The notes under the pieces were generated by a model. That model searched no databases. It had not been told where the DNA came from and saw only the letters and a list, made by a program, of their open reading frames with translations. A stretch of 64,000 bases of DNA from Macrostomum lignano (lineage: Eukaryota): assembly GCA_002269645.1 (NCBI GenBank), contig NIVC01000339.1:50756-114755 (forward strand), given 5' to 3'. The position numbers and the translations under genes were made by a program. Below are positions 1 through 64,000 of the stretch, in pieces. The first letter of the stretch is position 1. The number at the start of each line of letters is the position of its first letter.

Positions 1-2780
1 ATAATTTCTAACAAAATTAAATATAAAATTCTAAAGACATTTATTAAACTTTTTTCAACTTTTAACCAATTTTTTTATTAAATATTTTTATAATTTTTGA
101 TAGACTATATCATTTTACTTTTTTAGTAAATTAGCTTTGTTTTTTCAGTTAAGAAATAACTTTTAATATACTAAACTATCCTAAATAAATATCCTAGATA
201 TCAATAGCATAATACAATTGTAATTTGTTTGTTTAAAGATGTTTTATTATAACTTTTTATGACTGACTTTCTCTGAATCTCTGATCTCTGAAATGACTTT
301 CATTGAACTGACTTTTTCCAAAATGACTTACTAAATTTTCTTTTTGCCAATGTGACCTGTACCTTTTCTTATCAACAGATTAGAAATAGAAAAGCTAAAA
401 AATGATATATTGGACATAGAAATTGGTCAGCCTAAGTAAAAAAGTTTAATAAAAATATTAATAAAACTAAGAGTGTTTTGGCAAAAATTACCATAGTGCA
501 ACTTTCAAAATCTCAGTAGAGTTGCTACTATGTATATCCTTACTATTTTAGCTTGTTTGAATCTATTAATTTTTAATTAATATGGCCAAACTATTCTATG
601 GTTGATTTTGCTTTGGGGCAAAATGATCTATATAGACTACAAAGTCTAAGCAAAATGTCTATGACTAAAATAGTTAAATGGCAAAAAATCAATTATTTAA
701 ATAATAAGATTTGCTAGCAAGTTAAAATATTTACTAGATTTTTTAATGTTTATTTTTTGGTATTTTTATCTTATAAATACTATTTAGTTTTTTATTTAAA
801 ATTCTTTATAGAAACTATAAAGAAGTTGTAACATCTAAAGTCTAAAAAGCTTGTATATGGTCTATCTAAAAGATTTAACTTAAAAACCTTTTTAAAAGAG
901 TACTGTGTTTAATCTCAATGGTTAGCAAATGGTTAGCATTGCTAACCATAAACACTTTCTAGTAAACCATGTACATTGGTCTAGACTATTATTTAAGATA
1001 TAACCTCAATATGCCAAAACCTCAAATCATCATTTTATGCAATATCTATAGATTTTATGTATACCATTTTATTATATCAAACTATTAGTATATTAATTAA
1101 CTTCATAAAAAATAAGACAATATGGTATATATATAAAGATAACAAATAGGCCTATATATATGACTAGACTTGAATCATTGAGTATTGAATCAATGAATAT
1201 TCAGAATATTTAGAATCAAATCCAATCAACCAAATATTTGGTTCAAATCAGAGTTAGAAAGTTGATAATTTCAATATAGAATAGTTGCTTTGATATAAGG
1301 AAAATATTTGGAACTATTCATGGGTTTTGTGTTGGTGCAGGATTTTTGCTCATTAATATCGGGAAGGAATTAGAGACAGTTGTGTTCTGAGGAAAGGCAG
1401 AGGAATGAGGCATAACAATTGAGCATATTGTTTAAATTTGAGAAGGCTTTAGATGGACTGGAGAACAGATGTTTTAGTTTGAAGAGTCAAAAATACTTGG
1501 GTTTGTAGGCTTGTAACTCATAAATGAAGGGAGGGAGTTAAAGATGGGACAATATATGGCACATCTTGAGGAAAGGCAGGGGTGCTTGAGCAATTGCAAG
1601 CATGTTGTGCTCAGATTTAAGGCTTTAAAGGAAGTGGAGCATTAAGAATCAAGTTTATAGAACATGGATTTGGGGGGCCTTAATTCCCACAAACTTGGAG
1701 GGATGGGGTTAGCATTTGTCTAGGCGCATTTCATTGAATAAAAAGTAAAGATGTGAGCCTATTGGTTAAAAAATAGCAGCCCTTAAAAATACATTACCCC
1801 TGGTGTCAAGGTTTTTAGCCATAAAATTTATCTGAATTTCCCTTAGCATCCAGGAATCCTATTAGCATTGGATCTACTGTTTATTTTATCTTTTGTTCCT
1901 ACATCAAGTTTCGCCTTTTACAAGTATACATAGGATTTCTATAGTTTATTTTAATTACAGTTTTTTAATTGCATTTTCAGCCTGAATTCCAAGTGCAGCC
2001 TCGCATTGAACCCAGCGCCTTGCCATTATTCCATGCGCAACAATTCAACCATCCAATGGCAGGATTAGGACCGTGAGTTCGCTTGACTTTTCCACCTGTA
2101 TAACTGATATAACTAAACCACTGTATAAGTAGTATCTTTAGATTATCATTTATAAGCTACTGTATAAGTAGTATCTCTGGATTATCATTTCAGAATCCCT
2201 CTGCTGTTTATCCAATCCCCTCTTTTATTCTTTTCGTCTATTTGATTTTTGTGTCCGCTATACTCTATTCGTGTTGTCTTTTCTTTCTTTACACAAAACA
2301 AAAAGCTCTTATCGGTTTTTAATCTGTGTTTTTATTTGTAGCAGATGCTGTTACACTACTGTGAGTAGACGCGACGTTGTAATTTTCTGCGCGTTTTTTC
2401 ACTTCGATAATTATAGTGGTGTTTTTTATTATTTTTTATTAAAAATCAGTTCTTAAGCTGACCACAGTTTTATTGGGGCTGGGCCATACAGTAAGGCACT
2501 CAGCTGTTTCAGACTCGCAGTGTTTTCATATCACAACGAAATTACCTTGGTGGGACCAAGCGAATCTGTTAGGTTTGTTATTTCCAACAGTAGATATTTT
2601 GTTTGTATCTCAAATCCCAAACCTATTAAAATACATTGTCTCTTTATTTAGACTACACAAATATATCACATGTCTCGACATGACCATGCAGCGTGTTTTT
2701 GTAGGTTTTGTTCCTAGGCGGAACCAAATTTTCTCTTACAGTTCCTTTGAATTGCTTTTTAGTGTAGATTTTTAAAGTTT

Positions 2781-4228
2781 TATCCATCACAATCAATGGG
2801 AAATATCCATCCCAATCAATGGGAAATACCCATCCCAATCAGTGGGAAATATCCATCACAATCAATGGAAAAAATCCATCCCAATCAATGGGAAATACCC
2901 ATCCCAATCAGTGGGAAATATCCATCCCAATCAATGGGAAATACCCATCCCAATCAGTGGGAAATATCCATCCCAATCAATGGGAAATACCCATCCCAAT
3001 CAGTGGGAAATATCCATCCCAATCAATGGGAAATACCCATCCCAATCAGTGGGAAATATCCATCCCAATCAATGGGAAATACCCATCCCAATCAATGGGA
3101 AATATCCATCACAATCAATGGGAAATATCCATCCCAATCAATGGGAAATACCCATCCCAATCAGTGGGAAATATCCATCACAATCAATGGGAAATATCCA
3201 TCCCAATCAATGGGAAATACCCATCCCAATCAGTGGGAAATATCCATCCCAATCAATGGGAAATATCCATCCCAATCAATGGGAAATATCCATCCCAATC
3301 AATGGGAAATATCCATCCCAATCAATGGGAAATACCCATCACAATCAATGGGAAATATCCATCCCAATCAATGGGAAATATCCATCCCAATCAATGGGAG
3401 TTTTCCATCCCAATCAATGGGAGTTTTCCATCCCAATCAATGGGAAATACCCATCCCAATCAGATCGAAATATCCATCACAATCAATGGGAAAAATCCAT
3501 CCCAATCAATGGGAAATATCCATCCCAATCAATGGGAAATATCCATCCCAATCATTGGGAAATATCCATCCCAATCAGTGGGAAATACCCATCCCAATCA
3601 GTGGGAAATACCCATCCCAATCAGTGGGAAATACCCATCCCAATCAGTGGGAAATATCCATCCCAATCAGTGGGAAATACCCATCCCAATCAGTGGGAAA
3701 TACCCATCCCAATCAATGGGAAATATCCATCCCAATCAATGGGAAATATCCATCCCAATCATTGGGAAATATCCATCCCAATCAGTGGGAAATATCCATC
3801 CCAATCAGTGGGAAATATCCATCCCAATCAGTGGGAAATACCCATCCCAATCAGTGGGAAATATCCATCCCAATCAATGGGAAATACCCATCCCAATCAT
3901 TGGGAGTTATGCATCCCAATCAGTGGGAAATACCCATCCCAATCAGTGGGAAATATCCATCCCAATCAGTGGGAAATACCCATCCCAATCAGTGGGAAAT
4001 ACCCATCCCAATCAGTGGGAAATACCCATCCCAATCAGTGGGAAATATCCATCCCAATCAATGGGAAATACCCATCCCAATCATTGGGAGTTATGCATCC
4101 CAATCAGTGGGAAATACCCATCCCAATCAGTGGGAAATACCCATCCCAATCAATGGGAAATATCCATCCCAATCAATGGGAGTTATGCATCGCAATCAAT
4201 GGGAGTTTTCCATCACAATCAATGGGAA
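2781..4228. repeat. 23-bp minisatellite (CCATCCCAATCAATGGGAAATAT), ~60 copies
   Basis: Head-to-tail units without spacers, each with an internal TCCCA/TGGGA hairpin. The array generates the stop-free ORFs in three frames. Confidence 0.95.
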
Positions 4229-4295
4229 TTGGAGAGCATCCGATATGTATCGATAGCAAACTATTTCGGCACCCACAGAAGCACAAATAGAAAAA

Positions 4296-5709
4296 ATGTC
4301 GTCTTCTTCCTCCCTGTCAATGCCGGTCGCTGATGAGTCCGAGGATGCAGAGGAGAAGCTGCGCATTCTGCAGCAGCTGCTGGCCTCGCAAGACTCCGGC
4401 GCAGCCCCAGCCGCCGCCGCCGCCGGTGCCCCGGCCAGCCGTCAGGTGGCCTACGAGCCCGGGCTGTGCATCAAAACCCGTCAGGATTCGGGCGGCGCCA
4501 AGCTGTTCATCAACTTGTGCCGCAGCGCCGACCTGCCGGCGCCGCCCGAGGCCACGGACGAGCAGCTGGCCAAGCTGCTGGAGGATCCGGACAGCCACGC
4601 GGCCAGATTCCGGGTGCCGCTGAGCATCGGCGAGCCGCGGGCCGAGCGAGATCACGCGGGCTCCGCGTGCACAGCGATTGACGTTGTGGCCCACCCGAGC
4701 CTGCTGGACCGGATGCGCGCCAGCGACCTGTACCGGAACTTCGCCATCAGCTTGGCTGTGGAGGGCGCCGAGGCCAAGCACGGGTTGAGTTTGAGCAGGC
4801 GGGATCTGACTGTGCTGCGGAATAAGAAATACGTTGGCAGCATTGAGCAGCAGGCGGCGCAGCACTTTGTGCGGTCCGGCGGCCCGCCAAAGCCGTTTAT
4901 TCAGGTAAGACCGTTTTCTTCTGAAGATCGCCCATTGGAAATCTCCCCCTATCTAAGAATCGCCCATTGGAAATCTTCCTTATCTGACAATTGCCCATTG
5001 GAAATCTTCCCTATCTGAGAATCGGCCATTGGAAATCTCCCCTATCTGAGAATCGCCCATTGGAAATCTCCCCTATCTGACAATTGCCCATTGGAAATCT
5101 CCCCTATCTGAGAATCGCCCATTGGAAATCTTCCCTATCTGACAATTGCCCATTGGAAATCTTCCCTATCTGACAATTGCCCATTGGAAATCTCCCCTAT
5201 CTGAGAATCGCCCATTGGAAATCTTCCCTATCTGAGAATCGGCCATTGGAAATCTCCCCTATCTGAGAATCGCTCATTGGAAATCTCACCTGTCTCCCGA
5301 GAGACCCAGAAAGTCCCCATCTCCCCAGCTGAGTTCAATTGGAGTCGCACGCACCGCCCAAATCCAGGAAGTGTCTGGCAGCGAGGCGACGGCCCCGCAG
5401 CCCAGCTCGTCTCTCTCCGCACCGTCGAAGACGCCGCCCCGGCCGGAGTTCCGGCTGGTGCAGGAGCCGCCGTACGGTTCGCCCAGCCATTTCGTGTGCG
5501 AGATCCGCCTGCCGCTCATCAGCTCTGCCGGCTCCTTGCAACTGCAGGTTGGCGGCGACCGCCTGCTGCTCACCTGCCGCAGCCGGGCCTACCGGCTGGA
5601 CTTCTACCTGCCTGTCTGCATCGACCAGGCCGCCTGCTGCGCCCAGTTTGATGCCGATAGCAGACTGCTCACCGTTACTATGCCTGTTGAGGGCGGGCCT
5701 GCCGCGTAG
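4296..5709 (+). CDS. PIH1D1: PIH1 domain-containing protein 1 (R2TP co-chaperone subunit), 2 exons, ~316 aa
   Basis: Exons 4296-4904 and 5368-5709, phase 0 (CAG|GTAAGA ... ATCCAG|GAA), joining PFIQ|EVSG. The PIH1 motifs PGLCIKT..KLFINLC..PPP..FRVPLSIGEP and the C-terminal CS domain (LQVGGDRLLL..YRLDFYLP..AQFD..LLTVTMP) match PIH1D1 as I recall it. Confidence 0.92.
4925..5290. repeat. 31-bp intronic minisatellite (CGCCCATTGGAAATCTCCCCTATCTGAGAAT)
   Basis: About 12 tandem copies inside the PIH1D1 intron. Confidence 0.92.
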
Positions 5710-5754
5710 CTTGGCGTGTGTTCGTGTTGTTGCTTTGGTGTGCGCGACTGTTGG

Positions 5755-6050
5755 CTGCAGTGACATTGACTGCCAGTGTGACATTGACTGCCAGTGTGAC
5801 ATTGACTGTCAGTGTGACATTGACTGCCAGTGTGACATTGACTGCCAGTGTGACATTGACTGTCAGTGTGACATTAACTGTCAGTGTGACATTGACTGCC
5901 AGTGTGACATTGACTGCCAGTGTGACATTGAATGTCAGTGTGACATTGACTGCCAGTGTGACATTGAATGTCAGTGTGACATTGACTGCCAGTGTGACAT
6001 TGAATGTCAGTGTGACATTGACTGCCAGTGTGATATTGGCTGACAGTGAC
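5755..6050. repeat. 18-bp tandem repeat (GTGACATTGACTGCCAGT)
   Basis: About 16 copies just after the PIH1D1 stop. Confidence 0.93.
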
Positions 6051-6549
6051 ATCTTAGCACATTACACAATGACACCATTTTTCATCGTGTTGAAGGTCTG
6101 GGAGGTTCGTCAGGTCGAGAAAGCCGCTAGTTGACTACGAGGGTATTAGAGCGAGAAAGTTGATTCTGTGTGCAAACTCTCCGTCCAGCATGTACTTGTA
6201 TGAAACTTGTATGAATCAATGTATCTGTGCCTGCAAAGATTATTGATTTGCAGTTAATCCTTAGCTGCTGGCAGCTGTTAATCATATGAGACGCTTTGCA
6301 ATTTTTGCATAACCATTTTGTTCTTAAAAAGAAACCGATTGCGATAAGTGATTTTGAATTTCACTTTTTGTTTTTGTACTTTTTGTCTTCTTTATTCAAA
6401 AGTTTGTAGATATTTTGTTGATTATCACATAATTGTTTTGCCTGTAACTGGTTTCTCAGACAGAAAATAATTTTTTGTCTCTGATTAGTCAGAAAGAGGT
6501 CTGTCTGTCTCTATCTGGTCCAGAAAACATAGTCCTCTGATTCGTCAGA

Positions 6550-7315
6550 GAAAATGGTTTGCCAGTCGCTGATTGGTCTAGAGAGAGAAAATGGTTTGCC
6601 AGTCGCTGATTGGTCTAGAGAGAGAAAATGGTCTGCCAGTCGCTGATTGGTCTAGAGAGAGAAAATGGTTTGCCAGTCGCTGATTGGTCTAGAGAGAGAA
6701 AATGGTCTGCCAGTCGCTGATTGGTCTAGAGAGAGAAAATGGTCTGCCAGTCGCTGATTGGTCTAGAGAGAGAAAATGGTCTGCCAGTCGCTGATTGGTC
6801 TAGAGAGAGAAAATGGTCTGCCAGTCGCTGATTGGTCTAGAGAGTGGTTTACTAGTCGCTGATTGGTCTAGAGAGAGAAAATGGTTTGCCAGTCGCTGAT
6901 TGGTCTAGAGAGAGAAAATGGTCTGCCAGTCGCTGATTGGTCTAGAGAGAGAAAATGGTCTGCCAGTCGCTGATTGGTCTAGAGAGAGAAAATGGTCTGC
7001 CAGTCGCTGATTGGTCTAGAGAGAGAAAATGGTCTGCCAGTCGCTGATTGGTCTAGAGAGTGGTTTACTAGTCGCTGATTGGTCTAGAGGGAGAAATGGT
7101 TTACCAGTCGCTGATTGGTCTAGAAAGAGAATAGTTTGCCAGTCGCTGATTGGTCTAGAGGTCTAAAGAGAGAATGGTTTCCCAGTCGCTGATTGGTAAC
7201 GGTTTGCCAGTCGCTGATTGGTCTAGAGGTCTAAAGAGAGAATGGTTTCCCAGTCGCTGATTGGTAACGGTTTGCCAGTCGCTGATTGGTCTAGAGAGAG
7301 AGAATGGTTTGCCTG
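6550..7315. repeat. 37-bp minisatellite containing a CCAAT box
   Basis: Unit AAAATGGTYTGCCAGTCGCTGATTGGTCTAGAGAGAG, about 20 copies. Confidence 0.93.
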
Positions 7316-7487
7316 TTGCTTCAATAAGCTTTTACTTTGTTTCCATGTTTATCTGGCTTGTCTAAGGTTGGCATTTTCTGTCTTTATTAATAACCGGAAA
7401 ATATTCTGAAAACATTACGACCCCTCAAGCCAATTCCAGAGTTAAAGCATCGCTGAGCTCTCCAGGCCGACAATCCGCCCAGCTCCC

Positions 7488-10448
7488 ATGGCCGCCGCCC
7501 CGCCCGCTGGCAAGACGCCAATCAGCTTATTGCAGGAGTTCAGCGTTAAGCGCTCCATCACCCCGGTGTACGATCTCATCGCCAACGAGGGCCCGGTGCA
7601 CGAGCCGCTGTTCGTGTTCCAGTGCCGCGCTGGCGCCTTCTCCGGCATCGGCCGGGGTGTCAGCAAGAAGCGGGCCAAGCACAATGCCGCCCACGCCACC
7701 CTGCGGAAGATGCTGAACGATGGCGCTGCCCTCACCGAGCCTGAGTGCGCCACCATCAACCAGCTGTGCCAGGCCGACTCTGTTGCACCTTCGGGCAGCT
7801 CCGCGGCTGCGGCCGCTGCTGCTGCCAGCGCTGCCGCTGCTGCCGCTGCCGCCGCCGCTGCCGCTGCTTCAGCTGACGGCGGCGACTACGAAAACTCAGC
7901 TGCTGCCGCGGCTGCCACCGACGCGGCCGCCGCCGCCGCCTACCTGGCCAATCTGGAGGAGGACGACGAGGAGGCGGCCGGGAATCCCGTCGGCGAGCTG
8001 CAGGAGCTGTGCCAGCGCCGGCTGTGGCCGCAGGCCGCCTTTCACTTCGCCTGCTCGCCGGGCCCGGCGCAGACCCGCCAGTTCGTCTGCACTGCCAGCC
8101 TGTGGCGCTGGGAGCAGCAGGCCTGCGCCAGGTCCAAGCGCCTGGCTAAACGGCGGGCTGCTCAGGTGAGGCTGCGAACTTGAGTTTTGGCTGCAGGGGA
8201 ACTGCACAGATTGTTGGGAAACTGCTCAGATTGTAAGGGAGCTCCTCAGATTGTAGGGAAACTGCTCAGATTGTTGGGGAACTGCTCAGATTGTAAGGGA
8301 GCTCCTTAGATTGTAGGGAAACTGCTCAGATTGTTGGGGAACTGCTCAGATTGTTGGGGAACTGCTCAGATTGTAAGGGAGCTGCTCACATTGTTGGGGA
8401 GCTGCTCACATTGTAGAGGAACTACTAATTGTTGGGGAAATGCTCACATTGTAGAGGAACTACTAATTGTTGGGGAACTGCTCACATTGTAGAGGAACTA
8501 CTCATTGTAGATGAACTGCTCACATTGCTGTGGAACTGCTCACATTGTAGAGGAACTGCTTACATTGATTTGGAACTGCTCACATTGTAGAGGAACTGCT
8601 AACATTGTAGAGGAACTGCTCACATTGTAGAGGAACTGCTCACATTGTAGAGGAACTGCTCACATTGTTGGGGAGCTGCTCACATTGTAGAGGAACTACT
8701 AATTGTTGGGGAACTGCTCACATTGTAGAGGAACTACTAATTGTTGGGGAACTGCTCACATTGTAGAGGAACTACTCATTGTAGATGAACTGCTCACATT
8801 GCTGTGGAACTGCTCACATTGTAGAGAAACTGCTTACATTGATTTGGAACTGCTCACATTGTAGAGGAACTGCTCACATTGTAGAGGAACTGCTCACATT
8901 GTAGAGGAACTGCTCACATTGATTTGGAACTGCTCACATTGTAGAGGAACTGCTCACATTGTAGAGGAACTGCTCACATTGTAGAGGAACTGCTCACATT
9001 GTAGAGGAACTGCTTACATTGTAGAGGAACTGCTCACATTGTAGAGGAACTGCTCACATTGTAGAGGAACTGCTCACATTGTAGAGGAACTGCTCACATT
9101 GTAGAGGAACTGCTCACATTGTAGAGGAACTGCTCACATTGTAGAGGAACTGCTCACATTGTAGAGGAACTGCTCACATTGTAGAGGAACTGCTTACATT
9201 GATGTGGAACTGCTCACATTGTAGAGGAACTGCTCACATTGTAGAGGAACTGCTCACATTGTAGAGGAACTGCTCACATTGTAGAGGAACTGCTCACATT
9301 GTAGAGGAACTGCTCACATTGTAGAGAAACTGCTCACATTGTAGAGGAACTGCTCACATTGTAGAGGAACTGCTTACATTGATGTGGAACTGCTCACATT
9401 GTAGAGGAACTGCTCACATTGTAGAGGAACTGCTCACATTGTAGAGGAACTGCTCACATTGTAGAGGAACTGCTCACATTGTAGAGGAACTGCTCACATT
9501 GTAGAGAAACTGCTCACATTGTAGAGGAACTGCTCACATTGTAGAGGAACTGCTCACATTGTAGAGGAACTGCTCACATTGTAGAGGAACTGCTCACATT
9601 GTAGAGGAACTGCTCACATTGTAGAGGAACTGCTCACATTGTAGAGGAACTGCTCACATTGTAGAGGAACTGCTCACATTGTAGAGGAACTGCTCACATT
9701 GTAGAGGAACTGCTCACATTGTAATTTTTACGGGAAACTGCTTAGATAGTTTTGAATGTTTGAACTGCTTGATGAAAACGGTACCCAGGCCAAGAAGCGT
9801 CCCAAAGTCACTTGCGTCGCAAGTTGTCACGGTACAAGTCGCCAAAAAATTGTCAGAGTCCAAGAATTAGTTTGAAACGTTTTATTGTCTGCGACTCTGT
9901 AACGACTCTGGGGCCATAAAGTCGTATTTGAGCTGTGTTAGAGTCGCACAGCCCATTGTGCCCGTCTCCCGCAGGCCCTCCTAGACCGAATCCGCGCTGA
10001 GAAGCTGACGATCCCGCAGGAGGAGCTGGACCTACTCGAAGAGGCCGAAATCCCCGTCGGCCGGGGCGCCGGCGAGGCCGGCCGCTCGTCCAGTCCGGCC
10101 AGGCTGTCCGCCACGGCCGGCACCGAGATCAACCGGCTGTTCGCCGGCCTTCGCGCTCGCAAAGGCGGCCCGACGCTCGGCCAGTTGGCCGAGTCGGCAG
10201 GTGGCGATGCCGACTGTCCGAAGGCGAGGCTGGAGGCGCTGGCGGCCGCGCACCGGTTCGCGCTGAACTTTCACGACTTGGCCGCGGGGCGCAGCGGCAA
10301 GGCGCCCTGCCTCCTGCGCCTGGGCACCGCGCCGCCGCTCGCAGCCGCAGGGTCCGGCGCCACGCCGGAGGAGGCGCGCGTCGAAGCCTGCCGCGCCGCT
10401 TTGGAGGCGCTGGCGGCGCTGACGGACCCGCACGGGCGGCCAGTCTAA
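7488..10448 (+). CDS. TARBP2/PRKRA/Loquacious-like protein with three dsRNA-binding domains, 2 exons, ~383 aa
   Basis: Exons 7488-8165 and 9975-10448, phase 0 (CAG|GTGAGG ... CCGCAG|GCC). dsRBD1 is KTPISLLQE..G.VHEPLF..KKRAKHNAA, dsRBD2 is NPVGELQELC..KRLAKRRAA, and the type-B dsRBD3 is CLLRLGTAPP..GSG.T.EEAR..ALEAL. Confidence 0.9.
8195..9722. repeat. 20-bp intronic satellite (CTGCTCACATTGTAGAGGAA), ~75 copies
   Basis: Degenerate at the 5' side, nearly homogeneous at the 3' side. Confidence 0.95.
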
Positions 10449-10451
10449 ACT

Positions 10452-10730
10452 GACTGTTGGAGTGAACTGCTGTGACTGCTGGGGCTGTTGGAGTGACCTG
10501 CTGGAGCTCTTGGGGAGACCTGCTGGAGCTCTTGGAGTGAACTGCTGGAGCTGTTGGAGTGAACTGCTGGGGCTGTTAGAGTGAGCTGTTGGAGTGAACT
10601 GCTGTGACTGCTGGGGCTGTTGGAGTGACCTGCTGGAGCTCTTGGGGAGACCTGCTGGAGCTGTTGGAGTGAACTGCAGGGGCTGTTAGAGTGAGCTGTT
10701 GGAGTGAACTTCTGGGGCTGTTTTCGTGAA
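10452..10730. repeat. Degenerate ~20-bp tandem repeat (CTGTTGGAGTGAACTGCTGG)
   Basis: Starts immediately after the dsRBP stop codon. Confidence 0.85.
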
Positions 10731-12684
10731 CTGCTGTGTTTGGGAATCCTGTCCCTCTGGTCTTACTCCAGAGCAATATTAGAGTAATTGCATTTTATTA
10801 AACGTTTAAACTTAATAATTCATTGTTAGGCACTTTTTTCAATTGTCACTCACATTGTGAATTAAAATTTTAAAATGTTGAATTGCTGCAATGTTTGTGT
10901 ACAAACCTGCTACTTACAGTAGATACAGCAGATATCAACAATGATCCAAATTGTTGCTGCAATGCAGTCTGAACTGTCATTTTTCAGTTAGTTTGTATCT
11001 CATATTTTTATTAACTTGAAATAAATATCATTTCGCCAGAAGACAGACTTCTTGTAAATCAGCTGGCACACTTTAAAAAGTTTGAGACTCCGTTTGGTTG
11101 TTTAATTTTCTTAGAAATGCATTCACACATAAAGTGCATTTACATGTACTACTAATGGTGCTCCCAACGACTCAATTAGGACAGGGAGCTTCGGCTGAGT
11201 TTTTTTGAACAAGAAGAATTCTCAATCGAGTCCGTTTATTTTTCGCGCAAACCCAGTCCCCAAATTGTTTTCTGAGAAACACAACTTTCCCATCTTCTAC
11301 TTGAGTCGTCTTTGGGTGGTCCTTGAATTTTTCAGAGTTTCGCGGTCCCCGTCTGCAATAAAAATTGTCTGAGAGCCGGGTTCAGCCGGCTATCCTCAGG
11401 TTCGAATGCTGAAAATGGGGAATAATATTTTTCTGAGAAGCCGCCGATGAGCAACCCGTCAAAATTGCCTTGCTGCTTTCTTTGCTTTTTTTAATTAGTG
11501 ATGAACGGCTCCCTACTAGGAGAAGAAGGCCACGAGGCTTTGGCAGCCCGGAGGCCTGGCTGACGCGTCACGCAGGGTCTCGCGAACCGCGGTGGCATCA
11601 GCTGCTGTGCCATTGTCGAGTCTCAGCTCTGGTCTGTCCTCCTCTTTTTCAACTCGACATCGCGTGCTGCAAATGTTAGGAACTGTTCACTAATTACCTG
11701 AGCAGGGTCGTGTTTTGCTGCTGCTTTTTATTAGGGAAAAACACGATTCTTCGTTGCTTTTTAATCATCCATCTGTTTCTTCTGTCGAGTCTGAGAGTGC
11801 TATATCCGATTATTCCGTGAGGCATGTAATTCAGCCTAACATACTATATTTGGAAGTTAAATGATTTTGAGACAGTTTGCCGTCAGCTTCCATTCTTAGG
11901 GAAGTTCAAGGAAGTGCGCAGGAAGAAAATTAGTCTGGCAAACAGGCCAGAATTCAGGAACCGACAGCGGCTTCCCCAGCAGGTAGACATTCGAATTATC
12001 CCGAGTATGCTGATGCCGCAGCGACAGCCGGACATCCCAGAATTGATGAATGCTGCTTGGGGGATAATTATCACACACGAGCCGGCTCGCCCCACAATGA
12101 AAAACAAAGTCCGACAGGGAAATTTTATCATGCAAAACTAGGAGACGACAGGCCTTGCTCTAAACTTGTATTTTCGAGGGAAGTCTGCAGTGTTGTAAGC
12201 AACAGCATATACATGTAGATGTAGCTCATCGATTTTGATGTCCCGTCGAAGTAAAAGTACATTTAGCTCGTAGCTACCATCACTGTTTCTGCTGGTTAGA
12301 ATATTTACTCTCGTACCCCCTCCCAATATATGTGCTTGAATTTATAGCAAAACTAACTATTCTATAATTAACTATTTTGATGGACAAATGCTAGCAAACA
12401 CTGTGTATTAAGTTCGTATATTATTGATTGCATAATTAAAACAGTGAAAAGCACAGGTCAGAAAGTAACTTACCTTGCCTGGTACGCAAATCACTAATGC
12501 TCGCCCTTCGCTTTGAGCGACTTAATACAGAATAATTTTCTGAATTCTGCAGCTTGAAGTAAAACCTTAACGGTCGAGAAGATGCGTTGAACGAAGATAA
12601 AAAACATCGAGAATTTTGGGAGGCGGGAAGTGTCTGACATTATACTGTATGTAAGCCTATCCCACTTAGCAGAGACGAGAATAG

Positions 12685-13050
12685 TGCACACTACACTCTA
12701 ACCCCACCCCACTCTGCGGGAGACGAGAATCGCGTACACTACACTCTAACCCACCCCACTCCGCGGGAGACGAGAATCGCGTACACTACACTCTAACCCA
12801 CCCCACTCCGCGGGAGACGAGAATCGCGTACACTACACTCTAACCCACCCCACTCCGCGGGAGACGAGAATCGCGTACACTACACTCTAACCCACCCCAC
12901 TCCGCGGGAGACGAGAATCGCGTACACTACACTCTAACCCACCCCACTCCGCGGGAGACGAGAATCGCGTACACTACACTCTAACCCACCCCACTCCGCG
13001 AGCGCAACCTACACTCTAACCCCACCCCACTCCGTGGGAGACGGAATCGC
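12685..13050. repeat. 47-bp CpG-rich minisatellite, ~7 copies
   Basis: Unit ACTACACTCTAACCCACCCCACTCCGCGGGAGACGAGAATCGCGTAC. Confidence 0.92.
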
Positions 13051-13835
13051 GAATACAGCTAAAGCAAAAAACTTGACCGCTCACAGAATTTGAACCGTAC
13101 AATTTAAATCAAATTATTCGGCGACTTATGGCTACCGAGAATATTCACGATGCAAATTTTATCGATCTACTTTGTCTCAATCTAGTTTTCTCAATATTTA
13201 TTCGTAATAAAGTAGGTGGTTAAAGAATGGGCTGTCATCATTTCAAATTATCGAGCTACCTCGTAGCTGACTGTCCCCTCCCATTGAGTCGCATATCCAC
13301 TTGAATATTTTATGAGGCCTACGAGCTAGCGAAATGCACTGCCCTGTTTTCAGCGAGAACATTTAGTGGGGTGGAGTGAAGGGAGAGAGGAAAAAGCAAG
13401 ACTAATCGCTGAGTCCGTAAGCGCTTAGCGGACTGAATCTGATGAAGTTGGACCCCGCTAAGCAGAAATCGGAGTCAAAGAGGGGAGCGAAGAATCAATA
13501 CGCTTGAGGCTCTGAGTCCCTGAATTCCCTCCCCTCCGCATTCTATCAGTCACGGAATATTCCAGATTGCACTTTTATAACTTTTGAGTGCGGCTTTCTT
13601 TAGATCTCAGGATCTGAGAATCGGTCGCATAACTGCCTTAATAAAGTTGATTGTCGATTTATTGTCCCCGGTTAATCGATTCTGCGGCTTGAACTTTAAA
13701 AGCTAAATTAATCTTCACATTTTGCAGAAAAATTATTTATCAACTTTGGGCTAGGCTGTGTTTATGCCACTGTTGATAGAAAACTTGTAAAGGAGGTCAC
13801 CCTGAAGGATCTCTGGGGTAGCAGGGGTAGCAGCG

Positions 13836-16750
13836 TTCTGAAGGATCATAGATGAGGTGTAGCCCCGCTCTGAAGGATCATAGATGAGGTGTAGCCCCGC
13901 TCTGAAGGATCATAGATGAGGTGTAGCCCCGCTCTGAAGGATCATAGATGAGGGGTAGCCCCGCTCTGAAGGATCATAGATGAGGTGTAGCCCCGCTCTG
14001 AAGGATCATAGATGAGGTGTAGCCCCGCTCTGAAGGATCATAGATGAGGGGTAGCCCCGCTCTGAAGGATCATAGATGAGGTGTAGCCCCGCTCTGAAGG
14101 ATCATAGATGAGGGGTAGCCCCGCTCTGAAGGATCATAGACGAGGTGTAGCCCCGCTCTGAAGGATCATAGATGAGGTGTAGCGGCCCCCTGAAGGATCA
14201 TAGATGAGGGATAGCCCCGCTCTGAAGGATCATAGATGAGGTGTAGCCCCGCTCTGAAGGATCATAGATGAGGGGTAGCCCCGCTCTGAAGGATCATAGA
14301 TGAGGTGTAGCCCCGCTCTGAAGGATCATAGATGAGGTGTAGCGGCCCCCTGAAGGATCATAGATGAGGGGTAGCCCCGCTCTGAAGGATCATAGATGAG
14401 GGGTAGCCCCGCTCTGAAGGATCATAGATGAGGTGTAGCCCCACTCTGAAGGATCATAGATGAGGGGTAGCCCCGCTCTGAAGGATCATAGATGAGGTGT
14501 AGCCCCGCTCTGAAGGATCATAGATGAGGTGTAGCCCCGCTCTGAAGGATCATAGATGAGGTGTAGCCCCGCTCTGAAGGATCATAGATGAGGTGTAGCC
14601 CCGCTCTGAAGGATCATAGATGAGGTGTAGCCCCACTCTGAAGGATCATAGATGAGGGGTAGCCCCACTCTGAAGGATCATAGATGAGGGGTAGCCCCGC
14701 TCTGAAGGATCATAGATGAGGTGTAGCCCCGCTCTGAAGGATCATAGATGAGGTGTAGCCCCGCTCTGAAGGATCATAGATGAGGTGTAGCCCCGCTCTG
14801 AAGGATCATAGATGAGGTGTAGCCCCGCTCTGAAGGATCATAGATGAGGTGTAGCCCCGCTCTGAAGGATCATAGATGAGGGGTAGCCCCGCTCTGAAGG
14901 ATCATAGATGAGGAGTAGCCCCGCTCTGAAGGATCATAGATGAGGGGTAGCCCCGCTCTGAAGGATCATAGATGAGGTGTAGCCCCGCTCTGAAGGATCA
15001 TAGATGAGGTGTAGCCCCGCTCTGAAGGATCATAGATGAGGGGTAGCCCCGCTCTGAAGGATCATAGATGAGGAGTAGCCCCGCTCTGAAGGATCATAGA
15101 TGAGGGGTAGCCCCGCTCTGAAGGATCATAGATGAGGGGTAGCCCCGCTCTGAAGGATCATAGATGAGGTGTAGCCCCGCTCTGAAGGATCATAGATGAG
15201 GGGTAGCCCCGCTCTGAAGGATCATAGATGAGGTGTAGCCCCGCTCTGAAGGATCATAGATGAGGTGTAGCGGCCCCCTGAAGGATCATAGATGAGGGGT
15301 AGCCCCGCTCTGAAGGATCATAGATGAGGTGTAGCCCCGCTCTGAAGGATCATAGATGAGGGGTAGCCCCGCTCTGAAGGATCATAGATGAGGGGTAGCC
15401 CCGCTCTGAAGGATCATAGATGAGGTGTAGCGGCCCCCTGAAGGATCATAGATGAGGGGTAGCCCCACTCTGAAGGATCATAGATGAGGGGTAGCCCCGC
15501 TCTGAAGGATCATAGATGAGGTGTAGCCCCACTCTGAAGGATCATAGATGAGGGGTAGCCCCGCTCTGAAGGATCATAGATGAGGTTTAGCCCCGCTCTG
15601 AAGGATCATAGATGAGGTGTAGCCCCGCTCTGAAGGATCATAGATGAGGTGTAGCCCCGCTCTGAAGGATCATAGATGAGGTGTAGCCCCGCTCTGAAGG
15701 ATCATAGATGAGGTGTAGCCCCACTCTGAAGGATCATAGATGAGGGGTAGCCCCACTCTGAAGGATCATAGATGAGGGGTAGCCCCGCTCTGAAGGATCA
15801 TAGATGAGGTGTAGCCCCGCTCTGAAGGATCATAGATGAGGTGTAGCCCCGCTCTGAAGGATCATAGATGAGGTGTAGCCCCGCTCTGAAGGATCATAGA
15901 TGAGGTGTAGCCCCGCTCTGAAGGATCATAGATGAGGTGTAGCCCCGCTCTGAAGGATCATAGATGAGGGGTAGCCCCGCTCTGAAGGATCATAGATGAG
16001 GAGTAGCCCCGCTCTGAAGGATCATAGATGAGGTGTAGCCCCGCTCTGAAGGATCATAGATGAGGGGTAGCCCCGCTCTGAAGGATCATAGATGAGGTGT
16101 AGCCCGCTCTGAAGGATCATAGATGAGGTGTAGCCCCGCTCTGAAGGATCATAGATGAGGGGTAGCCCCGCTCTGAAGGATCATAGATGAGGTGTAGCCC
16201 CGCTCTGAAGGATCATAGATGAGGTGTAGCCCCGCTCTGAAGGATCATAGATGAGGGGTAGCCCGCTCTGAAGGATCATAGATGAGGTGTAGCCCCGCTC
16301 TGAAGGATCATAGATGAGGTGTAGCGGCCCCCTGAAGGATCATAGATGAGGTGTAGCCCCACTCTGAAGGATCATAGATGAGGTGTAGCCCCGCTCTGAA
16401 GGATCATAGATGAGGTGTAGCCCCGCTCTGAAGGATCATAGATGAGGGTAGCCCCGCTCTGAAGGATCATAGATGAGGTGTAGCCCCGCTCTGAAGGATC
16501 ATAGATGAGGTGTAGCCCCGCTCTGAAGGATCATAGATGAGGAGTAGCCCCGCTCTGAAGGATCATAGATGAGGTGTAGCCCCGCTCTGAAGGATCATAG
16601 ATGAGGGGTAGCCCCGCTCTGAAGGATCATAGATGAGGTGTAGCGGCCCCCTGAAGGATCATAGATGAGGAGTAGCAGCGCCCTGAAGGATCATAGATGA
16701 GGGGTAGCGGCCCCCTGAAGGATCATAGATGAGGAGTAGCAGCGCCCTGT
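13836..16750. repeat. 32-bp satellite (TCTGAAGGATCATAGATGAGGTGTAGCCCCGC), ~90 copies
   Basis: Constant 32-bp period with a few recurring variants. Confidence 0.96.
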
Positions 16751-18059
16751 AGGATAATGAGATGAGGAGAAGTAGAGGATAAAAAGCAAATGATAGAAAG
16801 TCAACAGTCTCACAATGAAGCCCAGACCCCCAGACTCCCTCTTACAGCTGCATCCAATGGTCCGTGACTTTTGCTCAGTTTTCGGCTACCAATTAGAAAC
16901 AATTTAGCTCTCAGTCGTGCCGGCATCCGACTGTTGACTCAAATAACAAGCAAAAAACAAAAATCCCACCGCTACTTGCGCGGCTCCTCTTTGATCCACA
17001 GTTCCTCTGTTTTCTGAAAAAATTATTTTCCCTATAATTTCTCTGCCAATGCCGCTTGCAGCCTCCCAGGCTGGCTTCATCAATCAGGGATGCAAGAAAG
17101 GTAACAATTTTCTGCAGATGAATAATCGATATCTGCTTTGAGTCGGTCTCTGCTGTTTGAGATGGGGGGGGGGCATTTTCGCCCAGCAAGATCTGTCTTG
17201 TTCCTGGGACTTTGGAAACATATGCCATTTTTCTCGGCTTGAAGAAGCAAGATAAATTGGCACCAATTATCACCTTGCGCTGGCGGACCCACTGCTTCAA
17301 GAAGCGCAAATTCATGGTTCTCAAAATCGCAACCCATAGTTAAAACAGACCATTGAGTCTGTAAGGTCTGTGCGCTGCTCAAAGTGATGCAGCTGCCTGC
17401 TGGCCTGCCTCCCACTTAGTCCTCAAGCGGATGTCACTCAGATCGGTTGGTTTGCTGAATCCCCCCTGGGGAGAGACTCCATCATGGATCTGAGGGCCTG
17501 CAGCCTCACTCAAATGCGGATTCGACAAAACGGGGGTCGAATATTAGACAGTCTGCCGGGCCAGAGCGGGGGGCGGCAATTAATCCGATGGGGTGCATGC
17601 AAATTTGTAACCTGAGGTTGAGGCTCAGCCTGAGTAGCTGAGTGATGACGGAAACTGGGAAGAGCAGGGGTGTCAGCGGGTGCGGTTCTGCGGCTTTCTC
17701 ATTAAAATGCGGAATGTCTTTGGCTTCCCAGCATGCCATGCAGCTAAATAGTTACTGGGTCAGCGCCAGTCCTCCCTGTTCTCAGTGCGACTGGCTGCCA
17801 ATCAGATTACTTTGAAAACCTGAGCAGGCTTTGGGAGGATATTAAGCAATCTTATCTGGACAATGTCAAGACTGAAGCATTGCTGCTCTTATCGGACACT
17901 ACATCCTGCTGGGTTGCCTGCATTCTAAAGTGCGCCAAAATACTGGACAGACTTTGAGTCTGCTCCCGGGGAATTTCGATAGATGAGTGAGCATAGCGAC
18001 TGACATCTGCTTGCACTTTTTAGCCCGACTTTTAGCCCCAACCTCTATGAGTTTAGTAT

Positions 18060-18600
18060 GAACCCCCATCTCTATGATACCCCAATCTATATGAACCCCA
18101 ATCCCTATGATCCCCAATCTCTATGATCCCCAATCTATATGATCCCCAATCTCTATGAACCCAATCTCTATGATCCCCAATCTCTATGATCCCCAATATC
18201 TATGATCCCCAATCTCTATGATCCCCAATCTCTATGATACCTAATCTCTATGATCCCCAATCTCATGATCCCCAATCTCTATGATAGCATAATACTCCAA
18301 TCGATATGATCCCCAATCTCTATGAACCCAATCTCCATGATCCCCAATCTCTATGATCCCCAATCTATATGAACCCAATCTCTATGATACCCCAAACTCT
18401 ATGATCCCCAATCTCTATGAACCCAGTCTCTATGATACCCCAATCTCTATGAACCCAATCTCTATGATCCTACAAACCCCAAACTACACAAACCCCAAAC
18501 TACACAAACCCCAAACTACACAAACCCCAAACTACACAAACCCCAAACTACACAAACCCCAAACTACACAAACCCCAAACTACACAAACCCCAAACAGTA
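18060..18600. repeat. Two adjoining 16-bp arrays (CTCTATGATCCCCAAT, then ACAAACCCCAAACTAC)
   Basis: The unit switches near 18470. Confidence 0.9.
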
Positions 18601-19721
18601 CACTCAACCAGCCTGAGAAATTCCCCCAAAAAGTGCTATTGGTGTATCAATATTCCACAGAACTCCATAGTTAATCTCAAAGCAATGGAGCTCAGAGCAA
18701 TAAAAATGGTTTTCTGTTTATTTCATCTCATGCTAATGCCCAAACACTATGTGATATTCGTATGCAGAATTTCTACTCAGCTTTTTCACCTGGCCTAAAC
18801 TCGTATGTTGCTCCTGAGCATCATACAGAATGGGGAAAAAAGGTGCTCGGGCAGAAATATTTCTGCCTCAATTTATTGATGGCCTGGCCAGGCGCTGGAA
18901 GCGGGCCAGCAATGTGCGCCAGGCGGCCGCTTTCCCAGTTCCCTGCTTTCACCTCTCACGCGGCTATCCCGTTCCCAACGCATTTTTCTCCCAAACCGTC
19001 CCCCATCGCCCCCGGTGAAAAGTTCTTCCCATTCCTTCTGGGCCGAGGATCCTAAAAAAGCCATCGGGGCTATTAGTTTCCATTGGGATAAGTTTCCCAA
19101 CCCTGATCCTACAGCAGAACAGCTACCGTAGGGCAGAAGCTTACTCAGCAAACCTTACCTTTAGAACCACCTTCTTCCAGTGCAGCTGCATGACTGACTC
19201 AATTTAGGGAATCGAGTTGCCCGGGGGGATTAATTCAGTTAATCTATCAGTTTCAGCTGCAGCTCGGGGGGGGGGCGCAGCGGTGGAAGAAGACGACGGC
19301 TCGATGAAAGCGGCGCGCACCGCAGGGTCAACAAATATGTGCGGCACGGCAGGGCGGACCCTCCAACCGCCCGCTCGGAGTGTCGCCCCGGCCCTGCATG
19401 TTACACTGAAAAGTTAAAAGTGCAATCGGTTCGTTCGGTCTCCCCCCCCAGGTGAGGGCATCGCTTTCCCATCCGTCAGAGAAATGCAAGCAGCAAAGCC
19501 GTTTTTGCTTCGCATTTTCGCTGGGGACAGCAGAGTTGAGCCATAATAACTGTTCAAGTCCCGCCTCCCGCAACGCAACACACGTGAGTGCCGATCCAAA
19601 GTTGATGCAGCTCGCGGAGAGGCTGCAACTTTATTGCCCAAGTCCCGTTTGTGCCCGCTGTTGCCAAACATTGGAACTGAAGCTGAAGAGGGACTTAAAA
19701 ATGAAATAAGTATCTGAAATA

Positions 19722-20910
19722 AACAGAGGAGAGAAGGGGAGAAGAGAGAAGGGGAGAAGAAAGAAGGGGAGAAAAGAGAAGGGGAGAGGAGAGAAGGGGA
19801 GAAGAGAGAAGGGGAGAAGAAAGAAGGGGAGAGGAGAGACGGGGAGAGGAGAGAAGGGGAGAGGAGAGAAGGGGAGAAGAGAGAAGGGGAGAGGGGAGAA
19901 GGGGAGAGGAGAGAAGGGGAGAGGAGAGAAGGGGAGAGGAGAGAAGGGGAGAGGGGAGAAGGGGAGAGGGAGAAGGGGAGAGGAGAGAAGGGGAGAAGAG
20001 AGAAGGGGAGAGGGGAGAAGGGGAGAGGGGAGAAGGGGAGAGGAGAGAAGGGGAGAAGAGAGAAGGGGAGAGGGGAGAAGGGGAGAGGAGAGAAGGGGAG
20101 AGGAGAGAAGGGGAGAGGAGAGAAGGGGAGAGGAGAGAAGGGGAGAAAAGAGAAGGGGAGAGGAGAGAAGGGGAGAGGAGAGAAGGGGAGAAGAGAGAAG
20201 GGGAGAAGAAAGAAGGGGAGAAAAGAGAAGGGGAGAGGAGAGAAGGGGAGAGGGGAGAAGGGGAGAAGAGAGAAGGGGAGAAAAGAGAAGGGGAGAGGAG
20301 AGAAGGGGAGAGGGGAGAAGGGGAGAGGGGAGAAGGGGAGAGGAGAGAAGGGGAGAGGAGAGAAGGGGAGAGGGGAGAAGGGGAGAGGAAAGAAGGGGAG
20401 AGGAGAGAAGGGGAGAAGAGAGAAGGGGAGAGGGGAGAAGGGGAGAGGAGAGAAGGGGAGAGGGGAGAAGGGGAGAGGAGAGAAGGGGAGAGGGGAGAAG
20501 GGGAGAGGAGAGAAGGGGAGAGGAGAGAAGGGGAGAGGAGAGAAGGGGAGAGGAGAGAAGGGGAGAGGAGAGAAGGGGAGAGGGGAGAAGGGGAGAGGAG
20601 AGAAGGGGAGAAGAGAGGAGGGGAGAGGAGAGAAGGGGAGAAGAGAGAAGGGGAGAGGAGAGAAGGGGAGAGGGGAGAAGGGGAGAGGAGAGAAGGGGAG
20701 AGGAGAGAAGTGGAGAGGAGAGAAGGGGAGAGGAGAGAAGGGGAGAGGGAGAAGGGGAGAGGAGAGAAGGGAGAGGAGAGAAGGGGAGAAGAGAGAAGGG
20801 GAGAGGGAGAAGGGGAGAGGAGAGAAGGGGAGAGGAGAGAAGGGAGAGGAGAGAAGGGGAGAGGAGAGAAGGGGAGAGGGGAGAAGGGGAGAGGAGAGAA
20901 GGGGAGAGAG
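19722..20910. repeat. 15-bp polypurine array (GGGGAGAGGAGAGAA)
   Basis: Almost pure A/G tract of about 1.2 kb. Confidence 0.95.
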
Positions 20911-21729
20911 CCCGATAAGGTCTAGCTGGTGAAAGTGAAGCAGTGCAGCAGCATCCCCAAAGGATGCCCAGTTCTGATGGATTCACCTTCGTGAGCCCGA
21001 AAGCCGCCCTCTCTTGTTGTGTCCCCTGGAACCGGTTCGCACTGTGTCCCGGGATTTTCGCAAAAACGCCATAAACTGCGGCAGCTTTGATCTTAGATAG
21101 CGAAGCGGCATTGTATCGGATTAATTAATTAAGCGTGGTAAAAAATACCGAGCGCTGCGGTGCTCCAGTGATGGATCTGCTGGTTATATCAATACATTGT
21201 TTAACTTTTCCATTTATTTAGAATGATAGCGAGATATGCCTGGGGTGGGGGCAGCAGTCACCCAGTTCATGCGCACACAGACAGGCAGGGGAGAGTCCTT
21301 GTCACTCAGGCTGCTCCAGGCTAAAGCCGGAGACCGCGGGGCCCTGGAATGTGAGCGACTGGACAACAGTGCGGGCTGCTAGAGTGGGGATGGCTTAGTG
21401 CTCTCTCATGCCGCATCCTCAAAATCAGGTAGATGTACATATCGGACGGCTGTTTCACCTCGGACAGCTCAAGTAAAACTTTTCCATCTTTGAAAACATA
21501 TAATAATAACTTCCCAAGCTCGCTAGTCCTTGAATAGCACTGCATTGCCTCTAGCGCCGACAAGTTAAGCTTATCTGACAGAGGTTAGTACGCAGCCGGA
21601 TAGACTGCCACCGTGAACTACATGAAATGGCTTTGAAGTGCCAGAGTCCCCTCTACTTGAGCTGTCCGAGTGGGTGATATACGCTTGGGGGCACCAGACC
21701 CCTGTCTGTCACTCAGCCTCCCCTGTCTG

Positions 21730-22845
21730 TCACTCAGCCTCATTCTTCAACTCCACGGGCAGCAGCGGCAGCTCTCGACTGCCCGCCATCGCCGCGTCGT
21801 TACTCCGACGCTGCTGCAGCTGCTGGAGCTGCTGCTGCTGACGAGCCCGACGTTCGCCGCTATTAACGTTGGAGCACTCCGGCGTCACCATCGTGTGGAA
21901 GCTGGTGCGGAACTTCCTGTCAATGGGCAGGTAGATGAGGAAATTCACCGCGTTGTTGGTGTAAGACAGCATCATCAGGGCGTTGTTGAGAAGGAAGCTG
22001 CTCCGGCTGGTGGAGTAGTTGATGAAGGAGTGCGAGAACAGGTAGATCGCGCTGGGCAGGCTCGTGACCAGGTGGACGGTGCCGCTGACCAGAGCCACCT
22101 TGGCCACTGCCAGCTGCTTCTGCCTGCCGTCCTGGCTGCGCTTCCTGGTCTGAGCGGCCACGGTCACCGCCGCTTCGCTTCTGGCCTCGCCGGCCGCCCT
22201 GGACATGGCCCTGGCGTGCTTCCGCAGGCAGCAGAAGATCGCCACGTTGAAGATGAGCAGCAGCGAGTCCGGCAGGGCGAAGTTTAGCAGGCTGTCAACG
22301 ATGACGTAGTACTTGAAGAACTCGTTGTTGTACATGCAGCGCGGCTGGCCGGGCGGGGCCGTGGCGTTCCACGTGTGAGAGCGGACCAGCGGCACGTCCT
22401 TGACGCACAGCACGGCCAGCATCGCCAGCAGCACCTTCAGGACGTTGGCTTTGGTCATGAGCAGGCGCGACCGGATGGGGTAGGTCACGGCCAGGAACCG
22501 GTCCAGCACGATCAGCACCAGCACCCAGATGGCCGAGTCGACGCACAGGTACGTCAGCGGTACGTGGGCAACGCAGACGGCAAAGCTCAGGTCCCGGATG
22601 TCCATGCTGAGGGTCTGCTGGATCCAGTAGCGAGTCACCGCCACGAGCAGCACGGAGCTGTCGGCGATCTGCAGCACAATGAGCAGCAGGTGGGTGCTCT
22701 CCTTGAACACGTCCGAGTTCCAGAAGATCTTCAGGCTGAGCATGTTGCCCACGGTGCCGAAGAAGACGATGACGGCTCCGTAGACGGAGACGCCGATGTT
22801 CACCGGGAAGATCTGGCTGGGCTGCTCCGGGCTACTTGAGTTCAT
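21730..22845 (-). CDS. Intronless rhodopsin-family (class A) GPCR, peptide/FMRFamide-receptor-like, 371 aa
   Basis: Seven hydrophobic segments with GN in TM1, LxxxD in TM2, DRF after TM3, an extracellular loop Cys, and NNAVNFLIY in TM7. Strong GC3 coding bias. Confidence 0.92.
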   Translation of the reverse strand: MNSSSPEQPSQIFPVNIGVSVYGAVIVFFGTVGNMLSLKIFWNSDVFKESTHLLLIVLQIADSSVLLVAVTRYWIQQTLSMDIRDLSFAVCVAHVPLTYLCVDSAIWVLVLIVLDRFLAVTYPIRSRLLMTKANVLKVLLAMLAVLCVKDVPLVRSHTWNATAPPGQPRCMYNNEFFKYYVIVDSLLNFALPDSLLLIFNVAIFCCLRKHARAMSRAAGEARSEAAVTVAAQTRKRSQDGRQKQLAVAKVALVSGTVHLVTSLPSAIYLFSHSFINYSTSRSSFLLNNALMMLSYTNNAVNFLIYLPIDRKFRTSFHTMVTPECSNVNSGERRARQQQQLQQLQQRRSNDAAMAGSRELPLLPVELKNEAE

Positions 22846-23519
22846 GATGATGTCGATTGTCTTCTTCTTTGGCGATCTGTTGTTCGGGGTGTTTCAGTCG
22901 AATGGCGTAGCTGGGTGGCTGCCCCTGGTCTTTAGTGCTTTATAAGCTCGATAGGTTTTCCAGCCGGCCTCTGATTGGCTGCGAGTCTCTGCAGCCCAGT
23001 CTCCCTTTGCCGGGAGATTAAATCTTGGGACAAGACAGAGACGGCAGCTGCCGCTTCTTTTGGGGTAATTAACGGCTGAGCTCGAGAAGCTTTTGTCTCC
23101 TCTGCCGCCCCTTTGTCGACAACTCTTGTTGGTAGCTCTTAGATTGCTAATCCTCTTTGCTGTCTCCTAGTAGGCCCTCTGATAAGCGCTATTCCCGATC
23201 TGCACTCGTTCTGGGGAGTCTTAATCTCTTGCAAGCTTTAATCTCGGCATTTCACATCGGGTTTCGGTTTAAACAATGTCTGGCTTGCAGACGTTGGAAA
23301 TTTTTCTTCATCGTCGCCTTAACCCCCTCCAAATCTTGGAGAAAATTCATTTAAGATGAAGATATCGAGATTGGCGCTTTGAGATTTAATCAAAGTGCTT
23401 TAATTTGAAAATTTCTTTCAAAGATAAAAATCCTTTGACAAATCTTGCCCTTTTCTGTTGTGATAGAGCTGTGTTCTTGTTTCTTCATCTTCCATATTAA
23501 TCTTTCTGTCTGTCTCCTT

Positions 23520-24248
23520 CCACTCTCCTCCTCCCCTCTCATCCCCATCTCCTCCTTCCCCTCTCTTCCTTTCCCCTCTCCTCCTTTCCCCTCTCCTCCT
23601 TTCCCCTCTCCTCCTTTCCCCTCTCCTCCTTTCCCCTCTCCTCCTTTCCCCTCTCCTCCTTCCCCTCTCCTCCTTTCCCCTCTCTTCCTTTCCCCTCTCC
23701 TCCTTTCCCCTCTCCTCCTTTCCCCTCTCCTCCTTTCCCCTCTCCTCCTTTCCCCTCTCCTCCTTTCCCCTCTCCTCCTTTCCCCTCTCCTCCTTCCCCT
23801 CTCCTCCTTCCCCTCTCCTCCTTTCCCCTCTCTTCCTTTCCCCTCTCCTCCTTTCCCCTCTCCTCCTTCCCCCTCTCCTCCTTCCCTCTCCTCCTTCCCC
23901 CTCTCCTCCTTCCCCCTCGCCTCCTTCCCTCTCCTCCTTCCCCCTCTCCTCCTTCCCTCTCCTCCTTCCCCCTCTCCTCCTTCCCTCTCCTCCTTTCCCC
24001 TCTCCTCCTTCCCCCTCTCCTCCTTCCCTCTCCTCCTTCCCCTCTCCTCCTTCCCTCTCCTCCTTCCCCTCTCCTCCTTCCCTCTCCTCCTTCCCCTCTC
24101 CTCCTTCCCTCTCCTCCTTCCCCCTCTCCTCCTTCCCTCTCCTCCTCCCCCTCTCCTCCTTCCCTCTCCTCCTTCCCCCTCTCCTCCTTCCCTCTCCTCC
24201 TTCCCTCTCCTCCTTCCCCCTCTCCTCCTTCCCTCTCCTCCTTCCCTA
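23520..24248. repeat. ~15-bp polypyrimidine array (TCTCCTCCTTTCCCC)
   Basis: Almost pure C/T tract of about 0.7 kb. Confidence 0.95.
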
Positions 24249-24784
24249 TCACCCACCCAATGTCTGTGTCAATACAAGGAATGCGATGACCCAAGCAAGG
24301 AAACGAAACGGCAGTCTTGAATGAAAAGATTTTTTAATTTACAAAACTTGGCTACAGTTCAATGCCTTTCTTCTCGTCTTGAACGATAAAATTTCAATAA
24401 CTTTTGTAGGATAAAAATTCAAACTGCAAGTACGCAATTCGAGCGAGAAGATAGTCAATATTTTTACTTGAGCATTTCATCAGCGTTTTAATGCTTTATA
24501 GTTTGATGTGTATTTACGTATTTATTAGAATTGTAGCGAAGCCAATATGCATGGAATAGCAATAAGCGAAATATGAAGCATTGAAAAATGAAATACGCTA
24601 AAAAGCGTAAAAATGAATTAGCCGAAAATAATACACATAGATGCGGTTCTGGGTTATTAAGGTTAACCGTCAAGTCTCCCAGAGGGAGGCCACGGAGAGC
24701 AAAACAACAGGATTAAATCCAGTCAAATGGTATTGAGACTTTGCTTGTACAGTTAAGGCCATGCAGACCCTCTCCTGTGCAGCT

Positions 24785-25256
24785 GAGGCATGCCCTTCAT
24801 TCCACTCGTCACTCTCCCCATCACTCTACTCATCACTCTCCCCATCACTCTATCGATCACTCTACCCATCACTCTACCCATCACTCTACTCATCACTCTC
24901 CCTATCACTCTCCCCATCACTCTACTCATCCCTCTACCCATCACTCTATCGATCACTCTACCCGTCACTCTACTCATCCCTCTACCCATCACTCTATCGA
25001 TCACTCTACCCATCACTCTACCCATCACTCTACTCATCACTCTCCCCATCACTCTACCCGTCACTCTACCCATCACTCTATCGATCACTCTACCCATCAC
25101 TCTACCCATCACTCTCCCCATCACTCTCCCCATCACTCTACCCGTCACTCTACTCATCACTCTACTCATCACTCTACTCATCCCTCTACCCATCACTCTA
25201 TCGATCACTCTACCCATCACTCTACCCGTCACTCTACCCGTCACTACCCATCACTC
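24785..25256. repeat. 12/16-bp tandem repeat (CCCATCACTCTA) at the ETS 3' end
   Basis: The array overlaps the ETS stop codon. Confidence 0.92.
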
Positions 25257-28200
25257 GCCGTCCGGCACCGGGTGCGGCCGGACCCCGCATCGCTGAAAGA
25301 ACTCGTCAGGCGAGCAGCGCACGATGTCAAACATGTCCCGCGCGAAACGGTAGACATATCGCTTGCCGGAAGTTTTCTCAATGATGCGCTTGTCATAATA
25401 GTACCTGAGGCCTCTGCTGAGCTTCTCGTAGTTCATCTTGGGCTTATTCTTCCGCCGGCCCTGCGGAGTAGAACGGAGAAATTAGGTCAAAGAACAGCGG
25501 AACAATTTGTAAAATGATCTCGAACTGAGTCATTTTAATATCCAAGTAACTCCCTTCTGATCCCAAATCCCAATGATCCCAAATCCCAATGATCCCAAAT
25601 CCCAATGATCCCAAATCCCAATAATCCCAAATCCCAAAGATCCCAAATCCCAATGATCCCAAATCCCAATGATCCCAAATCCCAATAATCCCAAATCCCA
25701 ATGATCCCAAATCCCAATGATCCCAAATCCCAATAATCCCAAATCCCAATGATCCCCAAATCCCAGTGATCCCCAAATCCCAATAATCCCAAATCCCAAT
25801 GATCCCAAATCCCAATAATCCCAAATCCCAATGATCCCCAAGTCCCAATGATCCCCAAATCCCAATGATCCCCAAATCCCAGTGATCCCTAAATCCCAAT
25901 GATCCCCAAATCCCAATGATCCCCAAATCCCAATGATCCCCAAATCCCAATGATCCCCAAATCCCAATGATCCCCAAATCCCAATGATCCCCAAATCCCA
26001 ATGATCCCAAATCCCAATGATCCCCAAATCCCAATGATCCCCAAATCCCAATGATCCCCAAATCCCAATGATCCCAAATCCCAATAATCCCAAATCCCAA
26101 TGATCCCGAATCCCAATGATCCCCAAATCCCAATGATCCCCAAATCCCAATGATCCCAAATCCCAATGATCCTCAAATCCAAATGATCCCCAAATCCCAA
26201 TGATCCCCAAATCCCAATGATCCCAAATCCCAATAATCCCAAATCCCAATGATCCCGAATTCCAATGATCCCAAATCCCAATGATCCCAAATCCCAATGA
26301 TCCCCAAATACCAATGATCCCCAAATACCAATGATCCCCAAATACCAATGATCCCCAAATCCCAATTATTCCCAAATCCCAGCGATCCCTAAATCCCAAT
26401 GATACTAAAATCCCAGTGATCCTCAAATCCCAGTGATCCTCAAATTTCAATGATCCCCAAATCCTAATGATCCTCAAATCCAAATGATCCCCAAATGCCA
26501 ATGATCCCCAAATCCCAATGATCCCCAAATGCCAGTGATCCCCAAATCCCAATGACCTAAAATTCCAGTGATCCTCACATCCCAATGATTCCTAAGTTCC
26601 AATAACTAAGACGTCCCAATGATCCCAATGTCCCAAAATCCCAAAGAACCTACTAAAGTCCCAATGATCCCAGAGTCCCAGTGATCCCAAAAATTCCAAA
26701 TTTTCCGAATGTCCCAATGCTCCCAAAGGTCCTAAAGTATATTTGTTAAAAATTAAGAAATCCAGAAACCAAAAATGGTTTGTCGGTGGTATCTATCTAT
26801 GTCTGTCGGTGTGTGATCGTTTCGTTTCGATCATTTCGTAGAAATATGCAAAAACGGCCTTGTATGTAGCTGCTTTTCTAAGGGGTTTTCTGGACCTGGA
26901 CCTGTTCTTACAGAAGTGCTGCGGCCTGCTATTGTCTATCAGCAGCAACTGTTACTTCACTCCGCAATGGCTGAGTCTGAGTCGTTAGCGGGGGCGAGCT
27001 CTGAGCGTTGGTGTATTAATGGATTAGCATAATCTCCGATGCAGGTGAAACTTAATGCAATTTTTCCATTAAAATAATTACAAAAGTCAGACAGGCCCTG
27101 TCTAGGCATAAATTTTTAAGAAACTTGAATCAAAATTTCAGTATTTTGAGTCCAATTTTTAATTAAATAATGCACGGAACATCCGTCTGTCTGCCACAAT
27201 AGCATTGCACTACGAGTATTGACCTGCACTACACTAATGAAAGTAGGACTTGTGGGACATTTGTTTTAGAAAGGGGCATTGAAGAGAGCGGAGAGGGTGG
27301 GGACAGGGGGAGAGTGGCGGGTAGGGGGAGAGTGGCGGGTAGGGGGAGAGTGGCGGGCAGGGGGAGAGTGGCGGGTAGGGGGAGAGTGGCGGGCAGGGGG
27401 AGAGTGGCGGGCAGGGGAGAGTGGCGGGCAGGGGGAGAGTGGCGGGCAGGGGGAGAGTGGCGGGCAGGGGGAGAGTGGCGGACAGGGGGAGAGTGGCGGA
27501 TAGAGGCAAAGTCGAGGCCGCATCCAGCACAGCACAGGCCCAGGCCGCTCACCCATCTCTTTGCCACCTCCTCGGGATCCTTTAGTTTGAACTCCCACTG
27601 CGCCTGGCCGGTCCAGCAGATGTAGCTCTCGGAGGCTGGGCTGCTCAGTTCGTCTAGCAAGAATCTCCACAGCTGGACCTGGCCGCCGCCTCCTCCGCCT
27701 CCAACGCCGCCGCCGCCACTGCTGCTGCTGACGGCTGCATCGAAGTCTGCAGCCGACGTCGATGCTGTGTCGGTAGAAGCTCGCCGAGCTGCAGCCGCGG
27801 CCAGTTTGGACGATTCGCCCGGCGGCAGCAGCCGGACGGTCCGCCCTGAAGCGCCTCGGTGACTGCCTGCCGCGATGGGAGGGCGATGGGAGGCTGGAGT
27901 CGGTGCGAAACCCAGAGAGTAACTCCTCCATCACTCCCTTGTCGACCATTCTCGTCAATCTTTTATCCTCTCCTGTCACATCTCCGAGTCACTCCTCCAT
28001 CGTAAATTGCAGTACTTAACGAGAAATGACCCGCTCAGGCATGCGAGCTCGTATTTATAATATTATACGAGCTTTATGTCAGGCTGCATGAAACCACCAC
28101 AAATACTAGAATAACTAGATGGGCCACTCAGCACATTTGCGTGTAAACTACTTTCAGTTCAGTACAGTAAGTTTAACAGAAGCATTTTAATGTGTTTTTA

Positions 28201-31048
28201 AAGCCAAGGCTCCTTTATTGGCTCTCACCCTCTCTCCCCAGTTTAAACCCTCCAACCACCGCGCTTTTCCACACTACACCCCCTCCCCCCAGTTTAAAAC
28301 CTCCAACCACCGCGCTTTTCCACACTACACCCCCTCCCCTCAGTTTAAACCCTCCAACCGCACTTTTCCACACTACACCCCCTCCCCCCAGTTTAAACCC
28401 TCCAACCGCGCTTTTCCACACTACACCCCCTCCCCCCCGTTTAAACCCTCCAACCGCACTTTTCCACACTACACCCCCTCCCCCCAGTTTAAACCCTCCA
28501 ACCGCGCTTTTCCGCACTACACCCCCTCCCCCCAGTTTAAACCCTCCAACCGCGCTTTTCCACACTACACTCCCGCCCCGCCCCAATTTTTATTGCCTTT
28601 CTCTGAATTCCAGCCTAAAGCCGCCATGTACATTTCAGTGGACTGGCTAATGTACATTATTGCTGAACCAATTAGCAAGTTATTTACGCCTGCAAAAGTG
28701 CAAGCTTGGGCTTCTAAACCTATCAATGTCATTTTAGATGCCTTTATAAAATAGCTTATGTATTCTTCTTTGCTACTGAACTGAAAGTAGAAAGCTGTTT
28801 TACTAAGCATATATGCCTGAGTGGCCCATCTAGTTATTTTAGTTCCTGGACCGACGTGAATGCAACTGCAATACCTGGTAATATCTTACTTAAAGTAACA
28901 ATAGCAGAATATTAGTTTGCATAAAATTATTTACAAGGAACGTTTACTTGATGCTCTACTGATAGTAGAAATATAAGAAACATACGTTAAAAAACTAACG
29001 ACACACAACTTACACTTTGCAGTCTTCTGCTGCCGCAGCGGCTGCTGTTGGCATTGCTCGGCCGGCTCGGTTTTGAAGTCGTCTTTTGCTGCTACTGGAA
29101 AATGCTGCTGAGTCGATGACGCGCCGGCTGTTGCCATGGCAGCACCGGGGAAGTTGTTGGTTAGAAACATCTGATGCTGTTGCTGGTAAACTGACTGACT
29201 GATTGCGGTTTGATAATCAGCTGACTCGGCTGCGCAGATGTATGCCGGTTCCTGAACTGCTAGCTGGTAGGCTGCGGGCTGGTGCTGCTGATAGTAGTGC
29301 TGGTACTGCAGCTGGTGCTGCTGATCGGCTGATAAGAACGCCTGGTCTGCACCGCGGATCTCAATTGGGTCATCATAGCTCTGCTGTAGATGCTGCTGCT
29401 GCACCTGATATACTGGCGGCAGCTGGCACTGCTGATAATAGACAGCAGCTCCTGTGCGATTTGGGTGGCGCCAAAGCAGTTCAGTGATGTTTTATTGAGA
29501 TTTTTGTCTATGTTTAATCCAGGACACCTGGCTCACTGTCCGGCTGTGCAAGACTAACCATTTGACTGAGTCCTCTATTGAGGTAGAGGGACAAAATCCG
29601 CTTCCCATGTCTCATCTCCCCCATTTCTCCTATGTCTCTCCAATCTCCCTCATCTCTCTTTCCCATCTCTCCCATCTCTCTCATCTCTCCCATTTCCCTA
29701 TGTCTCTCCAATCTCCCTCATCTCTCTTTCCCATCTCTCCCATCTCTCTCATCTCTCCCATCTCTCCCCAACCTCACCCATCGCTCCCATCTCTTTCCCA
29801 TCTCTTTCCCATCTCTTTCCCATCTCTCCCATCTCTTTCCCATCTCTTTCCCATCTCTCCCATCTCTCCCACCTCTCCGATCTGTCCCATCTCTCTCCCA
29901 TCTCTCCCATCTCTCCAATCTCTTTCCTATCTCTTTCCCATCTCTCCCATCTCTCCCACCTCTCCGATCTGTCCCATCTCTCTCCCATCTCTCCCATCTC
30001 TCCAATCTCTTTCCTATTTCTTTCCCATCTCTCCCATCTCTCCGATCTGTCCCATCTCTCTCCCATCTCTCCCACCTCTCCGATCTGTCCCATCTCTTCT
30101 CTCATTTCTCCCATCTCTCCGATCTCTCCCACCTCTCCGATCTGTCCCATCTCTTCTCTCATTTCTCCCATCTCTCCGATCTCTCCCACCTCTCCGATCT
30201 GTCCCATCTCTCTCCCATCTCTCCCATCTCTCCAATCTCTTTCCTATCTCTTTCCCATCTCTCCCATCTCTCCCACCTCTCCGATCTGTCCCATCTCTTC
30301 TCTCATTTCTCCCATCTCTCCGATCTCTCCCACCTCTCCGATCTGTCCCATCTCTCTCCCATCTCTCCCATCTCTCCAATCTCTTTCCTATCTCTTTCCC
30401 ATCTCTCCCATCTCTCCCACCTCTCCGATCTGTCCCATCTCTTCTCTCATTTCTCCCATCTCTCCGATCTCTCCCACCTCTCCGATCTGTCCCATCTCTC
30501 TCTCATCTCTCCCATCTCTCCAATCTCTGTCCCATCTCTTTCCCATCTCTCCCATCTCTCCCATCTCTCCGATCTGTCCCATCTCTTCTCTCATTTCTCC
30601 CACCTCTCCGATCTGTCCCATCTCTTCTCTCATTTCTCCCATCTCTCCGATCTCTCCCATCTCTCTCCCATCTCTCCCATCTCTCTCCCAGCTCTTTCCC
30701 ATCTCTTTCCCATCTCTCCCATCTCTCTCCCAGCTCTTTCCCATCTCTTTCCCATCTCTCCCATCTCTCTTATCTCCCTCACTCACCCTGAGCTGCCCCA
30801 GTCAGAGCAGCACCATCTGGCCAGCCGCTGTAGCAACCGGTCCCTGCGGCGGCGGCCATCCTGTTGGCAGACTCGACAGCTTCCGGGCCGCCGCCGCAAC
30901 TCGGCGCTGCAACGTCAGAAAACAGCAGGTGCTGCGGCTGAACGAGGGGTCCAGGCTGGTGCTGCAGTTGATAATGACCCACTTCCACCTGCTGTTGTTG
31001 CTGCAGCAGCTGCTGCTGCTGCTGCGCCTCACTCTGCGCTGACGGCAT
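25251..31048 (-). CDS. ETS1/ETS2/pointed-type ETS transcription factor, 4 exons, ~416 aa
   Basis: Exons 31048-30787, 29451-29014, 27893-27553 and 25460-25251, phases 1/1/0, total 1251 nt. ETS domain reads [30 protein letters not shown]|[32 protein letters not shown]. The start codon and the exon 3 acceptor are less certain. Confidence 0.88.
25558..26720. repeat. 16-17-bp intronic repeat (ATCCCAAATCCCAATG)
   Basis: Tandem array in ETS intron 3. Confidence 0.93.
27290..27500. repeat. ~17-18-bp G-rich repeat (GGGGGAGAGTGGCGGGCA)
   Basis: About 11 copies near the ETS exon 3 donor. Confidence 0.9.
28228..28575. repeat. 48-bp minisatellite, ~7 copies
   Basis: Unit GTTTAAACCCTCCAACCGCGCTTTTCCACACTACACCCCCTCCCCCCA in ETS intron 2. 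Confidence 0.92.
29600..30780. repeat. CT-rich compound repeat (CCATCTCTC core) filling ETS intron 1
   Basis: Low-complexity pyrimidine array with larger duplicated blocks. Confidence 0.92.
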
Positions 31049-31274
31049 CGAATCAGTTCGAGTTGTGAAATTTTCAATCGCTCGCTTTTCCTGTTTTGCC
31101 GGAAGAGAGCCGAGACCTCCGCCGTGCACGCAGCCTTATGCAGCCCCGTCCGTGTTAGTTGGCCTTTTTTGCATTGGCAATCATGGCCTGCCTCCCTGCC
31201 CTTCCAGCTCGCTTCTCATTGGCTGCGCGAACGCAACGGCTGCGACCGAGGTCGGCTAATGGCGCTCTCTGGTG

Positions 31275-32365
31275 ATGATAATGATGAGCGATTCTCTGAG
31301 ATAACGAGAGATTCTCTGAGATAATGAGCGATTCTCTGAGATATTGGAGAGATTCTCTGAGATAATGAGCGATTCTCCGAGATAATGAGCGATTCTCTGA
31401 GATAATGAGCGATTCTGTGAGATAATGACCGATTCTCTGAGTTATTGAGTGATTCTTTGAGATAATGAGCGATTCTCTGAGATAATGAGCGATTTTCTGA
31501 GATAATGAGCGATTCTCTGAGATATTGGAGAGATTCTCTGAGATAATGAGCGATTCTCTGAGATAATGAGCGATTCTCTGAGATAATGAGCGATTCTCTG
31601 AGATAATGAGCGATTCTCTGAGATATTGGAGAGATTCTCTGAGATAATGAGCGATTCTCTGAGATAATGAGCGATTCTCCGAGATAATGAGCGATTCTCT
31701 GAGATAATGAGCGATTCTCCGAGATAATGAGCGATTCTCTGAGATAATGAGCGATTCTCTGAGATATTGGAGAGATTCTCTGAGATAATGAGCGATTCTC
31801 TGAGATAATGAGCGATTCTCTGAGATAATGACCGATTCTCTGATATAATGAGCGATTCTCTGATATAATGACCGATTCTCCGAGATAATGACCAATTCTC
31901 TGAGATAATGACCGATTCTCTGATATAATGACCGATTCTCTGAGATAATGACCGATTCTCTGATATAATGAGCGATTCTCTGAGATAATGACCGATTCTC
32001 TGATATAATGAGCGATTCTCTGAGATAATGAGCGATTCTCTGAGATAATGAGCGATTCTCTGATATAATGACCGATTCTCCGAGATAATGACCGATTCTC
32101 TGATATAATGACCGATTCTCTGAGATAATGACCGATTCTCTGATATAATGACCGATTCTCTGAGATAATGACCGATTCTCTGATATAATGAGCGATTCTC
32201 TGATATAATGACCGATTCTCTGATATAATGACCGATTCTCTGAGATAATGACCGATTCTCTGATATAATGAGCGATTCTCTGAGATAATGAGCGATTCTC
32301 TGAGATAATGAGCGATTCTCCGAGATAATGAGCGATTCTCTGAGATAATGAGCGATTCTCTGAGT
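31275..32365. repeat. 20-bp satellite (GAGATAATGAGCGATTCTCT), ~54 copies
   Basis: Lies between the ETS start and the LTR. Confidence 0.95.
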
Positions 32366-32554
32366 AATAATGATTGATTTTTCGGAACAGGGTTGGTATT
32401 TAAAAGTAAAACATATCGGAGCTGATTAGGTTGAGTTTAACCCCCGTCAGTCGCCTTCAATTACTGAAGTTACCAGCAGTAACTGAAGAGTCCAACTAAC
32501 AGGCATGCATATTCAAATAATTATTAATAATTCAAATTCCAGTGGTTAGGCAGG

Positions 32555-33234
32555 TGTTGGGCTGCGCCCTTCCAGTGTGTATGTACTCGTACTTTTGTTT
32601 TCAGTTTTCATGCCACCCCGCCCCGTCCCCCGTCTCGCGCCCGGGCCAGGGTTTGTGAGAGGCGTAAGTCTCAACCCTGGCCTAGCCCTTTGCACCCAGC
32701 CCCCGGCCCAATCTCTGTCCAATCTGGGTGCCCCCCCCCTCCCTCGTTGCCCGCCTCACCCTGGGGCTGCTCGTATTGGCTGGCTGGCTGATAAGCCGGC
32801 TGGGCCCCAGGGTTTGGCTCGCCGTCTCCATTCTGCCCCACCCCTCCCCCTTTTTTGTGTATTATTTAAATGCTAGCCCTGAGCGGGCTGCGCTCCACGT
32901 GGCTCTCTATTGGTGTCCGCTTCGTTCTTACTGTTTTTGCGTTCATCGGCGTACCTCTGCTTCGTGCCAATAAACGCTTCGTTAGTAACTCGATATATCA
33001 AGGAGAGGTGAGCTCGAGCTTTCGTTCTTCTGGGTTGCCGCGTGGGGCCGGGATCTGCAGGGACCTGGGGACGGTGAACTCTCGCCGATCCCAGGGTGTT
33101 CGGTCAGGCGAACTCTCGCCGAACCGAGCGAGACAGGGTAGGAATAGCCGGGGTGAGGGCTGGGACCGGGGTGTCTCAGGCGGGGAGGGCCCGAACCTTG
33201 ACCCGTCCAGCGGCCATTAGGCCGAGACACAACA
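32555..33234 (+). repeat. 5' LTR (~680 bp)
   Basis: Begins TGTTG and ends CAACA two bases before the PBS, with AATAAA near 32968. No second copy exists in the window, so the left end is inferred from the terminal inverted pentamer. Confidence 0.7.
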
Positions 33235-33236
33235 AG

Positions 33237-33254
33237 TGGTGCCGTGACCAGGAT
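33237..33254 (+). promoter_or_regulatory. Primer-binding site, tRNA-His type
   Basis: TGGTGCCGTGACCAGGAT. The first 12 nt are complementary to the conserved 3' end of eukaryotic tRNA-His (GTCACGGCACCA). Confidence 0.85.
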
Positions 33255-33358
33255 CAGCGGTCCTCTCCCCTGCTGTCCTGCCGTGTGTTTAGGGTTGTGT
33301 GTGTTGCCTAGTTTATTTGTGTGTTGTTTGCTTCGGTTGTCTCTGTGTTTTTGTAGCC

Positions 33359-34339
33359 ATGGCCAATTTAGACGATCTGATTGACGCCCTGACGGCGCGT
33401 CTGCAAAACGAACTTAATGTGGCACAGCGGGTGCCGAGGCCAAATAAGTACGTGCCCACACAGGACTTTGCCCTTTGGATGCAACAATTCACAGGGTATT
33501 GTGAGGCGGCTCATATTCTAGGGGATCAGCGCAAGCAGGCGCTGCTCAGTCTGCTTGACTTTAATACTGCTTTTAAGGCTGTTGCGAATCTTGAGTTGGC
33601 CGATGATTTGCCGTATGATGAGTTTGTTGAGCAGCTAGAAGCTAGGTTTGATGAGAATAGGACTGCTCAAGATTACAAGACCGAGTTCCAGAGTAGGAAT
33701 CAGAAAGATGGCGAGCCCATTGAAGAATATGCAGACGTGCTCAAGGAGCTTATGAGAAAATCGTACCCAATGCTGCCAGCGGCCCAGCGAGAAGAGTTGG
33801 TGAAAGACAGGTTTTTGAAGGGGATTCGGGTGCCAGCCCGGGTGCTGGAGAGCGTGCTGCTGCAAGCGCCAGAGACGCTCCAGGACGCTATTAGGCGGGT
33901 GCGTCAAGTGAGGGCATCGTTGGCTCTGATGGAGCCCGAGGGTAAGCGAGCTGTGCACATGGTGGGGGGTCAGGCCGCAGCGGCTGGCAACAGCCAGGCG
34001 TCCAGGGCAGCCGCCGAGATAGCAGCTCTGAAAGCGGAAGTGGCTCAGCTAAAAGCAAGTGCTGCAGCGCCCACTGCGCCGATGGCGACAGCAAGGTCTG
34101 AGCAGCCAAAAGTGAGCTTGCAGCATCGAGCCCCTGAGCAGAGTCAGCAGCAGAGGCAGTGTGGTCGGTGCCTGCAGACAGGGCATACTACGGCTCGGTG
34201 CCGTAATGCAGTGGTCTGCCGGGAGTGTGGCCAGTCAGGGCACATGCGCAACCGCTGCTATCGTCGGTGGGACCAGTCGGGTTCGGGAAACGGATTGGGG
34301 GCTCGGCCGGGGCACCCGTCCGGGCCCCAGCGTCAGTGA
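33359..34339 (+). CDS. gag: Retrotransposon gag with two CCHC zinc knuckles
   Basis: ATG at 33359. Capsid-like region (DFALWMQQF..YC; Q..GE.IEEY..L; KDRFLKG), then CGRCLQTGHTTARC and CRECGQSGHMRNRC. Confidence 0.92.
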   Translation: MANLDDLIDALTARLQNELNVAQRVPRPNKYVPTQDFALWMQQFTGYCEAAHILGDQRKQALLSLLDFNTAFKAVANLELADDLPYDEFVEQLEARFDENRTAQDYKTEFQSRNQKDGEPIEEYADVLKELMRKSYPMLPAAQREELVKDRFLKGIRVPARVLESVLLQAPETLQDAIRRVRQVRASLALMEPEGKRAVHMVGGQAAAAGNSQASRAAAEIAALKAEVAQLKASAAAPTAPMATARSEQPKVSLQHRAPEQSQQQRQCGRCLQTGHTTARCRNAVVCRECGQSGHMRNRCYRRWDQSGSGNGLGARPGHPSGPQRQ

Positions 34340-34349
34340 ATCCGGGTGC
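34285..34349 (+). promoter_or_regulatory. -1 programmed ribosomal frameshift signal (slippery heptamer plus H-type pseudoknot)
   Basis: G GGA AAC at 34285-34291 in the gag frame. Stem 1 is GGGGCTCGG 34298-34306 with CCGGGCCCC 34320-34328; stem 2 is GCACCCG 34312-34318 with CGGGTGC 34343-34349. Confidence 0.8.
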
Positions 34350-37300
34350 ATCGGGGGCCGCGGCCTTGTCCCAGAGTGTGCTGAGTCGGCAGGGACTGGG
34401 CTATGTGGATGCACAGTTTAGGTTTGGGCCCCCGATTGCATGTCTGCTGACAGCGGGGCCACCGTGTCGTTGTTAAGCAACCGTTTCCTGAAGTCTAGAA
34501 AAGCCGACATTGACTTATCGCCGAATTTGCCGAATTTTTCCGTTTTCGCTGCCAATGGGGAACCGATTGCTGTACATGGAATGGTGACGATGAAGTTTTC
34601 TGTTGGGGACACCGAGTTTTTGCACGAGTTCGCTGTGGTCGAGGAACTGGCTGTGGCATGTATTCTGGGCACTGACTTTTTCGTGAGACACGGGATGGCG
34701 ATTGACTTTGCTAGGAATTGCTTGCAGACTGCATCCTGTGTGTATCCGTTTCGCTTATCAGCAGATAAGCCGCGTCTTTGCCGTCTGGTGCTGAGTCAGC
34801 CTGAGCAGTTCAATGCAGGTCAAGAGAAGGTGGTGCACGTCAGGTTGCAGAGAAGGGTTCCCTCTGGGGTTCAGTTCCTAGGCATTGTGGAGTCTGAGAG
34901 GAGAGTGAGTAACGAGCAGATGGTGGCCAGATCGGTACAGATGCCTGACGGGGACGGTCGCTTGGCTGTCAGGGTGTTGAACACGTCAGGATGCAGTCTG
35001 TCATTAAGGAAGGGAAGCCGAATTGGTTGGTTCTCCCCAGTGGCGGCCCAGCAGCCAGCTGGGTGGCAGGTGAACTCGGTGGAGAGTGTCCGAGACGACT
35101 GGAACCCCCTCAGCGATGTCAAGGAGTGGGGAGGATGTGGCCTGACGGGCGATGAGAAGCACGAGTTTGAGCGCCTGATGGCTCGGAATCGTGATGTCTT
35201 TGCCAGGGATAGCTCGGAGTTGGGACAGTCACACTTGATGGCGCATGAGATTGACACCGGCAACGCCAAGCCAGTAAGTCAGCCCGCGCGTAGGATTCCA
35301 CCGCGCTGGAAGGAGGAAATTGATAAGCAGGTTGATGAGTTGTTGCAGCAGGATCGCATATATCCCTGCTACTCTCCGTGGGCGAGCCCGATCGTGCCGG
35401 TTAAAAAGGCCGACGGTAGCTTGAGGTTGTGTCTAGACTATCGGCGCCTTAACGAGGTCACAGTGCCAGATCCTTACCCACCGCCGCGGATGGACGAGAC
35501 GCTTGATGCGCTAGGAGGGAACTGTGTTTTCTCGACGATGGATCTGGCCTCCGGCTATCATCAGTGCCCGATTGAGCCGAAGGACCAGTTGAAAACGGCG
35601 TTCGTGGTACCCAACAGGGGTCAGTTCGCCTGGAAGTGCATGAGTTTTGGCTTGCGCAATGCTCCCGCTACGTTCGCCAGGCTAATGTCTATGGCCCTGT
35701 CTGAGGTTAACTGGAAGGAGTGCCTGGTGTACTTTGACGATATAGTCGTGTTCGCCAAGTCGGTGGGTCAGCATCTCGAGCGATTGAAGCATGTTTTCCA
35801 GTGCCTGAGGGATGCCAATGTCAAGCTGAAGCCCGCCAAGTGTGTGTTCCTCGCAGAGCGGGTGAAGTTTCTGGGCCACATCGTCTCTCAGGAGGGGATC
35901 GCAACGGACCCGAGCAAGTGCGAGGAGATCCAGAATTGGCCGAGGCCATGTAGCGCCAAGAAGGTGCAGGCATTCCTGGGTACGTGCGCCTACTATCAGT
36001 CATTTATCCCGCAGTTTTCGGAGATTGCAGCGCCGCTGTATAGGTTAACCGCAGACGGAGTGAAGTTTGAGTGGGGTAGTGAAGAGGAGAGTTCGTTTTG
36101 CAGGCTGAAAGACGCTTTGTGTTCACCGAATGTGATGGCATTCCCGGATTTTTCGCCTGGTGCCGGGGAGTTCATCCTCGACACGGACGCCAGTTCGCGC
36201 GTCGGGCTGGGAGCCGTCCTGTCACAGCGTCAAGCAGATGGCCGTGAGAAGGTGATCGCTTACGGGTCTAGGATGATTCATGCGGCGGAGAAAAATTATT
36301 GCACCACCAGGTTAGAGTTGCTTGCCGTCGTGCACTTCGTCAAAAAGTATAGGTACTATTTGTTAGGTAGAAAGTTCACTGTTCGTTCAGACCACAAAGC
36401 TTTGCAGTGGCTAGCCAGTCTGAAGGACGTAGAGGGTCAGTGCGCAAGGTGGCTTGAGTCGCTCCAGAACTTCGACTTTGAGATCATTCACAGGCCAGGC
36501 AAGGAGCACGGCAACGCTGATTCGCTGTCTCGCAAGTACCGAAAACACGCTGGCCATGAGAGCTGCCCTAGCTGCCAGTTTAGCGAGAATGTGCCAGTAG
36601 TGAACGCGGTGTTTGGCAGTGGGCTGTCTTCGAAGGAAGTCCAGCAGGCGCAAGTGGCCGAGAAGAAGCTTGCAGCTGTCCGCTCCTATGCCCTGGACCC
36701 GGGTTCGAACCCCAGTGCGCCTAGAGTGATGTCGTGGGAGGAGCGTGTGCTGTGGGCACAACGGCAGCTGATAAGAGTAGAGTCTGATCTGTTGTATTTT
36801 CAGAGTCCCGGGAGTGGGTGCCAGAAAAAGATCTTGCTGCCGCCGGCTTTGCTGCCGAAAGTGCTCAGTGAGCTTCATGATGGGGTTGCAGGAGGGCACC
36901 TTGGGGTTAGGAAGACACAAGAGAAAGTGAAGGCGAGATACTGGTGGCCGGGGCTGAGTCGTTCCGTGGAAGAGTATTGCCGGAGCTGTGTCCACTGTGC
37001 GAAGGCGAAGCCTGGGCGCAGCAACCGGGCGCCTTTGCAGCCAATCTGCTCGGAAGGAGCTTTCCAGAGGATCATGAGTGACATTGTCGGGCCGTTGCCC
37101 AAGTCCAGAGGTGGCAATCGATTCGTGCTGACAATCCAGGATTCTTTTACTAAGTGGCCGGTGGCGGTGCCCTTGTCCAATCAGCGAGCCCCGACGGTGG
37201 CGCGAGCGATTTTTGATCACTGGATTGCGCACTTTGGTTGTCCTGAATTTCTAGTCACCGATAAGGGCACCAATTTTGAGTCGGCTTTGATGAAGCAGTT

Positions 37301-38221
37301 GTGTCGGTTGCTTGCCGTTAAGAAATGCAGAACGTCCTCCTATCACCCGATGGCTGATGGTCAGGCTGAGAGTTTCAATAAGACGTTGAAGTCAATGATC
37401 AAGTGCAGGATGAGTGAGTCGGTGGGCGAAGGAGACTGGGAGGATCTGATCCACCCGTCTCTCATGGCGTACCGTAGCAGCGTTCACAGAGGCACGGGGT
37501 ACACCCCGTACTACATGCTGTACGCCAGGGAGATGCGGCTTCCAGTGGACATCGGAACCTTGCCTGAGTCCATTCCTGCCAGTGCTCCGGCGTATGTTCA
37601 GTCATTAGGTAATAGTCTGGCTGAGGCTCATTCGCAGGTGCGGACCAACCTGCAGCAGTACCAGAGGAAACAGAAAGTGCTGTACGACTCAAGGGTGCGA
37701 GGCCCGGCCATAGAAGTGGGGATGCCGTCCTAGAATACTCGCCTGCGCTGCAGGCAGGGGAGGCAGCCAAGTTCCATTGCAATTGGAAGGGGCCGGCGAA
37801 GGTGTTAGAGAAGATATCCGATTTGAATTACCGGGTAAAGCACGCCAATAGGGGAAAGAGCAAAATAGTGCATTATAATAATTTGCGAAAAGTACCCGAG
37901 CGGCCTGAGCAGTTCAGGTTGATGAATAGGCATACGGCAGTGCAGCGCCGGTCGGCGCATCCGCCTGAGCCGGCAGGGTGCAGACAGGAGCCCGCGGGGC
38001 CGGCGACTAAAGAGCCGGAACTTGAGGAGGAGGAGGAGTTTTACTCGTATGTGGTGCCACCAGTTGCCGTTGGGCCTCGGCATGGGATAGTAGGGCCGGG
38101 AACGCCAGTTGCGCCATGCGCACCGGTGGCTCCAGCGGCGCCAGCCGTGTCTCCGCGCAGACTGCGCGAGCGTCGGGGTGTGCCCCCAGCGTATTACGGG
38201 AATCCGGTATTGTATCGTTAA
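34285..38221 (+). CDS. pol: Retrotransposon pol (protease, RT, RNase H, integrase), -1 frame to gag, interrupted by two 1-nt deletions
   Basis: Protease DSGA, RT (WASP, LCLDYR.LN, FGL.NAPATF, YFDD), RNase H (LDTDAS, TRLELLA, SDHKAL), integrase (H..GGHLG..C..C, SDIVGP, TDKGTNF, HPMADGQAESFN). Frame slips near 34449 and 37720; true end TAA at 38221. Confidence 0.9.
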
Positions 38222-38558
38222 TTCGCAGTGGGCTCACAAGGCGGTCGTCATAAATTGATTTTTAATATGCACTTGTATTAATGCCTCCACGCTGTTGTCT
38301 ATGGTAGAAAGCCTAAAATAACCTAAAATGAAAAAAATGATACAACCCCAAAGCACAAAAAAATCATAAAATGGAACGCATGGAAAGCACGTAAAAAACA
38401 TTAAATGTATTAAAATTACAAAGTATGCTAGGCAAGAAGCGTTCTCAATCGTATTGTAAAATAAACATGTCATAGGATGGGTCAGGTCAGGGTCACAGTT
38501 GCTAGTCCGCAAGGCATAGGTAGTGATTGGGTTTAAATGTCATCATTGCAGGAGGACC

Positions 38559-39575
38559 ATGTCGTCGCCAACGACACCGACTGATTTGTATGGCGTGTTA
38601 GGCGTGGGTCGGACTGCTAACTCTGCGGAGATTGAGGCAGCGTGTAGTCGTCTGTACTCAAAGCGGCCCCGCGTCTGTCCTGCCGAGGTAGAGTCTCCGG
38701 AGTCTCAGCGAGACGTGATGGCGATGTGCGTTTTATCTGACCCAGTGTTTCGGGAAGTATACGATCGGGTTGGGGAGGCAGCGTGTCAAGGGGTGTTAAA
38801 GTACGCCTACTTTTTCAATCCTCCCCCTGACGTTGAGTTGCCCGAGCAGGTCAGGTTAGCTTTGGCTAGTCTTAAGGGAAGCGCCGCAGGGGAAGCTCCA
38901 GTTCACGCGGAGATCCCAGCCGAGTTATTGGCTCCGGCTGCGCTTGCTGAGTGTAGGCGGCTGAGGGGTGCGCTGCTGGCGCGGTTGAGGGCTGGGGATA
39001 GTGAAGGAGCTTGCCTGGTGGTTCAGGAGGTGGCGAGGTTTCTTGATGGGGCTGGTGTGAGTGTGCCTGAGCAGTTGTCTAGATTCTTAGCAGTGTCTGT
39101 GTCGTTTCTGTGCAATCAGTATGGGCGGAAGAGAGGTTCTGGTGGTGGCTCCGGGAGGTGTCGGAGGGTCCCGCCTTCGGTGCTGCAGGCGGCGTTTGAG
39201 TGCGTGTTGTTGGCTGTGCGGGGTTTTGAGCTGTGTGAGTTGGGGGGTCCCTTGTTGGGGAGGCTCCGGGGTCTGTCTCTCTTAGTGGATCCTGGCCTCG
39301 CGCGGCGCCCGGAGGAGGGGAGTGACGGGCCGCACCTTTCGCAGACTCCGCTGACGGCCCAGCGCGACTTGGCGACCGAAGAGTTAACGGGTGTCGACCC
39401 CGAGCAAGTACGACCGGCCGACACGGTCCAGGAGGTCTCCCCGGTTACGACAAAAATTGAACGTGTAATTTTGGCTGCAGTGTCTGCACAGGTGACAGTG
39501 CGAACCGGCAGGGGTTTGCAATGCATAATATTTGCATATGAAATTAGTCCTGCGAAATTTCCCTCTATGGCTTGA
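38559..39575 (+). CDS. ORF3: N-terminal degenerate J-domain (no HPD) plus a helical region of unknown function, ~338 aa
   Basis: DLYGVLGVGRTANSAEIEAACSRLYSKRPR..MCVLSDPVFREVYDRVGE aligns by eye with DnaJ DYY..LGV...AS..EIK.AYR.LA..YHPD..AY.VLSD..KR..YD..GE. It is intronless, with G-rich composition like gag/pol. The C-terminal ~40 aa may be read-through into flank. Confidence 0.72.
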   Translation: MSSPTTPTDLYGVLGVGRTANSAEIEAACSRLYSKRPRVCPAEVESPESQRDVMAMCVLSDPVFREVYDRVGEAACQGVLKYAYFFNPPPDVELPEQVRLALASLKGSAAGEAPVHAEIPAELLAPAALAECRRLRGALLARLRAGDSEGACLVVQEVARFLDGAGVSVPEQLSRFLAVSVSFLCNQYGRKRGSGGGSGRCRRVPPSVLQAAFECVLLAVRGFELCELGGPLLGRLRGLSLLVDPGLARRPEEGSDGPHLSQTPLTAQRDLATEELTGVDPEQVRPADTVQEVSPVTTKIERVILAAVSAQVTVRTGRGLQCIIFAYEISPAKFPSMA

Positions 39576-39794
39576 ACTGTATCGGGGGCCGCTGGCGGCT
39601 TGGATTCTCAGCGTTCGAAGTGTCATCTTTCCTTCGATGACCATCTCCCCTCCCAATCTCGTATCGAGTAACGGGCAAAAGTTTTATAGAAATTCCTGGC
39701 ATTGTGTAGAAATTCATTTTGACTCCAAACATTCGCGTTGAGTGAACTGCAATTTGTACATGCTGATGTTGGAATAGAATTTCGTAGTTTGAAA

Positions 39795-41490
39795 CAGCCT
39801 AAGTACTGAGTGCCATTACAAATTCCCGAGTGCCATGATAAACTACTGAGTGCCATTACAAACTCCCGAGTGCCATGATAAACTACTGAGTGCCATTACA
39901 AACTCCCGAGTGCCATGATAAACTACTGAGTGCCATGATAAACTACTGAGTGCCATTATAAACTACTGAGTGCCATTACAAACTACTGAGTGCCATGATA
40001 AACTACTGAGTGCCATTACAAACTACTGAGTGCCATTATAAACTACTGAGTGCCATTAAAAACTCACGAGTGCCATGATAAACTACTGAGTGCCATGATA
40101 AACTACTGAGTGCCATTTTAAACTTCTGAGTGCCATTATAAACTACTGAGTGCCATTTTAAACTACTGAGTGCCATTTTAAACTACTGAGTGCCATTTTA
40201 AACCACTGAGTGTCATTTTAAACTACTGAGTGTCATTTTAAACTACTGAGTGCCATTTTAAACTACTGAGTGTCATTTTAAACTACTGAGTGCCATTTTA
40301 AACTACTGAGTGTCATTTTAAACTACTGAGTGCCACTTTAAACTACTGAGTGTCATTTTAACCTACTGAGTGCCATTTTAACCTACTGAGTGCCATTTTA
40401 ATCTACTGAGTGCCATTTTAACCTACTGAGTGCCAGTTTACCCACTGAGTGCCAGTTTAAACTACTGAGTGTCATTTTAAACTACTGAGTGCCATTTTAA
40501 ACTAGTGAGTGCCATTTTAAAATACTCATTTTAAATGAGTAACATTTTAACCTACTGAGTGCCAGTTTACCCACTGAGTGCCAGTTTAAACTACTGAGTG
40601 TCATTTTAAACTACTGAGTGCCATTTTAAACTAGTGAGTGCCATTTTAAAATACTGAGTGCCATTTTAACCTACTGAGTGCCATTTTAACCTACTGAGTG
40701 CCAGTTTACCCTACTGAGTGCCATTTTAACCTACTGAGTGCCATTTTAACCTACTGAGTGCCAGTTTAACCTACTGAGTGCCATTTTAACCTACTGAGTG
40801 CCATTTTGACCTACTGAGTGCCATTTTAACCTACTGAGTGCCATTTTAACGTACTGAGTGCCATTTTAACCTACTAAGTGCCAGTTTAAACTACTGAATG
40901 CCATTTTAACCTACTGAGTGCCATTTTAACCTACTGAGTGCCATTTTAACCTACTGAGTGCCAGTTTAACCTACTGAGTGCCATTTTAACCTACTGAGTG
41001 CCATTTTAACCTACTGAGTGCCATTTTAACCTACTGAGTGCCATTTTAACCTACTGAGTGCCATTTTAACCTACTGAGTGCCATTTTAACCTACTGAGTG
41101 CCATTTTAACCTACTGAGTGCCATTTTAACCTACTGAGTGCCAGTTTAACCTACTGAGTGCCATTTTAACCTGAGCACCATTATAAACTGCAGAGTTCCA
41201 TTTTTAACTAGTGAGTGCCACTTTTAAACTATTGAGTGCCATTTTATTTCTATCAAGTGCCATTTTAACCTACTGAGTGCCAATTTTAATCTAATGAGTG
41301 TTTTTTTTTCTACTGGGTGGAATTGTAAACTACTGAGTGCCATTATAAACTTCTGAGTGCCATTATAAACTTCTGAGTGCCATTATAAACTACTGAGTTG
41401 CCATTTTAAACTACTGAGTGCCATTTTAAAATACTGAGTGCCATTTTAACCTACTGAGTGCCAGTTTACCCACTGAGTGCCAGTTTAAAC
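39795..41490. repeat. 20-bp satellite (ACTACTGAGTGCCATTTTAA), ~80 copies
   Basis: Tandem array directly downstream of ORF3. Confidence 0.95.
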
Positions 41491-42039
41491 TACTGAGCAC
41501 CATTTTGAAAAAAATATTTTTGAATATATACTTTGAAAAGTCACAAATTTTGAAAATCTTTTGAAAGCCTTGAACGCCTTGAAAGCCTATAATCTATTTG
41601 GTGCATACCAATAGAAATTTCAGAACCCAAATATTTGCTGGACAGCCGAAGTTGTTAATAAAAACCCCGCCCGCGCCACCCCCATGGCCTGTGCGATGAG
41701 TCAGGGCCCAGGGCCTGCTGCAAGACGAGACAGCAGGTTAAGAGAGACTTTGTAAGCATTCGGCTCCATCGGATTTCACATCCGTTGTTTATACCCAAGA
41801 CTTCAGCTTCTCTACTCTGCGATAAGCGTGTATGTGTGGAGGTGCCAGTGTTGCAGCAGAGATATTGCTTGGAAACTTTGCTTGGCCAGTGACTAGCACA
41901 GAGATTTCTTATCTTCCATCGCTGATGGGGCCTTAGTTTATCCGGCGGCCAGGGCAGGTGAACACTTTTGGATGGGTGAAGATTGAATTGGCCACGTGCC
42001 TTCGGCCCGGGGTCGCTGCCCTCTATCGGTCTTTCTTTC

Positions 42040-42510
42040 TTTCTCTATCTCTCTCCACGGCTCCCTCTCTCCTCTCCTTCTATCTCTCCCTCTCTCTCTG
42101 CTTATCTCCCTCCTCTTACCCCTCTCTCTCCCTCCCCTTACCCCTCTCTCTCCCTCCCCTTACCCCTCTCTCTCCCTCCCCTTACCCCTCTCTCTCCCTC
42201 CCCTTACCCCTCTCTCCCTCTCCCATCCCCCTCTCTCCCTCTCCAATTCCCCTCTCTCCCTCTCCAATTTCCCTCTCTCCCTCTCCCATCCCCCTCTCTC
42301 CCTCTCCAATTCCCCTCTCTCCCTCTCCAATTTCCCTCTCTCCCTCTCCAATTCCCCTCTCTCCCTCTCCAATTCCCCTCTCTCCCTCTCCAATCCCCCC
42401 TCTCCCCCCATTCCCCTCTCTCCCTCTCCAATTCCCCTCTCTCCCTCTCCAATTTCCCTCTCTCCCTCTCCAATTCCCCTCTCTCCCTCTCCAATTCCCC
42501 TCTCTCAATT
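42040..42510. repeat. CT-rich low-complexity array
   Basis: CCCTCTCTCCCTCTCCAATT-like units. Confidence 0.9.
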
Positions 42511-42949
42511 GAATTGGCCACTAAGTATGCAGAGAATTGCATAAAATCTGTGCGTCCAACCATATTGGCTTGGCTCATTAAAATGCCTTTATGCTACTCC
42601 GTACGAGCACTGCAGTTCGTCGGACTTCCGTTGTGTAATTTGACTGATTTGACTCCGGCCGAATTCGAAAGCTTGACTTTTAAATTCTGGCTCTTTGTAC
42701 CAAGGCCTTGGCAACAGCCAGAGCAAGTCAAAGAAAGGCTTCACGCCTGGACACCAAGCTCGCATAGATCGGGTCAGCGTGTGCGCGTGTGAACGCGGTT
42801 CCGGGTAGGAAACCTGACCCTGCTGTCAAACATGAATGGCTAAAGTTACGAGTCTTGTATTGAATGAGAGTGAGTCAATTTATTTATAAACAAAATATTC
42901 TGTTGACAGTTTATATGTGACAGTCTACAGCATCTCAGGTTTGATAATC

Positions 42950-44135
42950 TGCCGATCTGCAGATGTTCCAATCTACCAATGTTCAAATCTACCGATGTTT
43001 CAATCTACCAATGTTCCAATCTACCAATGTTCCAATCTATCAATGTTCCAATCTACCGATGTTTCAATCTACCAATGTTCTAATTTACTGATGCTCCAAT
43101 CTACCGATGTTCAAATCTACCAATGTTCCAATTTACTGATGTTTCAGTCTTACGTACCGATGTCCAATCTTCCAATGTTCCAATCTACCGATGTTCCAAT
43201 CTACCGAGTTTTCAATATCTACCGGTTTTACTAACTTTTTCAGTCTGCCAATCGGCCACACAATCAGTCTGTTATAACAATCTGTGGTCAATCAATTTAC
43301 CGCACTGTCAGTCTACGCTCGTACTAATCTGCCAATCGCGTCAATCTACACCATGACAATCTACCACTCGCGTCAATCTACACCATGACAATCTACCACT
43401 CGCGTCAATCTACACCATGACAATCTACCACTCGCGTCAATCTACACCATGACAATCTACCACTCGCGTCAATCTACACCATGACAATCTACCACTCGCG
43501 TCAATCTACACCATGACAATCTACCACTCGCGTCAATCTACACCATGACAATCTACCACTCGCGTCAATCTACACCATGACAATCTACCACTCGCGTCAA
43601 TCTACACCATGACAATCTACCACTCGCGTCAATCTACACCATGACAATCTACCACTCGCGTCAATCTACACCATGACAATCTACCACTCGCGTCAATCTA
43701 CACCACGACAATCTACCACTCGCGTCAATCTACACTATGACAATCTACCACTCGCGTCAATCTACACTATGACAATCTACCACTCGCGTCAATCTACACC
43801 ATGACAATCTACCACTCGCGTCAATCTACACCATGACAATCTACCACTCGCGTCAATCTACACCATGACAATCTACCACTCGCGTCAATCTACACCATGA
43901 CAATCTACCACTCGCGTCAATCTACACCATGACAATCTACCACTCGCGTCAATCTACACCATGACAATCTACCACTCGCGTCAATCTACACCATGACAAT
44001 CTACCACTCGCGTCAATCTACACCACGACAATCTACCACTCGCGTCAATCTACACCATGACAATCTACCACTCGCGTCAATCTACACCATGACAATCTAC
44101 CACTCGCGTCAATCTACACCATGACAATCTACCAG
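42950..44135. repeat. CAATCTAC-core repeats: degenerate block, then a homogeneous 32-bp array
   Basis: 43335-44135 has the unit CGTCAATCTACACCATGACAATCTACCACTCG, about 25 copies. Confidence 0.93.
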
Positions 44136-45029
44136 ACGGGGGCAGTCAACATCATTCAACACTGGTTGAGCTTTATAATAAACGAATCTGCTCAGCATGT
44201 ACATGTACTTTTATCAATCAAGATGTGTACGACAGTCACCAACCAAATAACTTACATGCATTAATTCCAACGTGAAGCCGAGTACGGACTTACACAGAAA
44301 CGATGCCATTGACTCAAAAATCCCTCGAAATCGGACAGACAGGAGCGCGAATTCTTTAAACCGGCAGAGCGACGCGGTAGTGAGATTCAGAACAGTGCAA
44401 GTCGGCCTACTTATAACAATACGTAGCTATTGGCACCTGAATCGACCGGATGATGGAGCTGACATTCCAATGCGCTAGCTTCCTGTCACCGCGCGGCCGC
44501 TGCCACCATAAGCAACGCTGCTTGATATGGTAGCATGCGCACTCGATCCAGCTTCCTGTTGTATTTGGCTATTGCCGTCATCATTTTGTGTACGGGAAAG
44601 TTAAATTCGTTTTGGATTATTGACTTCACATGCAGATTCCTTCCGTTTCGAATAGTATGTACGCTGGCCGTACATGCTCATGTATGTGTGTACAGTACAT
44701 TGTGGTAGTGATGGTTCTACAATTCGATGCCATTGTATACACAAGTGAGAATATATATTTATGCATTGATTGATTGTTACTGCATGTATATAACGAATGA
44801 CTGTTACATGTAACGAGCATGATGTGCTGTACGTGTTCACGAGCTCGTCATGTTTTGAGTAATCTTATTAACAATACAAGCTGAATACACGCAACATGTA
44901 AATATGTGCACATATTATGCATCTTTTTGTGCCTGTGCTACAGGTGTGTGGGGTTTATGCAACAGCAACAGCTGAGAGAGCCTGGCTGTGCTGAGGTTGA
45001 CTCTGATCTACGAGTATAGCCTGAGCGTA

Positions 45030-45436
45030 GGGAGGGGGGGGCCGTAGCCCAGCGGTCTAGCGGAGGCTCTGGTGTGCCAGAGAGCCGTAGCCCAGCGGTC
45101 TAGCGCAGGCTCTGGTGTGCCAGCGACCCAGGCTCGATTCCAAGTGCAGTCACATTAATTTGGGGCTGAATTGGAATCTCGGCTTGGCTCTGCTCGTGCA
45201 ATTAACAGCCTTAAGAGCCAACACCCCAAGGCGCAGTGAAGTGTACATGCCTAACGATAATATGAAGTTAGGGCCGCTGTACACTCCTGTGTGTGTGCCT
45301 GCGTACGTATCCGCGCGCTTGTGTGCCTGCTCAGGGGAGTCGGCGGAATGGGCAGTAATGCCTCTCGCCGGTTGTGTGCCTATGTCGCTTAAAGTGCGCC
45401 AGGGTGCACACAACCCCCCTGCCTCTAATAAAAAAA
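45030..45436 (+). mobile_element. tRNA-derived SINE (~407 bp) with 13-bp TSD and duplicated A-box segment
   Basis: TSD TAGCCTGAGCGTA at 45017-45029 and 45437-45449. A-box TAGCCCAGCGG at 45045 and 45088, B-box-like GGCTCGATTCC at 45131, and an AATAAA/A-tail at 45427-45436. Confidence 0.85.
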
Positions 45437-46951
45437 TAGCCTGAGCGTATTGTTTAGGAATGTTTTTAAAAAATATTTGTGCCTGCAGGCTTGGTGGAAA
45501 AATTTAAGCTAGTAATTATAGATATTCCACTGCATGTGGAATATCTATAAAGAGAGACTTCAATTTGCTCTATTTCAAACCATGTATTTGTGAAGTTTTA
45601 AACTCAGTTACATCTTATACATTTGTTTATTTATGACTAAATGTAAGTGTCGTGAATTTGTTTGAGACAAAAATGTTTAACAAAATATAGCTTGTAGCTT
45701 GTTTATAAACTTTTTTCTGACTTTTTATAGTTTCATTCTCTCAGTCTTGGATTTATTTTAAACAATTAATAATAAAATGTCACCAATTTATTTTTTGTGA
45801 GTACGTTTCTAATTCAATTTAGCTCGCACTTTTGCAGGTTCTCGTAAATTAAATTACGAAAATTACGAGTTTATCATTAATTTTTTAAATAATAAACTGT
45901 ATGCCTACGAAAAAGATTAAAGTTATTTGAAAAAAAAATTCTTTTGAATTTGTGAAGCTGCTTTGTGGTTATGTATTTATAATCAAATTATTTACAAATT
46001 CGCATCAATCGATGTACTTTTTCAGATGTTTTCAACGCTCAAAAGTCCAATAGTTTGAACTTCGAGTTTCGCTAAATTGGCGAATTTGTGCATGCGCTTC
46101 AGTGTCTAACAAAAAGTACGTTTTTATTCGATCTGTTTTAATTATTACATAAAATAGATTTTGAAACTAGAAATATATGAACTAGCAGCTGATCATTATT
46201 TGCACATTTGGTATTTATTTGTTATACTTTTGTCAATGAAAGTAAGTCAAAACAAGTGAAGTAACGATTTTAATAGATAGCTAAATTGAATGGAATTTTT
46301 ATTTATGATGAAATATTTCTAACTTAGCTACCACCGACACAGGTGGGTAGCTAGCTCTACTTCGTGTTCAAGCTTGTTATTAATGCAATTCGATGCTAAA
46401 TACTTTACAAGTAATTCCTAAATTGCTATAAAAGGTGGCACTAATAAATCTATATTAGTGCTTTAGAAGAGACGCGTGCAAACTTATAGCTAAATAAAAT
46501 TAAACAAAAAACTATACTACTAATTAATTTCGATAGAAAATAAATGAACCAGGTGAGAAAAAGCACGTTTCTAAGAATGTTAAGGTTGAAAACTTAGAAA
46601 AAATTCAGTAAAGTATCAAAAAGATGGATGCTCATGTATACTCCTCATCAATGAGAGTTGCTCTGTTGCTGGCCTCAATGCATAAGGAGTCGAGGGTTTG
46701 TAGGATTTTATATATTTCAGATAATGGGCTACTTAGCTGATGTCCGGATGGTATTTTTGATTGAGAGTTTTCTGTCTGCCGAAGGTATCCGATTATTCCC
46801 AAAAGGGGGTATTTATCAATATTTGTTCAGGAAAAAAACTTAGGGTAAGAAGGTGAGGCAGCAGGAAAAATCTCTGAAGTAGTGTGAGACAAACAAAATT
46901 CGGATTTTTCCGTCCGAGATGGTCAATCTGTCCGGCACAACGGCTGCTAGT

Positions 46952-48461
46952 CTAGCGCGAGCCGGCCACGGTCAGCAGGCCGCCGAGGCACATCAGCGAC
47001 ATCAGTTGCAGAGTCCAGCTGGCCGGGACGGCGGTTGGCCTGGCCGAGTTGCACTCCGGTTCCCGGCAGTGGCAGTATCTCACTTTAATCTTCTTGGTGC
47101 CGACGCGCTCGATGCAGCCCTGGATGTCGTCGTTCACCAGGTTGGTGCACTGGCGACTCACGTAGACCTTGTCGCCAACTGTGAAGCAAGGATTGGGGAG
47201 TGGAAGCTGTAAATGCAGGCTAATATTAGTTGCCAGGTGAATCGATAGAGTCTATGGTGGTTCTATGATGAATTCCTAATGAGTCCGTGATAAGTCGATG
47301 GTGAGTCGATAGTGAGTTGATGGTGAGTCGATAGTGAGTCGATGGTGAGTCAATAGTAAGTCGATGGTGAGTCGATAGTGAGTTGATGGTGAGTCAATAG
47401 TGAGTTGATGGTGAGTCGATAGTGAGTTGATGGTGAGTCAATAGTGAGTTGATGGTGAGTCGATAGTGAGTTGATGGTGAGTCGATAGTGAGTTGATGGT
47501 GAGTCAATGGTGAGTTGATGTTGAGTCAATAGTGAGTTGATGGTGAGTCAATAGGGAGTCCATGAAGAATCGAGGTGTTATCTCTGAGACCCGAGTCACC
47601 GATGCGCACTCACCGGTCTGCACCATCTTGCGGCAGCCAATCGGCTTGGTGGGGTCAATGCGCGAGTCATTCACGCAGTCAACGCTGTGGCTGAACCGGT
47701 CCCAGGTGGCGCAGTGGTCCTGCCTGGTGTCGTCGCACACAATGCACCGGAAGCTCTTCTTCGGCGTTGTAGTCGGCGCTGGGGTCTCGTCAACGCGGAC
47801 CTCGGCTTGGCCGCTGACCAAAGCTGCAGGGGGTGGTTGGAGAGAAATTTTTGTAAGGTGGAAACGCATGTGCTGCCATTGTTATACGATATCGTACCTC
47901 CTCTTTTCTATCTCATCTCACCCTCTCCCTCAGTTTTTTCTTTCTCATCTCATCCTCTCCCTCATCAGTCTTTTCTATCTCATCTCACCCTCTCCCTCAT
48001 CAGTCTTTTCTATCTCATCTCACCCTCTCCCTCATCAGTCTTTTCTATCTCATCTCACCCTCTCCCTCACCAGTCTTTTCTATCTCATCTCACCCTCTCC
48101 CTCGCCAGTCTTTTCTATCTCATCTCACCCTCTCCCTCACCAGTCTTTTCTATCTCATCTCACCCTCTCCCTCGCCAGTCTATTCTCTCTCATCTCACCC
48201 TCTCCTTCAGTACTTTGCCTCTGCTCTCATCCTCTCTCTTCTTTCTTTCTCTTCTCAAATTCTCGCTCTTCTCCCGGTTTCTCAAAGCCTTTTCTCCCAA
48301 GTCTGCTCAGAGTCTCAAAGCTACGTAGTGGCAATTGAAATTGCGAATGGCTTGAGATGTGCAGCAGGCTAAATGACAATTCAAATAAGAGCCATAACAA
48401 TCTCACCGCAGAGCCAGGCGGAGCAGAAGAGGGCCAGCAGGCAAGCGTATCCGGGCTGCAT
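46952..48461 (-). CDS. Quiver/Sleepless-like Ly6 (three-finger) GPI-anchored protein, 3 exons, ~163 aa
   Basis: Exons 48461-48407, 47823-47614 and 47178-46952, phases 1/1. Signal peptide MQPGYACLLALFCSAWLCA, Cys pattern CIVC..C..C..CRK..RQC..GC..YCHC....CN, and a hydrophobic C-terminal GPI signal. Confidence 0.85.
47295..47550. repeat. 11/22-bp intronic repeat (GTGAGTCGATA/GTGAGTTGATG)
   Basis: Located in intron 2 of the Ly6 gene. Confidence 0.9.
47900..48210. repeat. 35-bp pyrimidine-rich intronic repeat
   Basis: Unit TATCTCATCTCACCCTCTCCCTCATCAGTCTTTTC, about 8 copies. Confidence 0.9.
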
Positions 48462-49582
48462 TCTTCAATTACTGCTAACTGTGAAATTCTGATCAAATCT
48501 GCTCAGTGGCAAAAGGCAAAGCAGAATTCTTCAGCTGCTTTCAGTGCTAAGAATTGGCAGTAGGGCCGATCCTGTTCTAGGCAAGAAATTTATTCTGCAA
48601 TGCTTTGCGAAAGGATTCTGGACTAGGGCGGCTGCGGAGAGGGAAGACATCCCTCTAATGTACATCCCTACCCTCTCCCCTTCTTTCCTTCTCCCCTTCT
48701 CTCTCTCTAGTTTTCTTCCCAGTTCACACCCCAAGCTGGGGAAGAGGGATCCCTCACAGCCATCCAGAATTTTCCTCCTATCAACTCCCCCCCACACAAC
48801 CAATTCGTCCCAGGTCAGCCGTTGTCATGCAGGAAGGATTTCAAGGGTAAGGATTGAAGTGTACACCTTACTGGATTGGAAAATCAATAAAACACAAGGC
48901 GCCTCCACCTCTCCCGCGCTCAGCTGTACAGTGTGTCTTCTCCGCCTCTTACCGTTGAACAAAAAAGTCTTCTTTACTGTTTCTAATCGGAGACTGAATA
49001 AAGTCAGTGCAAGATGCTCAATGGTGCAGAGGATTATGCGAACAGATACTATGGTGCAGATTTGACCATATTTTTATAAGCTATACTCATCGATTCGATT
49101 TTATATTACTGAATTATAGACTCAGGCTGAACTTAGAAGATCGATAACCTTTCATTTCAAAACGCTTTTTAGGACACATACCTAAAATAATTACCTGTAG
49201 GCTCCATACTCGTTTGAGAATAGTACGAGTATATACGACTCATAGTAAGAAATCATTCAGTCTATTGCAATATACATAGTCATTTTTTTGTTTTCTTTTC
49301 AGATGCGCTACGAAAGAAGTTGAGCCAATTTTTTCAAATACAATCATATTGTATTTTAAGACACAAATCCTGCCTCTCCCGTGTTCAGTACAAACCCAAA
49401 AAGACATTTGCCATCATGGAAGTTTCGTGTATTCCGGACAGGAACCAATTCTTAATGATAAAAGTTGCAATCTTGCCTATTTTTAGCGCCAGTCAAACAA
49501 GTCTGCAAGTAAAATGTTATGCTTTCTACTGTCAGTAGCTGCAGAGAATGTGGCTATAAACTGGGCTATTAAGTTGCAACAG

Positions 49583-49698
49583 AGAAAATTCTAGAATCGG
49601 TGCTCCAAAAATAGCACAGCGAAGCAGTGGGCCTATGTGTGACGGTGGTGAATGGGGAATTCTGGAAATTTCTCGAAGCTGAGCTGCAGTCTATAAAA
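49583..49698 (+). promoter_or_regulatory. HSP70 promoter: two heat-shock elements and a TATA box
   Basis: GAAaaTTCtaGAA at 49584-49596, TTCtgGAAatTTCtcGAA at 49660-49677, TATAAAA at 49692-49698. Confidence 0.88.
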
Positions 49699-49834
49699 GC
49701 AGGCGTTCCTGCTGGCCCAGGAGCAAGCAGTTCGGATCGCAACCAAAGCAATCCAGAAGCATCCAAAGCAAGACAAGCCTTCCTCAGTGAAGAAGCCTCT
49801 TTCTCAGTCAAGCTCAGCTCAGTGAAGAAGCATC

Positions 49835-51751
49835 ATGGGCAAGAGGAGCAACGGACCTGCAATCGGCATCGACCTGGGCACCACGTACTCGTGCGTGGGC
49901 GTGTTCCAGGCAGGCAAAGTGGAGATCATTGCCAATGACCAGGGCAACCGAACCACGCCCAGCTACGTGGCCTTCACGGACACGGAGAGGCTGGTGGGCG
50001 ACGCGGCAAAAAACCAGGTGGCGATGAACCCGGAGAACACGGTGTTCGACGCCAAGCGACTCATCGGGAGGAAGTTCAGCGACGAGACGGTGCAGCGGGA
50101 CATGAAGCTGTGGCCGTTCAAAGTGGCGAACGACGGTGGGCGGCCGAAGATCGAGGTTCAGTACATGGGCGAGAGGCGGAGCTTCTACCCGGAGGAGATC
50201 TCGGCCATGGTGCTGACCAAGATGAAGGAGACGGCGGAGGCGTACCTCGGCGAGAAGGTGACTGACGCGGTGATCACGGTGCCGGCCTACTTCAACGACA
50301 GCCAGCGGCAGGCGACGAAGGATGCTGGCGCGATCGCCGGGCTGAATGTGCTGCGGATTGTGAACGAGCCGACGGCGGCTGCCCTGGCCTACGGGCTGGA
50401 CAAGAGCCTGGACGGCGAGAAGAACATTCTGATCTTCGACCTGGGAGGCGGCACATTCGATGTGTCCATCCTGACGGTGTCGGAGGGCAGCATGTTCGAG
50501 GTGCGATCGACGGCCGGTGACACTCATTTGGGCGGCGAAGACTTTGACAACCGGCTGGTAGAGCACCTGATCCAGGAGTTCAAGCGCAAGTACCGCAAGG
50601 ACATGAGCGGCAACGCCCGAGCAGTGAGGCGGCTGCGCACAGCGGCTGAGCGAGCGAAGCGAACTCTGAGCAGCTCAGCGCAGGCGAGCATTGAGATCGA
50701 CTCGCTGTTCGAGGGCATCGACTTTTACACCAGCGTGACCAGGGCTCGGTTCGAGGAGCTGTGCGCTGACCTCTTCCGTCAGACGATGGAGCCGGTGGAG
50801 CGAGCGCTGAGGGACGCCAAGATGGACAAGAGCAGCGTCAGCGAGATTGTGCTGGTCGGCGGATCGACGAGGATCCCGAAGGTGCAGAAGCTGCTGCAGG
50901 AGTTCATGGGCGGCCGGACGCTGAACAAGTCGATCAACCCGGATGAGGCGGTCGCGTACGGAGCCGCGGTGCAGGCGGCGGTGCTGACCGGTGTGAAGGA
51001 CGAGAAGATCGAAGACCTGCTGCTGCTTGACGTGGCTCCGCTGTCGCTGGGCATCGAGACTGCCGGCGGCGTGATGACCAAGATCGTGGAGAGGAACAGC
51101 CGCATCCCGACCAAGGCGACGCAGACGTTCACCACGTACTCTGACAACCAGAGCGGCGTCACGGTGCAGGTGTTTGAGGGCGAGCGGGCGCTGACCAGGG
51201 ACAACCATCTGCTGGGCCGGTTCAACCTGGACGGCATCCCGCCAGCGCCGCGCGGAGTCCCGCAGATCGAGGTGACCTTTGACGTAGACGCCAACGGAAT
51301 CCTGGTGGTGTCGGCGAAGGACAAGAGCACCAGCAAGGAGGAGAAGATCACGATCACGAACGACAAGGGTCGGCTGTCGAAGGACGAGATCGAACGGATG
51401 GTGCGGGACGCGGAGAAGTTCCGCGAGGAGGACGAGCGGCACCGCGAGCGCCTGGCGGCCCGCAACCAGCTGGAATCGCTCGCCTTCCAGTACAAGCAGG
51501 CGGCCAACGACTGCAAGGACCGGCTGGGCGAGAAGGAGGCCCACGAGGTGACCGCCGCTTGCGACCGCGTCATCTCCTGGCTGGAGAACAACCAGACGGC
51601 CGACAAGGACGAGATCGCCGAACAGCAGCGGCAGCTGAGCAGCCTGTGCTCGCCTCTCATGGCCAAGCTGCATCAGCAGCAGCAGTCGCCTCCGCAGGGT
51701 CCGCAGCGAGCGGGACGAGCGGGCGGACCCACCGTCGAGGAGGTGGACTGA
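49835..51751 (+). CDS. HSP70: Cytosolic stress-inducible HSP70, intronless, 638 aa
   Basis: [36 protein letters not shown] and C-terminal GPTVEEVD. Single exon with HSEs upstream. Confidence 0.97.
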
Positions 51752-53589
51752 GCTCCTGTCGCAGACGAAAGTTTGATGATCGATTTGAGCTCTGACTCTG
51801 AATTACTCCGATCAGCGTTGTGTTCCGGAACAGTTTTATCTACTTTTGATTAATTTTTATTTTTGTATGCGTCTGTAAATGCAATCGATAATCAAGTACA
51901 TGTACATGTATGGTAGCCTTGTACACATTCAGCTGAAAGTATACTTAACTTGCGTGAGATGATAATAAAAAAGGAGCTAGCTTCTCTAGCTACCCTCCAA
52001 AGTAGCATTCTATTATTTTATTTATAGAAAACTATAATTTTATAAGTATAGTAATTGGTTTTTGTCACATTTCTAGTCATAATTTTGTTTACAAAAGATT
52101 TGTAAAACGTATGAAGTTTAAGTTTCAATACCTGAAGTCCATGTGTTGGATCATTTCAGAGGTTGTCCAAGAGTTTCAAGCTGTCTAGCTCCGGAAAGAC
52201 TAGCAAGTTATAACAATATTTTTTTTCTTATTTTGATTAGGTCCTACAATTGAGAAAAATATTTTTTAAAGTCAATGATTAAAGCACAGTTGTGCTTTTT
52301 TTACGCATTCACGTGGTTGCCGAAAATAGTACTTTTGTTTAAAATTTAAAATTTAGACATGGGATGCTGGATCCTGGCTTCATCATGATCGATGATCACT
52401 ATCACTTCAAACTAAACTAAAGTTCAGCATGGGTATTTCGTATTAGCATCCGAGGACCGAGGCTAATTAAGTGCATTGTTGTATGTATCTTTTTTAGATT
52501 GTGGTAGGATCTAGGCCTATGCATTTGCAATATATGTGGTAAACTTCTGTTCTGCGTTTATGAAGTATAATAATAAAAAAAGGATTTATTGGAAGGGCTG
52601 TCTTACTTACAACTAAGAAGATCATCTTGGTTTATTTATTTAATGGAATAACCAAGGGACAAGGGGTGACAAAACCCGACTTTGTTAGAAATCTTTACAT
52701 TGTTTATTATTGCATACTAAATGCTTAATGCTTATTTTCTTAATATTATATTTGTGCACTTATGTTTTACAAAAAATTGATGTATCCATTAAAAACTTAT
52801 TTCACTTCATATGCTCTATCATGTTTTGCAACTGGCGGTAGGAAAGAATTTAGATTTTTAAAAAAATACTTGAATCACTATATTTAAAGTACTAGATATT
52901 TTCTAATTTTAATAGGCCTATTACTATTTTGCCTAAGCTAATTGCAACAAATAGAAACAGTTTCACTTAACCTATTTAGTATTAATCATTACCAATTTCT
53001 AATTTCTTATTGTATAAAAAACTATTATATTGTTTTGAAACAGACTTTTCAAAACTTCCTGTGTGACTAAGCTTTGTTTACAAATGTCATATATTTTTAG
53101 AAAGTTATTTTATTTGTATCCATGTTTTTTTGGAACTTTTTCTTATGAAAGTATAAATATACAACTTCCCCTTGTTTATTCAAGTTTTATTTGATATCCC
53201 TGGTGTCTAGCATGCTTCTTTACTACTAGGCAGCCTAGCCACTAAGCTTGCTAGGCTATTCAGTTCGTCTATAATATAAATGTACTACATTTTATTTGTC
53301 TATGTTAAGATCCTAGTTTTTTTCCTTACTTATTTGCATAGGAATATAGCAAAACTATATTCAGTTTATATTAAAACAAAAAAAAATCAATTTAAATAAA
53401 AATATTTTCACTTTTATAAAAATTCACAAAGGAATAAGAAATATAAAACACAAAAAGACATTCATGATATATAATAGCATATACATACAATTTAACAAAA
53501 ATTGTCTATATTATATTGTGATTCAAATGTCAGATTAAATTAAACCCAAATTCTGCTCAATGAATTTTCTCAAAGAATTTGCTCAAAGT

Positions 53590-54290
53590 CAGTTTCTCAG
53601 CTGACTATAGAGCTAGCCTGCTATATTGTGGTGTGACAATACTGCTTGCTACACTAAAGAGCCATTCAACATTAGCACTAGATAGTAAAGTATATAAGTA
53701 TCATTGACCAAGCAGCCTTAGCAACAGCTGGGAATTTGGCTTGGCCAATTTTTGCCCAATACTGCAATGTAGCCATAGTTTGTACAATTACTATCAAGTT
53801 GTGTGCCAGAACTAAATTTTGTATGCAATTGAAGGAGTGACTTTTTATACATGTTTCTACACAGATTTGTTCCATTTTTTAAGTATACAAAAGTGCAATT
53901 TCTTACCTGGCTATAAAAGGTAGCACTGCATCAATGGGACTGATTGGCTATTGATAAGTAGATGCATAGCCAGTCTCTGACTAGCTCTCTGGGTCAAAAT
54001 TGTTTAGGCAGAATCTCTGCACTTCCTTGGTAGCATTGTTGGTAGCAGCTAGTTTGGGAGATATAGCTATTGTAATAGCTTCTTCCCGTGATAGTGCAGC
54101 TTCCACAAGTAGCTTCCACAAAACATTCCACAAGGAGCTGCACCTTTCGTCTCTTGTTAGAGTTGCAAATGCCTCCTATCTTGCTAGTCTTGGATTAAGA
54201 ATAGTAGCATTGGTTTTTAGCTTGTTAGCTTGTGATTCAGTAAATGACTGTAGACTTTTAGACATATGGAAGCCACAATTTTAGACTTTA
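53590..54290 (-). pseudogene. Decayed hAT transposase fragment (C-terminal dimerisation region)
   Basis: The minus strand reads ATILNPR (54208-54188), LQYWAKIGQAKFPAVAKAA, then after a frameshift SANVEWLFSVAS..SRL..AEKL. These match hAT ATxLDPR and FP.LA..A..S..ERLFS..RL. Stops and frameshifts are present. Confidence 0.72.
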
Positions 54291-54412
54291 TTAGATTATG
54301 AATTTTTATATGTGTATTACTAAATCAGGACAAGCTTGGTTGTCATAAATATATTAATATCTTTGATCAAGGCTGCCTATGTTTTATTTCAGGCCTGTAT
54401 CTAGCAACGAGT

Positions 54413-57400
54413 ATGGTCATATGTAATGGTGGTGGAACCCTACAAAAACATGTCATTGGGAAAAACATTTCAGCTCTGAAGCAATGCCTTATAAAAGGTA
54501 ACATTTAAATTCTGTTCAAAGTTACATAATACAATGTGCAATTATTGATGTGATTATTTGTTTACTTTTAGGCCTGCACCCGAATGCAGAAAATGAGAAT
54601 GGAGAAACGGCACTGTTTGTTGCATCCTACTATGGACATGAGGACATTGTTGACCTATTGCTATGTAGTGGAGCTAAGCCTAACCTGTAAGCTATGGTCA
54701 ACTCTGAAGCTATTGTTTTTAAATCTGCTGGTGAAGTGAAATACAATGCCAGATGAAGTATGTTGGGATAGAAAAAGTTGAAAAAAGGATAGCAAAAGGA
54801 TATTCATCATCATCAGGTCCCTAAGCCATTATGGCCGTTGGTGCACCCATTTCTCGACAGCGACTCCACCTCCGATCCAAGACCGTCTTGCTCAGCTGCA
54901 TAATCCTCTCTCCACTCTACTTGATTGCCTGTCCAGTCACCTTGTGCCTCTGCCCCTTCGTCCCTCAACATCACCTTAAACCACAGCCTTCAGCACCCCA
55001 TCACTTGCAACATTCCCGAAGAAACGGAGTCTTCTTATCCTTCCAGGAAATGCCCAGCATCCTTCTGTAGATCTTCATCTCGAAAGCTCTCGTCATTTTC
55101 ATCTTTCTTCTTCTCCATTATCCAGCTCTCTCTGGCATAGAGAAGAGTTGCCATGACTACCAATCTCATCGGCAGCATTTTACTTTCCATGTGAATGTTT
55201 TTTTGCTCTCCAGATGTTGTCCAATTTCTCTAGCGCAATTTTAGCTCTTTCTATCCGTATCCAAATCTCCATGTTTGGCTTTCCATCGTCCTTTATTCTT
55301 AATCCAAAGTAGTCATTTAGCTCCTCACCTGTTACAAAGGTACACGATTAACCGTCACATTCACCAACTGATTCTGTGTGTCCGTCCTCCTGCTAATACT
55401 CTTGACTCCCTAACAAAGGATATCAGGGAGAATTTAATTTTTTTAACATAATTTTTGTACATGCAATGCCTTCTAATTCAAATAATTCAAAAGTCCGAAC
55501 AAGCAGGGTAACACGCCGTTGCACGGGGCAGCCAGCCGCGGCCACCACCGAGTGATGAGTCGCCTGATCTCCTCCGGCGCCGACCTCAGCCTGGTCAACT
55601 CCGACGGCAAACGGGTCGCCGATGTCGCTCGCGGCAGACGGGTGATCGATATTGTTGAAAGGAAATGGGCCACCTTTCAGCGGCTCATCAACTGCGGCCA
55701 CCTGCGGCCCGGCCGCGAGCACTGGCCGCCCGGCGTGATGGACACCGGCTTCGGGCCCGTGGTCATCGCCGACGGCTCGCCGGCCCTGCTGCACGGCCTG
55801 CCGATCGTCAATGCAGCCACCGACGAGCTGCGGGACGACCCAGCGCTGGTCCGGTCCTACAGGTGCGGGGCCTTCACTGAGATTGTCAGGTAGGTCGGCC
55901 AACTTGACACTCTGAGCTGCTTGTACCGCGTGCATCAACGGTGTGAGAGTACAGTGTTGGCTTGCATGTTCGATTGCTTTTTATGAGGCTCACACGTGCG
56001 TACGACTCGCTGCACATCACCTTCTCGGTGTTCACGGTCTCTTGATTGATCGCCCTGTGCCAAGTGGCACCACGGTGAATGGTGAATGCTAAGAAACATT
56101 CATTCAACCTATCCTCCAGTAAAATGTTACTGTGTCAAGAATCGCTAAAGAGTCATTGCAAACACATCTCTAGTGACTCTATCTAGTCTAATTCGGCTCT
56201 TGTGACCTTTAACGACTCAAAACGATTGTAATGCGACAGAGAGGCGACTGTTGAGTCACGAGCACATCACGTGAGTCGTAGAATATTAAGAGTCGCAAGT
56301 CGTCCAAGAGTCGTTGTGTTATATATTAACTTTCAACTTTAACTTTAACTCAAGTAGACTAAATAAAGTTGTTACAGATGCAAAATGCAATTCTTTGTTG
56401 TTAAACGGGGGTGGAAAGCCAGGGGCTTACCGCGGATCAGCCCGAAAGGGGGCTCTACCGCAGGGATCTGAAAGGGCCATACTGCCAGGGGCATGTAGCC
56501 CGAGAGGCCACAATCGGGACCAGAGCTCAGGACTCTGGTGAGAGCCTAGTGAATTGGTGCTACTAGCCCAAACCTACGGTATAAGACACCGCCAACCCAG
56601 AAAGTGGAATCAGGGACGGTGCTAGGATCGAGTCCACCCAGGCCACCACCCAGCAGACAAGTCCTCGGGAGTGCGCAGAAAAAATTGGAATTAGCGAAAA
56701 AAGCTTGGGTTACTACTAAAAGCGGTCCGAGAGCGGGGAAACCCCGAGGTCTACGGAAATGGCTTAATTATTGGAACGAGTCTGGAAGGCTTGTTTCCGA
56801 GGGCGAGACTCCAGGCAGGAAACACCACTACCGGCTACAAACCCAAGGGTATCGCCTATCCAGCTCAATATTGGAGGCCAGGCCAAGGGGTCGCGAAGGG
56901 GCACAATGAGCAAGAGGACCCGGACTCAGCCGGTATCCCCGAATCGGGCGAACTCATTCCCCAGGACACCAATACACTGTCAGGATGAGAGCCAGAGACA
57001 CTTAGGCAGGGAGACAGCCAGAGGAGCCAGCAGATGGACCAAGGACAGCGCAGGATGGACCGGGCAGGGAGGGCAGAGCTCATAACTCCGGAGAATTGGA
57101 GCGGAAATCTAAGGCCTTACATTAATAAAACCAATACAGTAATGGGGATAAAAACAGGACGGAGGAGCACCTGAACCCTACTAGCAGGTGGAGGGACCCT
57201 GCTTCCTGGGGCTCAGCCTCAGGGCTGGCATCAACTGGGCTCTACCGTACACCTTCGTGAATGGTCATTCTTTCCTGCAGGGCGGGTACGACCGGGGGGC
57301 TCAAGTCCCGTTCTAGCCACACTGCAGTCCAGAGTACACACTCACCCCAGGTACATCCCCCTAAACGAAGGCCGAGGGCCAAATAATTGGAATGCACGAA

Positions 57401-60400
57401 AAAGAATGGTTGGGGTTATTTTTAGAATGGGCACAGCCCCTCCGGGGCGGACCCTTAGAAATTGGGCTAGCCGAAGCCAGGCCAATCGGATTGCGCACAA
57501 CCCTTAGACAAGCTACCAGAGAGGCAGCCAGGGTAAAAACAGTCAGAGACCGTCTTTACGGCAAAATGCAATTCTTTAGACAAAATCTGTGTAGTGCTTG
57601 TCTCGAAAGTGCTTTAAAACGCAAAATTTAACGTCTAATTTATATTAGTAGTTTTAGTTTCTTTTGTAAAATTAGCCATCTACTACTTAATTCAAAATTC
57701 AGTCAGTAGTATCAATAGATCATTAGTATTATTCCCCTTAATTGTCTATTCTTCAATCGGTAAAATTTACCATCATAACAGCATGACCTGGCGCAGCTCC
57801 GCGGTGTCCGTGCGCCAGCTCAACCGTCACTACGTTACCAAGGCAACTGGTGCTTACGTGAAGTGTCTTGTGCTCAATCAGGCTGTCTGGGAGGTGACCG
57901 CGGCCAGCTCGCTACGGCATCCCGCCATCCTCACCATGATGGCAGTGAGCGTCGACACGCACTCTGTTCACGCTTACCCCATTATCACGCCTGTGAGTCT
58001 TTGTTCCTTTTATTTTATGGTAAACTTGGTAAGATTGTAGAGTTGTGAGACTGATAATTGTCACTTTCCATTGTCAAATAGTTCACAATTAGGCCTGTTG
58101 GCTTTGTTAGACTGTTCGCATCGTCAAACTGTTTACATTTTCAGGCTGCTGATATTGTCAAACTGCTCACATTGTCAGACTGTTCACATTGTCAAACTGC
58201 TCATATTGTCAAACTGCTCACATTGTCAGACTATTCACATTGTCGTACTGCTCACATTGTCAGACTGTTTATACAAACTGAATGCCAATGTCAGCAACTG
58301 TCAGACACTCCTATCCCAATTCCCAATCCTGGCGCCTCAGATATTCGAGCGAGTTGGCCTGGGCTCGCTGTTCCACCACCTGCACGTGCGCCACCAGCCT
58401 CTCAACGATGCGACCCGGTACGCCTACCTGCGCCAGATTGGCGAGGCCCTCGCCTTCCTGCACTCGCGTGGCGTTGTCCACACAGCGCTCAGCTCACACG
58501 CTGTGCACCTGGTGTCGCCCAGCCTGGCCAAGCTCGGCTGCCTGGAATACGCCGTCTGCACAGCCGACACCGGGCCGAGGTGCTCCTACGCCTCGCTGAA
58601 TGATTGCTACCGGGCCGTGGCCAACTGGCTGGCTCCGGAGCTGCTCAACCGGCTGCCAGCCACGGCCGCTGCCGACGTCTACGGGCTGGGCGTTGTGGCC
58701 TGGGAGATGTGGACTGCCCAGGTAAGGATTTGCTGGTGTACTAGATTAGCTTTTGAATGCTTTTGTTTCAATCTGGCAATCCTGAACTTCAAAATGGCTC
58801 TTAAAATGTCCTCCTTTGCAGGTGCCGCACGAGACCGCCCAATCGGCAGCCGACATTCGGCGTCGTCTCAGTCAGCGCAGCTCGGACTGGCTGAGCCGCT
58901 GGCGCGATCGCCGCCTGCCGGAGTCGCTGCAGCAGCTGGTGCTGTCGGCCGTGCTGCCGGAGCCGCACAGGAGGCCCCCGTTGGACACTGTCTGCCGATT
59001 GCTGGTCTACGGCTACTGGGGAGCGCAGCGCGACGGCGACGATCGATTTGGTGACAATCTGGCGCGTCGGGTTCGACGAAGTTCGCCAGCTGCTTGCGCT
59101 GCTGCGGCCGCTGAAGGTAAGCAATCTGGTTGCGAGTGAGGAGCCAAGTGATTTGTTATTTTGCACTGCTGCAAACCAACAGTGCCAACAGTGGACCCGT
59201 ACTGTACGTGTAGTATATAGGGAACACTGAAATCCATAACGGCCTTGTCACGACGCGAGTCATTCAAAACAGTCCTTAATGTTATTTCTGTGTGCCTTAA
59301 ACTCAATTTGAGGAGTAATTTCTGACAGTCGATGAGTTGCTTTTAAAGCTTGCTCGATACTTCTTTTAATGAAAAAGAGACTCGTTTCTTGTGTTTATAA
59401 CGAGTCAACGACGCTGAAAATCGGGTAATGACGAATGAAACAGCAAACAGCATACTAGGCAACAAGCCGAATGCAACCTTCCCAAAGACCCTTTGAAAGC
59501 GTTACCATTTCGTTACGTTAACGTTACCGACAAGAATCGCTAGAGTTATTGAAAGCAACTCTCTAGTGACTCAAAATGAGTTGTAATGTGACTGTTGAGT
59601 CACGAGCGCGTCACGTGAGTTGCAGAATCGTAAAAGAGTCGCGAAAAAGCCGTCCACTTTCTACTGACTCGAGCAGACTAAATAGAGTCGAACTGCGATT
59701 CTAACTAACTCATTGTCGCGTCGTTTAAGAGTTCACCTGAATAGCACGATGATTTGGTAGAATCAACGATGTCTCAGTTTCGATATATTATTCATAAACG
59801 ATGCTAACAGAAACGATGCACAATATAAAATATTAACGCATTGGAGTGGCGGGGCATACGGGCGCGAAATGGGGTGGTGGGCACACAAGATGTACAGTCA
59901 ATAATTCAATAGTCATTTAGTTAGTCATTCAGTTACAAGTGCAGCGGCAGACTCCAGCGCTGCCTCATTCATAAAGCGCGCATGTGCACTTTAGATTCTA
60001 GACTCTACGGCCCCCGAGTCATTATAGATCGAAGCGCTCCAGGGTCACTTGCGTTGCCTCAGAGTTGCAAACAATAAAACGCCTCAAATTGACTCTTAGG
60101 CGACTAACGACTTTTTGGCGACTTTTATCATGACTCGTCGTTTAAGGGTCGTCTAGAGTCACTTCTTTCTGATTTTACCTGTGTTACCTGCAATAACTCT
60201 CGGACGCTTCTTAGCCTAGTTGCCGGTTTCATCGGTAAGCACCGAGAGCTCAGAAGCAATTTTCTAATTTCCTTTTTTATGTTTCCATTTCAAAGATATT
60301 TTCATTTGATCTAGAACAAAATCGATAGCTTTGATATTAGAATGTAGAGAAATCGCACATGGTTTCCAATTAAACTCCATCCGGACACAAAACAAAAATA

Positions 60401-63400
60401 TACATGCTAAACTGGATAAGAGTGCATAAGCAGTCACGTGACCTCTATTTTAAAGTAGCCGCCTTTTCACCTGACTTAAAATGATCCCTCATGACCTTTG
60501 ACCTTTGCCCGATCGACCCCACCGCAGCATCAACATCGGCAGGCGCTCGCAGTCACCGACAGCGCAGTAACAGCCGGTCACAGCGGCGGCAGCAGCCTAA
60601 TCGAGTCTCGCAGGACCTGACTAACGTCTCTAGCTTGGCCACCGAGATTCTGATGGCCTCTGACAATGAGGATGAACAATCTGACGAAAGCGACGGCGAG
60701 GCGGCTGGAGCAGCGGCTGGAGCAGCAGCCGCGTCGCCTCATGGCCGGCAGCGGCATCACCTTAGCCGGCGCGACTACTTGGAACTGGCGGCCGTACCGC
60801 CTCCCGACAGGCGCAGCTGGTCGCCGGGCGGGCGGTCCCGGTCTCCTAGCAACGGCAACTGGGCCGGCCGGCGCGGCTGCCGCCGGCGTCACCACAGCTG
60901 CTCCAGCGCCTCGGCTGTCGGCGACGGCGCCGGGTTCAAGCCGGCCGGCCACCGGACCAGCTTTGATCCGCCCTGTGCCGAGAGGTGCTCCGAGTCGCCG
61001 GACCTGATCCGGGCGGCCAGCAGCGGCGGCTTCTCCAGCGTTGCAGCCGATTGCAGGCGGCGACGTCAGCCCAGGGCCGCCTCCGCGGACAGCGGCCGGC
61101 CGCCATTGCCGCCGACTGCCAGGACCATCGTAAGTTGGGACGTCTAAGCTTTCGATGTATTTAATTTGTGAGCTGTGGTGTGCGATAATTTCTACGGCTG
61201 CTCATAATGTACATGTGGACCGGCTGCTCACACATGTAGACCGGCTGCTCACAAATGTAGACCGGCTGCTCATACATGTAGACCGGCTGCTCACACATGT
61301 AGACCGGCTGCTCACACATGTAGACCGCCTGCTCACACATGTAGACCGGCTGCTCACACATGTGGACCGGCTGCTCACACATGTAGACCGCCTGCTCACA
61401 CATGTAGACCGGCTGCTCACACATGTGGACCGGCTGCTCACACATGTAGACCGGCTGCTCACACATGTAGACCGGCTGCTCACACATGTAGACCGCCTGC
61501 TCACACATGTAGACCGCCTGCTCACACATGTAGACCGGCTGCTCACACATGTGGACCAGCGGCACAAAAGACTGGCTGCTCCTCTTTTGCTGGCCTCATC
61601 TGGGGGAGAAAACAGATGGAGGCCAACCTAGCAGGGACGACACGCAAACTAGGGTTGGGGAAGTATTAAAACAGGACATTATGCGTACATTATTATTCCC
61701 AACTTGAGCATTCTCTTATTTATATTCTCCCAGACTCGGCGCAGCGAACCCTTTGCCGCAGCAGGCCCAGCTTCTCCGCGTCGGCCTCGCCGCTCTGTCA
61801 ACCGGCTTATTAACCAATTCGAGAACATCGCCGACTCCGGTCACGTCAGCGCCGCCTCCTCCGTGGCCGCGACTGCCGGAGTCTTGGACAGCACGCCGGT
61901 GAAGGCCAGGCCCGGGGACCCGGTGCCGACCACCTGCCGGGTGTTGCTGCCCAACTCGCAGTCGGCTCGGCGGGCGCTCAATCTTGGTGAGAGACTTGGC
62001 GGTAGATTGCTGTTGATTGACAGGTGTACTGCTGTTGATTGACAGGTGTACTGCTGTTGATTGACAGGTGTACTGCTGTTGATTGACAGGCATACTGCTG
62101 TTGATTGACAGGTATATTGTTGTTAATTAACAGGTATATTGCTGTTGATTGACAGATATATTGCTGTTAATTACATATTGCTGTTGATTGACAGGTATAT
62201 TGCTGTTGATTGACAGGTATATTGCTGTTGATTGACAGGTGTATTGCTGTTGATTGACAGGTGTATTGCTGTTGATTGAGAGGTGATCTTGCTGGTGATT
62301 GACAGATATATTGCTGTTGATTGACAGGTATATTTTCGTTGATTAGCAGGATATTGCTGGTAATTGACAGGTATTCTGCTGTTGAAAAGAATAGGAACAC
62401 GTCTTGCTGTTCATGGACATGCAGTTTATTTGAAGGCATCCGTATTATTCATAAATATTTCCCCAACTTTGCACCGCAGACGGTCGCGGCAACCGGCCAA
62501 CAGCTGTTGACGCCGAGCTGGTGTCCCCCAGCGCAGACAGTCGGGGTGGCCACCAGTGGCAGCCGACTGACTCAGTTCGGGAGCAGCTCAACACCGGTTT
62601 CATAGCCAGCAGCACCAGCAGCTGCACCGGCAGCAGCAGCGAGAGTCAGCAACGGAAGCAGAGAACCGCACCGGCTATGCTTCACCCCTTGGAGAACGGC
62701 CTGTACCGCATGGTGTTTCTGCAGCCTCCGACAGAGTCCCAGCATCATCATGAGCAGCATCCTCATCACCATCATCACAGTCAGCACCAGCAGCCGCAGC
62801 GGCACGTCGCTTTTCTTCGCCAACCCCAGCCGACGTCGTACACGAAATCACCGACTCCGCCGATTTCTCCGGTCGTCGAATCTTCGCCGATCGCATTCGG
62901 GCAGGCCAGGCGCTCCTGGCTGGCGGCGGAGACTCGCCGGGAGGCTCGCCAGGTGCAAGAACGCGAATGGGAGGCGGCCAGGTGGCGTAACAGGCGCAGC
63001 GCGCTCGGCGACAGCGGCGTCGGCCTGTCGGAGGTCGAGCCGACAATGTCGGAAGCTTGCGAAATGCCGATATCTCAGCAGCAGCGGCAGGCTGATTCAG
63101 TGCCGGTGCCAGTTGTCAAACGCAAAGGCTTCGGCAGCAGCGGCTCGGCGAGCAATTCAATCCAGCCGCAGGATCAGGGAAGCTGGGACTCGCCTGTTGA
63201 GCAGCGTCATCAGGGATTCGGTTTCGCGACATCATCAATAGGTCGAACTGAAGACGCACCAGTTCCAGTGCAAGTTAAGCTGAAAGGATTGCTCAGCAAC
63301 TCTGTTCAGGTGCAGCAGGAAGAGCAGCAGTGCGGCGGAAGCTGGGACTCGCCTGTCGAGCAGCGTCATCAAGGATTTGGCTCAGCGAGATCCTCAGCAG

Positions 63401-63969
63401 TTGAACAGCGGGAAGCACCTGTTCCAGTGCGCATGAAACAGAAAGGATTCTTCAGCAACTCGTCGGTTCAGATGGAGCAGAATGGAGGAAGCTGGGACTC
63501 ACCAGTTGAGAAGCGCCATCAGGGATTTGGATCCGCAGCCTCCTCAGCTGGTGAGCAGCAGCAGGGCTGCACCGAAGAATTGGCAGTCCCTGTGCAAGTG
63601 AAACGAAAAGGGTTCTCCAGCAACTCGGTCCAGGTGCATCAAGGAGAGCAGCAGCAGCAGGATGAAGAGGAGGGCGGTGGAAGCTGGGAATCGCCAGCCG
63701 AGAAGCACCTGTCCGCCTCGGCCGGTCTGCAGGTGAAGCGAAAAGGGTTCGGCAACAACATGTCGTCAGCGTCAGCTGGCAACATCGGTCAGCAGCGGGA
63801 TGACGTCTGGGCGCCGGTGCCCGTGTCGCAGTCGACTGACGAAACTGCGACAACAGTCTCCAAGCGTCGGGATTTGGAAATTCGGGACAGCAGCGGCAGC
63901 AGCAGCCGCGTCGGAAAGGCTTCAGCTTCGGCAGCAGCCAGCCGAGACGGTTCAACAGGAACAGGATGA
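54413..63969 (+). CDS. TEX14: TEX14-like ankyrin-repeat pseudokinase, 9 exons, ~1275 aa
   Basis: Exons 54413-54497, 54572-54686, 55494-55889, 57782-57992, 58341-58721, 58822-59116, 60528-61129, 61734-61986 and 62480-63969; all phases are compatible (3828 nt). Ankyrins GETALFVAS and GNTPLHGAA, then a kinase-like domain LRHP..MAV..FERV.LGSL..LH..HTALSSHAVHL..LEY..NWLAPE, resembling recalled TEX14 HRSLSSYAVHI..LEY..NWAAPE. Confidence 0.8.
54804..55345 (-). mobile_element. 5'-truncated RTE-clade LINE fragment in TEX14 intron 2
   Basis: The minus strand encodes YFG.RI.DDG....EI..RI..A..AL..L.NIW, then TLLYARESW..AFEMKIYRRMLGISWKD and GDVEGRRGRG. It ends in a (TGA)4 tail (plus TCATCATCATCA at 54804-54815). 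Confidence 0.8.
56397..57560. mobile_element. Unclassified 1164-bp GC-rich insertion flanked by a 17-bp direct repeat, in TEX14 intron 3
   Basis: GCAAAATGCAATTCTTT occurs at 56380-56396 and 57561-57577. Composition changes abruptly relative to the AT-rich flanks. Confidence 0.7.
58085..58270. repeat. 17-bp intronic repeat (ACTGCTCACATTGTCAR)
   Basis: Located in TEX14 intron 4. Confidence 0.85.
61205..61560. repeat. 21-bp intronic repeat (CCGGCTGCTCACACATGTAGA), ~17 copies
   Basis: Located in TEX14 intron 7. Confidence 0.93.
62005..62380. repeat. 22-bp intronic repeat (GTTGATTGACAGGTGTACTGCT)
   Basis: Located in TEX14 intron 8, starting about 20 bp after the donor. Confidence 0.92.
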
Positions 63970-64000
63970 GAACTGCGGCGAGCATCAGATTGATCAGCAA

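Follow-up and report, generated by a model that had tools for sequence, protein, structure and literature searches.

A J-domain-derived accessory ORF shared by a clade of Ty3/gypsy retrotransposons in Macrostomum lignano, with a possible role as an Hsp70 adaptor against silencing

The locus lies in a 64,000-nucleotide stretch of the Macrostomum lignano assembly GCA_002269645.1 (contig NIVC01000339.1, positions 50,756 to 114,755; hereafter the window) and holds a Ty3/gypsy retrotransposon in which gag is followed by pol domains in PR-RT-RH-IN order according to Pfam (Table 1). Its primer-binding site, TGGTGCCGTGACC, is presumably tRNA-His-like, and pol is disrupted by frame changes near 34430 and 37730. 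Behind pol lies an ORF of 338 codons (38559-39575, forward strand), starting 337 bases past the TAA (38219-38221) that closes the pol tail. The original prediction had described this ORF as intact and as closer in its G-rich composition to gag and pol than to host exons. Composition agrees with that description, third-position G being 0.43 in the ORF, 0.44 in gag and 0.42 in pol, and GC3 0.59, 0.61 and 0.66, respectively, whereas two host ORFs have a GC3 of 0.88 and 0.91. The existence of the ORF and its place behind pol were likewise confirmed, but it is not intact, since the corresponding protein of the family (ORF3) has 558 residues and the last ~40 codons of the window ORF belong to the flank.

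Table 1. Coordinates of the element in the window
Feature	Position	Strand	Remarks
5' LTR	32555..33234	+	TGTTG...CAACA ends, 680 bp; pairs with a 3' LTR in other copies
Splice-donor-like site within the LTR	33003..33013	+	GAG/GTGAG; putative
Primer-binding site	33237..33254	+	TGGTGCCGTGACC...
gag, 326 aa, zinc knuckles	33359..34339	+	Pfam Retrotrans_gag E 8e-5, zf-CCHC
pol	34206..38221	+	PR-RT-RH-IN; Pfam positions
3' splice-site-like sequence	38544..38551	+	CATTGCAG, 7 bases 5' of the ORF3 ATG; putative
ORF3, element-derived portion	38559..39451	+	corresponds to ~residues 1-297 of 558 in the family protein
J-like domain, aa 9-69	38583..38765	+	RPR at 38664-38672 replaces HPD
Five-helix domain (HD)	38940..39296	+	common to seven J-ORF3 lineages; basic loop
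Deletion junction with microhomology	39444-39451		
Host flank read through to a chance stop	39452..39575	+	by comparison with element-free sites L023 and L024

A DNA search of the genome (G000) with the window ORF returned 24 matches, the window included. In twenty other copies the match is confined to about bases 1-893 (95-100% identity), one further match covers bases 1-368 at 90%, and bases 886-1017 match two sites that have no element. The end of ORF3 and the 3' LTR were thus removed from the window copy by a deletion at the microhomology GT.ACGAC, and with the 3' part of the insertion gone the reading frame runs on into flanking DNA. The window copy, which lacks the polypurine tract (PPT), the 3' LTR and the C-terminal domain described below, is probably a dead, truncated insertion.

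The family to which it belongs has at least 21 copies in the genome, with LTRs of ~700 bp and 4-bp target duplications: an LTR pair was found in 15 of the 20 other copies, 14 of which show the 4-bp duplication. Most copies measure 8.60-8.65 kb and their LTR pairs are ~99% identical. Primer-binding site and PPT are present, so that the family has the structure of a Ty3/gypsy element, the window copy itself being without its 3' LTR. A Pfam scan of the family's pol revealed no chromodomain, the mark by which a chromovirus would be recognised. Half of the other copies (10/20) have an ORF3 frame open over at least 555 codons, and most of the remainder carry one to three single-base losses. Near-identical proteins in UniRef are labelled Macrostomum lignano. 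The original prediction of a J-domain-derived accessory gene in a Ty3/gypsy element is borne out: ORF3 occurs in many copies, is enclosed by paired LTRs and evolves under purifying selection. None of the outcomes it had named as telling against itself was encountered, ORF3 recurring within LTR pairs and being missing from the element-free sites. Overlooked at that stage were the truncation of the window copy, the pseudo-TatD domain and the spread of ORF3 across a whole clade, all of which were found here.

In the complete 558-residue protein, a J-like domain is followed by HD and by a C-terminal TatD-like domain. Residues 9-69 of the window protein span the whole Pfam DnaJ profile at a score below threshold (19.3 bits, E 0.0013; cut-off 27.8), and its first 80 residues alone reach 23.7 bits against the same cut-off. 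A profile of the window family matches DNAJA1 (E 6e-11), and the best single PDB match of its J-like domain is DNAJB13 (E 5e-5), which is nevertheless not established as the donor of the element domain. The predicted model has four helices (pLDDT ~50-80), and the HPD position reads RPR throughout the window-family subfamilies seen, with RPC in a single older copy. The J-domain pattern with RPR at the HPD position had therefore been read correctly. Among the 14 residues preceding the motif, the window lineage has two Lys or Arg, versus three to six in five HPD families, and the combination of an HPD motif with a basic helix II is not seen in this lineage.

The relatives of the window family look different in this respect. 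All seven sister ORF3s scanned score above the Pfam DnaJ cut-off (48-65 bits) with HPD intact and a basic helix II, and the same ORF3, with HPD kept and HD present, follows pol in six sister lineages. Since the J-like domain of the window family also groups with HPD-bearing domains of other elements, the loss of HPD appears to be secondary, having arisen inside the clade and being confined to the window lineage; the proposal that a fold already lacking HPD was taken up is not supported. Pam16/Tim16 similarly has a J fold without HPD, the loss in the window lineage differing in being derived inside a clade of elements.

ORF3 with a J-domain was found in seven RT lineages of one animal genome, at no fewer than about 100 loci. 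Three families have at least 18, 26 and 24 copies, in addition to the 21 or more of the window family and to smaller groups, with some allelic duplicates among these counts; one or two copies of each sister family were inspected. In a search with the HPD domain, 150 of whose 215 candidates were scored, further multicopy groups appeared, and searches with the TatD-like barrel recovered families at 32-45% identity that have gag, pol, LTR pairs and an HPD J-domain. Twenty loci matching the J-domain were fetched, of which nine have gag and pol upstream, four a pol tail and five are host-type DnaJ genes without element genes, the remaining two being fragments. Two copies that seemed to stand alone proved to be 94-95% identical fragments of an LTR family.

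The distribution of ORF3 is nonetheless uneven. The pseudo-TatD barrel is missing in five of the seven lineages, and among 20 additional RT neighbours five have a recognisable ORF3 domain, the 15 without one being mostly truncated. No recognisable ORF3 occurs in the closest RT sister family (85% RT identity, LTR pairs 98.7-99.6% identical; L080-L083 on contigs C4067, C23, C382 and C1445 of G000). Copies of that family carry a G-rich stretch of 1.2 kb behind pol, in which no J, HD or barrel match was obtained and no frame is intact across copies, and which is perhaps a decayed or different ORF3. Another young family (L054-L056 and L086; LTR pairs 99.3-99.9% identical) has only ~180 codons of pseudo-TatD, from its C-terminal part, directly behind pol; this stretch covers the barrel only in part and, in the frame read, lacks its own ATG, so that it may have been left by a deletion.

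Relatives outside this genome are few. The full 558-residue protein gave no homologue at E<=0.001 among 8000 candidates from a set of 5.8 billion sequences, and scans of viral and metagenome contigs returned no relative. In a representative library the same query had 14 matches, namely host gene models, one Logan protein, and TatD and DnaJ proteins. All 116 matches of the barrel profile are Pfam TatD proteins at ~20-50% local identity (67% in one very short match), none of them element-like, and the four matches of the HD profile are three M. lignano models and one Logan protein. The only relatives beyond G000 are thus two Logan proteins, P0004 and P0135, on contigs of 1.1-1.2 kb. They are divergent relatives of the pseudo-TatD domain (51%) and of an ORF3 with J-domain, chromodomain and HD, match no G000 family fetched and possibly come from other strains or species.

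The C-terminal domain matches Pfam TatD at E 7e-6, slightly below the cut-off. A model of ORF3 folded from 14 rows, all of element type (mean pLDDT 63.7), aligns with TatD structures by Foldseek (E 3e-7) and over 232 residues with Z 23.2 and an rmsd of 2.7 A, and the predicted fold is a TatD-type TIM-barrel amidohydrolase. The metal-binding and catalytic set of TatD comprises, as we take it, HxH, the GxHP His, the GE Glu, two further His and ExD. Measured against six canonical TatD rows, which display the same residues, the window-family barrel keeps the GE Glu alone of seven catalytic positions (HxH, Glu, His, His, ExD) and is without the other six, while in sister families both the Glu and the first His persist. 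The GxHP His is replaced as well. Catalytic residues have been lost in all barrel families aligned, none of which retains the TatD set.

Folded alone, HD is predicted to form five helices (pLDDT 88), with a basic loop. Compared with Pfam, PDB sequences, PDB folds and viral folds it gave no convincing match (best Z 8.0), which does not establish a new fold, and no usable match to HD, the middle domain, was obtained in the ESM Atlas, where a sister ORF3 retrieved DnaJ clusters only (0.83-0.85). One sister lineage has a chromodomain in the linker between J-domain and HD (Pfam E 1.4e-12), whose best solved relatives are Swi6 and HP1 (E 2e-10 and 1e-9). At what we presume to be an aromatic-cage position, it reads V in L064 and F in L099.

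The same linker contains a SIM-like motif, hydrophobic and acidic, in five of the six HPD lineages, the exception being the one with the chromodomain; the pattern was defined post hoc and is loose, occurring by chance at 0.03-0.18 per shuffled protein and in two of nine control proteins. It agrees with the SIM definition in the available text of PMC12751080 and is absent from both window-family ORFs tested. A complex prediction of host SUMO with the SIM-like linker scored 0.29, the mark being 0.34. As a separate observation, the genome contains seven equal-scoring intronless SUMO-like matches (L120-L125), six of which are opposite-strand pairs on three contigs (C1551, C1565 and C2589).

No transmembrane segment was detected in seven ORF3 sequences (maximum Kyte-Doolittle 19-mer mean 1.04-1.49), so ORF3 is predicted to be a soluble protein and its identity as an env was rejected for want of an anchor. 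Mimicry through LXCXE was likewise rejected, the motif being absent from all 13 ORF3 sequences or stretches tested.

In a midpoint-rooted RT tree of 34 rows, all lineages with a J-domain ORF3 form one clade (96/97), separate from the M. lignano element Mlig-id38 and from two other elements without ORF3, and the TatD-bearing lineages form one subclade (99/98). In a midpoint-rooted J-domain tree of 39 rows, the J-like domain of the window family groups with the HPD-bearing domains of the barrel subclade (98/92), on a long branch (1.2 changes per column) for which the program flagged long-branch attraction. The element J-domains receive weak support as a monophyletic group (53/74), with the L068 lineage placed outside, and the tree singles out no host donor. 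The simplest reading of both trees would be a single gain of J-domain and HD, later gains of chromodomain and barrel, and the loss of HPD in the window lineage only.

Selection was assessed by dN/dS among copies, as the original prediction had proposed, and ORF3 proved to be under purifying selection. Pairwise values over unbroken stretches, from pairs that are not independent, lie between 0.06 and 0.44 for J-domain, HD and barrel across families, where dS is finite. For the whole ORF3 of the window family, dN/dS is 0.33-0.35 (p ~1e-4 to 1e-5), and pol has 0.15 in the one pair tested whole. By domain, purifying selection within this family is significant in all three pairs for HD, in two of four for the J-like part (0.09, p 0.001, in one of them) and in one of three for the barrel. 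In the comparisons of L062 with L098, L065 with L099 and L054 with L048, synonymous distance is uneven along the element, with dS of ~0.18-0.20 in RT versus ~1 or saturation in the J-domain and, in another pair, 98% identity in RT versus 89% in IN, which suggests that ORF3 modules and pol halves have been swapped between families.

How ORF3 is expressed may be indicated by the bases around its start. A YAG or AAG stands 0-1 bases 5' of the ATG in four of the six lineages that have an ATG and 7-16 bases away in the other two (L060-L068, L098, L099); in the L045/L047 lineage a YAG is present with no ATG of its own there. This acceptor-like AG points to cis- or spliced-leader splicing of ORF3. 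Trans-splicing is widespread in the host according to the part of PMC5730564 available, and one UniRef gene model (P0005) joins the LTR donor to the ORF3 acceptor. Contigs of four runs from four studies, taken as RNA by guess and none of them recorded as such, span gag, pol and ORF3, and no indel is listed for them within ORF3. Neither an LTR-to-ORF3 joint nor a loose end at the acceptor was seen in these contigs, an assembly form that drops rare transcripts.

ORF3 is thus borne by elements of seven RT lineages, modular and maintained by selection. We suggest, with a probability of roughly 40%, that it acts as a nuclear adaptor that brings host Hsp70 to silencing complexes and loosens them, in the manner of polyomavirus T antigen. 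The ancestral protein would have consisted of an HPD J-domain, an acidic linker and the conserved helical domain. Its J-domain would stimulate Hsp70, targeting to SUMOylated or H3K9-methylated chromatin would come from the chromodomain and the SIM-like acidic motif, and HD would bind the actual target. A nuclear target is hinted at by the HP1-like chromodomain, the nucleic-acid-binding fold, the basic loop of HD and the SIM-like motif; the anti-silencing role, one of several offered in the original prediction, gains support from the chromodomain and SIM-like motifs of the sister families. The window lineage lost the SIM-like linker and much of the basic helix along with HPD, HD and pseudo-TatD being kept under selection, and its RPR form may be an Hsp70-independent adaptor, probably holding nucleic acid through its dead nuclease fold. 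Counting against an adaptor are the young families that manage without a full ORF3, the looseness of the SIM pattern and the V in the cage of L064. A more specific picture, which we put forward only tentatively, is that of an anti-silencing machine that couples Hsp70 through its J-domain to SUMO- and HP1-marked heterochromatin by way of a helical domain not described before and of exchangeable targeting modules (dead TatD barrel, SIM, chromodomain), and that dismantles repressive complexes on the element's own insertions, one lineage having become chaperone-independent.

The closest competitor, which we consider rather unlikely, is that ORF3 serves the element as a private co-chaperone, delivering Hsp70 to Gag, RT or the integration complex for folding, assembly or uncoating, with the chromodomain guiding integration. 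Chromodomains of chromovirus integrases are thought to guide integration, and a chromodomain together with a nucleic-acid-binding fold would suit a pre-integration complex. The conservation of HPD J-domains under selection is what such a role would predict, and the link of T antigen to Hsc70 also affects viral DNA replication and virion assembly (PMC8894888, in the text available). However, in close young families Gag and Pol function although no ORF3 is recognisable there, a folding helper needs no SIM-like acidic linker, and the window family spread recently, after its loss of HPD.

It is less probable still that HD and the dead barrel form a shield that keeps host nucleases or small-RNA processing away from the element's RNA, RNA:DNA hybrids or cDNA, Hsp70 being a dispensable helper. 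The TatD fold has lost its catalytic residues in every family aligned, yet the barrel evolves between sister families at a dN/dS of 0.17-0.19; HD has its basic loop, and one young family retains only part of the barrel. Inactive nuclease folds in piRNA factors keep RNA binding, as stated in the available portion of PMC5408684. A shield would leave the five barrel-less lineages unexplained, and the barrel part of the young family, as noted, may be no more than what a deletion left behind.

The decoy of the original prediction, in which the RPR domain occupies Hsp70 or pairs with other J-proteins without stimulating ATPase, as Pam16 would, and so dampens a chaperone step of the host or of sister elements, is distinctly improbable. 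RPR or RPC is common to the window-family subfamilies, the reading frame of the domain is maintained, and the one pair mentioned above shows some purifying signal. The option is weakened by the basic helix, eroded together with HPD, and by the long branch of the domain; it would also account for a single lineage of seven while ignoring HD and the barrel. The joint loss of HPD, basic helix and SIM-like linker fits the loss of an Hsp70 arm better than it fits a decoy. That ORF3 is a mere passenger or an adjacent host gene of no benefit to the element deserves hardly any weight and is already largely refuted, since its loss or reduction in several families and its listing among host J-domain proteins in UniRef and NCBI are set against its place inside LTR pairs with target duplications, the absence of ORF3 from element-free sites, the fragmentary nature of the seeming stand-alone copies and a dN/dS far below 1 across saturated synonymous distances.

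The nearest functional analogue of the adaptor that we favour is the large T antigen of polyomaviruses, which in the available text of PMC8894888 couples its J-domain and LXCXE to Hsc70 in order to disrupt Rb/E2F complexes. Like ORF3, it is a selfish-replicon protein in which an N-terminal HPD J-domain precedes an acidic region, where a short targeting motif lies, and additional modules (PMC8894888). T antigen belongs to a DNA virus, an unrelated replicon, and uses LXCXE, which ORF3 lacks, so any likeness would be one of function.

Among LTR elements, the bdelloid Juno and Vesta families likewise have a family-specific non-env ORF3 behind pol, gained and lost across lineages, with a nuclease-fold cargo and no transmembrane domain in the accessible text (PMC5408684); non-env ORF3s of bdelloid rotifers also feature in PMC5718144, as far as its available part shows. 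The Juno/Vesta cargo is a DEDDy exonuclease or a GDSL esterase with catalytic residues intact, whereas here the core is a J-domain with HD and the TatD fold is without catalytic residues; for Juno/Vesta that text reports that selection within the genome does not depart significantly from neutrality, in contrast to the clear purifying selection found here (PMC5408684).

Accessory ORFs of LTR retrotransposons are thus known, and in the literature we found no earlier report of a J-domain co-chaperone or a TatD pseudo-nuclease as cargo; repeat databases (Repbase, GyDB, Dfam) and a 2020 classification of M. lignano LTR elements fell outside this scope, so that prior annotation is possible. DnaJ, TatD and ORF3 are unmentioned in the main text of the M. 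lignano LTR survey (PMC12801592), as are DnaJ and TatD in the available text of the DARTS paper (PMC8775202). Mlig-id38, the heat-induced Gmr1/Osvaldo element described in PMC12801592, is one of the RT neighbours (54% identity) and lies just outside the J-ORF3 clade, a placement based on a midpoint root and on Mlig-id38 as the only labelled Gmr1/Osvaldo member compared. At ~6.2 kb it has a heat-shock element (HSE) and no ORF3 domain; a scan of the window-family LTR detected no canonical HSE, and identity with Mlig-id38 was rejected on this ground and because the LTRs differ.

Chromoviruses are Ty3/gypsy elements with a chromodomain related to HP1 and Swi6, which they carry fused to integrase, whereas in the present clade only one lineage has it, within the linker of ORF3. 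The clade offers natural variants, in which HPD is present or absent, a chromodomain or a barrel is added, or ORF3 is missing altogether, and together with transgenesis in the host these make the proposed roles directly testable. The question bears on how animal transposons counter silencing and on HD as a helical domain without known relative. For annotation, some public M. lignano 'J domain-containing proteins' are transposon genes: the UniRef/NCBI models P0002, P0003, P0005, P0132, P0133, P0136 and P0137 are ORF3 under host-gene names of this kind.

Elsewhere in the window, an intronless ORF at 49835-51751 (forward strand), which we take to be of Hsp70 type, has canonical HSE matches upstream at 49583, 49659 and 49664. 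Its position 10 kb from the element is probably due to chance, and a link between the two was rejected, other copies of the element lying in other flanks. Host-like ORFs at 4296-5018, 7488-8183 and 21730-22845 presumably resemble PIH1, a double-stranded-RNA-binding protein and a GPCR, respectively, and a tandem array with a 32-bp unit extends from 13695 onward, with 91 overlapping matches.
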